Position numbers and translations under genes: made by a program. The notes under the pieces are model-generated. The model made no database searches. It was given only the letters and a program-made list of their open reading frames with translations, and was not told where the DNA came from. Shown here one piece after another: positions 1-64,000 of a stretch of 64,000 bases of DNA (position 1 is its first letter; each line of letters begins with the position of its first letter). The stretch is from NCBI GenBank assembly GCA_002633005.1, contig NMRA01000674.1, positions 62,001 to 126,000 of the forward strand, read 5' to 3'. Source of the stretch: Phoronis australis (taxonomy: Eukaryota; Animalia; Phoronida).

Positions 1-339
1 ACTGAGCATGCAAGAAGTTTTCAAAATGAACATTCAACGACCTAGTGCCTAAAAGAACAACCCCACTTCAGAATGGAAAGATGGCGCCTTGTAAACAAGA
101 AACCGCTCATGTATCGTGAAATCTCGAATTTCCCAATGACTCATAACCATATAATATAAGCATTGTGTGACGTCATTTGCGATCGAGGAACAGATAAACT
201 CAAGCGCCTGTGATCTGGACCCCGAATCTCCGAACTCGAGCTCTAAAGTACAAAATGACACTAAGTGTCTTCGATTTTGTGCCCAAGTACATTGTGATTT
301 ACGTATTGTCTAATCCAAGTTCGCAATTGATGACTCCAA

Positions 340-2650
340 AATTATAACTACACGTTTGTGAGTTGAACTTGCACTCCAAAAGCACAGACATCTTTGTTCA
401 CGATTGCCAGTACATGCTTTTTGAGGACCTTAATCCGTTCGACAAACAGTGTGCACAAACGGTTATCAACATCATAGGCTACTTCTGACAATTACTCTGA
501 CAGACACAGCGAACGTCGTTTCATCAACTTCTACTTCATCAATAAAGTATAACAATCTTCAAAAGAACTACTATTCTTAGAATTATTTGGGACAACTAAC
601 GTGTTTTTTTACAGCTAGAAACAATTGGCGATATTGCTTTTGTGTAAGTTAGCCCTCAAGTTCTTCTTTCCTTCGATTCCAGTACAAGCCCGTAGAAGGC
701 AAAAATTATTGGGGGACACAAACCAATTCGACTTCGCCAACCTACCTCCTTCCTATCACCCCCCCTCCCCCTTCTCTGGATGTCATCATATTTGTACCGA
801 CCCCTTGCGTCCGCCATAGGTGGGTTGAGCGGTAATATCTGAGGTGCAGCCATCAGTATTTGAGTAACCGTGAACCAACAAAGTTTCACGGAGAGTATAA
901 GAATGGGCTTACGGCCAGCATACTGACGGGTAGCTGGAATCCAACAGTGGATTCGATCAACCAGAGCTAGTCGCTGGTCAGCTCAGCTATGATTCACTTA
1001 AGGCAGTTTAGCTCGTACCCATTCCTCTGAGCTGGCTCTAAGGCCAAGATTCGTTTTATTATGATCAAGTTTCAGGAAAACTTCATTTTATCATGGCCAT
1101 TCTTTGAAGGAATTTTTTGGAAAGGTGAAGTCCCGAGGTCCCTGGTATTTTGCCTTTGTGGCCGTTTCAAAATCCCTTGATAAAACACAGCCGGTAGTCC
1201 AGTTTCTTGTGACTGGGGGAAATGATACAGAGTGTGTCCCAAAAATGTTTCCATTTCAACGCCTGGAGTTCAAATTCAGCTCCCGTGGATAACTGAGATT
1301 CTGCGCAGGCCCACTGCATGCACGGTTACACCTTATTTTTATCGTGGGTGCGTCAGTCATGACGTGCTCCGTGTGTAGTATGCACAGGAATGGAAAGCAA
1401 ATGATTCAGTTATGAAGAAAATTCATTGCGCAATACTATTGGAAACTAACAACATTAAGGAAGTGCAAAGAGAACATTTCCAAGTTGATGAGCGATGAGT
1501 TTAACTTCATCTATTTAAATACTTAAACTTCTTTTTCGATCTACAGTTTGTGAAATTAAACCGACTAATCTATTTCCTAAGTCAATAAACAATTTATTGT
1601 AATTTGAATTGTGAAATAATTTTAGGACACTTTGTAGAGCTGTCCGACATTCATTAATATCTTTGATATTTATTTCAGATAGAAAAATCAAATCGTTTAG
1701 TGTACTTTTATATTTGGAGATCTGACGATAGATCGAATTTTCCCAATATTGGCCTGCAACTAAGTTCGTTGAAGCATTGTCATTTTTTACAAGATTAGCT
1801 TCTAATTGTAAAAAAATCCTCTGTCAATCACCCCATTTTCGTAGATACATAAACATGTAATTCAGAGACTAACAATCGATAAATCCATGAGCAATGCGTT
1901 TACCTTGATTTAATGACTTAGTTAATTCCTTTTTGATCGCCTGTTAGTGCATTTAAACGACAAATCTTGTACAGAAGTCAAAAAGCAATGAATTTATTGT
2001 CATTTGAATTTCGAGTAAATTTTTGGGAATTGTCCAAATTCCATCAATGTCTTTGAGAGTTATTTTAGATAGTCAAGAAGCGTCTGGTGCACTTTACTAT
2101 CTGGGGATCTCATTATAGAGTTTTTTCCATATTTAGGCTTCAACTAAATTCATTGAAACATCATCATTTCTTAAAATATAAGCTTCTAATTGCCAAAAAT
2201 CATCTATTAACCTGTCGGTTTTCGTACATGCACAAACACGTAAATCAGAAACCAACGAATTTGTTTATCAAAACGGAATGTTCCAAGCAATTTCCGCACA
2301 CGTGATCGCAGATTTTTGACAGGTAACCCGAGGAACATGGGAGATGGGGCATTCATAGGTTAATTTTTGCTCATTTCCGAGGTACCTATAACGGTTCACG
2401 AGTTTAACTTGAACTCCAAAAAAAAAAAACGCTGACATATTTGTTTATTATTGCGAGTATTTTGAGTACCCCCGTTCGGTCATCACAAATCGTAGCCCAC
2501 AGTCTTTTCGAAATTTGTGAATTCATTACAAACAGTTCCTAGTAACGACTTTCAAAAGAAATACTATTCTTGGGATACTATTATAACTAACCATCGGAAG
2601 TAGCCTTTTTGTGTAATTCACAAATAGTGATCGTCACGTTCTTCAAAATT
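340..2650. repeat. Dispersed diverged repeat pair (~340-660 and ~2385-2650)
   Basis: gagttgaacttgcactccaaaa vs gagtttaacttgaactccaaaa; ttcaaaagaactactattctt vs ttcaaaagaaatactattctt, in the same order. Confidence 0.55.
1620..2270. repeat. Old diverged tandem duplication (period about 390 bp)
   Basis: Colinear similar blocks, e.g. agcttctaattgtaaaaaaatcctct (~1797) vs agcttctaattgccaaaaatcatct (~2181), and atctttgatatttatttcagatag vs gtctttgagagttattttagatag. Boundaries approximate. Confidence 0.6.
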
Positions 2651-3691
2651 CCAACTTTTTAATATTGGTCAATCTTATTGTATTTTTCACATTTTTGGTT
2701 GTCTGGGTCGAATGTTATGGTATTGCTGTGTTGTGTACGGTTGATTTGTGTTTTTGATGAATTTGGAATCTCAACTTTCCCTCGTGTATACTTGGCAGTG
2801 TCGGATTTACTTGTATAGAGTAACACCCGAACTGCGAAGGGCTACACATCAAAAAGCTTGGGAAAGAGTCATTCCATAGTCGGGTGACTTTGCAAGAACT
2901 GACTTTCCTCACCATGAACGCCGGTTGTACGATTTCATAAAAAGCAGGAAAATAGAGATAATTGATTCCAACATTGGGCCCTCTCTTAGTGAGAGGCCCC
3001 TTAAGAATTTGCCAATCAAAACACGAAAAGAGTGGCCACTTGAATGTCATCAATGGTCCTCTTCAAGAGTTGGGCCTTTAAATATGAAAAGATCTATATT
3101 TTCAAAAGTCAGGAAATGCGCAGCAATTGATGTTATTTGCCAGGCCATCAATTTTCTCAAGTGACACACAATTTAGAGAAAGAAAAATAGAGCGACAGTT
3201 GTCTTTGTTATCCTTTGTTAGAGAAGGGTCTTTGGAAAATATAATTTCGCATTTCTGCATTTGCAAAGCTGTCTCATTGAATTTAAAAATCCAATGAATT
3301 AATATGCTCCGCAAAAGCTTCGATTTATGAATTTTCTCGATTTTTCGAAATACGTGTATGAATGATAAAGTGCCCGTTTTCAAGTGCGTTTAGACGACCT
3401 ACACGTATGCAGCAAAACGGAGACCCTAACAACAATGTCCTGACCAGCACCCTCGAAGGGTAAACCATGCATTGATACTGAGTTGTCAAATGTTCTCTTG
3501 AATTTTCTCTCTTATTCGTACTCGAAGTCTTTCTTTTCTCGACTGTCACCAGCCCTAAGCCTATGTCGGTTGCTATTATTCAACCCTGACGCCTGCAATT
3601 TTTTGTTAGGGTACTGGCCCGACACGCCCCCCCACTTCGTACGGCCCTGCAGTATATTTCACTATATTTATTCCTCACATTTTTGGCAGCT

Positions 3692-4283
3692 TGGTCCACA
3701 TGCCATGGTGCACATGCCATGGTCCACACGCTATGGTCTACGCGCTATGGTCCACATGCCATGGTGCACATGCCATGGTGCACATATCATGGTGCACATG
3801 TCATGGTCTACATGCCATGGTGCACATGCCATGGTGCACATGCCATGGTGCACATGCTATGGTGCACATGCCATGGTCCAAATGCCATGGTCCACATGCC
3901 ATGGTCCACATGCCATGGTGCACATCATGNGGGTGACTTTGCAAGAACTGACTTTCCTCACCATGAACGCCGGTTGTACGATTTCATAAAAAAGCTATGG
4001 TCTACGCGCTATGGTCCACATGCCATGGTGCACATGCCATGGTGCACATATCATGGTGCACATGTCATGGTCTACATGCCATGGTTCAAATGCCATGGTC
4101 CACATGCCATGGTCCACATGCCATGGTGCACATCATGCCATGGTCCACACGATATGGTCCACATCCCATGGTGCACATGCCATGGTGCACATGCCATGAT
4201 CCACATGCCATGGTCCAAATGCCATGGTCCACATGCCATGGTCCACATGTCATGGTCCACATGCCATGGTCCACATGCCATGG
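3692..4283. repeat. 14-bp minisatellite (ccatggtgcacatg / ccatggtccacatg)n, in two blocks either side of the N at 3930
   Basis: Directly visible array. The unit carries CCATGG and GTGCAC palindromes. It produces the spurious HAMVHMPW ORFs. Confidence 0.95.
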
Positions 4284-4450
4284 TGTTGTTGGGATTCACA
4301 TGGGGTTTTCATGAATTTGATGCTTTTTACTTCCCTTCGTGAATAGTTGAGTTATTGAACAGTGCCTGATTTATGGGGGGGGGGGGGNNNNNNNNNNNNN
4401 NTGAAAAATATGAAAGGGCATACTGCCCGAATACTCTAATATGAAAGACA

Positions 4451-4567
4451 ATGTCATCTAAAAAGATGGAAAAAGTGACAATTGATTCCATCAGCACCCA
4501 GGTCACCCTTCTCTCTCCATCGCAGCATCTTCCTCGTCGTGAATGGTCTACGAAACAAATAGAAAAG
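4451..4567 (+). CDS. Candidate first coding exon of gene A (type II membrane mucin-LDLa protein): MSSKKMEKVTIDSISTQVTLLSPSQHLPRREWSTKQIEK
   Basis: ATG-initiated open 39 codons ending AAG|gtaggc. Phase 0 matches the next exon. No transcript support. Confidence 0.5.
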
Positions 4568-6427
4568 GTAGGCAATTTATTCCATCATCGAATCATCGGG
4601 ACCTTTCCTTAAATAGAGAAAAAGTTAGAAGTTAGACAAACAGGAAAATGGCTGCTATGGATGCTATCAGCATCCCTTCCACGAGCAGGGGTTTATATCA
4701 ATTGATTTACAATCTGAAAAAAACGAAAGAAAAGGCACACACACACGAGCAGACAGGCACGCACGCACAAACACATGCACACAGACTATTATGATGTTAC
4801 AGCGAAGGGTGTCTCAAGAAGCAGTAACAGTTTTGCATTCACTAACAACTGTCTTCTGAATCAGTTAGCTCTGCAGAATCTGTGCACAAATTTCCTTGAA
4901 TTTGTTTCGGAGTATGAGTCAATAAGAGCACGTGTTCAAGTGAGTGCCAGAACTAATTAATTTACAAGAGTTACTCATATAAGCTTTTAGAGCAGGCTTG
5001 ACAATTTCATGGCTTTGTCGCGACGGGTCATTTTATGCGCTGAGTATGGTTTCGAGAACCGTAAAACCTCAATGATATATAATAAGCATATTTCTAGGAA
5101 TATCTGAAAATTCAATGATTCCCTATATAAGACCAGTCGTTATGTTTCTGATGTTTTCTACCCGGTCAGCTCTGACCGCAAAGTTAATTACTGTCAAAGA
5201 CAGTTGAACATTGGTTGGCCGCAATCATTACATGGAAACATACAATACATAATAAAATAAACGAAAACAACTTTACAGCACGTGTTTCAAAGTTAAACCA
5301 AGGCCTTGCACGCAAAATAAGTCATTTCCTGTTCAAATAAAAGGCCATGTATAGGAGAAGTTACGGTAATAACGAACCGCTAGTTTCTTCCAAGCTAAGA
5401 AAGATCTTTTCCACTGACTAACAAACACACCAAAATAAGTCATATAGCGTTAAGGGATCTGAGTCAAATTTAGTTTCTTTGGCGCCCATCACGAGGATAT
5501 AGCAACTTTACAATTTGCTCTGCTAACTATACTCCATATTCAACCTCACATTTTGCTTATAAACTCATTAGGCAAGTTTCTCGACAAAAGTCAACAATCT
5601 AAAACAAACCAGAACCTTTAAAACTTTTTCTCAAAGCATGTCGGTAACAAGAGCTCAAAACATGCACAGAGTTTAAAAATTCGTGTACCGTTGAGAGTGA
5701 GTAGGGAAAAATCGCCATAACTTTGCTGGTTCAGGTTAGTTGCCTAGCAACGAAACCGCAGTCGGTTTTTCTCGCACAGACACATAACGAAACGAAAACG
5801 GACTCGGACTACCTGAACGCTTCGCCACTTGAGACAATTTATGATTTGGACTAAAATCATGGTAGGTAGAATATTTGTTAATTTCCAAATAGAACGCCAT
5901 ACATAAGGTAACACTTTTGCAGTGCTCATATTAATTCACTGACGTAGTCAGTGATCCACCTAGCGAACCACACGGTCATTCTAACTAAAAAACCCTCATT
6001 TGTCAATAATGCTTCTATCACGAGCTGTACTTTCCCCTACCTACACTCGTCATTTTACTTTTACTATTTTATCCTTTTGTCCGTCCGCAACTGCACGGCA
6101 TTCCAGCATCTATTTTATTTATTTATGAATATGGCATTGTGTAAATACATTTCTTTTCGCAGGAACCACAGTATCGTTTAGATACAACTACGACTCACGA
6201 AAAACAATAAATGCAGTACACGAAAATACACAGGTCGTAAAAGAATAATTGGCTTCATGACAAAAGAACGTTGCTAGCTTGAGCCCTCTTCCAGTTCGTG
6301 AGGAAAGAATACCGGCTACTCAGAATACTATATAACATTTGGACAACATATCATTTTTGACATGGCAGACAGTTACTGCATTTCTTGAATGTCGATTTGC
6401 TAATTGTAACATGTGATTACGCACCTC

Positions 6428-6560
6428 CATGGGAGGCTGGGGGGGGGGAGCATAGCTCCCCACTTTTTTGGTGGTACGCCGCACATGGTCTATAGGCGTG
6501 TGCTACGGGGGGGCTGAAGGGGCTTTAGCCCCCACTTTTTTCAGTGCTGCGCCGCCCATG
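6428..6560 (-). mobile_element. GC-rich dimeric MITE (CATGGG...CCCATG), same family as 24160-24319 in opposite orientation
   Basis: Terminal catggg/cccatg. Internal cacatggtctataggcg is close to the reverse complement of cgcccatagaccgtggg in the 24160 copy. Confidence 0.6.
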
Positions 6561-8118
6561 GCTTCACATGATTAACATGCGTTGAAAGAAAATCTGCTGA
6601 TTTTTAAAGGGGCAATAAACCCGCGCCCTCCGTCAGAACCAAAGTTTGGTTTAGGTATAAAACTGGTCTCGTGTTGTTTCTGACTCAAGTTAGAAATGAT
6701 TACTGAGCTTGAAAAGACTTTACATGAAACTTGCTTGTCACCATGGGTCAGTTTCAGCTGCAGAAGCGCTATAGGCGTCAAGTGATAATCCAAGGTTTTT
6801 ATTGGGACCAATCACAATTCCACCAAAATATAAGAATTCGATGGCTTTATCTACATTTAAATAGCTGGAACCATAATGACGTCGATTTATTGCTAAGCCG
6901 AACTAGGTGAAGGTCGTTCAGCATCAAAATACGACATGACTATCCAAGGTAGACAGTGTTAGAATTTCTGTTTCAACCCTCCCTTGCAAAACGTTTAAAA
7001 TTATTTCTTGTTAGGACATTTAGCAATTCCTTCCAATTTACGACACGCAAATCATAAAAGAAACTACTTAAACAAACTGTCCTGAAAATTTCACTGTTGT
7101 GAGAGAAATTCATTTTTTACAAAAGGAATTAAAAATGTCTCGTCTGCAATCGATAAGAAAAATTCCAGTTCGGATGAGTCGGCTATTTACGCTGTCAAAG
7201 CTGATGACTCACTGGCATTTCTCTTAACGATGTCCTGAATTACCTGAAAAATCAGAAATGCTATGGAAAAGTTTGATGTACAATTGTGGCTGAATGATCT
7301 TAATTCACATTCGGCATTTTAGTAGTAAGACAGAAACTTAACTTTATTTTTTGACACATATTTTTTTACAATTGCACAAGCCCAATTTTCCTCAGTAATA
7401 AAAAGAGAGAAAGGTAATGCGTGAACTGCTTCACGATTGCAAAACAGAAACGAAATGTATCGTTGTTCAAGGGGCAAAATTCATTGGTGAAAAATGCTGA
7501 CATTGTCGAACGGGGATAAATAAGGGTTCGATTTAAGTAGTCGCGGCAGTTGGTTTATCATTTGCGTTTCAGGAGTTGTACTGATTCGTATACTAAGAAC
7601 GCAGCTCGTGCAGTACGTGATGGTGACAAAAATATAATTTCCATCAAACTCCCGACGAGATACTTAAGCTTGGCTGTGGTTTTCCACCACGTAAGAAATA
7701 TCGGCACACTACTTTCATTGGGTTTAATCTTAGAAGTGGATTTAGGTGGTAAATCAATTAAACTGCAGATTTCCGTCATGTTCAGCGCTTAATTGATACT
7801 GCAGTAAAACAAACATTTGCAAGACAGGATGATTCGTTTTACCTCGTGAAAGGTTTACCCATTGGGACTCCGTCAATAGTTTGCGTTCCATATTAATTCA
7901 ATGAACAAAGCACTGTGCCGTGTTCTCAAAATCTCCAACAGAAATGAAGTTATATGATAACTTGCTATGGCAACTTTCGCACTTATAACACATCACACGA
8001 GAATGCAGGCACTGAGGGGTTAAACAAGTACGCCAAAACAGCTGAGAAACATAACAGTTGTCAAACTCATTAATGCTTTGGCTAGTCATGCCGTCACAAT
8101 GAGTGCAAGCTGTAGTGC

Positions 8119-8550
8119 TTAAAATATGTAGGACCCTAGATAAATGTCCAATTTTGACCAAATTCGTATTTCAAAAATTGCTTATCGGATTCACACGAAC
8201 CTTTCAGATATTATACTTACTACACCTCTCTCCAGAACTTTGTTGGGAATTGTTTTGTTAAAAGTTCCGCTTTTGCATGAAGGACTGTCAAAACTTAAAA
8301 CTTGTAAGACTTTTATGAAAACAAATAATTGCATAAAACGAAAACGAAACAATAATTTATGAAGTTGTAACAAAGTTTTGAGACTTTATCTGGAACATGT
8401 ACATCATACAAACACTTATTTTTACTGATCGTATAGTTTGCAAGAATGTGGATTTCTTTTTTCCTAAAATTTACTGCAAAACAAGGTCATTTGACCTAAT
8501 TAAAGTCAGATTGGTGTAACGTCAACAATTCATAAGGTCCTGTCGTTCAT
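8119..8550 (-). mobile_element. Kolobok-like MITE (ATGTAGGACC TIR family), inverted copy
   Basis: ttaaaatatgtaggaccctaga start, internal atcggattcacacgaacctttca matching the reverse complement of the motif in the 22968 and 30269 copies, degenerate ataaggtcct other end. Confidence 0.55.
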
Positions 8551-11500
8551 ATTTGGGTTCCGGGCTTCACCGTGCAGGACTGAACCATTTCGAGACCTGA
8601 CGAGACCAATGTCCGATAGGAGAAATGTAGACTGTACGTAAAATTCGGGAATTTTGAACAGTTCTTGGCCATGCAGATTCTGCTAAAATAGTACAAAGCA
8701 GTAGGCCTAACCATATCTTTCCTCGATAGTCAAACCCTATCAGGCTAGTACGAAGATAAACATTTTTGGGGGAGCCTAACAAAACTTGGTCCGTCGTCGT
8801 GGTCCCCCACTTGCTTACGCCTCTCCTAGTTACCAATTTCGCACACCCTGCCGTAGGCGTGTTTACTATGCTGTATGAGGACATCTATGATTTCACTTGG
8901 CCTAGGGTCTGATCGTTCTGGTCGAAGTTGAACTCGAAATTAATTTTTGTCATTTTCTGTTCTGTTTGTCTACGAATTCAAGATAAGTGTCTATATTCTA
9001 TGTTCGAGTACATAGTAGCCTACATGTTTAAATCTAGTTTGCACTTGATGATGGAAGCGTTAAGGCTAAAAGTTCGAGTCTGAATTCGAAATTTCTAGTT
9101 TTTACTCAAAACTTCGTGTTTTTACTCAAGTATGATGCTAAAATCTAGGGATGATGAAATGCGAATTTGGACTAGAAGCTCATACGCATTAACCATAATA
9201 TGAGCAGAGAATAACAGACCCTTAACTTGAATTGACAGAACAGTAGAGCGGAAATAGTCAAAAACAATTTCGAGTTCGATTGGGAGTACAAAAATTAGCC
9301 AGCAGGGCCTAAAAATTTTAACACGCGTTCAAGTCTTGCAGTGACCATTAGGGTGCTAAAAGATGTTAGCATCAAAAGCATTCTTTAGGTCGGTTTAGCA
9401 GTAACGTAAGGAACTCTCACCAGAGAAACTCCTCCGTTTAGAAATTGCACGAACTCAAATTTGAAGGCGGGGCATTGTCTGGGAGACTTCGGTTATAGTT
9501 TCATTTATTTCGGAGAGTGAAAATGAGGCCAAAGGTCTAAATTTATTTTATAAAAAGCCAGTTTAGGGAAAGCTCATTTTCTTAGAAGGCTGCAGTTCCG
9601 GGTGGCCCGGGTACACTGCTTTAGGGGTGTCACTGATAAAATCCCTTGTTAAAACAATTGGTGCCAAGTTTCTAGTGGCTGCCTCTCGCGTGGGAGGGAA
9701 TTGAACAAAACACCAATTTCTTAGATGTTTTTCAGATCAGCAAAAACATGTAGTGCATTTTGCTGCTTGGAATTGAGTTGATAGAGTTTTCAGTTCACAG
9801 AATCATCGTCAATTTCTGTTTGTCAAAAGTATTAACTAGAAGTTGTGAAATTGCAAGACTAACAGACAGACAGAGCATTTTAACCATATTTGGCTGGTAA
9901 AATCATCGCCTTGAATTCAACGAATGTCTGGCAGACACCGGCGAGAGTTGGTGGTTTGTAATAAAATCACAGAAACAACGGATTTTGTTATTTTATAGCT
10001 TCTAGTGGTCAAAGCTAATAACGTCAAGAAGCGTATCTCATCCAACAACAATAACAAAATGGCGTTTTTCAGCCGTAACCGATAGCATCCCTTTAAATAA
10101 ATGTTATAATTCTTTGGGAAAATATCAACATTTTATCACTATAAAAACATAGCGAATATTGTTTTTGTATATTTCAGAACTATTAAGTTTTGGTTGTTTG
10201 GGCTGTATGCCTTGGTGTTGCTGTGCTTCACACGAACATGTATTTTTCCGACCAATTTAAAGTTTTATCCACTTTCCTTGGAGAATAGTTGGGGGGCGGG
10301 GTTGGGCATAGAGGCAATCGTCCCCGGCCGAGCCTGAAAGAGAGGACCCCGTCTGAGAGAGGTCCCTTATTATGAAAGGGTATAGTATTGGAAAATTGGA
10401 ATAGTGTGACATTTAAATGCGTCATCAGCGACCTTACTTAACATGAAAGCTTGAGCGAATTCACAAAAAAGGAAAAGAGAAGCAATTAATTTCATCTCTG
10501 AATATCTATGTTTAAAACTTGTACTTAAACGTTTTGTACTGCAGGAACGAAAACCCTAACCAACATGTCCTGACCACGGCTAAACAGTGAGTCCAGCACT
10601 GATAGTTGACACATGTTCTCTCAAAAATTCTTTCTTCTACATCCCCTGCTCTTCTCCCTGGGGCTTGCAAATCGGGAACAAATGCCCCACCCCCGACTCC
10701 GGCTGCTTGTTACGCTGGGCCCTGATCGCTACAGGTGCACAAACTTTACAGCTTCGATGAAATATGAACCATGTGAGTTTGAACATAATTTGATCAGATA
10801 TTTTAAATCATCATTTCACTTAATGAGGTCAGTGTCTACCCCGCCATTTCAGATGTTAATTAGTCAAATTGGCCACTGTGCTCAGATAGAGAGAAACCCC
10901 GGAAATCTTTGCGGCAGCTGTTGTGTAGGCACGAGCTCTGGCGTGAAAAAAATCATTTTTAACTGATGTGACCTTCTTGCTGAGTTAGTTCACGTAACTG
11001 AGCGAGTGTCGAGGATGCGGGATGCGGTGACATCCTACACGGGTTCTAACTCGTGCTCGAACTTGGAATAGTCCCATTGGTGTGACAAAAGATTTCTGGA
11101 TATTTTTGTACCTGCTATAGCGAAAGAATTCACGTTTCCAATACACATAAAGAACCACAAACTTTGTTTTTGGTTTTGGGTGATTCGAATATGAACTTGT
11201 CGCGTAAATTTCCAGGGAGACAAAGAAAACCGTGCATATGAATTTTCTGGAAGAAATGTGTATGTTTACTTTAATAGTGACATTCGACATGAGCAGACTT
11301 TGTTGCGCCATCTTTCGACAGTTTGCAAACCAAATTTGTGATCAAGCATTCCATTCGATCAAACGACTGTGAAAAAACAAGATGAAACTGACCCTTGACA
11401 TTTCTACCCGCGTTCCGCGTTAAATTAATCCTCAAGGAGAAGAAGCGTTGAAGTCATGTCTTTTCAAGTCAAAATCGCTTGGCCAGAATTACGACAAAAT

Positions 11501-11627
11501 TCCGTAGAGAAAAAAATCGTCGTACCCGTCCGAAAGCCACGTGTAGGTATTTACTGTAATGGAGTACTGAAATGATTTTAGACATGTTCGAGTAAATTAA
11601 GGTCCTAATATCTGGTTTTATTTTCAG

Positions 11628-11738
11628 TCTGGTATAGACAATCCTGTTTTTCCGACAGAAGACGGAAACCACGTGCATTTGTTGAATGGAAACAATGTTC
11701 ACAAAAGAAACGAAGAAACCGTCGATTTGGACAACGAG
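11628..11738 (+). CDS. Gene A exon 2, cytoplasmic tail: SGIDNPVFPTEDGNHVHLLNGNNVHKRNEETVDLDNE
   Basis: Acceptor ttttattttcag|, donor GAG|gtaggt, 111 nt open, phase 0-0, NPxF-like motif. Confidence 0.7.
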
Positions 11739-13028
11739 GTAGGTGAGACCTTTACAATTTTCTGTTTTATACTGTCACTACCTTTGCTCTCTACTCTGTA
11801 ACCACAAGTTGACATCCTGTTTATGAGTACGCGTACTTTATTTCAGTAAGTATATTAAATCTCAAAGATTCTAACTGACTTCTAACAAACCCAGCTTGTT
11901 AATGAAGGTGCTATTGACTTAGTGAAGAACACGTAAGTTTCAAACTACAATAAGCATAAAATTCAGTTAATTTGGTTTTTGGCTCAGGGATGGTATTCAT
12001 TTAACGACTTTGGAAATGGCACTGGTACTAACAAAATTCAGACCTGATCGCTTGTTGACGTGGCTACCTCAATACTAGACTCTTATCCTAACCCTTAGAC
12101 TCTTGAGGAACCTAATAACCCCACCAGATCATTTTGAGCCACTTATTATTATTATGAATTTGTGGAGCTTTCCTGATCCGTATGTAGTGTTTGATTCAAC
12201 AAAAATATGTACGCGCGCTAATTAAAGGTACACGTACCGTAGCATATAAGTGCATTGAATACCCTGTGGTACGCATTGAATAAGCACATTTTATTGCACG
12301 AGGTAACCCTTTGGCGCTTCATGTGAAATTTTCAGCACTAATAGAGGTCGAATCTAAATCGCTAAGTCAAACCCGAAAAATAAAGTTATCGATGGTAAAT
12401 ATTTTAGTTGAAACAATAAATCAGTTGCATTCAGTCCCGTTGTTTTGTCATGTGTAATAAAGAATGCTAACTGGTCTTATTCCTGTTGCTGAACTCAAAT
12501 CATGGTCTTTGTTCTATGTAAATAGATGTCCAAAGCCGCAACTTTTAGCATTCTTCAACAGTAATCGCGTCTCTGATTTTTCCGGGCACTTCGGTTAAAT
12601 TATTTCTATTTGCACCCGGATCGAAGATTATGATTAGTTTCGGTCTAAAAATACCAAAAATCGTTTCGATTTGAATCTTAACTGTATTATTTATCAATTT
12701 CGGATTCATCAATACAATAGTCAAATTATGAATCAAAATGATGATTTTCCTAAGGCTGCATGGTAAACGCTTGACAGAAAACGAACGACATTTTTAAAAA
12801 CTTGGCAAATTTGGCCGACAAACGTTAGAGACCAGAGGTCACCACAGGCACAAGAGTGGAAAATGTGGGGCTAGCATGAATAAAAGTGACGCGCGTGTAC
12901 TTTGAAATTTGGACTCATCATAAAAAGTTTCCCCACTGTCTCAAAACGCCAATCAATATCGAACACTATCTGTACGACGAAATTCAATGAACGGTTTTGG
13001 TTCCCGATAAAAGCATGAAAATTTTGAG

Positions 13029-13191
13029 AAAATAGATCAAGTTTGAATCTAAGACTGGAATAAAAATGCCACCAATTTGCCAGAATAATGATAACGTCAC
13101 AAGCCAAGCTGAAGTCCGTGAGATGCGGACACAACGTCGCTAATTTTTGTAAGTTTTTATTCCAGTATTAGACTCAAACTTGATCTGTTTT
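13029..13191. mobile_element. Small foldback/MITE with 38-bp inverted arms
   Basis: 13029-13066 aaaatagatcaagtttgaatctaagactggaataaaaa vs reverse complement of 13154-13191, 3 mismatches. Confidence 0.7.
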
Positions 13192-14003
13192 GGTTCCTTT
13201 TTATGGAGTCACATTGGCATTGAAATAAATCAAACCAAAGCAAAAATATTCAAAGGAAGACTAACCAAATCATTGTTGGACTCACCTATGAGCGAAACAA
13301 AGTTTTGGAAGTTGTAGAATGGCAAAAAAGAAGAAAAGTTGTCAAATATTGCCCATACACAGTGGTAGGAAAGAAAAATGTCTATACGTCTCGGATTGGA
13401 AACTACGATGGTTTCTTCTCATAGTTCTATGCTTATGTTGAACTATTTAAGCAGTTTTATGAGTCGGATGAAACTCTACATTATACGAAGAACCAGTCAG
13501 TGTTTAATTGCATTATCGATGAAGTAGATAAATGTATAAATGATGTGAAAGTGGGTAAAGCTGCTGGAGATGATGATATTTCGATGGTGGTTTTTAAGGC
13601 TCAACACCCATATTTAAAGAATCACTCGCTTGTCTGTATAATAGTTTTTTGATACAGTCTCAATGAAATTCGAATATTATAGTCCTCGTGTTCAAATTTG
13701 GAAATAAGAATGAGCCAGATCACTACAGAGGGATAACGCTGTAACAGGTAGCAGGCAAGATTTCCTCCCGTCTGTTACGTAACTGACTCCATTTATGGGT
13801 AGAACAGAGCAATACTGTGTGAGGCTCATGTTGGCTTCAGGAAGGGGTACTCCACACTTGAGAACATGTTTATGAACAAATATTTATCGAAACGTAGAGG
13901 TCGATTATGTTTTGTCGTCTTTAAAAAAGCGTTCGACTGGGTCTGGCTCAAGGGTCTTGATTACAAAACGTCGAATTTTACAATATATGTTAAAATGTAT
14001 TAA

Positions 14004-14511
14004 GGAGGCATGGAACGCGAAAGCTCGTTAAAAACATCTTTTGAACAATTCCTGACGAAATTCCCAACTCGCAACATCTAATACAGAGTAATTCAATTGC
14101 CCCTGTGAGGGAATTCCTGGAAAAAATAACAAAATGCACAATTTTGAATTACAATAATCTCTGTGCTTACCACATGGTTTCTAATCTCCTTCCCACCTAT
14201 GATAAATGCGATCACGGTCAGTTGCATGGGGTTAAAGGTCACATTTTTCATATAAGGGAAATGTGCTATATCTTTGCCTTGACATACCGAATAAGGAGAC
14301 GTGCTTAGCTTTGCGATAAAAATCGAGTGACGAACAGTTGACACATCGTTTTTTTGAAATTTGAAAGTAAGAGAAGATGCTCTGATATCAACAGAAATAA
14401 AAAATTTTTACGAAAAAACCCTTAAAATACCTGGAAAGCACTAGGTTGAATTCTGTTTCAGTGGCAGAGAACCATTTTTAATATTTCAATGTTTATCGTG
14501 TTCCAGGCTTC
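14004..14511. mobile_element. Kolobok-like MITE with TTAA TSD inserted in the LINE RT
   Basis: TTAA at 14000-14003 and 14512-14515. Imperfect TIR ggaggcatggaacgcga / tcgtgttccaggcttc. Removal rejoins RT sequence (KM..LNSMY..VKSCV). Confidence 0.7.
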
Positions 14512-15323
14512 TTAAGTTCTTAATAGCATGTATAAAATGTGAAGTCGTGCGTCTTGCTGACTTGTGACAATTACGTAACCGATTTCGTCCAGTGTGCGAT
14601 GGGTGTAAGACGAGGGTGTCAATTGTCTCCCTTTTTGCTCCCCTTGTTTTTAAATGATATGGAAAGAGATTTACAAAATGAACAAGGCTCGAGTGTAAAT
14701 ATTAGTCTAGTAAATTTATATTTACTGTTGTTTGCCCATGACTTGGTTCTCGTTGCAAAGCCGTGCTGTTGCCATGCAGAGATTAATTACCAAACTAGAA
14801 GAATATTGTTATAAATGTAAACTTCATGTGAACATGTCAAAACAATAAATGTTGTCTTTCGTAAATTGGGATATTAAAAAATATATAAAAGGTGGAAATT
14901 ATTCGGGGAAACTGTATCAACTACTTCAGAGTATTACTATTTAGGAATCAAATTTACCCCTAAGAGTGTGTTCACAAAGGTTCAGAATACACACAGCACA
15001 TGACTAAATACACTGCCGTTCCTGTGCAAACGTGGTTAAAGTTGTTTGATCAAAAGTAATACCGATTATGTTGCATGATTCTGGAATTTCATCCTACACA
15101 AGACAATGAAAAACTGCACAATAAATTTTGTAAGTTCTCATTGCGACTTGGACAGCATGTTTCAAAGGTTGCAGTGAGGGGAGAGCTTGGCAGAGTGACG
15201 ATGAAGGTAAATTTACTATTGAAAATTGTTGAATACTCGTTAAAGATTTTCAAAATACAAAGCCATCGTTATGTTAGCGTATGTTATAATGTGCAATATG
15301 AAATGGTTGAACAAAATATGTGT

Positions 15324-16716
15324 TCATCAATGCCCGTCACCCCTACCAGTGTATAGGCCACGAATCAGAGATTTCCATTTTTTCTGTCCTGGGCGATTCC
15401 TTCTAGCTGTCTCCATGAGTATCCTAACCTCTCCATATCATCGGTGATGCATCTTCTCCAGGTCATTCGTGGTCTGCCTCTATTTCGTTTATCCTGTGGG
15501 TTCCACTTTAATGCGTGTCTGGAAGGGCTACTTGTTGGTCTTCTTAGTGTATGTCCAATCCAGCGCCATTTCCTTCGGCCGATCTCCTCTTCCACTGGTG
15601 TCTGTCCTGTTCTTTCCCACATTTCTCCATTTCTTATCCTTTCTGGCCACTGTATCCTCAAAATTTTCCTCAGGCATGAATTGACAAAAGTTTGCAGTCT
15701 CTTGAACTTTGTTTTTGTGTTTCTCCAGGTCTCTGATCCATATAACAGTACTGATTTAACGTTTGAGTTGAACAATCTCAATCTTGTTTTCAGCGAGAGT
15801 TTCCTAGCTTTCCATACTTTCATTAGTTGGTAAAATGCAGTTCTGGCCTTGGCAATTCTTGCTCGTATGCCAGTTTCGGTCCACCCTTTTTATCTGTCTT
15901 GCTGCCAAGGTATGTGAAATGTTCAACTTCCTCCAGGATTGATCCATTTATTTCAATTGGTGTTTCTGTCTCTGGGGTTAAGTTAAGAATTTTTGTTTTT
16001 CCACTGTTGATGACAAGGTCAATCTTCCTTGCTGTTTTGTCCACTTCATCTGTTTTCCTTCGCATTTGGCCTGCTGTGTGAGAAAGTAGTGCGATGTCAT
16101 CTGCGTAGTCCAGGTCATACCGCTGTGTCCATAGGGTCCACTGTATTCCGTTTCTTCTGCCTGTTGTCACCAGTGTCATTGTACAGTCTACTACTAGGTT
16201 GAAAAGAAAAGGTGGCAAAAGACAGCCTTGCTTCACTCCTGTTCTAATTTCAAATGGGTCTGTCATTTCACCGTCATGAGGAACACGGCAGTTCCTTCCT
16301 TCGTACATGTTTTTGACCAGTGTCACTATCTTTTCTGGGATGCCATAATGGCGCATGAGCTTCCATAACGTGCTTCCGTCGATGCTGTCAAATGCCTTTT
16401 CAAAATCAACTTAATTGATCATTAGGGAAGAGTTCCCTTCCATGGATTGTTCAAGGATGATTCTTAACGTTGCTATCTGATCGGAGCAAGATATGCCTTT
16501 CTTGAAACCCGCTTGTTGGTTTTTCATCTACCTTGAACTTGATTCGTTGTAGGATTATGCTACTAAATACTTTCCCTGGTATTGATAGCAGCGTTATCCC
16601 TCGATTGTTGTTATAGTTTCCAAGGTCTCCTTTCTTTGGTGATTTTATTAGGTGTCCTTCTTTCCAATCGTCTGGAAAAATTTCACCTGTCCATACTTTG
16701 TGGAAGAGGTCGTTCA
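15324..16716 (-). mobile_element. 5'-truncated RTE-clade LINE (frameshifted RT)
   Basis: DWKEGHLIKSPKKGDL, RGITLLSIPGKVF, GVKQGCLLPPFLF, LDYADDIALL, FTYLGS, RRKWRWIGHTLRR, RGRPRMTWRR; short TGATGA tail. Confidence 0.9.
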
Positions 16717-17370
16717 ATAACTTCAGGTATCTCCAACAGACCAATGACTTACATGACTTGAGAAAAATTGTTAAATATTTAATCAATGCTAAGATAAGTC
16801 GAAATGAGTGTCTTGAGTTAAATTTGCTTTGGTTTGGATATCCTGTACTCTCTGTTTACTATTTATTTGTATTGGTTTGGATATCCTGTACTCTCTGTTT
16901 ACTATATATTTGCAATGTGGAATGAAGGCCTATTTAAGTGAAATATATCAATTCAATTCAACGATTTCAGCATCAGATTGACGTGTTTAGTAAGTTTCTG
17001 TTCTGGTGAGATCCACTGAAAGTATTATAATCTTAAGTGTAGCAGTGTCCTCTTAAGGGTGTTTCGTATTTGTTCGTTATCTAAAATTTAAGTAATGAAA
17101 CAGGATATTCAAAAATGCAAACCATATCTCAAATCTCTCATCATGATCAAACGATTTCCATTCCTAACCATATCACTCGGAGCATTAACATATAGAAACA
17201 GTGACTACAAACTATCACTTTTGAAAACTGTATCGTTTCAAGTCAACGTCTCGTGAGCCTTTTTATGGAGAAAACCAGTTGCAATCAGCAAGTTTGGGAG
17301 ATTATTTTTTGCTATTTTAATAATACAACATACGTAAAAGGAAACGAAATGGACATATAACACTTCAAAC

Positions 17371-17456
17371 TGGAGCCATCTCTTTGAAACAGTGAAGCAT
17401 TGCATAAACTGTCTGGAGCCATCTCTTTGAAACAGTGAAGCATTGCATAAACTGTC
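17371..17456. repeat. Tandem duplication of about 43 bp
   Basis: tggagccatctctttgaaacagtgaagcattgcataaactgtc occurs twice in tandem. Confidence 0.9.
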
Positions 17457-19648
17457 AGCCATTATGTGACACTCGTTTTTGACTACCTATTTTCTTAAAA
17501 CCATAATCTATAACCAAATTATCAAAAAAAACTTGCAAAAACATGTTCGTTTTTTTGGAAATTAGGGGTTGAAACAAAAGGTGCACTTACCATTGAGTAC
17601 ATAGGCTAGATTTTATACCTATTTTGTACAACGGGTTTGCATTTTAATTAATTCGATTATCTTTTTCGATATAAATTTGTCTGTAGACCACGAAAAATGA
17701 CTGGCGAATTTGTTACACCCAGAGCATGACTGTGCAATTTTTTTGAAACACTTGAGTAAAAAGTAATTGCAGGCGGTCTGGTACACGTTGAACAAGACGT
17801 GAGCCCATTTCACTAATCACCTGGAACCATTTTTGTGCTTTATTAATATATACCGTAGTTAAAAACAAGCATTTATGTTTTTGTTTTCAAAAACTGGGTT
17901 ATGTTATCATGTGCATATTATGTCTATAATCTGTTCTTTTTTCAATGATTTCAAATTCCAAAACCTCCCATTTGTCTTCAAAATTCTGATCTAATTTTTC
18001 CGTTTTTGAACAGCTCCACAACGACTTATTGTTAAAACATGCATGCAAGTTGCCTTGTTTATTAAACAATCTGTGACAGTCGTTGAAGAACCTGAGACGA
18101 GAAGGCGTGTCACCGACAAGTCATGTAAACATGCCAAATCACACGCCAATGAAAGCCTCGTTTTTTTCTTGGTTGACTTTTCCCCCTAAATTGAACATTG
18201 CTGAGGAGGCCGAAAAATATTTAGCATCGCAAATTGTACTTCTAAAAGCCTCGAGATGGCGATAACGTCAATGTAGGGCCTATTATCGGTTTCATGGCTG
18301 AAAAACACAGTTTTGGGATTGTTGTTGAATAGAATAGATTTCTTAATGTCGTAAAACAACGAAATCCGTTGTTTTCTGATTTTATCCCAAAACGCCAATT
18401 CTTGCTGTTGTCTGCCAGACATTTGCTGACATCAAAGTCGGTGCATTTTCTTGTTAAACATGCTTAAAATAGCCTGCCGCATATCGAGTGAGGTAGATCG
18501 TCTTGGAAAGAGGCCTTAAGTAACTTGTTAATAGGTTCGAAGTCTGGTCGCAGGGGCTAACGACCTGAGCATGAATTGAAAGATTTCGTGGCAAAACAAA
18601 ACTGTAATATTTACGCATTGAAGACATAAGTTCATGACCATGTGACATTTTTGCCATTTACGGACTTTAGAAATTCTATCATCTATCATTCTTTACCAGA
18701 AAGCAGCATTTTATTGTCGAATTTTTATAAGGCACACTGCAAAACCGATGTATTCATTCTTCGCGGCCCTATTGAGCAGAGATCGCGGTCGAAAACGATG
18801 TTATGTCGATGAAGCCTCAACGATTTCAAGAAATAAATGTCTGTCGTCTGCTGAGTTCATCAGAAATCTATGGCGTGTTCACACCTTTATTTTGTGACAG
18901 TTTGATGGACATCTGCGGCTTAACAATGACATCAGATGGCAAAACATTCATCCCATCAGGCATCCATCCATCCATCGATCTCCTCAATGGACATCGTTTT
19001 CAATTTTGAATTATTTATTGAAATGTTAGCATTTAGACGTACTTCTATTAAGCTTTCCCATTTTTTCCAGTCATCGTTATTTATTTTATTTGACTTATAT
19101 TATGTTGAAAAAAGAGATCAATTTTGTTTTTTCTACCCGTTGGATTCAGTTACAAATAGCGTTTAGGGGGTGCCGTCGATCATTAAAATCTATATTATGT
19201 CAATTTTTAATAATTAAATAGATCTTGGGCTACGTCCGCTTTTGTCCTACAACAAAACATAAGATGATTTATGTCAGTTTCACGGGTAAGCATTCCATTA
19301 CTCACACAGCGGTCTTACGCTAAGATATCGAGTTACGACTGATGACTTATACAAGCCGCGAAACCATGACGTTGATGAGTATTCATCGTTAATAGCTTTG
19401 TCAGGTTTTGTGCATGTGCGTGACTGCTTATACCAGGGAGGCTGACGTTTTGTGTTTTAGTGAGATTATGTCCTGATTACACCGTCTCCTTCTTGCCTAT
19501 TGAACTTTGGATAGACTTCATGTACGACAATTGGAGTATGTAGACACTAGTCCAAAAGTCGTAAAACGACTTCTCCTGAATCAATTAAAATCGTAGCAAA
19601 ATAGGACATGGTCTATTTCAATCTTTTGGTCTCGGAAAGTCCAGTGGG

Positions 19649-19650
<2 letters not shown>

Positions 19651-19740
<90 letters not shown>
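19651..19740. repeat. Pure (CAG)30 microsatellite, intronic
   Basis: Directly visible; not within a supported exon. Confidence 0.97.
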
Positions 19741-19742
<2 letters not shown>

Positions 19743-20401
19743 CCGTAAACAAGCACACTTAAAACGCTTTGTTGCTGCTCTGTGTTAAGATGAATTTCGC
19801 GAATAAAGGCATTTCAAAATTTCACAATTCATAAAATGTTAAATAAATAAGTACACTCATATGTTAATTCCTAACATTTCGGAGGACGGACATTTGTCGA
19901 TAGCCGCTCGTGTCGTGTCTCTATCGAAAGAACTTTATATTATTGTGTATATTAATTTTTGTCCTATTCAGGAGTAGAATTTCATAGGTTATTTTAAAAA
20001 GGAGTATATTAACATCAAGAACATCAACAAAAAGCAAATAATCCACAAAGTGCCTAGTAATTAACGGATCAGGCATAGAATAGATGTAGCGTTTTTTATT
20101 TTACGGCTCCTACAGAACGAAAAAAAGAAAAAATCGCCTCTACCAGTATCCGCACCTATGATCCAAGCTTAATAGTTATTTCGTGGATTTTTTTTAAAAA
20201 GTTCGTAAACATTAAACGAAACAATAAAAAAGATTTTCCGTCTGATGAAAAGTGAATTTTTCAGAGTTCCAAAATTTAGACCTTACTTAAATAGATTCTG
20301 GAAGTGTGGCATTAATATCACTTACAGAAAGTCATGGTAAGTATTTTACCGGTTATGAAGTAGAATGGACTACATGATTTGCTGTTATCTTCCCTTTTCA
20401 G

Positions 20402-20519
20402 AATCATGATTTTGACGAACACAGCGACAACACCAAGTACTGGACGAAGAGAAGGGTCGCCATCTTAGTTGTTCTGATTCTTCTGCTGATTGGAGTCACC
20501 GTCGCTTTCTGTTTTATCG
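20402..20519 (+). CDS. Gene A exon 3, signal-anchor TM helix: NHDFDEHSDNTKYWTKRRVAILVVLILLLIGVTVAFCFI
   Basis: Acceptor ttcccttttcag|, donor G|gtaaga, phase 0-1. KRR followed by a 21-aa hydrophobic stretch fits type II topology. Confidence 0.85.
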
Positions 20520-22967
20520 GTAAGAAGTGAAATTTTAGTCGCTTGACTCTTGTTAGTACACCATACTCACAGGCAAGTAATCGGAGTCTATCATTTTTTG
20601 TATTGTGTATTGTCTATGCCGACCATGCTTGCTAACAAAAATGCAGTGTGAATATTGCACGTATTTCAGTGATGAGATTTGTTTTGAAGGGACTGTGCTT
20701 AGGAACGAAGAACTCATGTTTTTGGATTTGGGTAGGATACATTTCGTAAAGTAAAAAGCCTTGAACATAGCTATAAATCTGTAAAACCCATTAACGCTAG
20801 TGTCTCGTAAGATCTCGCGATATTCTTCGAGATATCGCCATGCATTTTCATTGAGAGTACATGATTTTAGCTAGATTTTATCGCCGTTAGACAATTATTG
20901 GACTCGACCAAGGCGTGCGTTCTGTAGACGCGAGAATTTCGTGAAAACGTAACATCACGCGAGACCTCTGGTGGTCTTCAAATCATATAATTAACAGGGA
21001 TATGAGTTCGACATTCAGTTTTGTGAGAAGAAAAATTGCTATCCTTCGATTATGGAATAGATTCTTTGTCTTTTTATGATGAGATTGACGCCACAAATCT
21101 TTATTTGTAATAACCGGTGTTCACTGTTTGAGATATAACGTGTTTAATCAGATTACAGCTGTTGATACCATTGTTGACTTTTGAATTTGGTTACACCACG
21201 TTGCGGTATACTATATTGCGCCTTTGAACTCGTCATTCATAAGCAGTACATGTACGTATTCGTCATGAGTAAAAGCGACGAACATTTACCGACAAGGCGC
21301 ATTTTATTGCGAATTTACTTCGTTACTCTTGATAATTTGCGATGACATTGTTGGCATGTGTTCAGTGGAAGAGCAGCCATTGAATTACCCCCCAAGCTAC
21401 GCCATTGCGACCACCTGGGGTGTTTTGCTTCTAAATTTATGTTCAAAACGGCAAAGGCGGGTTTCAAACAAGCCTAGACTACAGCTGCATTTCACTCTGT
21501 TAGCTGGCTATAAACGAAATCGAATTAAACATTTTACTCTCACAATATCGGTCACAAAATTCCGTGATAAGATTTTATTTCCATCAAGATAATCGAAACC
21601 ATCAGCGACTCAAAGAGTTGGCAATGCTGATAGCACATACGTGCACTGCCTGTGACTTGAGGTGCCGGCTCATTCGGCAACAATTCGGAATCGGGTGAAG
21701 GTGGAAAAGATTTTAAACCGCAAAGCGCTTCTGTTAAGAATTCAACATTAACAACTAAACAGCGGCGAAATGCAGCTTTAATTTTTTTGTCGCACCTGTC
21801 GTTGCGTCCGAATGGTGTAATACGTCCGGCTTGTGCAATCACGTTGTTGGAAACCGAGCATACCAAAACGTTGTTCTGTCACGGACTTTTAGTCTGCACC
21901 ACAAGTTTATAAAAGGAATCCGTCTTTCGTTGCAGTTTTGAGAACCAAATCTCGACCTTGTTTACTTTGTTCAGTCCAGAGTTGCAGACAGACATGACGT
22001 TGTCTCCCGAAAATAAGCAATAGTTCTACTTCTTTCATACATGTATATGGCACTGTGTAGATTGATTCTCAAAGATATGATTGGGTAACAATGCTATAAA
22101 CTAACAACTTAGTGACGTTGACTGGCGATCGTGCATCCTTCACGATGTCAAAGCTAAAAAACAATGCGAAAGCCAATTTTGTCGAATGAAAGCAAAGTTC
22201 AAGACTCAACCTGAATTGCGTACATTTTTCACACAAAATACAGAATATTCCGTGTGAAAATCTGTAACAAATACGGACTACTAATAGCAAGCATCTCTGA
22301 CTCACAAACGCAACGCTGTCAATGCATAGAATGTAGCATTTAGGTATTCAGTGCAGTTGGGTATAGGGGTACCTTGACCGTAACTCTTGGCAGCTTGCAC
22401 TAACACGCAGTTCCAAACTTACTTCGTGACAACTTAATAACTTAATAGTTGAACTGTCTCTCGAGCGAAGTGTTTCATGGTCGTTGATCGTCAACGTTGC
22501 TGCCAAACTGGCTTCGGTATCGCTTCGCGCAGTTAGCGCATATCAATTTAGTTGTTAAGCAAACAGCCACCCATGAAAATCACCTTAAAAACGAGTTCAT
22601 CATAGAGAAACAACATACAGTAAACGGTGTGGGATTTAAAACAAATCATTCGATGACCGGCGTCACTACCAAGGCCACTTGTGAACATACATGATAATTT
22701 GAGGTCTGAGAAGAAATGAACAGTAACTTAAGACTTTCACCGAAAAGGCAAAAAGTTTCGTCTTTCAACACAAATATTTCCGGTCGATTTCGGGTGGATC
22801 TAACTATATTAATGTAGGCAACCAAATAACGGGTTTTTCTATATTATTTTCGATATTTATGTAGGTGACCTCATTTTGAATGTCTTGTCTATATGTCCTT
22901 TTAAAGTTATGTAGGTGACCTCATTTTGAATCTGGGAATTGAATGTCTTGTCTATATGTCCTTTTAA

Positions 22968-23719
22968 AGTTATGTAGGACCTTATCGACAAGTCTGTGTA
23001 ATGAGTCAAATATCTACATAACTCTGTACAAGTATATACTTCACACTGTACAAGTATATACTTCACACTGTACAAGTATATACTTCACACTGTATAAGTA
23101 TATACTTCACACTGTACAAGTATATACTTCACACTGTATAAGTATATACTTCACACTGTACAAGTATATACTTCACACTGTACAAGTATATACTTCACCC
23201 TGTACAAGTATATACTTCACACTGTACAAGTATATACTTCACACTGTACAAGTATATACTTCACACTGTACAAGTATGTACTTCACAAAAGGAGAAAGTC
23301 TGTAAACTGTTGATTTTTAACCTCAGAGCAATCTGTCATCAACTGGATCACGTGACTTTGTCTCTTCAGTAAATGACAAAGAGACACAATCACAACAAAA
23401 CAAAAGTATGAATAACATCATCAAATTTCATTAGACATAAACATCCAAAATGAAATCTCAAAAATGTTGTAACAATTTTCTAAAATATAATTTCGTGTTC
23501 GTTTTATGCAACTTTTTTCGTAACAATCATAAAAGTTCTACTTTTTCATAGACTTTGGACAAAGGCGCAACTCTTTAAAAACAAAATCCTAACAACGTTT
23601 CTGAAGAACAAAGCATAAATCACGGTATATGAAAGTTTCCGCTGAATCCGATCAGCCATTCTTGAGATGCAATGTTCTGAAATTAGCCAAATTTGTACTT
23701 TCTAGGGTTCTGCATAACT
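22968..23719 (+). mobile_element. Kolobok-like MITE (TTAA TSD) carrying an internal 22-bp satellite
   Basis: TTAA-agttatgtaggacc ... ggttctgcataact-TTAA. Shares the tgaaagttt..tgaatccgatca.cca motif with the 30269 copy. Confidence 0.75.
23023..23287. repeat. 22-bp minisatellite (acactgtacaagtatatacttc) x about 12
   Basis: Directly visible; the unit contains the palindromes tgtaca and aagtatatactt. Confidence 0.95.
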
Positions 23720-24159
23720 TTAACAAGAATGGATCATTTATTTCAAATAATGAACAGTTATCAACTCACCTCAGCAAAAGTATAAGGCCTTTGAAAATAT
23801 AACCCTAATTGCTGGTTATTTAGATAATTTCTAGAAATTATTTCTAAGATCGTGTATGCTTACAGATTTACTCATCAATCGTGAAGTGTGAACGTGAGTC
23901 GAATTTTCCGAGTTTTAAGTAACTATTTATTAAGCAGACTACTGGTTGTTTTACATGGATTTCACTTTAAATTATTGAAAATAGTCACATTTGTCTGTCT
24001 CTTTCAGTTGAAGTAACGCTAATGTACTATTTCTAAACACAGCAAATCGTTCTCAGGCACAACTATGTGGTTGTAAGCCTTGAAATCTAATCATAAATAT
24101 GAAATTAAAATGTCAGTTTCAGTTGAAATTTGGTTTATTATTAACCAGTCATTGACGAG

Positions 24160-24319
24160 CATGGGCGACGCAGCCCTAAAAAAACTTGGGGGGGGGGCTA
24201 CAGCCCCCAGCCCCCCAGCACCCCTAGTATGATTCACCGCCCATAGACCGTGGGCGGCGAAGCACTGGAAAAAGTGGTGGGGCTGTAACCCCCCAGCCCC
24301 TTATGGTGCGCCACCCATG
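24160..24319 (+). mobile_element. GC-rich dimeric MITE with 5-bp TSD (ACGAG), hAT5-like
   Basis: acgag|catgggcgacgca ... tgcgccacccatg|acgag. Confidence 0.75.
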
Positions 24320-26176
24320 ACGAGTCCATGCAGTCATAAAAATCTACTCACGACGTATCCGTCGTTGGCTCATGCGAGATCGTACCAGCTCTTGTTCGAT
24401 TTCTTAATTTAGTTATCATAGTTCGATAGCATTCCTTTGTAAGAATAAAACTTGATAAATAACACTATATTTTCTTCTGATCGAAAACTGTACAGAGAAT
24501 ACGCACGAGTATCTGAAGTATCCAACAGAAAATACAATAGTGTTTTAATCTAATTCAACACTTGCATGTCTTTGTTAACTATGCACAATTTCAAATGCAA
24601 ATGTATATCATCCTAAACAATAACACCCATTGCGAAATGTATTGTAAGCGTTGTCCAACATCCATGACATTTTTACAACAGCAAACCTGCTGGGTCACAA
24701 TGGTTCCGGGTCATTATTACTGGTCACAATATCTGATTTTAGAAATAGTTGCGCCATACTGAAATGCATTATCCCACCAGACGGCGACCACGTCTTTGAT
24801 GGACAGGCATTCAGGGTCATACCTCAATGCCAGACGTTCACAACAAGGTGTGACTGTGAACCCAAGAATCCTGTTAATTTTTAATAGGCACGTGCGCCAA
24901 ACGATTTCCTTCGAAAATGCATCATTTTATACGGACATACGGAGTTTTGTGAACGTACTGGTTATCGCAATGCATCACGCGTCGAGTGTTATGCGCACTT
25001 ATGGAAACGAGGCTTAAAGATGTCCTTTCCTTTACATACACCAATTTAGATCACGTGATGAGTTTCGTCAGTCAAAAGATATCGCTAAGATATAAACTTT
25101 TCGTTAATTTCAGCCCTATTTGTGTTTGTCTTATTTTATTATTTGTTTTTTAAAGTTTTTAAAAATTGGTTGGAGTCTCCACGGAAACCTCGTTACCCAT
25201 GGCGACAGCTGATTGAGTACCATACCTCGGCAGCCATTTTAGGGGTTGGTGCACAACCAAAAACATTAAAAAATCATATTAAGTTTTGTTAAGTATGAAA
25301 TGTTTGAAGTTGTCTAGAATGAGCATTACTTAAGTGTACTTTCGACTGAAAGATATATATTGCATTAAAATCCATTTTACAAAATGTTTCACTAAAATGA
25401 AGCTGTTATTTCAGAAGATAGGAAAGCTAATTTTAGAAAAGAAGCAGTGTTTGGCTACACAAACATTCATTTCGTTTTTGTTGTAATATGTTGAGCATAT
25501 CAAACATCTAAATCCTGATTTGATTTGAATAAACGCGTGTTCCTCTCTACGTAATCCTAAAAATCTAAATTCTGTCTTATCTCACTCACAAAAAGTTTCG
25601 CTGTGTTTAGCTAGTGCAAAATGCGTCCAGCAGTGTATACCTAGGAAGACACGCTGTATTATTATCAGCAGTGTATACCTAGGAAGACACACTGTGTTAT
25701 TATCACGGGTTTCTCGTCATTGAGTATCGGTAGTTTTCTGCAGACAAGCCCAGGCCGCACATTCGGAAAATATTAGTTCAGGATCAAACGTCAAATCTAA
25801 ATATTCGCCCGGGCGTCTATTTGAAGGTGACGAATAAGTGTTTGGGTATATCCTTACTGTAGCCGGCTTACAACCCAAAAGAGTAAAATACATACATCAC
25901 TGATCAATGATTGTCCCAACTATTTTTTTTTTTTGAAGTTTTTGTTTAAATAATTACTTGAGTGAAGGTAAGCTTAAGGTTTCAACTATTCTTATTTCCC
26001 CGAAATCTACTGTGCGGAAAAAATCGGTATGAACGCCCACTAGGGTATCCAAAGATGGTCCTTGCGGAGTAAAGTCCTCAGTTGAAGTTCCTTATATTGA
26101 GTTGGTGATATGCTAAAGTTAGTGGACTGAGCAAAACGTCATGTTGCAGTTACTAATAAGATTTATATTTAGATAC

Positions 26177-26893
26177 TAGAGAGGTTTTGCAAAGCGACTT
26201 GAACGTGAATTACCACGCATATATGATTCCGCGCCATAAATTTCATTGTTGGCTGTGACGTAATCCCTATAGTGTTTGCGTATTTTACGCGAATTCAAGG
26301 AGATTCGCGTCGCTTTAAACGCGAAACCTGTGGTCCTTTTTAATTCTTATTCGGCAAGACATGGAAACGACTTTTATTTTGATAGCGTTCTCAATCTTTC
26401 TTCTTTGCTTCCGTATCAAATGTACACGATTCTTTTGTCTATAAATGCTCTTTAAAGTCTACCTGAAGGAAGGCCCTTTTCCAAAATCCTTATTCTGCGG
26501 GGTTCGCAGGATATCATCGAACAAGAATGGATTTTTAACAGATATGATTTGGTGTTGTCAAACTTTTTACATGCTTAATTTACTTGCATCTATTTATTAT
26601 AAACTACAGATAAATTTCGCATTCTAGGCGTTCGTAGAGACTACTTTGTTCACATTCAACCTATCGTGTATATCTGTAGTGGATAATATCAGAATGTTCA
26701 GTTACCGTAGTACATATTATGTACTAAGATAACTGGACATCCTGAGCTCACTTATTCAGTTTACGTTTACTTTCACGTTCACGTAAAAATTTAGCTGTTA
26801 CGAAACCTATTTTTGTTACCGTAACGTGAATCGGCACGGAGAATTAAATATGGGTCATAATTCACGTTCAGGTCGCTTTGCAAAACCTCTCTA
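26177..26893. mobile_element. Non-autonomous TIR element with 36-bp TIRs, superfamily unassigned
   Basis: tagagaggttttgcaaagcgacttgaacgtgaatta vs reverse complement of taattcacgttcaggtcgctttgcaaaacctctcta, 1 mismatch. Confidence 0.85.
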
Positions 26894-27209
26894 TTGTCAG
26901 CTGAGAAACTCAATTGATTAAACAGATGAAGATGTGGTCTAGATCGCATTTAAACACGGCACTTTGGACAACGACAAACCACAGTGAAACGGACGGTTGT
27001 TGAGTCTCAGTCAAATAAATTTCGACTAAACAAACACTGTTTACTTAACATGGAATTAGGTAACAGATATTTCAATAAAAAATAATCGGTCATATACTGC
27101 TTCTCACCTTCTGTTGTAAGTTGTCTCGCGCGAAATGAGGTGCCGACTAGAGACTAGAGGCTTATTAGCTAATCTGATACCCCGACCTTCGTATTAACAA
27201 TTCAACTTG

Positions 27210-27214
<5 letters not shown>

Positions 27215-27258
<44 letters not shown>

Positions 27259-27308
27259 TGCGTGTGTGCGTGCGTGCGTGCGTGCGTGCGTGTGTGTGTG
27301 TGTGTGTG
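27215..27308. repeat. (TG)n/(TGCG)n compound microsatellite
   Basis: Directly visible. Confidence 0.97.
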
Positions 27309-30268
27309 ATGGTAAAAATTCAAACAAAAGTGGGACGGAATAGGTACTCAGAACGCAGGACTACAGGGCGAACTCAGGTGTTTGAATACTTGAATACCTT
27401 GTTGGCACGGGCACTCATTTGAGATTGTGGACGAGAGGGTGCTAAATTGATCGTGGTTCGTGGTTTAAGCGAGGTGTCAAAGAGTGTATATGGTTGAAAG
27501 TCTACCTGGAACCCTTCCCTAAATAGACACGACTGGTCCAGGGACATGGAGTTGTTGTCTAGGAACAGTGGGCGGGTGGGCCTGATGAACAATTTTCGCC
27601 GGAATCAGTCAGCAATTCTGTGGAAGTAGCCATGTAGTTCGACATCGACAGGAGAATATTAGTGCAGTGAATTTCCAGTCTTTCATATTTGCAATTGTGC
27701 ATCACGTTCCGGAATAAAGTTGGGCCATGTTTTCTTAGGAAATTTTCAGCCTTTGTATTCGGTGATATGCTAACTATACTAACCCATCACAACCAAAGGA
27801 CGACGTCTTCTGTTGACAGTTCATGATTACTTTTTTCTTCACCTCAACTCTCGGTACGGCTCATCTTCCGGTAACACGCGAACTAAAATGCCTTGCGTAA
27901 CCCAGGAATTTGTTCAGATGGCGCCGAAGCAGTTTTTTATTAGATCATGTTGGTTTCCCAACCAGAACAACACTAGCAACATCCTATGAACCCAATAACA
28001 CGTGTAGTGGTCAGATGAAATGCGGATCGCCATATAGCTCTGAAATTTAGATTATTAATGGATTCCTTTGACTTGTCAGTCTCCAGTGCCATTTTTGATA
28101 CGACTTCGTGTACTACGTGTGATGGATCGCCTAATGTTCACGGATGCATGGAGCACTGACTTAACTCTGCGGTGATAGACGTCCAAACATACGTGTTGTA
28201 TTGTGGTTAAATACGGTGGCGAAGAAAGGACACCGCGCAATTTCTACCTTCACTTAAGCAGGGGCAACTGGGTCAGGCCATCAAGTTGGGGCTTCAAGAT
28301 TTAGTGATAATTAAATATGTATTGAGCGGTGTTTATGTAATGTAGCTGTGCATCCCGTTTCACACAATAGGTAATGTCGAATGTTTAGATTCAATTTTGC
28401 GATTTTAATAAATTCTAATCATAAAATAAGGCAGGGTTTAAACTCTTCTTAATTTCTATGATCATAATGGAGCTCATAGGTATTGCTTTTGAAGCAGTAC
28501 TCGCTATAACTTAAAAGGAGTAACTACATACCCATTAATGTCATTTTAACGCAAAAAGTGATGAAGTTTAGTATTATAGAAATTTCGGACGTCACTACGA
28601 TCTTTATTTATGTCCGATTAAAATACATTTATCACTAATTTACAAAACGTGAGGAAAATTTACCTCGTGATGCCCTACAACGTCACGAGAATCCAACAAT
28701 GAGTCAACAGGTAGTGGTTGAATGTAACACTGCTTTCTTCGACAACGGATCTGTTGAAATACATTCTTCTGAATACTGTAGATCGGCCGTGTTCTTCATT
28801 TTTATCAGGCCATTGTTGGAAGATCCTGATAATAAGATTATTTTACCCACATAACGCCCATAGTGATCTAGACAGTTTTCAGTCACATTGTCTGAATTGT
28901 CCGGCATGTCTGTTTATGACGGGCAATCAGTTGTTCAGTCATGGGCAAGTGGGTCTAACTCTTATTTGTTTTCAACGGGTCCACCGCGTCACAACACGCA
29001 TAAGTAAAATATTTTTTCAAAGTCTAAGCGATTACCCTTCCATTTATTTACAGTTTTGTTTAGCTTATCTCTGCCATCTTAGTTGTTTTAGTAAATAATA
29101 TCTTACATGAGACAGACTCGCAAGTTGTGAATAGCTTGCGACTAGGATTAAAGCTGCTATTTACCAGCCTTAAGTGCCAAGCACATTGAGGTGGTGAGTC
29201 ATCCGAAACCCCTCGGGAATTTTTGAAGTGCATCAAATCTGCCCCCAGGAGTGAAGGTTACCTGCGCATGTGTAAATTTCAGCCAAACGGCAAGTACCCT
29301 GACTTTCAAACTGGACAATGATTGGCCACATAATTGCAACTCGCACAATCATGTGCAGATAAACTACAATTCCGGGTTAAAATTCGAGGCTACGCAAATA
29401 CTCGAGATGTACAGGATACTAAGGCTGTACCTGTAGATCACGTGGTTGAACATCCGGGGAAGTCAACGATAATTGGAAAGTACAAGTGAAAGAAAACACA
29501 ACCGTTGAAGTGTCGTCTGAGATCAATTCGTGTAATTCTGTTTCACTTTGCGCATTTTAGTTATGCTTCGTCGTCGCTGATTATGTCTCTTTAAGTTATA
29601 AAGTTTAAAAAGTCCTTTTTCAGGAAACGGATCACTGATTTCAAAAGAATAACAAATATTAGTTTTTCCTAAACTTAAAACTTGCTTCTAATCTTATCAA
29701 GAAACAAATTGAGACCGGCTTCATAACGGTAAGTGATGAAAATCAAACGTTATCGTTTAACAAAAGACGGGTACACAACAGCTTTAACTATAACAATGTC
29801 TTTAGCCATCAGATTTCGGCCTCTAGAAAAACTTAAGCCCATATTATAATTGCAGGTGACGGTGAACCTTGTACATTTCAAACAAACAGGACTTTTATTG
29901 GCAAAACTAAACAAACACTCATGTGCCGATATGTGACTAGCTAATAACGATCAGTGTGTTGGTGGACCTGTAGCTGATCTCGCTAGTTTTATATGCATTT
30001 GGTTAACCTGAAATGAATTCAAATGATTTTTAACAAAAGTTTCATCAAAATAAAATCTAAGAATCCATTAAGTATGTCTGATGCAACATTTTGCTGTACT
30101 TTGAGAAGCAAGACAAAGTTAGGAAGCTCATCGTACAACAAAAGCTTTGTGATTAGATTATATGTTTTTGCATCACAGCCTGGTAAAAACAGGGGTCAAG
30201 AACTTTGAGGCACCTGTTACTAAGAACGAGTTGAGACACGTACCTGAAGCGCAAATGACTGCTTTTAA

Positions 30269-30748
30269 GCTCATGTAGGACCTTATTGACAAAACTATAA
30301 TAGAATAACTACAGAAAAGAATATGTTTTCTGTAACCATAAAGTATTTTGATTTTATACCACTCTGGCGTTTATTGGACCAAGAGATCATGGTTTCAGTA
30401 ACTACGTTTCGCGAAGAGAAATGTACAATCCTAGAAAAATAATGGCATTAAAAACACGACCAAATTTTATTTAATGTAAATGTTCAAGATGAAACCATGC
30501 AGTTAAGTAATTACCACTTAGTTTTCATTTTATGCAAGTTTTTCTAAAAATATTAAAAGCCCTATTTTTGATAGCCCTCATGTACAAGTCAGTCAGTTTA
30601 AAAACAACGAACTCCTTACAATGTTTGTTGTAAAACGTTGCATAATGTATTAGTATCTGAAAGTTTTGCGTGAATCCGATCACCCATTTCTGAGATATGA
30701 AGCTCCTAAGTAACCCAAAGTCGGACATTTTTCTAGGTCTTACATAAT
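30269..30748 (+). mobile_element. Kolobok-like MITE (ATGTAGGACC TIR family)
   Basis: ttaagctcatgtaggacctta ... taggtcttacataat; internal similarity to 22968-23719. Confidence 0.65.
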
Positions 30749-30769
30749 ATAACCTTAAAATAAATTGAC

Positions 30770-31107
30770 TCACAAAAACACGAACCACAGACAAAAACAC
30801 GAATCGCAAAGAAAAACACGAATCATAGCCTGAACATAGTCAATATTTATTTATTTATTTATTTATTTATTTATTATTGTGATATTTAAAATGAGGGTGG
30901 CCTCTTCAGTGATAGCACTGCTTTCCAAGAGGGACAAATGACAGACAAAAATACGAATCACAAGTACAAAAAACGAACCACGGACAAAAACACGAACCAC
31001 AAACAAAAACACGAATCACAATCAATTTACGAATGACAGAAAAAAGGAACCAAAAACAAAAAACAAATCACAGACAAATACATGAATCACGGACAGTAAC
31101 ACGAAAC
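30770..31107. repeat. Degenerate ~19-bp satellite (cacagacaaaaacacgaat), interrupted at ~30845-30934 by a reverse-oriented retroelement-like 3' tail ending in (TAAA)n
   Basis: Repeated cacgaatcac/cacgaaccac units. The insert reads on the minus strand as gtccctcttggaaagcagtgctatcactgaagaggccaccctc...aataaataaataaat. Confidence 0.65.
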
Positions 31108-32180
31108 GCTCGTCACGGTGTTGCGGCAGAATTCCCGGGGCAGTGCAAGCAACGCTGATGTTAACGAGCTATATGCACGTACAAGAAAGTTTGCATTGAA
31201 TATCAAAGTATTCAGTAAGGATTACGTGCAATGCTCATGAACAAAGCACACCCTATCGATGACGAATTTACAGCCTCAAACGTAAATAGAGACATTTTTT
31301 GAAATCTATACGGTTCTTAGATTTAAACCGACCTTCTCCGGTTTCATGAATTGAGGCCACCTTGTTGTCGTTCTTCTTTTCTGATATGTCTATTTAGAAT
31401 ATCGTCTTGAACCTCGACTTTGTTAGCATTTTTCTTTGTCTGCTTCTTGACTGATCAAATGATGAAGTCAACTGGTTTATTTAAATCAGTTGAACATAAC
31501 ATGGCTTTACAACGTTAGCTAACGTAACTTGATAGAGAAGTCAAGCATAGGGTGTAAAAGCTGCAAGCTGTGATCCCCACACGGCTCACATGTCAGTCGA
31601 GCTCCACACTTTTGTTATTTTGGTCACAGTAATACTCGGAACTCTATTTTACGCATGTCATGAAAGAAGGAACAGCTCGCAATTAAAATTATTGAGCAGC
31701 AATTTGACAAATAGTTGTCTCGGAAAAAATATTGAATGAAAATGAGATGAATAAGAGACAATTTATAGTAATGAAGTACGCAAACAAATCAGATCGCAGC
31801 TTATATAATGGAAAAGTGACCTTTTATCGTTTTCGAAATCTTCTCCAGACATAAAAGCTAATAGAGTATGCGAGACTATCCAGATTAAAATCTCACTCGG
31901 ACTGCATTTGAGCGAAAGAGTTCACTGCAAGGGAAATCCCCTCACCGATCTCCTGAGCGATGGATGCTGTGAATCCTAGAAGGCTAACACAAATCAGTGG
32001 GCTATGAGTAGAAATGTTTGGGTAAAAGTAGATACGAATTTACGAGGGTCTTCCTATTCCAAAGTCGACCAAGTCGACATCGGCCAATTAACTTGTCGTA
32101 AGCGTACGAGTGACCAAGGACCTCGCTGTTCATAAAAAGTTTATTCGGGTTGGCCAATATTCGCATGCATAGACTGTCAC

Positions 32181-32481
32181 CAGTGGCGGATTAAGGGCGG
32201 GCCAAGGGGGCCATGACCCCCACTAAAATTCTACTAGACACCATTTGGCAGTTCGGTGCGAATCGCCGACAAGCACATGCGCGCAACCAGGGGGGTGGAA
32301 TAAACAATACATTGGCTCTGAACAACAAACCCCGTTTACCTTTTTTAGTCAAAAGGTCCGCAAAACCCAAAAATTCGAGACCCCTGCATCCCTACATTTT
32401 AGGCTGAGCGCGCGCATCTGCCGAAAGTCTGGTTATTCCTGTGCCCTGCCCCCCTAACTTGAAATCCTGGATCCGCCCCTG
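32181..32481. mobile_element. GC-rich MITE (CAGTGGCGGAT...ATCCGCCCCTG) with 5-bp TSD GTCAC, hAT5-like; probable nested MITE at ~32276-32420
   Basis: gtcac|cagtggcggat ... atccgcccctg|gtcac. A paralogous empty site lies at ~21650. Nested cacatgcgcgc...gcgcgcatctg. Confidence 0.8.
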
Positions 32482-32928
32482 GTCACTTGAGTTGCCAGCT
32501 CATTCGGCGACAATTCAACATAAGATGTGAATTGTGGTGTGTTAAATTCCCAAATCGCTTTGGCTAAGAATTCAACATTCACTGTTGCACAACGGCGAAT
32601 GCAACAGTAAAATATCCGAAAACTTAGTTTAGACCGACATTTCACGATAGAGCCGTCACGGTTGCACAGCTGTATTTATCCACAATGCCGTAAACATCCG
32701 CCAGGCACATTTGCTGCCTTCTTTTCGTGCCATTGGAGTTTATTTGTTGTTGTCTGAATCTTTACAAGTCTTTTTTTCTCGATTGCATTACTCGTGCTTC
32801 CAAAGCCAACGAAGTATTACTGCACGTGCTGTGATTACTACACGTGCTGTGGACTGCAACTCCAACGTGAGAAAGTTTAACCTGGACAAATACCCGTGAA
32901 TTTGTGTTGTGAAACTCCTCGCCTTTAA

Positions 32929-34586
32929 AGGAGAATGCCACCCGATTTAATTAATCTTTTTTGCCGTCTTAATCGGTCTATATCCACATCGCCTCGCATA
33001 CGGTCGACCTTACCTTGCCAAGAGGTGTCGCGTTAACCTGTGAGGAAGGTGAGAAACGACGCTAGCGACGTCAGTGGTTCATATGCAGAGTGAATGCCGC
33101 TATGCTGCGGTGCATCGTTCCCGCTTGTCCGAACTGAGCAGGTACGAGGAAAGCGGGCATATCGTTTTTTTTTCTTCCTCGAGAGTCCGAAATGCTTAGG
33201 AAGTGGCTCATGGTAGTGAAGAATGAAATGTACGCTGTGAATAGCAAGTATGAGGCCGTGAAACATCTCCGTGTCTGTGGCCTGTAGACGTAAACAGTGA
33301 GTGACGAATGCCGGCTTACCAAATAACTCCATACGTTCCGTTGTCTGAGCTTGTTCATGTCGCCTCTCTAGTATTTCTCCATCACTGTATTCCTGTTTGA
33401 ATTGATAGCCTGTAAAACTTAACGATCCACCTGCGAAGTCGGGACTTATGAGCTGTAGCTCGTCCTAACTCGGGATTGCGAGTTGCCATGTTGGCGTTTA
33501 TTACTGAGCGTTCTGTTTCAAAATGAATTATTCTCACCCTAACCAATACTTATATAAAACTGAAACAAAGTCTGTCTCATTAGATGCAATTTGTAATGCC
33601 TTTGGAGTGTTCGTGAGTGCAAATGATTTGAGAAGCCAGCAATGAATAAATCACCGGCTTTAGATGCAATAAAACTAATTGACGGGACACCTAGGCCGTG
33701 TGAGCTCATGCTAATTAGTGTTAGCTGCCAGAAACTGTTGTGAAACAACTCGATTTCCATCCCACCGCCAGATGTTAGGGGAATCTTTATTTACATTCAC
33801 ATTATTCAAATAATGATTGTCAATGTACAGCTTCTGCCCTGACGGTGCTGTGGCCAAAGCGGAACATGAATTCGCGGCCCCCGACGAGTAAGAAGATATG
33901 CAGTTTCGTGGCTAATTCACCAACATAATCAGGTGCACATTACTTTGGCTCACTAGTATAGTATTTCCTTGACTGGAAGTTTAGTTTTCACTGAACTTTG
34001 GCTGGTTTATGTTCGTGATGTCTGATCAGTTTCCGAGCCACTGGCGGGGGATAACGAGTCAATCCGGCCGGCCGCGACGGGCCTGATCGGGCTCCGAGCC
34101 ACTGGCCAGGCTAACAAGCGTTTTGTGATCAGAACTCAAAAAGTCACAAGTCTAAACAACACAGATCTAGATTCTCCTGTCTGTATCTCACGAAAAATAC
34201 TTCGAAATTATCTCCGAAAAGACCCCAAACTCATGCTACGGACCTTATTGGCCTGCCTACGGTGTGTCCAATTACCAATAAATCCGTAAGAGCGAAATAA
34301 AACAAAACGTTTTTATAAAATTTCGGTGTATTTGTAAGGGTTTTACATCGAAGTTTGTTGATTTGTTGGTGTTAAACGATGACCTCAAGCGATAAGCTGA
34401 CACCAGTAACCCGTGTTGTGAACTGCTGAACAGACTTTGTGTGAAACCGATGACGTCATTGGATAATTTCAACACCTCCGTCTGCCGTCAGGTGTCAGGT
34501 AACGCAACCGTACGTGTCGTTATGGAGTAGAACTACTCGATCTAAATTGATACAAATTAGGTTGTTTTTTTGGGTGGCATGCTCCT
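32929..34586 (-). mobile_element. Kolobok deletion derivative (TTAA TSD) with a KolX-like N-terminal remnant
   Basis: TTAA-aggagaatgccaccc ... gggtggcatgctcct-TTAA. Minus strand ~33410-33320 reads GYQFKQEYSDGEILERRHEQ...ELF|gtaag, resembling the Y.FEP.Y motif of KolX accessory proteins. Confidence 0.75.
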
Positions 34587-35014
34587 TTAAGACATCAATA
34601 ATCGAGACACGAAAATGTGCCTGATTTCCAAAACGAGGCCACGCGCCTTCTTATCTCCGGGACAAAACGGAGAGTTCTATCGCCGTGTAATGCGGACGGC
34701 CCTATTAAAACACGGTACTCACTGAAGTAACTTGTGTAGTGTTAAATTGGGTGCTTTTTATCGTGCTTTTAAATATGTTTCTCAAAGCAATCTGATAACA
34801 GTCTTTCCTACAAACATGTAATATTGCTATTTTGAGAAGATGCATTGCGTACGATCTCGAATTTGTGGCGTTGAAGTAAGCTAAATACAACCTTGTGGTC
34901 GAAGTTTAACTGTCCTATCATACGTAAACAACAATAAAACGCATTAATTCAACATCGATGTATTCATTCCGAACATCCGAATGTACGGTTTGTACGGATA
35001 AAACTGAAATGATA

Positions 35015-36462
35015 CCGGGGTTTTCCGGGCGTTTATTCGGAAAAAGGGACTGTGAAATGAGTGAAAAGTCATAACTGTGGTTGCGTAACTACCAGCATGA
35101 AGCGCCATATGTATTTTTATAAGTGAAACAGCCCTTCTGGGTGGATTGGTAGTCCTTAAAAGGAATGTTGTGAATATGTTGATACCTGTTAACAACGTCA
35201 ATTGTTGCAATATCTGCGCTGCGGGACAAGAAAATTAATATGCATGACACTTCTAGACCTCCTTGAGGCAAAGATGATCGCATCCAAGGTCGCTTGAATA
35301 CTGAGTATTGTGAAAAATTAACAAGTTTTAGCCAGCTCTCTTGGTATGTGCCCAACCGTAAGTCTGTCTTTGACTACTTTCATACTTCACCGATCAAGCG
35401 TGTACCCATTAACAACACTGAAGTCCAGGTGGGGAATCCATGAACGAGTCTCTGTTATGATGCAGTACTTACCATAGGCGCGGGATTTGGGGGGGGGGCA
35501 GGGGGCTCAGATGACGGCAGAATCAGTGTTCCCGTTTTTTTAGTCCACTGCCAAATGTTCCGAACAGCTTCGACCCTCACTTTCTGGCTCCTGTGCTTTG
35601 TCCAGTAGTGATGAGGCGAGGACCTTATTTCAACACTGACAAATCCGTTTTGCTTATGAACGCACACCGGAGCCCACTGGACAGAAACTGTATACGCAGA
35701 GTTTCAAAAATTGAATATTGGCGTGAAGATAATTCCAGCCAGAATGACCGGTTTCCTTCAGAGCCACTTGATGTTTCTGTTAACGCTCCGTTCAAAGCTA
35801 GAGGTTGCGAGATCAGTATCAGTATAGTCTTGAAACGGCGAGAAAGAACATATCTCAACAATTAAAGGTATCGCCGCCGCCCATCCAATGAGAATTTGTA
35901 TGTTCAGCCATGCGGCAAATCCCCGTAAGACATCATTATCTGAGCGTTTGAATGTTGCAGCATAGCTGCTGATGGGCAATTGATCTCTACCTTATTCATC
36001 AACGCCTGGATTCGCGAACACATGGGGTAAAACGCGGATATCCAAGAGATGGGCGCAAGTCACTGAATCTCTTCATCGACTCGGGGGTGGAATGAGTCAC
36101 TATGAGGACGAGCTGGGTGAAAATATTGACAAGGACTGAATACAAGTAGATTTAGACGTTTCCTGACTGGTTTTGTCCTTAAAAGTGTTTTTTTAAAAAT
36201 TTTATGTTAATAAACATATAGTTCGGCAACACTTTGTTCGATTTTATAAATGATATATGCTTCAAAAACGAATTTGTGGCTAAAAGTTGACGCTAAGTAA
36301 GCTTTTATGAGAAAATTTTCCGAATAAACGCTCCACTATCTGGACACTTGACAAAAAAGTTGCAATACCAAATAAACGCCCATGGGCGTTTATTCGGCAT
36401 AATTTTCCGAATAAAGGCACATGGGCTATTCATCGGGTGGGCTTATCTACGGAAAACCCCGG
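35015..36462 (+). mobile_element. pogo/Tigger-like Tc1-mariner remnant with TA TSD
   Basis: TA-ccggggttttccg ... cggaaaaccccgg-TA. Degenerate transposase motifs EPLDVSVNAPFKA and III*AFECCSI; subterminal palindrome aataaacgcccatgggcgtttatt. Confidence 0.8.
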
Positions 36463-38741
36463 TAAAAGCGCTGATAAATCAATGCGCTAGGATCGAATAA
36501 CCACATGCGCAGAGATACAGGGTATAGTAACATCTGGCGGCAGTCACAGAAACTAAGGGTATCGAAATAGAGTGGATTAAGAGTAAGACATGGCACTATT
36601 TTTCAACTTAAGAATGCGACTGATAGCCATGTCTTGCATTTTTTATGGTAGCCTTTCAAACTTTATCACTAGGGCTTCTAAACGTGCACGAATCGTGTGT
36701 CAAAGGACGTTATTTTACTATTGAAAATACGTTTGGATCAATACTTCATACAAATGAGCAGCATGTGTCGTTGAGTGTCAAAACTGTAGAGTATATTCTT
36801 ACTGGTATATGAGCTACTTCTCGGCTGACCAGTATATTCTGACCAGTGGACCTATATGAGCTGCTCCCCCGCTAAAGTACAAATGTGGAATACTAGAACT
36901 GTCGAGTTGTTTTACGTCAAACGCCCATGCACTCCTGTCTTAATTAACTTAATTGTGGGTCTCCAGTTGCGCGCGTCCGTTTTACCTTTAATTTGTGTGC
37001 TGATATGTGCGGGGCTTAGGGTGGGCGTATATTTAGCTCTAAATTTTCCAGCACAGCAATGACGAAAACCAACTATTACGCGTAGCCTTGCATACTCCAC
37101 GAAGAAAACCCTCACCACGAACTCACCGTACTCAGGCACTCCTACCTCAGACAACGTTTTAGGGCAGAAAATACAACACACAGAAAATGAGTTGTGCACT
37201 TCAGTCACAAGAACAAATAAAATGATTTTTGGTGAGTGTCTTAGTGGGGTTAGAATTCGTTTCCACCTCCTGTCATGTGCTTCCCTAGCATATACATTCC
37301 ATGAACTAATTTCTTTGTTAACCGTCTAGTTATAGGCTATATCAACACGTCAAGAGAACTTGAAAAGAAGAAGACCTCAAACGAAGTCGCGTCACCGACA
37401 GGAAGCTTTGTCAAACCAGTTCATACTTTGTCCAACGCCAAATCCACCTCCCTGGCAAAGCTTTCTCACACAACGGGACAGTCTATTCTTTCCACACAAC
37501 TTTGGCGACACGGCGCAACCTCGTTTCCAGTTACTGTTCAAAACGAACAGGACAAGGGACGGACAGGTCTCGTGCAATCTTTTCTGACAACTACTTTCAT
37601 AATTTTATTTTACTGATGTGAAACCGATCAATTAATACTCAAAGAAAAAGAAGGTAGGAGCAAAATTTGCACTGTAAATGTGTTCGTCTTTTTTATTTAA
37701 ATGACTGAATCCTTGCTTTTTGCCATTTTTGATTTGAGTCGAATTGTTTGGAAATAAATGAGACAAGATTTTACGAGTTTTCACGAAGTGTTGAAAATTT
37801 TCAACGAGTTCGTCTATGTTTGATAGACAAAATTAACTTTGACAAAAATAGGTGATCTTACGACCGCAACTAATAAATGTTATAAATAGGACCACGTGAC
37901 CTATATTGTCCACGATGCAAAGAAGATAAACAAAAGTTTTAAGTCGATTTCTGCAGCTAACATGTATACTCAGGTAAAGATCCTATATTTCTCATGAATT
38001 TATTATTCTATACTCCACTGATTATCGTATGCTGTACATGCATACAGCGATCTTGATGCACAAGTCATGGTCGAGCAACAAACAATGGGATGGCAATGAA
38101 TGAGGTTGAAGGTTTCAAAAACGAGAGTGTAGGGCCAAAGGGAACCGGAAACTGAAATTATGCTAACCTCGACGATCGATCGGATTCCTTGTATCACTAA
38201 CTCATTTTTAATTGGTGAACTTACCGAAACAATAAAACCTTAGCAACTTCGCTGTTTGTTTTGATGAATAAGTTGTCAAGCAGGATATTTCACCTTTCAA
38301 TCTACGATCCAGTCATAATCCTGGTTCTGCATGTTCTCATAGTTTTTTCATCTTTTATTGCCAAAGAATGTTAGGCCTCACTGCTTTGAGTGCTCTGGAG
38401 ATATATTGTATCCGGATCAAAGCTTTTGGTTCGTGTTGATGTGTCATGTACAAAATACCGTGTTATTCATCTAATTCGGGTCCAGCGACTTTCAATGCAA
38501 ACACTTTATTTTTAGTTCAGTGCAAACAATATTGTTTTAAATGGTATCTAGGCCTTCCAGGTTACTTATTTTATGCTTTAAATCTCATTATGCAAGTCAC
38601 AGAACATAACTCCACAAGTACAAATATCACTAACTGGAAAAATTCGAGTAATTAGTGAATTTACGAAACATAAACAACTGTATTACTGTGTCTATGGTTT
38701 ACTGAATGAAAATTTATCATCGGTTTTCCCCTCTGTTGTAG

Positions 38742-39994
38742 TTACTTATGGGCTACCAAAAGTGTCGAGTGCACCACCATCTCTTGTAAAAGCAACAGCG
38801 ACGGTGTTGATGGTGAGTAACACCACTTCCGGTTCTCCTTCTTTGGGTGGTTTGCCAACAACTGTTAATCACCCACTAAGGATCGCTTCTACAACGAACA
38901 AGTTTTTAATCACATCGGAAGCAAGTTCAGTGAAGAAAGCAGATAGTGTCGTTATACCTACAAGGTTTTCACCGAACTCATTAACGTCAAACACAGCAGG
39001 TTCAGTAGTGACAACAAAAACGACAGAAATGGAACACGTAGAAACGTCAGTAAGAGCCGTAAAAGAGAAAATGACGCCATCATTATTAGGATCTCTAAGC
39101 ACAGCCCAGATGCCAAAAGAATCAAACCGCTCGGCTGACTTATTTGGGAACATATTGCAAGAAATCGTTACGGAAACGCTAGTGCTGAGCACTGCAGGTT
39201 TGGTGAATACGGGTACATTTACGACACAAGTGAATCCATCAGCAAAACAGTCAACATCCTCATCGGAAACAGAAACAGCATTTAGACAAACAACAAGAAC
39301 GAAAAGACCAGTTACTACGCTTGCGGAGTCTGCCTCAGAGGCAGCAGCAACAACAGCAGCATCAACAACAGCATCAACAACAACGACAACTGTACCTGTA
39401 ACAAGGACAACGGCACCAGCAGCAACAACAACAGCAACAGCAGCAACAACAACAGCGGCAACAACAAAATCAGCAACAACAACAGAATCAAAAACAACTG
39501 AACCCACAACAACGACACTAACTACAGCAAGAGCAACAACAACAACAGCAGCAATAACAACAGCAGCAGCAACAGTAGTATCTACATTAACAGCAGGTTC
39601 AACAACAACATCAACAGCATCAGCAGCAATAACAACAACATCAGCAGCAGGAACAACATCAATGGCAGCAGCGACAACTGCAGCAGCAACCTCATCAGCA
39701 GCAACAGTAGCAGCAGCAGCAAAAACAACGACAACAACCACAATATCAGGAGCAGTACCAACTTCCACAGAAGGTGCAACTATAGAAGCATCGTCAGCAA
39801 CAACAACAACAACAACAGCAGCAACAACAACAGCAACAACAACTGCAGCAAAACCGAAACTGTCTTGTCATGGAAATGATGTCCTGTGTTCTGATTATAC
39901 GTGCATCAAATCACACGAGCTTTGTGATGGAGTCAAAAATTGTCCACGTGGAGAAGATGAATTCAATTGCCAAAACGTAACGCGTGGCAAATAA
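38742..39994 (+). CDS. Gene A large exon: Ser/Thr/Ala mucin-like stalk plus C-terminal LDL-receptor class A module (CHGNDVLCSDYTCIKSHELCDGVKNCPRGEDEFNC)
   Basis: Acceptor ttttcccctctgttgtag| in phase 1 is in frame with ORF 38762-39994 and with the phase-1 donor at 20519. Six-Cys LDLa spacing with CDG...C...DE. Confidence 0.85.
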
Positions 39995-40866
39995 ATGAAC
40001 CACATTCGCTTCATGTTCATCATGACCAATTAAGAACGCCACATTAAAAAACAGCAATCGGTTGCGCTCTAAAACATGAGTGTTAAAGATGACGCTGTCT
40101 TAAGGCCTCGCCGAAGAGCTAAAACGTGTTGGGTCGATTTTCCATGGCAGCTTGTTTAAAACTGTCATTTTTGCATACACATATGCCCTGTACACACATT
40201 TGAATATTATCTGGGAAATNAGTAGTATCTACAACAACAGCAGGTTCAACAACAACATCAACAGCATCAGCAGCAATAACAACAACATCAGCAGCAGGAA
40301 CAACATCAATGGCAGCAGCGACAACTGCAGCAGCAACCTCATCAGCAGCAACAGTAGCAGCAGCAGCAAAAACAACGACAACAACCACAATATCAGGAGC
40401 AGTACCAACTTCCACAGAAGGTGCAACTATAGAAGCATCGTCAGCAACAACAACAACAACAACAGCAGCAACAACAACAGCAACAACAACTGCAGCAAAA
40501 CCGAAACTGTCTTGTCATGGAAATGATGTCCTGTGTTCTGATTATACGTGCATCAAATCACACGAGCTTTGTGATGGAGTCAAAAATTGTCCACGTGGAG
40601 AAGATGAATTCAATTGCCAAAACGTAACGCGTGGCAAATAAATGAACCACATTCGCTTCATGTTCATCATGACCAATTAAGAACGCCACATTAAAAAACA
40701 GCAATCGGTTGCGCTCTAAAACATGAGTGTTAAAGATGACGCTGTCTTAAGGCCTCGCCGAAGAGCTAAAACGTGTTGGGTCGATTTTCCATGGCAGCTT
40801 GTTTAAAACTGTCATTTTTGCATACACATATGCCCTGTACACACATTTGAATATTATCTGGGAAAT
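39574..40866. repeat. 646-bp near-identical tandem duplication across the N at 40220 (probable haplotype-overlap artefact)
   Basis: 39574-40219 matches 40221-40866; the only difference noticed is tctacattaaca vs tctacaacaaca. The junction is a single N. Confidence 0.9.
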
Positions 40867-41976
40867 TTTTGCTTAATCAATGGCATTTAGCAGAAACAAG
40901 TGTAAAAATGCTTTACATAAATTTCAATTACGCACTTGTGATTATGGTATCTCAGTAACTGTGTCGCAAGAAAACCCAGAGCAGCAGGGGAGATTACTCT
41001 GACAGGAAATTTGACTGCCTGTCATTGAGCTGCACCTTTGCTTCTTGGTGTATATTTTCATGTGTTATCCATTCTTGTGGCCGGAAGCTACTTTTGCTGT
41101 CGTTCAACTGTTATAATGAATAAAACGAAATTCAAAATATGCCATACTCTAACAATAACAATAATGTTAAAAGATATCAGGCATTTGCTCAATAAAGCTA
41201 GAGAGTTTCCAAGCCATTGGCAATCCGGGGTGAAATTCAATAATAGTACCCCGAAATTTTCGACGACCGATCTATGCTTGTATCTTTATCAGTGTGCACT
41301 GTGTGTCGTCGTAGTCAGGTTGTTGAACAAAAGGTTGATCTTGCAACTGGCTGACTACAGAGACACACATCGCACACTGATGAAAAGGAGGTAACTATAA
41401 TTGAATTTTGGAAGTGAAGATGAAACTAGTTATCAGTCAGCAACTTCCTGATGAATCTATTTACTCTAGAGATTGGCTTCAAGTATCGTGTGTGAAAGTA
41501 CCGACAAGTTCAATAGCCCAAAAACATAATTTAATGAATAGGCTTAGAAAATGCACGACGCTTTGCTGCAAAAACCTACAAATAATGCTTTTGACAGCAA
41601 ATGTTTTAACGTAGTTTAAGAAACACTTTCATGTGCTCGCGCTGCAAATGGTAGGACGATTCCCTTCTCTCTATATTGCATAAAAACTCATCATTTTAAT
41701 TGAATTTACTTTTCACAAATTAATGAATAAAGATATGAATTACAAAACCCACGATTTGTGCTACATCGATTCTCGCGCATTTAAAATGTCTCTCACCCCA
41801 AATTTATTATACATCAGATTTACAAAAGCGTTATTTTATCATTAAATGGGAATTACACAGTTGAAATTAACAGTTAACAATATAGTCATTAGAAGCATTA
41901 TATTGTTGTCCACAAAACATTTCAAGATCCACTCTCCGGGTTTAGAAAACAAAAGACAATACTTGAATAAATCTAT

Positions 41977-42105
41977 TCAATGAAGGCACGCGCTGTATGT
42001 GAACTGGTCAATGAAGGCACGCGCTGTATGTGAACCGTTCAATGAAGGCACGCGCTGTATGTGAACTGGTCAATGAAGGCACGCGGTGTATGTGAACTGG
42101 TCAAT
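41977..42105. repeat. 31-bp minisatellite x4 (tcaatgaaggcacgcgctgtatgtgaactgg)
   Basis: Directly visible. Confidence 0.95.
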
Positions 42106-44117
42106 TTCACATGGTTACACTTTAAATACATTAGTACCACAGTTCTACGGACATTCCTTCAACAAGCAATATGTCTGTGGAGTAAATGATGCATCCAAGC
42201 CAATGAAAGTTTCCATTTTCCGTCCCTTTATTCCGTAATTTCAGACGACAAAACTCTTACATGTATCTTAACGCCATTATTCTCCTAGCAACTGTCCCAT
42301 GGACTTTCTTAATCACCAATTCGTTACATGGTCTGCATCCACTCTTGGTCAAACAAAATCGTCATTAGCTATTAACGAGAGACTGGTTGCGGAAAGGAGA
42401 GGAAATCAGTTTTTTAACCGTCATACCTGGAGAATTTTCTGAAAACAAAGAAAAAATGAGGTTAAATCAATAATATGGCATATTTTTGTGTTAGTATTAT
42501 ACAGCGTGTCCTAAAAGTGATGTCATTCTAATTTATTTGACTGTACATCAAAAAAGGTTCTTAGATTTTCATGAAAGTGAATGGTTTCGATAAGTATTTA
42601 ATTATGAAAAGAAACATTTATAAACGTGCCATTCCTGTAGACTTTGGAAGGTGAATTTGCTTATTTTTCCAATCTGGATTGCGCGCTCAGTGATCAACTA
42701 CTACTACAGTCTGTGGTCGATTTGGAGACTAGGACTAGCTAACATTCTAAGCGATGGCAAATGTTCCTGTTCGTTTATTCATGCAAAATTATAACCTTTA
42801 GTATTCAAAAGAGATAAACCATTGAAAAATATCCTTACACAAACCAAGTAAAAATTGACGTTGAGAAAATTATTGACAATTTACAAACGGGGGGGGGGGG
42901 TATTTATGATATTTTGATTCAAAATTGTGGAAGTCTTTCTTTGTTTCTGTCACGTCGTTATTGTTTTAGACCAGCTAGTTAGCTTTAGTAGCCATGAAAT
43001 ATGACCTTTAGAGGAATTACAGGCGATCAGTTTAACCAGTTTCAATTCAAACCATAGCACTCTTAGCCCTGAAATGCCAACTTCGATCTCGCGCTCGCTG
43101 TTTCCTTGCGTGTCGCTATGTGGTAGAACACACGCAGGTATCATTTAATTTTCCTCGGGATTTTTTTTACACCGGCGTTTGTAATTGGCTGGTCGAATTT
43201 TCAACAGGTAGCGCTTTACGCAAACAAACAGACATGACCATATACATCACACAGACCTGGCGTACGCGCTACTGCAGCTGACAACTTGACGCTATATTGC
43301 CATATTGGAGTGTTTCTAGTCACGTGACACGGTTAATCGCCCTTTTCAAAGCGCGATATCTAACACATACTATAAGAGGCAGAAGTGTGTGATTTTTCCA
43401 GAAACACAAAAACCTGTGATACAATACTTACATGCGTTTTTAAAAGTCAATCAGTCGATAGAGAAAATATCAAACTAATAGAAGATCGCAACCAGTGACT
43501 CGTTGGTACCTTGCATGCCGCTAGGTGGGGCGGTAGCCGCGCCAGCACGTGCTGGCTTGGCTAAGCACACAGGGAACCAGCGAGGGGGAAAGTTGAGGAA
43601 GTCATGCTAACCCTTGTTACCAAACATCCCTTTTTGCCGCGAAACTATTCTAAACAACGCTATGTTAAACAACCTTCCATGTGTATTAAGCTATTCCCTT
43701 CTATTTAACATCGAGTGGGTCAAGGAGAGCCACTGTGTAATTACACATGCTGAAGCAGACGAGCTGTCAGAGACTCCAATAACCCCTTTCTGAGTAGACA
43801 CGGAGATGTTAAGTTGAACTTATGGCAGTCAGTGACTCGTGGTCCATTGCCTTGAAGCTGTTCTCTATGAACACCGACGAAGGGGAGGGGGGGGGGGGAG
43901 GTGACATTTTCTCGAGAACCAGTGAGTCATCAATCCCCAGTAGAAGACCCCAGGCGGCTCCCCAAAAGCGGGAAATTTACTTAATAGCAAGTTCCAAAAG
44001 TCATAGTTTATGAGTTTTCTTGTTGGAATAATAATAGCGCCCATAAATAGTCTACATATATGTAAGCTGCACGGATTACGCGTAATCTCCACACATACCG
44101 CGCCCTATTCACTATCA

Positions 44118-44310
44118 GGAGGCAGTGTGACCTAGTGTCCTTCCTCTATTCATGGTCGTGTTTTCGAGTGACACGGGGCACACTGCTGGTCGCTTGAGTC
44201 AAGTCCCTAGATCCTCAGCTCTGTTTCAACTAATGAAGCATACAGATGGTCCAAGGTGATCAGTGCGATGGGGCTTCCTGAGCGGCATGCGTATGTCTGG
44301 TACAGCAATA
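44118..44310 (+). mobile_element. Decayed tRNA-derived CORE-type SINE
   Basis: Head ggaggcagtgtgacctagtg (A-box-like), ttttcgagt (B-box-like), CORE-like gtcgcttgagtcaagtccctagatcctcag. Confidence 0.4.
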
Positions 44311-44523
44311 TTTTAAACTAGTTATTGAGATGTTGGGAGGATATCTTATTCCAGTAGCTACCCCTTACTCTTGATATAATGGAATCACAGAAATGATAAT
44401 TCCGCATTTCTCATAAATTTAACATTTCGTCTAGCAATGATGAATTTTCCTTGTTTCAGTTTAACGTGACCTTTGACCTCTCATTTGGCCTTGACTTTGA
44501 CCTTGCATCCATAAAATAATATT

Positions 44524-46070
44524 GTGACCCAGCACGACAAAATGAGTCTAAGTCGGAAACTGTATTTCCTGTCCAGACTACAAACAGTAGCTTTCGGTGA
44601 AAATTAGGTCAAAATGTTTTATGGCAGATTATGATTATTCATTCATTTTTCTTCACAAAACATTGCTTTAAAACTAGAAAACTTCATTTTAAACCTTATT
44701 TATTTCATTTTGAAAAACATCAACTTCTCGACGACTGGATAGCTCGTGAAATTTTCATCAAAATTCGCCGCTTTTCGTTACCCCATTGCTCAAATCGCTC
44801 GTAAACACATCAACAGAAAGGTCAATCTCTGCTCATTATGCATGTAGTAAGCTCTTTCAGTGTTTCGTCCAATCATTAGTAGTAATTTCGCTTTTCGCAT
44901 ATATAATAAATTCAACAGAAGTGTCACTGACCAGTCTGGTTGCTAGCAACGACCTTTTAATCTAATACATCGCTGACTTCATTCGCTAGAACTAGTTAAG
45001 GGGGCGTGAAACTGTGGGGTCTCGAGGTCACGGCATATTAACAAGACAGTAAGATGGCTGATCGCCGTGTAGCTGATATCTCAGTGATTAACTCTTGCCG
45101 TATCAATATCAGCTAGAATTAACTGAAGTCATCGAAGAGCATACTTGTGGATGGGGACAAGGAGGAATTTCGCGACAGCGACGAGTCGTCTGGCGGCAGC
45201 AACTCGTCGCCAGATGAGTTTCATAATCGACCCATCGTGAATACGGTTACGTTGGATTGAAACAAGCAGAACTTGAAGAAAAACAGTATGGATTAGCTTA
45301 ATCGCTGAACAATGTCTTGTACCTGCAAAACAAGTGGATCGGGGTGCAAGTAGCTGAGTATTACTGCAAGAGAGAACAACCTTCGATAGGACTCAGTCCT
45401 GACTGAATCACTCGGTGAGAAGTCGAGGAAATCGTTGCTCTGCAGTCAGTGTCAGTTGACTTGGATAGGGATGACTGTTTGTCATTTTTTCAAAATTATT
45501 TATACTAGCGTAAAATTTTGAATTATTGTGAACACAAGTCAGCCACTAATGTGTATTGTGTAATCTGCAGGACTTCGTTTTATTTAACTTCTCCAAAATA
45601 CAAATTAAGTACCTGTTTGACTTGCGGTAACCCCTCCTGCCACAAGTGGTCTGATCCTGTATACATTAGCTGGGAAATTTATTGACCCAGTTGCAGCAAC
45701 CCAACATGAATATCACTCGTTTTTGGCTGAAATTACGTAATAAGGTCTATATTTTTTCTAATTTTTGATTACTTATATTTGTTTATATTGTTTTGTATAC
45801 TAAAAAGTCTAGAATGTAGCATTCAATTGCGGGTTGCTATGGAAATTTCAAAAACACTATCGGCACTTTTTCTCTTCCATTTTCCTTGACTTTTGTAAGC
45901 TCTAAATTTTCACTTTCCCCGACTGGAATTGGCAATAACTCGGTAATTTGTTAAGATAAGGACATGTTTCATACATCAAAATGATCATAAAATACTTTTT
46001 TTTAACAAAAAAATAACAATTACAAAAATGACAAATACCGACTTAAGACTCATTTTGGGTGCTGGGTCAC
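44524..46070. mobile_element. Non-autonomous TIR element (~1.55 kb, 33-bp TIRs), apparently inserted in an older repeat
   Basis: gtgacccagcacgacaaaatgagtctaagtcgg (44524-44556) vs ccgacttaagactcattttgggtgctgggtcac (46038-46070). Confidence 0.8.
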
Positions 46071-46980
46071 TTTAATGGTCTCTCCGTCCCAAAAACATTG
46101 GAAAACATAAATTGCAGGATCCTACACGGCATCATGTTCAGAGTGTGGAAATTAGGCGAAATTCAAGATGGCGGAAGCCGCCATCCTGAATTATGAAAAA
46201 TGCTCAAAGTTGCACTAAGTGCAACCAAGTTAATTTTATTCTCCTAACCACATATAATGAATTTCCAATAGAAATCTTTACAGTAAACAACATTTCAGGG
46301 TCAACTTTTTGGCAACTAGTTTCATTACCATAGAAACGAAATAGTTGCTGTTACGCCACTTGCATGACAAGGCTAAAAATCGTTGATCTAGTCCGCCATT
46401 TTCTTTCTTAGTGGTAAAACTTACCAATGATTGCCGAGGTTACATCAACCACTGATAAAACGCGTGCTACTTAATGATACCTGCGTGTTATCTATACGCA
46501 GGGAATCAGCGAGCGATCTCGTACTGCTGAGGTTGGGCATTTGATTACATTCGTTTGTTTCGGTGTTGGTTATTTCTATGGAAATTACTGTCGCTAAAAC
46601 TTTTTGCAATGCCGCATTGTTCACCCGAATTGCATAAGAGTCATATCATTAGACAGCCCCTTATCATTCCCGATGGTGTATGACTATATCAGAAGCAAAC
46701 GACAGATAATTTAATTCATAAATAATCACCATTTCGCATACCTGAAGATTTGATTATTCAATTCTCAAAAGTAAGAGAGTTACCAAAATGCGAAAAATAA
46801 CAGGGTGTAATAATAACATATACAGGGAATGAACCAGAAAGGTTAATATGAATGACTAATTAAACCAGCAGGGAAATAATTCCATTGATTCAAATGATTT
46901 CTACACTATCAAGACAAAGATTTTAGAATATGAATAAATCACAGTTGCTGTGTAGAATTTACTCAGATATTCATCCAAAA

Positions 46981-47330
46981 TTATAAATCTTGATTATACA
47001 TCTTAATTCGACCTTTGGTGCCGTTTGATACAGTTCTTCTAAGAATGCTGTGACATTTAGAAAAATGTGAAAAACTAATTACGCCAATTGCATGTACGGT
47101 ATTTGCAGACAAAGGCTTTCTGATAGTTACAAAAATGCGCAAACATGTGTTGTGAAGGTTTGAAATGTCTGGATAGACCATTGTATAGGTTGCAGTGTAA
47201 GACTTTCCATTTTGGTTTGTAAAGAACTCATTTCTTCTGAAAGTAAAAGTTAGTGATCCTGACACATGCAGTTTTTTATTACGGTAACCGTAAAGAAGAG
47301 ACATTGTTATGTTACTAAAGAAATTGGACT
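46981..47330 (-). CDS. Gene B exon 2, divergent SEA-like extracellular domain (…KLHVSGSLTFTFRRNEFFTNQNGKSY…)
   Basis: Acceptor ttgttttttccag| in phase 1, in frame with ORF 46981-47343 and with the donor at 48748. Length and pattern resemble SEA; the domain call is by eye. Confidence 0.6.
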
Positions 47331-47760
47331 CTGGAAAAAACAATATTCATGACAAAGAGATAAATGAACACCTGTTCCATAGTTTTTAACATTCGAGAAT
47401 GAAATAACCTGACAATTAGTTTGAAAAACGGGATTTCCGGATAAAAAGCGGGGCATCTGAGTCTAAGACAAAATGCTAGGGTGAAATGTTCGCAGCAAAA
47501 GACAAAACCGGCTCTACAGCGTCTTTTGTTTTTTTGAGTGGAATGGGCAATTGCAAGTGGCTCAAAAACCCATGAAACGTCCCGTTTTTTTTCTTTTTAG
47601 TCGAACAACAAAATAGTGCTACGTCCTGTAGGAAATTGCACTAGTATATGCTAATATGTCAGTATCGCCGTGTGTCAAAAAGCGAGACATTTTGGTGGTG
47701 TGGCGTGATGGCGGGAAAATTTTCAAAAAGTGAGATAGTCCGCCAAGAGCAGGACAATTA

Positions 47761-47940
47761 GCAAGTACACGTACTGTAAGCAAGTACACGTAATGTAAGC
47801 AAGTACACGTAATGTAAGCAAGTACACGTACTGTGAGCAAGTACACGTACTGTAAGCAAGTACACGTACTGTAAGCAAGTACACGCACTGTAAGCAAGTA
47901 CACGTACTGTAACCAAGTACACGCACTGTAAGCAAGTACA
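47761..47940. repeat. 19-bp minisatellite (gcaagtacacgtactgtaa) x about 9.5
   Basis: Directly visible; lies in the gene B intron. Confidence 0.95.
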
Positions 47941-48747
47941 ATGTACGCTGTCAGCAACAAAAAGTATTGGATTGGATTTTTTACAAAGTGAACTATTAAT
48001 TTTTAAATTTATTTCACGGGTATAAGTAATGCTACATACTGCAACTGCTCAGAAATCGAATTAACAAAAAGCTTTCTCGGTAACAGGTTAACACTGCACA
48101 AATCAATTATTATAGAAAAAATGAAACCACTAATAACTGATGAACACCCAAACAATTAGCTACGCAAATATGAGTAGTTTTTCGAAAGTCACAAACACTC
48201 AGAAACCAAACGTCACTTCTTTCCGGAAAATGCAGTTACATGATCTCAACACCCAAAAATGTGTTGTTAAAAAATTTCTAGCATGTAGTTTGACAGGTTG
48301 CCAAAAGTGATTCTAAGACTGAGGATGAAAAGATGTCAGAGGCTAGACTATTCCCCATATCCGGCCAGGGCCACGGGCCGGTGCGTATATAGAATGACCA
48401 ATGTAATTGTCGGATTTGTTGATTAATTTTGCTGGTTGTCTAGCATCGTTGTTTCAAGAGTCTCGCATACTGAATAAAAATGAAAATGAGTCATTGAAAT
48501 GAGGCTTGATTTGACAACAACACTCAATCAAAACTCAGTCGAACAGACAGCCGGAAATTCACAGTAAACTCTCGCGGCCAGTCATTTAGTCGTAAGCTCT
48601 AATGATTAGAATACATTGATCACGTGAGGGGGTTGGCATTCCAAGGCGCGAGGTCTACATTCAAACGTGGTCCATCCGTTTTTATTTTTACTTTGACAGG
48701 ATTTTGACGTGCTTCTCTAAAGTTAAATGATGCACACCTGCTCTTAC

Positions 48748-48991
48748 CTGCAAGTATTATCACAATAACACAAAGGACGAGAATCGCCATGAAAAACGCA
48801 AGCCACATAAGAATTCGGCTATGGTCAATACCATTCCTCCGCCCTCGTCCTTCAACTTCTCCATAGAGGGCCTCTTTATATGGATTATGTACCCCAAAAG
48901 GATGTTCTGTTGGATGAGATACATTGAGGTAGTTAAAACAAAGTTGTGTCGGGGAGCTGTATGATAAAATCGATGGTATTTTATCCGGCAT
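48748..48991 (-). CDS. Gene B first coding exon: cytoplasmic tail and signal anchor (MPDKIPS…GVHNPY…RILMWLAFFMAILVLCVIVIILA)
   Basis: In-frame stop upstream of the ATG at 48991; strong donor GCAG|gtaaga in phase 1; basic residues then a 22-aa hydrophobic helix. Confidence 0.75.
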
Positions 48992-49206
48992 TGGGACATG
49001 AGACGAGGCCAATACGTGTATGCATCCTCAGTACTCGTGTGCAGTGTAGGTACTTGCGTTTGGGTACTGTAATTTGAATTTGGTAATTGTACAACTGAGC
49101 AAAAAACAAAACGACCAGTAAAAACTGAAAAACATCTGATGAGGCAATAATTAAACGAACGATAAACTAAATAATACATAAACAATAATGATTGCAAAGA
49201 TCATAT

Positions 49207-49228
49207 AATAATGATGATGATGATTATA

Positions 49229-49311
<83 letters not shown>

Positions 49312-49313
49312 GA
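49207..49313. repeat. (GAT)n microsatellite
   Basis: Directly visible. Confidence 0.97.
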
Positions 49314-51842
49314 ACTTTATCACTGATGCATGCACAACGGCGCCAACAAAAATGTTTTCGCGGAACTCAAGGACAGGTTAAGTTTCTTCCCGCCTCATAA
49401 GAACTGGAACAAAAACTTGAACATCGGATAGTCAACGGAGTGGCAGAATGCCTGCCACGGCAGAATTGAAATTAAAGTAGCATGGGACGGCAGTCATTTC
49501 ACATGTGTAGTCCGTTGGTTAAGTTGTACGGCCGTATGAAAGTAATGTTCAATAGCAGTCGAAAGCAAGTCTAATGTGAGAAGGCGCCACGTGACCCATA
49601 TTACTTGCTTGGGCTATTTTTGTTACTGAGGCCATTATCCATTAAAATGTGCATGACGCAATTTCCAGATTTTAATTAGATTGCGCATGCTCGGTAGACG
49701 CACCTACTGAATTCCATTCAGAATTCCATTCAGTATCGCGATTAGTAGAATACTGACTGGCTATAAATAGACCGTGGTACTCTATAATGTGTTTCAAAAA
49801 TCGCTAAACCCGTTCCAAGGTCAGTATAAACTAAATACCCCCGCCATAAGGTGGTCCCACCCAAAACTTATGAAGAAAACAGGACCGCTTAAATCCCAAA
49901 AACGCCTTGTCAACGGCACTTTCTTCTTCGTTTTTAGTCACGTCTTTTGGAGGGACCAGGATCTCTAGCCCTCCTCCCCTAATTCCGACAATCAGTTCAC
50001 GAATGGTCTTCGTCAAATTAATAACTCTTGGGAAAATGTTAAAGTGATAACTCTCCAGGATTCGTCATGTCTTTGTAACGTTACGGTTTCTCTTGTGGCT
50101 GTTTTGGTTCAATTATAACTTTACTCAACTACTAGTTGCATGATATGAGATAACTATAGTAAAAAAATGCTATGTAAGACCAATATGTTCCTTCCCTATA
50201 CAGGATTCGTGCAAGGTTCTGTACCGTGAGCGACAATTATAAAGTGGTTGGTTTCTTATCTTTATTTCTTTTCTTTGGTCCGTAACAAGGCTCCCCATCT
50301 CAATAGATCTATAATGAATACCTTTGCCACCACTTGAAACGTTTAGGCAAACCGAGAAAGAGAGGGAGGAGGAGAGCAGGGCATGGAACTTTTCAAACAA
50401 CTCGGATATTTTCGTAGCCTCAAATTTTCTCCCGAAGGTGAACATTATCTGCGCATGTGCAGACTTCAGACACTTACGACACCCGTTGACACACTGCTTT
50501 AATGGGTATACACGCAAACAGAAGTGCGCCCTTACGACTTCCGGCCAGAAACGGCGGAAACAAATGACAGTGTATTTCATGACTCGTTAACACAATCAAC
50601 TCCTTAAGGTCAAAGATAAAATCTTCAATGACTGGTCTCGCGGAATGAGGAACCATGAAATCGAGCTGCTTGAAAACAAAGGAAAAGTGCCTCCTACATG
50701 CGCGCTCCCAGCCTAAAAATGGCGGGCTCGAATTTTTGAGAATGTGGACCTTTTACTAAGTTTCACGGGGTACGTTCAGAGCTATGAATTGTGCATTCAT
50801 CGAATTTTGGTAGTTCCTGCCTTTTTAGTGAAATTTTGTCTCGTTTTCTACTTTTTCGAAGTTTTTGTCTCTTTGAGGCGTACCTTTTTGCCCACTTCGC
50901 CAAATGACGAGACAAGTGTGTGCTGATTATTGCTAATGTTGTGGAGAGCTTTTACCAATTAGAGACGAGAAGCGGTGACCAAATTGCATCGAGTTAATCA
51001 CCGCGGATGATACTTAGAAGAGAGTCACATGAAAAGCCACGTGACTTAGCAAACTGGAGAATGATTGGCCGCATGACTGAAGATTCCACATCCACAGATA
51101 ACTTTCGCCACCGAATGGCGAAGAGAGAAACAGAGAGAAAGGGGATTAAAGGGAAAGGTAGGGAAGGATATTAATAGGGTTAGAGAGGGAGAGGGGGGAT
51201 GGAGGGAGGGAGAGAGAGGGAGAAAAATGAAACAAGGCCTATAATTTTGAACGTACGTGATAGCGGCACTGGTCGGTTCACGAAGTTCTGCATAACACGC
51301 TCGGCTGTTTCCGGCGATACTTCTTCATCGTCACTAATAAACGATGGATTGTCATACACTTGCTGCTGAAAAATAATAAGACGGTGCTTACAACTTCATG
51401 ACATGCTTATACAACTACAGCCTTTAATTTATGTTCAAGAATATTCGTTATGCTTATGCAAAAACATGGAAATACATCATGCAAGCGCGATTTAGTGGCG
51501 GACTTTCAAAAACAATTATGTTTCGATACTCACATTGTACTCAGGGTCACCTTTCATGAACGCCGGGTAAACCCGGCTTATGAGGCCACTTACTTGAGGC
51601 AATGGGTACAAAAACATGTGACCAGATGTTGATGTAACGTAAATCCATTTCAGGATAAGCAAGGAACCAACGAAATCGAAAGTAGTTAACGTGACATTTT
51701 TTAAAATGAAACATTTTTAAAAGCGGCTACAAACCCACTTTCTTCAAAAAATAAATTTGGGGCTCTATCCGTTTTAACATTTGCCTTACTCCTATGAGAG
51801 GTGATTCACTGGCTTGGTAGAAACTGGGATTTCGTTATTGCT

Positions 51843-52082
51843 TGAGGTCTCAGAAAGATGCTTGTCACAGTGAGTCTTTTTATGCGCTGAGGTCTCAGTA
51901 GATTGCTTGTCACAGAGAGTCATGGGCATTTTATGCGCTGAGGTCTCAGTAGATTGCTTGTCACAGAGAGTCATGGGCATTTTATGCGCTGAGGTCTCAG
52001 TAAATTGCTAGTCACAGTGAGTCATTTTAGGCGCTGAGGACTCAATAAGTTGCTTGTCTCAGTAAGTCATTTTATGTGCCGA
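51843..52082. repeat. 45/51-bp minisatellite, about 5 copies
   Basis: tttatgcgctgaggtctcagtagattgcttgtcacag recurs. Confidence 0.9.
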
Positions 52083-52639
52083 ACTATGACAAACTGCCAG
52101 TTCTTCCCTAGCGCGGAAGTCATTCCTCATCTGAGCAAAGAACAAGTTAATACCAGTTTTATGGCAATAAGCAGTCTAAATAAAATGGGTTGATAGCCTT
52201 GGCTTTTCAGTTTAGCTTAACTCAAATAATTTGGAAAGTTTTCCCATAGTCTTCCTTCAAAAGACAGTCATCAGTGAGCGTTTTGAATTTCAGTAAATGG
52301 TAAATGTAGCAATATGTCAGTTGCAGCATAACCTATCGGAATCACGATGTGTTATGTTGCAAAATGAAATGATTACGACATATCTCATAGGGCGCTCGTT
52401 GTATTATATCGTAATACAAATCGCCTGTCACATTTTGTGGTCTTTTTCATTCAGAAACATAGTTTGACTGCAAGAATACCTGTGTGATAGAAACCCATCC
52501 AACTTTTTGCTCATTTATGGCAACTAATTTGCAAATTGGTTTTTCTAATCTACGGGCTTTTTTATCTTAGGCAGCATTTCACAGTATATGGGTAATGACG
52601 CCAGATCAATAATTATATATTGAAAGTAAATCAATTCAA

Positions 52640-52851
52640 GTGTGTTGGTAGTTTCGACCACAGGTTGTGGTGCTTAGCGTCTAGTGTGGTAGTGTAGTTA
52701 GTTGTAGTATCTAGCTCTGCTTAGTGCTCTGCTTTCAGCTTCCGCCGCTGTTCAGTTCCGACTGTTAGTACATAGCTTCTCCCACAACAAGACTCGTGCA
52801 GTGCCTCCACGCGGCAACACATGGACTGGGTTTACTCAGACTAAACTGTGC
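52640..52851 (+). ncRNA. HDV-like self-cleaving ribozyme at the 5' end of a LINE
   Basis: P1 GUGUGUU (52640-46)/AACACAU (52816-22) with G1.U wobble; P2 GUGCAGU (52796-802)/ACUGUGC (52845-51); P3 GCC/GGC; L3 UCCACGC; P1.1 CC (52807-08)/GG (52823-24); P4 CUGGG/CUCAG; J4/2 ACUAA with C52841. Confidence 0.88.
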
Positions 52852-53492
52852 GGGATCGGGTTGGGGAAGGGGTTTTTCTGTCTTTAGCAGCCGCTGTTGT
52901 TTCGAACGATATGAGATGCCGAAAACTTTGTTGGAAGCATTCTCTGTTCTCGGGTGATTGATCAGTGGCTCTAGAGTGGGAGGCCTCTCTAACCCAATCA
53001 TCCCCCTTTGGGGCGCCTGGTCAGGAGTATCTTGACTTTGACCTCTTCGGGTCCGATTGATACCCCTTGTCTCCGGTCAGGTGACACGGGAACCCTTGAG
53101 AACTAATACCCTGGTTCTTGAGTCTTAAGCCAGTTGCGGCTGGTGGTAAACAACACAGAACTTTGCGTATCAAGTAATCTTGGGCAAACCGCGGTGCACG
53201 GAGTAGCGCCTGTTGCACTAGGGGACAAGCCTCTGCACGGTTAGCCCTGGGAGGTTGCGAGGTTCTGGCACTTGGAGGTAGACATACTGAACCTGGGTAG
53301 TCCATTTGCAGCAGAAGCCCTTTCGCTGGGGGTCATATGCTCGCTTGGAGGAACCAGGGGAGGGAGCTGTTGAAACCAGTGTCAGATCCTATAGGTTTGC
53401 GGATGCAGGAAAGCCTTTGGCTGGGCCTTGTTGCCACCCTATGGATAGGGTGAATGCGGATGCAGACCTGAATCATAACCTATACTTGCTAT

Positions 53493-54794
53493 ATGGATCC
53501 ACAGCGAAAACCAATAACCCACCCTGGTCAGGGTTCAAGTGACCAGCGCACAGGGCAGTCGAATGTGGTCTTTGCGGCCACGGACGTCCGCCTCAAAGAC
53601 TCCTCCCTAGGAGTTTCTATAAGGCAAGTGGAAGCACCCCCTACTGTGGACGCTTGCTCTGGGAAATCACTGGACTCTTCTATGAGAGTGGAAAGTGAGA
53701 TTACCAAGCTTGTGAAAGCGGCTAGGGTGGCTGCTGACGCGAACCCCAAACCTGCCCCGGACACTCCTCACGGAGCGAATGGTGGCGGAAACACTTCAAC
53801 TGGGCCTGATGGCAGCTCCCACCGTCTCTCTGCTGCTGCTAGGCGGAAGACAAAGCGGGCTCGCCAGGCGGCTCAGAAGAAGCTTGAAAACCTAGAAATC
53901 GATGTTCAGCAGGGTGTTAAGCGCCCTAAGTCTGACAGCTCGACTCCTGGGACATCCTCAAAACCACCCACCAAAGTGGCTAAAGTGGATAAACTACCTT
54001 ACGCTAGTGTGGCTAAGAAGGATCTTAGCGTCTTTGTGGCTGCAAAAGCTGGTGAGCCACCACTAAATGAGGACGAGGCTAAGCGTCTGAAGCGCCGACT
54101 ACAGATGGCATTTGTCAAACCTCAGAGACCCCGTGTCCCGCTTCATATTAAGTCAGTGAGACTTGAAAAGGGCAAACTGGCGATTGCCTGTGATAACTCA
54201 GCTACCCTTGACTGGGTCAAACTTGAGTGTAAGGAACTTACTCCTGATGGTCCTGACTCTCACAGGTCAGGGTACCACGTGATGGGTCCAGGCGATCTAC
54301 CTCCTGTGTTCAAGGCCTTCTGTCATGTGTCAGAGGAAGTTGCCTCTAATAAGGATGAGTTCTTGTTGGTCCTTAAGGAGTGCAACGATGACCTGGATAT
54401 GACAAAGGTTCATGTGGTGTCAATGACTGCCATCAAACCAACGTTAAAATATCCCTCTAAGGGATTTACCATTGTCCTAGCCTTTGAAGAGTCCGCTTGG
54501 CAGGTTCTCCGGGGGATGGATTTTCGTCCCTGGTGTGGCTTTGCTGGGCGTGTGCTTTTTAGAGCTAGGGGTAAAAGCAGTAAGGGGGCCAAAGCTTCTG
54601 TCCAGGCCTCAGAAGGGATGTCAACCTCGGACATGGAAGCTGACTGTGTGCCCACCACAAAGTCAGCAGAAATGGACGTGGGTGATGAAACGACTGAGGT
54701 AGGGAATGTTGCTGAGGCTTCTGAACCTGTACCATCCAATGACAGATCTTCTCTGGCTCCTTCCCCACTCACGAGTGATGTGGAGTCTGGATAG
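53493..54794 (+). CDS. LINE ORF1 (gag-like, DUF4780-type domain), 433 aa
   Basis: Intact ORF: basic N-terminal region, PYASVAK, VRLEKGKLAIACDNSATLDWVK as in LOA/R1-type ORF1s. ORF2 follows after 31 nt. Confidence 0.8.
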   Translation: MDPQRKPITHPGQGSSDQRTGQSNVVFAATDVRLKDSSLGVSIRQVEAPPTVDACSGKSLDSSMRVESEITKLVKAARVAADANPKPAPDTPHGANGGGNTSTGPDGSSHRLSAAARRKTKRARQAAQKKLENLEIDVQQGVKRPKSDSSTPGTSSKPPTKVAKVDKLPYASVAKKDLSVFVAAKAGEPPLNEDEAKRLKRRLQMAFVKPQRPRVPLHIKSVRLEKGKLAIACDNSATLDWVKLECKELTPDGPDSHRSGYHVMGPGDLPPVFKAFCHVSEEVASNKDEFLLVLKECNDDLDMTKVHVVSMTAIKPTLKYPSKGFTIVLAFEESAWQVLRGMDFRPWCGFAGRVLFRARGKSSKGAKASVQASEGMSTSDMEADCVPTTKSAEMDVGDETTEVGNVAEASEPVPSNDRSSLAPSPLTSDVESG

Positions 54795-54825
54795 ACAGTC
54801 ACTGGTATATTCTTAACATGATGAA

Positions 54826-56066
54826 ATGAATCATGAGGTTAAAATCTGGCAGATAAATCTGCACCGGGCCAACAACCCATCAGTGCTTCTGCAGCAGACG
54901 CTTGAGCGCAATACCCTATTCATGGCCTTCATACAAGAGCCGTGCTGTCGGGGAAGTGCAATGATGAACACTCCTAGGAATGCCAAATCTTATATTGCTT
55001 CACTGGGTAACAACATCAAGCCCAGGGCTGCGATTCTGGTATCCAAGGACATAACCTCAAGAATCCTTCCTGAGTTTTGTGACAGGGACACTGTGGCAGT
55101 GTCCTGTGATACACTAAGACCAAATGGTCTAATATGCACAGTATGGTGGGTCTCAGCCTATATGCCAGGGGACTCCGCCGAGAACCCACTCCCACCTAAA
55201 CTGCAACAAATCACCAATCACTGCAGAGCCAAGAATATCCCTTTGGTTATCTGTTGTGATGCCAATTCACATCACGAGGTGTGGCACAGCACTGACACCA
55301 ACCCAAGAGGTGAGGCACTTCTAGAGTTTATTGTCAGCTCACAACTTGTAATATGAAACAAGGGCCATGAGTCCACATTTGTTGTCAGAAACCGGCAGGA
55401 GGTTATAGACATTACTCTGGTTAATTTGCCTGCTGTTGATGTGGTAACTAATTGGAGAGTGGATTCTGCACCTTCTTTATCTGACCACAGATACATCAGG
55501 TTTGAAGTGGCGACTTTCGTTGTTCTACTATTTACTGAGTATAGGAACACCAATAAGGTGAACCAAAGAACTGGCAGCACTTCGGGGTAAGGCACGTAAA
55601 GCTCACAGAACGGCAATTCGGACTGACACTGACGAGTGCTGGGATTCATATCATCTTGCCTATCGTATGTTTAAGTCTGCCACACGCAAAGCAAAGCGCA
55701 ATTCCTGGAGGAATTTCTGTCAGCAAACTAACAGCCTCTCTGCATCTGCAAGGCTGATGCAATTGCTTAAGAAGAATCGCTCCGCCGAGGAAACACTCGA
55801 AGTCATGATGGGTAAGCACTATCCTGATAGTGTAAACCTGTCGAACCAATATTCAAAAGTGACGGACTCAGAGGTGTGTGAACCATTAGTTTATGCTGAT
55901 GTTGAAAACGTAGCCACACCACATCTCGTGGAGTTAGCTCTAAAGTCTTTTAAACCATGGAAGTCCCCAGGACTAGACATGATATATCCCATAATGTTGC
56001 AAGAAGCTGGGATACCACTATTCCATATACTCACAGCAACTTACAAAGCCAGTCTTAGACTAGGTT
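54826..56066 (+). pseudogene. LINE ORF2 N-terminal part: APE endonuclease and start of RT, disrupted
   Basis: QINLH, IQEP, SAYMP, CDANSHH..WHS, NPRGEALLEFI, (stop) NKG..STF, VIDITL, SLSDHRYIRF; then WRNFCQQ and KSPGLDMIYP. Confidence 0.85.
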
Positions 56067-57146
56067 NATTGAACACTAGCCTCAACTGACTTTCGTATCT
56101 CTTAGTCGGGCACAAAATATAACAGTGAGTAGCTTCAACAATATTTCTTAAGATTGCCTGTCCAAATAACTTCATGCACACCAGCTTTCTGAAGAACAGC
56201 TTCAAAATCTTGCTTTAGTTTTGAAAGGCAACTGTCATATCCATGTGTTAGAAGCTTTGATTCAATGAACTCCAAACAAAACTGTAGACAAACGTCTCTG
56301 AAAACTGTGGATTCGTCACTCTTCACAATCGTCTTTCTATTTTTTTTACCATGAGGAGCTGGGGTTCTTGGCTTCTAAGACCCAAGGACTTTATCTTTGA
56401 ATTCCATTTGCATATTCAGGGATCTGGACTGAGCTGTCGCTTGCGAAAAAAACCCGAACTGTTAACACTAATTTAACATTCAACTATGAGTGAGTTGGCA
56501 TGCAGACGGGCTTATCAGGAACTGATCCACTACCAGTCTAACAAATTTACATGCCGTCTGATCTGTAGCCTAATAATGTTGATCGTCTAATAAATAGATT
56601 AGTTGATGCAACTGAAAATAAATCAGCTGAAATACCAGTGCAGTGATTGAAATTTAATTTTTTTAAAATCAGATGCTCAAAACATATCCAATCGATTTAC
56701 ACTTAAGGTAATCGTCATTTGACGAAATGGACAGTGGTTTCCATCATCTTCAAATTACGACGGCGACGACGGCCACTTTGGCACTCTAATTTAATTATCA
56801 TTGCAGCTACCTAAGTAATTATTGTTTACAAAAAATAGAAATGAGGTTCCCCCTATCCCAGGACTACGACAGGGGATGACGGCCACTTGGCAATGTTGTT
56901 TGCAACCATCTACTCCATTTAACCTTCTCAAAAATTTTTGACTTAAAGCGCTTTAAAATCACACCCACAGTATAACGCCATATGATTATCCCTTAGCGCA
57001 AGCAGTGTCGATGTGGCAACTGAACAATGGAGTGTTCGAAAAACAGGATTGCAGGAGTATTTGTTTAAACTGGGAACAAATGAAAACATTAACGACCTCT
57101 TCACAGGCATCTCTCTGCGGTACTTCTAAACTTATAGGAACATAAT

Positions 57147-58562
57147 TTGCATATTACAGAAAAAATCTCAAAAGCCAAATCTGCATTGGTGAGATGCAGT
57201 CGTGCGGTGGGTAAAACTTGGGGAATGTCTCCCAAGAATATGTTCTGGATTTATACTGCTGTTATCCGACCTATAATGTCCTATGCTTCGTTGATATGGG
57301 TAACGGCATTAAAACAGATTACAATTATCAACAAACTTAGGCAGCTGCAACGTCTAGCTTGTTTGTGCATAACCTCTGCTTTTCCAGGAACGCCTTCTGC
57401 AGCCCTAGAAATGCTAATCGGTCTACCACCACTGAACATATACCTTGAGGGTGAAGCTGCATCTGCTGCACTTCGTCTCAAATATAATGGTCAGTGGGTG
57501 AAAACTAACATCCCTGACTCCGTTGCACACAGAAGCCACAGGAATGTTTGCAATAAGCTAATGGCCAAGACTGGGCAACTATGGAACATGCCTAGTGATG
57601 TCCAGGTCACAACTTTAAATCATACAAACAATTTCTTCACGGAAATTGGCGATGGATGGCCTACCGCAGAACACAAGAATGAGGTGGTTTGTTATACGGA
57701 CGGCTCTAAACTGGAAAATGGCCAGACAGGTGCTGGGGTCTACTTTCCAAGCCTTCCTGTTGCAGATGCAGAAAACTGGGTATCGTTGGGCAATCTTGCC
57801 ACGGTGTTTCAGGCTGAGATCACTGCAATTAATAGAGCTGCTCAACTGGCACAACAATATAACACTGAACTTGGCAATCGGCCAATTATCATCTTTTCAG
57901 ATAGCCAGGCAGCAATAAAAGCCCTAAAGAAACTAAGGGTCAACTCTCGTTGTGTTAATGCTTGTATTAATGAGCTTAACAAGCTTGCAATTGAAAGAAC
58001 CGTCAATATACGCTGGGTCAGGGCCCATGTGGGAATTGATGGCAATGAGAATGCAGACAGACTCGCAAAGATAGGAGCAAGCGTTCTGCATTTTGTGCCT
58101 GAACCTGCTATCCCGGTATCTTACGGATGTTGCAGGATGAGTATACGCAACTGGGTACATACCCAGTCAGCAGCCCAGTGGGCATCACTTAACTCCTGCC
58201 GAGAAACCAAGGAGAATTTTCCCAACGTGATCGAACCAAAAGGTTCAAAAAGCCTTCTGAGTCTAGATAGATTGGGTATAAGACACGTCATTCAAATTTT
58301 GACGGGCCACTGCAACCTAGCCCGACACAGACACATTACTGGGCATATGAGGAGCCCTGTGTGTCCCGAGTGTGGTACTGACGTAGAATCTCCTAAACAC
58401 CTGGTAGAGTCTTGCCCAGCTTTTTATAGGCTAAGGAGCAACCTACTGGATGGCATTGTTACATGCCTACAACATATAGTGCATGGCAACAAATGGAAAC
58501 GTCTGTCCGTTTTCCTAAAGGAGACTGGCAGACTTGAAAACTTTCTTCACGAGGAGCCATAA
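57147..58562 (+). CDS. LINE ORF2 C-terminal fragment: RT thumb/connection, RNase H, CCHC zinc knuckle (no true start)
   Basis: WIYTAVIRPIMSY; RNase H YTDGSK, VFQAEITAI, FSDSQAA, WVRAHVGIDGNENADRLA; QILTGH...CPEC....ESPKHLVESC. Confidence 0.9.
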   Translation: MHITEKISKAKSALVRCSRAVGKTWGMSPKNMFWIYTAVIRPIMSYASLIWVTALKQITIINKLRQLQRLACLCITSAFPGTPSAALEMLIGLPPLNIYLEGEAASAALRLKYNGQWVKTNIPDSVAHRSHRNVCNKLMAKTGQLWNMPSDVQVTTLNHTNNFFTEIGDGWPTAEHKNEVVCYTDGSKLENGQTGAGVYFPSLPVADAENWVSLGNLATVFQAEITAINRAAQLAQQYNTELGNRPIIIFSDSQAAIKALKKLRVNSRCVNACINELNKLAIERTVNIRWVRAHVGIDGNENADRLAKIGASVLHFVPEPAIPVSYGCCRMSIRNWVHTQSAAQWASLNSCRETKENFPNVIEPKGSKSLLSLDRLGIRHVIQILTGHCNLARHRHITGHMRSPVCPECGTDVESPKHLVESCPAFYRLRSNLLDGIVTCLQHIVHGNKWKRLSVFLKETGRLENFLHEEP

Positions 58563-58681
58563 TTGGGGTCTCGTGCCTTTGCTCAGGTGTTTTGTGCAAT
58601 GGGCCCAACCATGAGGCCTGCGCACGTCTGATGCACCGCAAATGACATCAGACCACCTGCACTGTTTTTCTTTTGTTTTTT
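57151..58681 (+). mobile_element. 5'-truncated LOA-like LINE copy with 8-bp TSD TAATTTGC and T-rich tail
   Basis: TAATTTGC at 57143-57150 and 58682-58689; the body is the ORF2 C-terminus plus 3' UTR. Confidence 0.75.
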
Positions 58682-59622
58682 TAATTTGCTGAAAAGCATC
58701 CTGAATATGGAGTACTTATGGTATGATCACCGTCTCTACTGGGTCAGCGGTATTGTTTATGGCCTAGGCAGCCAAGGAGCTGAACAAGTTAAAAAAACAA
58801 CTGGTGATAATACTGAAACACACATGGAAAACACCAAGATATACGTTTCAAAAACACGTAACTATTTTACAAAGCTATACTTCTTTCTCTTTCTTGAAAT
58901 ATGGTCCATAATATACTTTTCCTGCAAACAAATGATGCACTCATGTTTCAGAATGTTCCTATCTTATTCAGGTTAATTGGGTGTTTCAGATTTTGGAAGC
59001 ATAATTGATTTTCTTGGGAAATCTTGGATAACATCTGTATCACTTTCAGCAACTTCAGCTTTAGTACTACTGTTGGTGCCTTGAAAAGTTGATATGCCGT
59101 TCTATGTCCTTTCAATTTCTTGGTCTTCTAGTCTACAGCACTCAGCAGTATACTGTGTAGGCTATACCAGGACATGCAGCTGTTTTCTGCACAAACGTTT
59201 GTGACACCTCTTCTTCTTTTTTATCTACTGATCTAAAGAGTTCCACAGTCCATCAGAGTTCGTCAGGAAGCTTTCCTAATCTTCTTTAGGCTCTGGCATC
59301 ACAATTTTGTGCTGTTTGATAAACCTTGAATTATACAAGCATCGCACTCTATGGGAGCAGCCATATTGAAGTAAGTAAGCACAACAATACAATCTGGCTC
59401 TCTGATTGGTCAATTCAATAGAAAAGCGCCACCAAGTGGCAGTAATGTGCATAATATTTTGTGCAACAAAAACGCCTTTTTTTAAAAATGTGCAAGTGTA
59501 GACGAGGGAACTTTTTGGAATTTGATTTATAGGTATATTATCTAGCCACATAGAAAAAACTAGGTTGCCCCCCAAAAGTACTCACAAGGATGAACGCTAT
59601 GAGAACAGACCCCCTTACAAAA

Positions 59623-59885
59623 ATGAACTTAAGTTTTTCGCCAAAAACTTTAGTTTTTCAGCACAATGTTAAGTTTTTCAGAAAACTTATTTTTTCAAGT
59701 GTACAACTTAAGTTTTCACAAATAAACTTAAGTTTCAAGTAACAACTTAAGTTTTCATGAAAACATAAGTTTTTTGTACTAACAAAACTTAAGTTTTTCT
59801 GATAACTTAAGTTTATCACAAAACTTAAGTTTTTGTAATTTTAAAAACTTAAGTTTTCCTGATTTCTTAAGTTTTTCAGAAAACT
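59623..59885. repeat. Irregular array of the palindromic motif AAACTTAAGTTT, about 12 copies
   Basis: Directly visible with variable spacers. Confidence 0.85.
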
Positions 59886-62800
59886 GGATTTTTTATTTGT
59901 TTCTATGTGATCAAAATTTACGTATTCAAGTTTTTAAAATTTGAATATTGTGAGATATTTAATTTTTGGTTCGAAATTTTTCCCATTATTTTCCAACAAA
60001 AAAAAAATTGTTTGCTCATGCAAAACCCATGATCTCAAAAAATGTTGCCCGAATGTTTCCTTAACATTTATATAGATACAAATACCATAAAACGACGAAC
60101 GTTTAACCTGGTCAGTACAGAATTAGTGCAGTTATGTAATCATTACGGCACTGCGTATTTGTGAATTTAAATGTAGACGAACATCCGGTGACCAACAGCA
60201 GTAAGAATGCACCCAATGTTAATCTCCTGAGACACTGACCTGGTCAGTACAATGTAATCAATAGAACTCATGCAATTCTTAAAAAAAGTAGTTATTTTGC
60301 AAGTTTCCTTTGTGTTGAGTTGTATTCGTAAGGCAGTTTCCACCGGAATGCAACAGTTTGAATTTTATAACCGACAGTCAACTTCGAAGAAAGTCGTGTG
60401 TTGGCTAGCCCGCGACAATGAAGTTTATATTATTACGAGCAGAGCCAGGAAGAAGACATTTCAGAAGTTTTGGAAGTCAGGTTAGTGCCAGAGAGCGTTT
60501 TAAAATCGATTGGCCACAATCGGTGGTGTGATTTCCAACGAACGTGTTAAGTTCAGTTGTTATTGTCAGCCACTCACGAGTCACGCTGTCATATACCGAC
60601 ATGGACTCATTCTGTGTGTGAATTATCTAAACTTCTAACGCGTAATATACTTCTGGAGGTCAATCAGTGGAAGCCATAACGTTCACATGAGGCTATTACT
60701 ATATTATATTTCTGTCTTCTGAGGTTGTGTCAGTGCTCAGGTCAGTGTGATCATTGCAAGGGGGGGGGGGAACTACCAAGGGAAAGTGTAATCATTTCCC
60801 AAGTTGGGTATATTGGCATTGGTTGTGTGTGCTCATGTCTATGTTCGTAGTAATTCTTGGAAGCTCCTGATTTTGAAATCTCATATCACTACAGGTCAAT
60901 AATTTGCAAGGTTCACTTGCCTCATCAACGCACCAGTCCTAAAATATGGGGGGTGCTCAAATTTTTGGGCATGTTGACCTTTTACTAAAAAAACGTGGTA
61001 TGTTCAGAGCTGTGCACAGTGCATTTCTGAATTACATCTTTTTAGTGGACTCGCATCTTGTTTTCTCAATTTGTTTTGTTTCTATGAGGCTGACCTTTTC
61101 ATGCCCACTTCGGCAAGTGGGGGGGTGCTCGTTCGAGCCTCCCCTGGGTGCGCGCATGTGCCTGGTTCTCAAAATTAAGAATAACCAATGTAAATATTGT
61201 ATTGCCTATTTTGACTGATTTGCTCAGGTTTGTCGGGAGGATCTAGGTTATTGAATGCAAAAGGACATCCCGATCCCACTACTAGTACCCTATCTGGAAT
61301 ACCGACCGGTATAGGTCACAATGTACCCAAGTGAACTCTCACCAGTGAACGTGTTAAGTTTTTTTGTAGTTCGTTTTTTTAAAAGATCGTATTTTTAAAT
61401 ATTCAAAAAATCCAATTTTACCTCGATTTTTTTTTCAAAATGCACAGGGATCATCATCAACTGTTTCCTTACGCAATATTCTACTTATCCATACCAAATA
61501 TATGTACAAAATCATTATGATCTTGATTTTGTGGCATTTTTTGTGTGTGAGTTGGGGCAAGCACGCCACTTTTTGTCATTCGGTAACTTTCCGTCTAATA
61601 ACTAAAAATCTGGTCCATTTATCAAAAAACCCTGGCAAATTTGCAACTTTCGTAAAAATTGATGCACGTGTTGTGGAAAAATAGGCCCGAGAATCTTGTC
61701 ACTATCCTGAAATCAGGAGCCGAGAAAAACGGCTTTGAAGTTAAGCGGTCATCAATTGCCACTTGAGATCAAATTTCGTTCAGAATGCGTAGTCATTATG
61801 TTCCAATTTTTGTTGAAGTACTAGAAATAAAGCTGATACTTACTTCATATTTAGAAAATATGACACACCTGTTTGTTTACAGCGTAATTTTAATCATTTT
61901 TTCGAACCTGTGAAACACGACAGACGACCAAAACAAATATGGCTGTCACGTGGGCGGAGCTTAGCGTTGATCTATTGTCTGCTGTACTGGTGTGCCGATC
62001 ACACATTAAAACCATGTGTTGATTGTTTATACGATTCATGTGAACTCTCCACTCAAGTTTGTAAAAGACTCTCTAACTAGATTACTCAGACCTATTTGTT
62101 AGTATTCCAATATTATCATCAACCAATATAATATATTGTGTGTTATATCAAATCGCCGCGTTACTGCCTACATATACATGTGTACACTGGCGACGAGGAT
62201 AAAGAACTACTTTCATAGTAATGATTCAACATTTTTACGTGCCTGTACCGAATGGACTTTGGGATAAAAAAAATATCACTTTCTGCGCAAATAGCGCTGC
62301 TTGGGTGAGATTCTCAAGTTACTAAAGTTTCTTATATTGCTTTCCCCTAAAATCGTATAATATCATGAGTTTTAATTCAGGGTTACGTTTGAATCTATGC
62401 ACTAGAAAATTTTTTGTTATGTTGAACACTGGGTCATTTCTCTAATTCTTTGGATTACGGCCAGTGGCAAGTTAAAAATCCTCTGGGTTTGACAGCCTAG
62501 ATTCTCCACGGCGCGTTCCCAGCACAGAAGCACGGTTTATCTGCGAAGACTCTACTCTGACGGCATGTAGTTGTCCATGTGTCGCGCGCGCAGCTTGTCT
62601 TCACAGCGCGTGCATGCACTCTCACCGAATCGTGCAACACCACCCGCGTCGACACTCAGCGTCCTCTCCCAAGACACCTGACCTTATATTACCGACTTCT
62701 CTTATAGTCTTATATGCATGCACAATTTCTGCGCGGACTCCTCAAGCTGAGTGCAGTGATGGCTTCGGTAGGGCTTGGCGTACTCAACTTATTTTTTTTG

Positions 62801-64000
62801 CAGATAGACAAACAGGCTCAGGCTCGGAACAGGAGCTAGTTCACCATTTCACTACCAACTTTCACATGGTCAAAATTAGAATTGCTTTATTCTTGGTCTT
62901 GCTACAACACCAATATCAGCTGGTACATCACTCTCGATTGCCCCGTTACGCAATGCTTGTTGACAGGGTTAGATTAGAGCTAGTGTCCTTGTATATATGC
63001 TCCGCCCCAGTTGTCAATCACTGAGCTGGTGAGCACTCCAGCCATATGACTTACTGAGGTTTGGTCAAATATAGCTAAAAAAACAACTTTGGATTTTCAG
63101 AATGATTTTATTTTTCTTCAGTATACTGTGCATCAAGAATTAAAGATTAGGAAGACATAAAAATGTAAACAACAGTCAAAATTAAGTGTTTTTTTTGTGT
63201 ATCCACCTACCTTAAGACAATAAGTTTTGTCATATGCACGGTTTGTTCTAGATTGTGATAGCATGATAGGTGACCATGTGCATGTTTTGTATTCAAGTTG
63301 TATAGAAAAAAATTGTTTTGAATGTCGCGAATCCAGGATTAAAACTTCATTCAAAACAGTATGTGGAAAACTGACCCACTGCAGTGAATACTTGAAGTAA
63401 ACTTGCAGACTAGTCTTGCACTTGAATCCTGGAGAGTGATTGGTTAAATTTTGAGTTTGAAGACTATTTTCTAGGCTCTGTATATAAGTCAGGAAGTTTT
63501 ACAAATCAGTGTTGTATAAACAGCACGATAAATATCCAGCAAGTTAAGTTGTCTTATACTGATAGCTTTTACCCGTCTGTTATTAAAATTTGTTGTCTTT
63601 ATTGCAGAGTGTGCCTTTAACAATCGTTGGATAAGGAAGGCTACCCAGACAACGCAATGTACGCACTTACGAACTGCAGCTCATGAACCTATGAATTCAA
63701 TTATCTGAGCTCAGAAATGCGCGTTTGTAGTCACAAAACATGGATTACTTGCCTGTGAAGCTAAGCGAGCAGATCCAGCTAAAGAAGATTAAGTGGCTTG
63801 TGGTCTACCATAGAGCTCTTTCACATTGACTTAACTTTTGTCTGAGCGGAGCATCGGCGTATACTGCGAAGTTAACTGGACCGTTCATTCTGGCTGCGGT
63901 AGTTAATAAGCTTCGAAGTAAACAGTAGGTGACGCTGTCGTGATCAAAGGTATCGCAAGGTAGCGTTGCACGCTAAGATGTGACAACTTGGGAACATTTA

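What the first reader, a model, noticed from the sequence alone, without database searches (positions are those of the whole stretch)
52640..52851. Complete HDV-like ribozyme with a 149-nt J1/2 marks the 5' end of a LOA-like LINE
Seen: all five helices can be drawn. P1 GUGUGUU/AACACAU with a G1.U wobble; P2 GUGCAGU/ACUGUGC, extendable to 10 bp; P3 GCC/GGC around UCCACGC; P1.1 CC/GG; P4 CUGGG-UUUA-CUCAG; J4/2 ACUAA with the putative catalytic C52841. The P1 5' strand is 149 nt upstream of the core, where AT-rich flank gives way to the GC-richer UTR. Known: HDV-like ribozymes process the 5' ends of R2, RTE and LOA (Baggins) elements, and R2 versions can have long J1/2 inserts. Inference: this element is co-transcribed from a host promoter and frees its own 5' end by cleaving between A52639 and G52640; the long J1/2 and ~640 nt of downstream UTR may support cap-independent ORF1 translation. 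The class is known, but this instance, the A.A mismatch at the base of P4 and a probably non-arthropod host may be new.
Basis: partly seen in the sequence, partly recalled or inferred. Interest (0 to 1): 0.88.

Follow-up and report, generated by a model that had tools for sequence, protein, structure and literature searches.

The report
Self-cutting RNA heading a LOA-like retrotransposon
A jumping gene in this animal genome begins with a 212-letter RNA fold of the hepatitis-delta type that likely cuts the element free of upstream RNA; the element's edge falls at the predicted cut site, but such ribozymes are already known at the start of this kind of retrotransposon.

Summary
Real, well placed, but a known kind. 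All five helices are at the stated coordinates. A full-fold descriptor hits the window once and 0 times in 40 shuffles. Read data put the 5' edge of a young, multi-copy LINE at 52640, give or take about 3 nt. The LINE has a DUF4780 ORF1, an APE-RT-RNase H ORF2 and a LOA-type 3' stem-loop; this copy is broken and lacks its RT core. Six of 80 related elements carry HDV-like cores before ORF1 with different but pairing P1 strands, one with a 160-nt J1/2. Cleavage is untested. The proposed novelties do not hold up: HDV-like ribozymes in LOA, long J1/2 inserts and LOA outside arthropods (Ciona) are in print, and the A/A at the base of P4 is in Rfam's drz-agam-1 consensus. J1/2 folds no better than shuffles and varies in length between copies, so nothing supports an IRES role for it. 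Side lead: 13 related elements carry a strongly covarying structure just before ORF1; this window does not. The scan noted ribozyme-headed RTE and Vingi elements on other DNA, none on this sequence.

The parts
52640..52646 (+). P1 5' strand; G52640 is the predicted cleavage site and the element's 5' end
   Evidence: pairing; boundary from depth step, flank haplotype and other copies
52647..52795 (+). J1/2, 149 nt; predicted 7-bp closing helix 52664-70/52782-88; length varies between copies
52640..52661 (+). predicted local hairpin that competes with P1
   Evidence: minimum-energy folds; P1 pair probability 0.3-0.46 without pseudoknot energy
52793..52854 (+). ribozyme core: P2 (7-10 bp), P3, L3, P1 3' strand, P1.1, P4, J4/2 with predicted catalytic C52841
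52855..53492 (+). rest of the 5' UTR; 7 upstream ATGs (an eighth lies in the core at 52821); no match to the pre-ORF1 structure of relatives
53493..54794 (+). ORF1, open, DUF4780 domain
   Evidence: (E 5.9e-8)
54826..56066 (+). ORF2 5' part: APE endonuclease and start of RT; a premature stop at 55354-56 and a deletion of about 180 nt near 55560, both absent from the majority contigs
56067..57148 (.). an N followed by about 1.08 kb of unrelated high-copy repeat in place of the RT core (residues 491-765 of P0001)
57149..58562 (+). ORF2 3' part: RT end, RNase H, CCHC knuckle; may belong to the same or to a second copy of the family
   Evidence: (RNase_H E 1.5e-15)
58563..58683 (+). 3' UTR with LOA-type stem-loop (58593-58625), a second hairpin, and a T-rich end
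   Evidence: other copies diverge behind 58674 and 58683

Best explanation
This is an HDV-like ribozyme fold at the 5' end of a LOA-like LINE that likely cuts itself at A52639/G52640 during transcription, so that element RNA made from upstream sequence would start at the element's first base. Shown: the fold, its position at the element boundary, and the element's anatomy. Inferred: C52841 acts as the catalytic base with Mg2+, leaving a 5'-OH end; full-length copies therefore begin at G1 of P1; J1/2 is a tolerated peripheral insert whose 7-bp closing helix would hold P1 near P2, while a local hairpin over the P1 5' strand would slow folding. The uncapped RNA would need non-scanning initiation for ORF1, but where that signal lies in this family is not identified. 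This particular copy cannot encode a working ORF2.
For: Canonical core and 7-bp P1 with G1.U; 0 full hits in 40 shuffles. DNA contig depth 5 in the flank, 232 at 52650-90; an aligned contig part begins at 52640; a flank haplotype with 3 differences leaves the window at exactly 52639; RNA reads of another copy join a different flank to the same P1 5' strand; a contig from a second study diverges before 52643. Majority contigs differ from the window only outside the core in the rows listed. Of four core changes in a minority copy, three keep the pair. Related elements carry the core 5' of ORF1 with wholly different P1 strands that still pair: 7 of 7 in L011, L020, L023, 6 of 7 in L036, L066. Known for LOA (PMC5786205 passage) and Baggins (PMC6765202 passage; PMC3774820 passage).
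Against: No cleavage data. No pile-up of RNA 5' ends at 52640 in two RNA runs (93 and 58 reads laid, mostly from diverged copies). P1 is A/U-rich and loses to a local hairpin in the minimum-energy fold. P2 has two tandem wobbles. No two-sided compensatory change was seen inside the family (124 rows of the table were not shown). Only 6 of the 32 related loci scored upstream show a core, and the nearer relatives L006 and L007 show none. Rfam score is below gathering.
Confidence: 0.8

Rival explanations
1. The element has its own internal Pol II promoter, and the ribozyme mainly trims read-through RNA or protects and shapes the template's 5' end, as discussed for L1Tc and R2.
For: L1Tc has both an internal promoter and the ribozyme (PMC3185411 abstract start). 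HDV folds improve template use apart from cleavage in R2 constructs (PMC11331408 passages). No RNA depth over 52445-52608 in two runs.
Against: No promoter was tested. A young family keeps the catalytic residues intact. Zero flank depth says little, as most reads came from other copies.
Confidence: 0.2
2. The fold is kept but slow or inactive in this family: the 149-nt linker and the 52640-61 hairpin keep P1 from forming.
For: P1 pair probability 0.3-0.46 here against 0.89-1.0 for L011; J1/2 z +0.8; long or weak J1/2 linkers slow HDV-like ribozymes (PMC4908430, parts 1-2 of 4 read). Four reads span another copy's junction uncut, strand of origin unknown.
Against: The folding omits pseudoknot energy; a 7-bp closing helix and a 10-bp P2 are the features that speed cleavage in PMC4908430; full-length copies start at or within 3 nt of G1.
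Confidence: 0.15
3. Chance match, or P1 wrongly assigned.
For: Rfam below threshold; descriptor written after seeing the site.
Against: 0 of 40 shuffles; the P1 5' strand coincides with an independently mapped element boundary; same arrangement in relatives.
Confidence: 0.03

Closest known systems
HDV-like ribozymes of LOA-clade LINEs (Baggins; Ruminski et al. 2011, not held, seen only as cited in PMC5786205, PMC6765202, PMC3774820)
   Same: HDV fold at the first base of a LOA-type element; predicted cut at the element's 5' end
   Different: A separate sub-lineage from the named insect proteins in the tree; host probably not an arthropod; whether Baggins J1/2 is long could not be checked
R2 5' ribozymes (PMC3774820 section 12 and passages; PMC11331408 and PMC6765202 passages)
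   Same: Long J1/2 between P1 and the core; about 184 nt for R2 against 212 nt here; conserved L3 G
   Different: R2 is site-specific, Pol I co-transcribed and has one ORF; many R2 use 28S sequence for P1, whereas P1 here is element-encoded
drz-Agam-1 (RF01787) and drz-Agam-2 (PMC4908430)
   Same: Core letters align column for column, including GGA after P1 and A-C-U-A-A; Agam-2 has a large J1/2 with P1.2 and an extended P2
   Different: 15.1 bits, below gathering 37; J1/2 here is not unusually stable
LOA clade elements Lian, Bilbo, TRIM, CiLOA (PMC2790886 passages)
   Same: RNase H behind RT; a Lian-aa1-named protein and a DUF4780-fused psyllid protein are among the 120 best hits; shared 3' stem-loop topology
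   Different: 30-36% identity to those named proteins; T-rich rather than short-repeat 3' end

Membership tests
HDV-like ribozyme | 6-7 bp P1 starting at G1 with a G.U or G-C first pair | tested here: met
   7 of 7, G1.U
HDV-like ribozyme | P2 stacked on a 3-bp P3 | tested here: met
   P2 7-10 bp with wobbles, P3 3 of 3 Watson-Crick
HDV-like ribozyme | P1.1 and L3 with conserved U and G | tested here: met
   CC/GG; L3 UCCACGC; the G is described as needed in PMC3774820 section 12
HDV-like ribozyme | Catalytic C in J4/2 (C-N-R-A) after P4 | tested here: met
   C52841 in A-C-U-A-A, aligned to the drz-agam-1 consensus
HDV-like ribozyme | Covariation of helices | tested here: inconclusive
   Across related elements P1 changes fully and still pairs; within the family only one-sided changes were listed, and one broke P1.1
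HDV-like ribozyme | Mg2+- and C-dependent self-cleavage | not testable with these tools
   No 5'-end pile-up at 52640 in 151 laid RNA reads, which is uninformative
Rfam HDV-type families | Gathering score | tested here: not met
   Best 15.1 bits to RF01787 against 37; none. L011, L014, L020, L023, L036, L066 were missed too
LOA clade | Two ORFs; ORF2 APE-RT-RNase H | tested here: met
   RT core missing in this copy, present in full-length relatives
LOA clade | RT phylogeny groups with LOA, Lian, Bilbo against R1, I, Tad1 | tested here: inconclusive
   C-terminal tree of 80 of 156 rows without outgroups; the element sits with unnamed proteins apart from four named insect proteins, on an open branch
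LOA clade | 3' end in short tandem repeats (recalled) | tested here: not met
   T-rich end at 58665-83; several relatives do end in short repeats or poly(A)
Intact LINE insertion | Target-site duplication | tested here: not met
   No copy of the last 10-14 flank bases in 55000-60000 and none of 6-9 bases at the 3' end; the two halves are separated by an N and may be two copies

The most novel reading that the evidence does not exclude
LOA-like LINEs carry a two-module 5' leader: an HDV ribozyme that makes the 5'-OH end, and a separate covarying, probably pseudoknotted structure just before the ORF1 start that recruits ribosomes. This non-arthropod family would use a diverged form of the second module, and its long J1/2 with the competing 52640-61 hairpin would act as a folding switch that tunes cleavage.
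Probability: 0.15. Interest if true: 0.65.

Novelty: new member of a known kind. Interest (0 to 1): 0.3.

Why it matters
It would extend ribozyme-made 5' ends to a LOA-like sub-lineage in a probably non-arthropod animal, and it offers a natural series of J1/2 lengths in one young family for testing how a long linker affects cleavage. The principle is established, so the gain is breadth. The covarying structure before ORF1 in relatives bears on the open question of how uncapped LINE RNAs are translated and deserves its own follow-up.

Tried and rejected
No whole genome is held, so copies were examined only through reads and contigs. Rfam on 50000-56000: no HDV family; on 12 loci: none. The first descriptor was too strict on P4 and missed all 80 loci. 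Viral contigs: 34 pattern matches, no relative. ORF1 homolog search: 0 of 7996 candidates at E 1e-5. APE-domain tree did not finish. No empty-site joint or TSD appeared among the joints listed (9 not shown). No RNA holder was listed by the index. Alternative P1 strands at 52684 (6 of 7), 52482, 52185 (6 of 7) and 52347 (7 of 7, single-copy flank) were rejected. An IRES role for J1/2 was rejected on folding and length variation. The pre-ORF1 model did not match the window (best 9.5 bits, on the minus strand in the flank; nhmmer none). Host genes: 94 ORFs gave only LDL-receptor A repeats and RT fragments. The 'P1.2' and 'P2ext' lines were out of register; the helix is taken. Paper searches for DUF4780 and for the P4 base pair found nothing; one search returned unrelated papers. 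Not held: Ruminski 2011, Webb 2009, Eickbush 2010, Permanyer 2003; they may already describe long-J1/2 or non-arthropod LOA ribozymes.

Full report
Observation. The sequence shows all helices as described. P1 pairs 7 of 7 with a G1.U wobble, P2 7 of 7 with two wobbles and three more pairs, P3 is GCC/GGC, P1.1 is CC/GG, P4 has 5 bp, and C52841 lies in A-C-U-A-A. J1/2 is 149 nt. A descriptor demanding all helices finds this one site on both strands of the window and none in 40 shuffles; 2 core-only hits arose in those shuffles. The descriptor was written with this site in view. Rfam does not call it: nothing in 50000-56000, and 15.1 bits to drz-agam-1 for the core alone. That alignment is still useful, because the family consensus also has GGA after P1 and an A before the catalytic C, so the A/A juxtaposition is not new.

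The element. ORF1 starts at 53493 and carries DUF4780; ORF2 carries APE, part of RT, RNase H and a CCHC knuckle. Full-length relatives of about 1200 residues are abundant (307 hits at E 1e-30); the nearest, P0001, is 54%, 42% and 54% identical over three collinear pieces, with residues 491-765 missing. In their place lie an N and about 1.08 kb of a different high-copy repeat. Majority contigs lack this copy's stop at 55354-56 and its deletion of about 180 nt, and differ from it by 5 in 1307 and 9 in 1555 letters, so the family is young and this copy is broken. No TSD was found; the two halves may be two copies. The 3' UTR has the stem-loop topology seen in 8 of the 14 related 3' ends printed (picked by eye).

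Is 52640 the element's end? DNA contig depth is 5 over 52445-52608, 21 in the bin holding the junction and 232 just after it. One of three contigs with the common variant at 52650 aligns from 52640. A 330-nt contig matches the flank with 3 differences up to 52639 and has 66 further letters that do not fit; by the coordinate convention visible these lie beyond 52639, which suggests an allele without the insertion, but the letters were not printed. Four RNA reads of another copy join a different flank to the same P1 5' strand (all). A contig from a second study diverges just before 52643. Together these put the boundary within about 3 nt of G52640. The DNA runs X1-X4 are one sample and may be the window's source.

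Variation. In the rows listed, majority contigs equal the window through the core. A minority copy changes 52807, 52818, 52838 and 52850: three keep their pair, one breaks a P1.1 pair (124 rows not shown). J1/2 is plastic: a 47-nt duplication in 9 and 6 reads and a contig of depth 39, and, inferred from loose ends, deletions of about 90 and 38 nt. It folds no better than shuffles (z +0.8 and +1.1). A 7-bp helix closes it, and a hairpin over 52640-61 competes with P1, whose pair probability is 0.3-0.46 without pseudoknot energy.

Relatives. Of 158 related metagenome loci 80 were kept. The descriptor finds core, P2 and P4 in 3 of 80 (L011, L036, L066) against 3 in five shuffled sets, and the full fold in 1 (L011) against 0. 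A score over 32 upstream regions put L036 (63) and L011 (57) above the maximum of 96 shuffles (54); the window scored 65. A loose core signature gave 49 rows, of which I judged 6 HDV-like by eye (adding L014, L020, L023), all on the sense strand before ORF1. P1 pairs 7 of 7 in L011, L020, L023 and 6 of 7 in L036, L066 with unrelated letters; L014 is cut off. J1/2 is 160 nt in L011, about 100 in L036 and short in L020, L023, L066. P2 of L020 and L023 was not resolved. The nearer relatives L006 and L007 show no core; their 5' ends may be incomplete.

RNA. 93 and 58 reads from about a fifth of two RNA-seq runs were laid, mostly 85-95% alike; depth begins in the junction bin and no 5'-end pile-up is listed at 52640. 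This neither shows nor excludes cleavage or read-through.

Mechanism. Most likely the RNA cuts itself before G52640 by the HDV mechanism (established knowledge; catalytic C per PMC11331408 passage), so transcripts from upstream start at the element's first base. Long, weak linkers slow such ribozymes, and a P1.2 helix with an extended P2 speeds them (PMC4908430, parts 1-2 of 4); this one has both a modest P1.2 and a competing hairpin, so its rate is open. Eight ATGs precede ORF1, which fits non-scanning initiation but does not locate it.

Known and new. LOA is listed among six clades with 5' ribozymes (PMC5786205 passage); Baggins is named in PMC6765202 and PMC3774820 (passages; section 12). 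Long J1/2 is stated for R2 (PMC11331408) and Agam-2. LOA is known from Ciona (PMC2790886 passages). Strict LOA membership was not settled: the tree has no outgroup. The host is weakly indicated as non-arthropod: all 14 species-named hits among the 120 best for a neighbouring RT fragment are non-arthropods, 10 of them gastropods, but such elements move between hosts. Searches for a LOA ribozyme outside arthropods found no report, but the key paper, Ruminski 2011, was not held. No supplements were read.

Side lead. A 120-nt structure just before the ORF1 start occurs in 13 of 80 loci (12 of them built the model; L023 is the independent hit at 45 bits). Two hairpins covary strongly (11 of 13 pairs with two-sided change), and two loop pairings that I drew by eye are less well supported (78% and 83% paired). 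Five of the six ribozyme-bearing loci have it. The window does not match. One search found no description of it.

Verdict. A real, correctly placed, untested HDV-like ribozyme of a known kind on a broken copy of a young LOA-like LINE. Interest 0.3.

Noticed in passing
L014:155-273, L036:270-387, L029:1491-1608, L011:378-495, L019:488-609, L012:592-711, L020:699-814, L023:534-664, L033:3802-3922, L047:813-933, L056:518-642, L063:462-586, L073:635-755: Covarying two-hairpin structure with possible loop pseudoknots just before the ORF1 start in 13 of 80 LOA-like loci; no Rfam match in the 7 of them scanned; candidate translation-initiation element; absent from the window by model search.
   Followed up: partly
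L011:45-288, L036:4-177, L066:516-593, L014:1-60, L020:201-300, L023:143-240: Further HDV-like cores at the 5' ends of related LINEs, all missed by Rfam; L020 closely resembles the drz-agam-1 consensus; P2 of L020 and L023 not resolved.
   Followed up: partly
window 58665-58683: The family appears to end in a T-rich tract rather than poly(A) or short repeats; tail or target is unclear. Some copies duplicate the 43-nt 3' stem-loop.
   Followed up: partly
window 52630-52643 and two other copies: All three 5' flanks seen are A-rich with CAA a few bases before the junction; target preference or chance, n = 3.
   Followed up: no
window 52773-52870: The RNA reads with first mate on the minus strand come mostly from a copy with a broken P1.1 pair; library strandedness unknown.
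   Followed up: no
window 56068-57148: High-copy repeat (contig depth 450-1400) in place of the RT core; sequence after 58683 is also high-copy.
   Followed up: no
window 15368-16410 (-) and 14536-14811 (+): Fragments of other retrotransposons: RT with DUF6451, and a second RT fragment.
   Followed up: partly
window 38582-40640: Host gene piece with a Thr/Gln/Ala-rich repeat and an LDL-receptor A domain, duplicated at 647-nt spacing across an N at 40220; possibly an assembly duplicate.
   Followed up: no
window 51843-52076: About five copies of a 45-51 nt tandem repeat 560 nt upstream of the element.
   Followed up: no
L005:1-390: The 3' end of a related element, with a short-repeat tail, lies directly before another copy (read by eye).
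   Followed up: no
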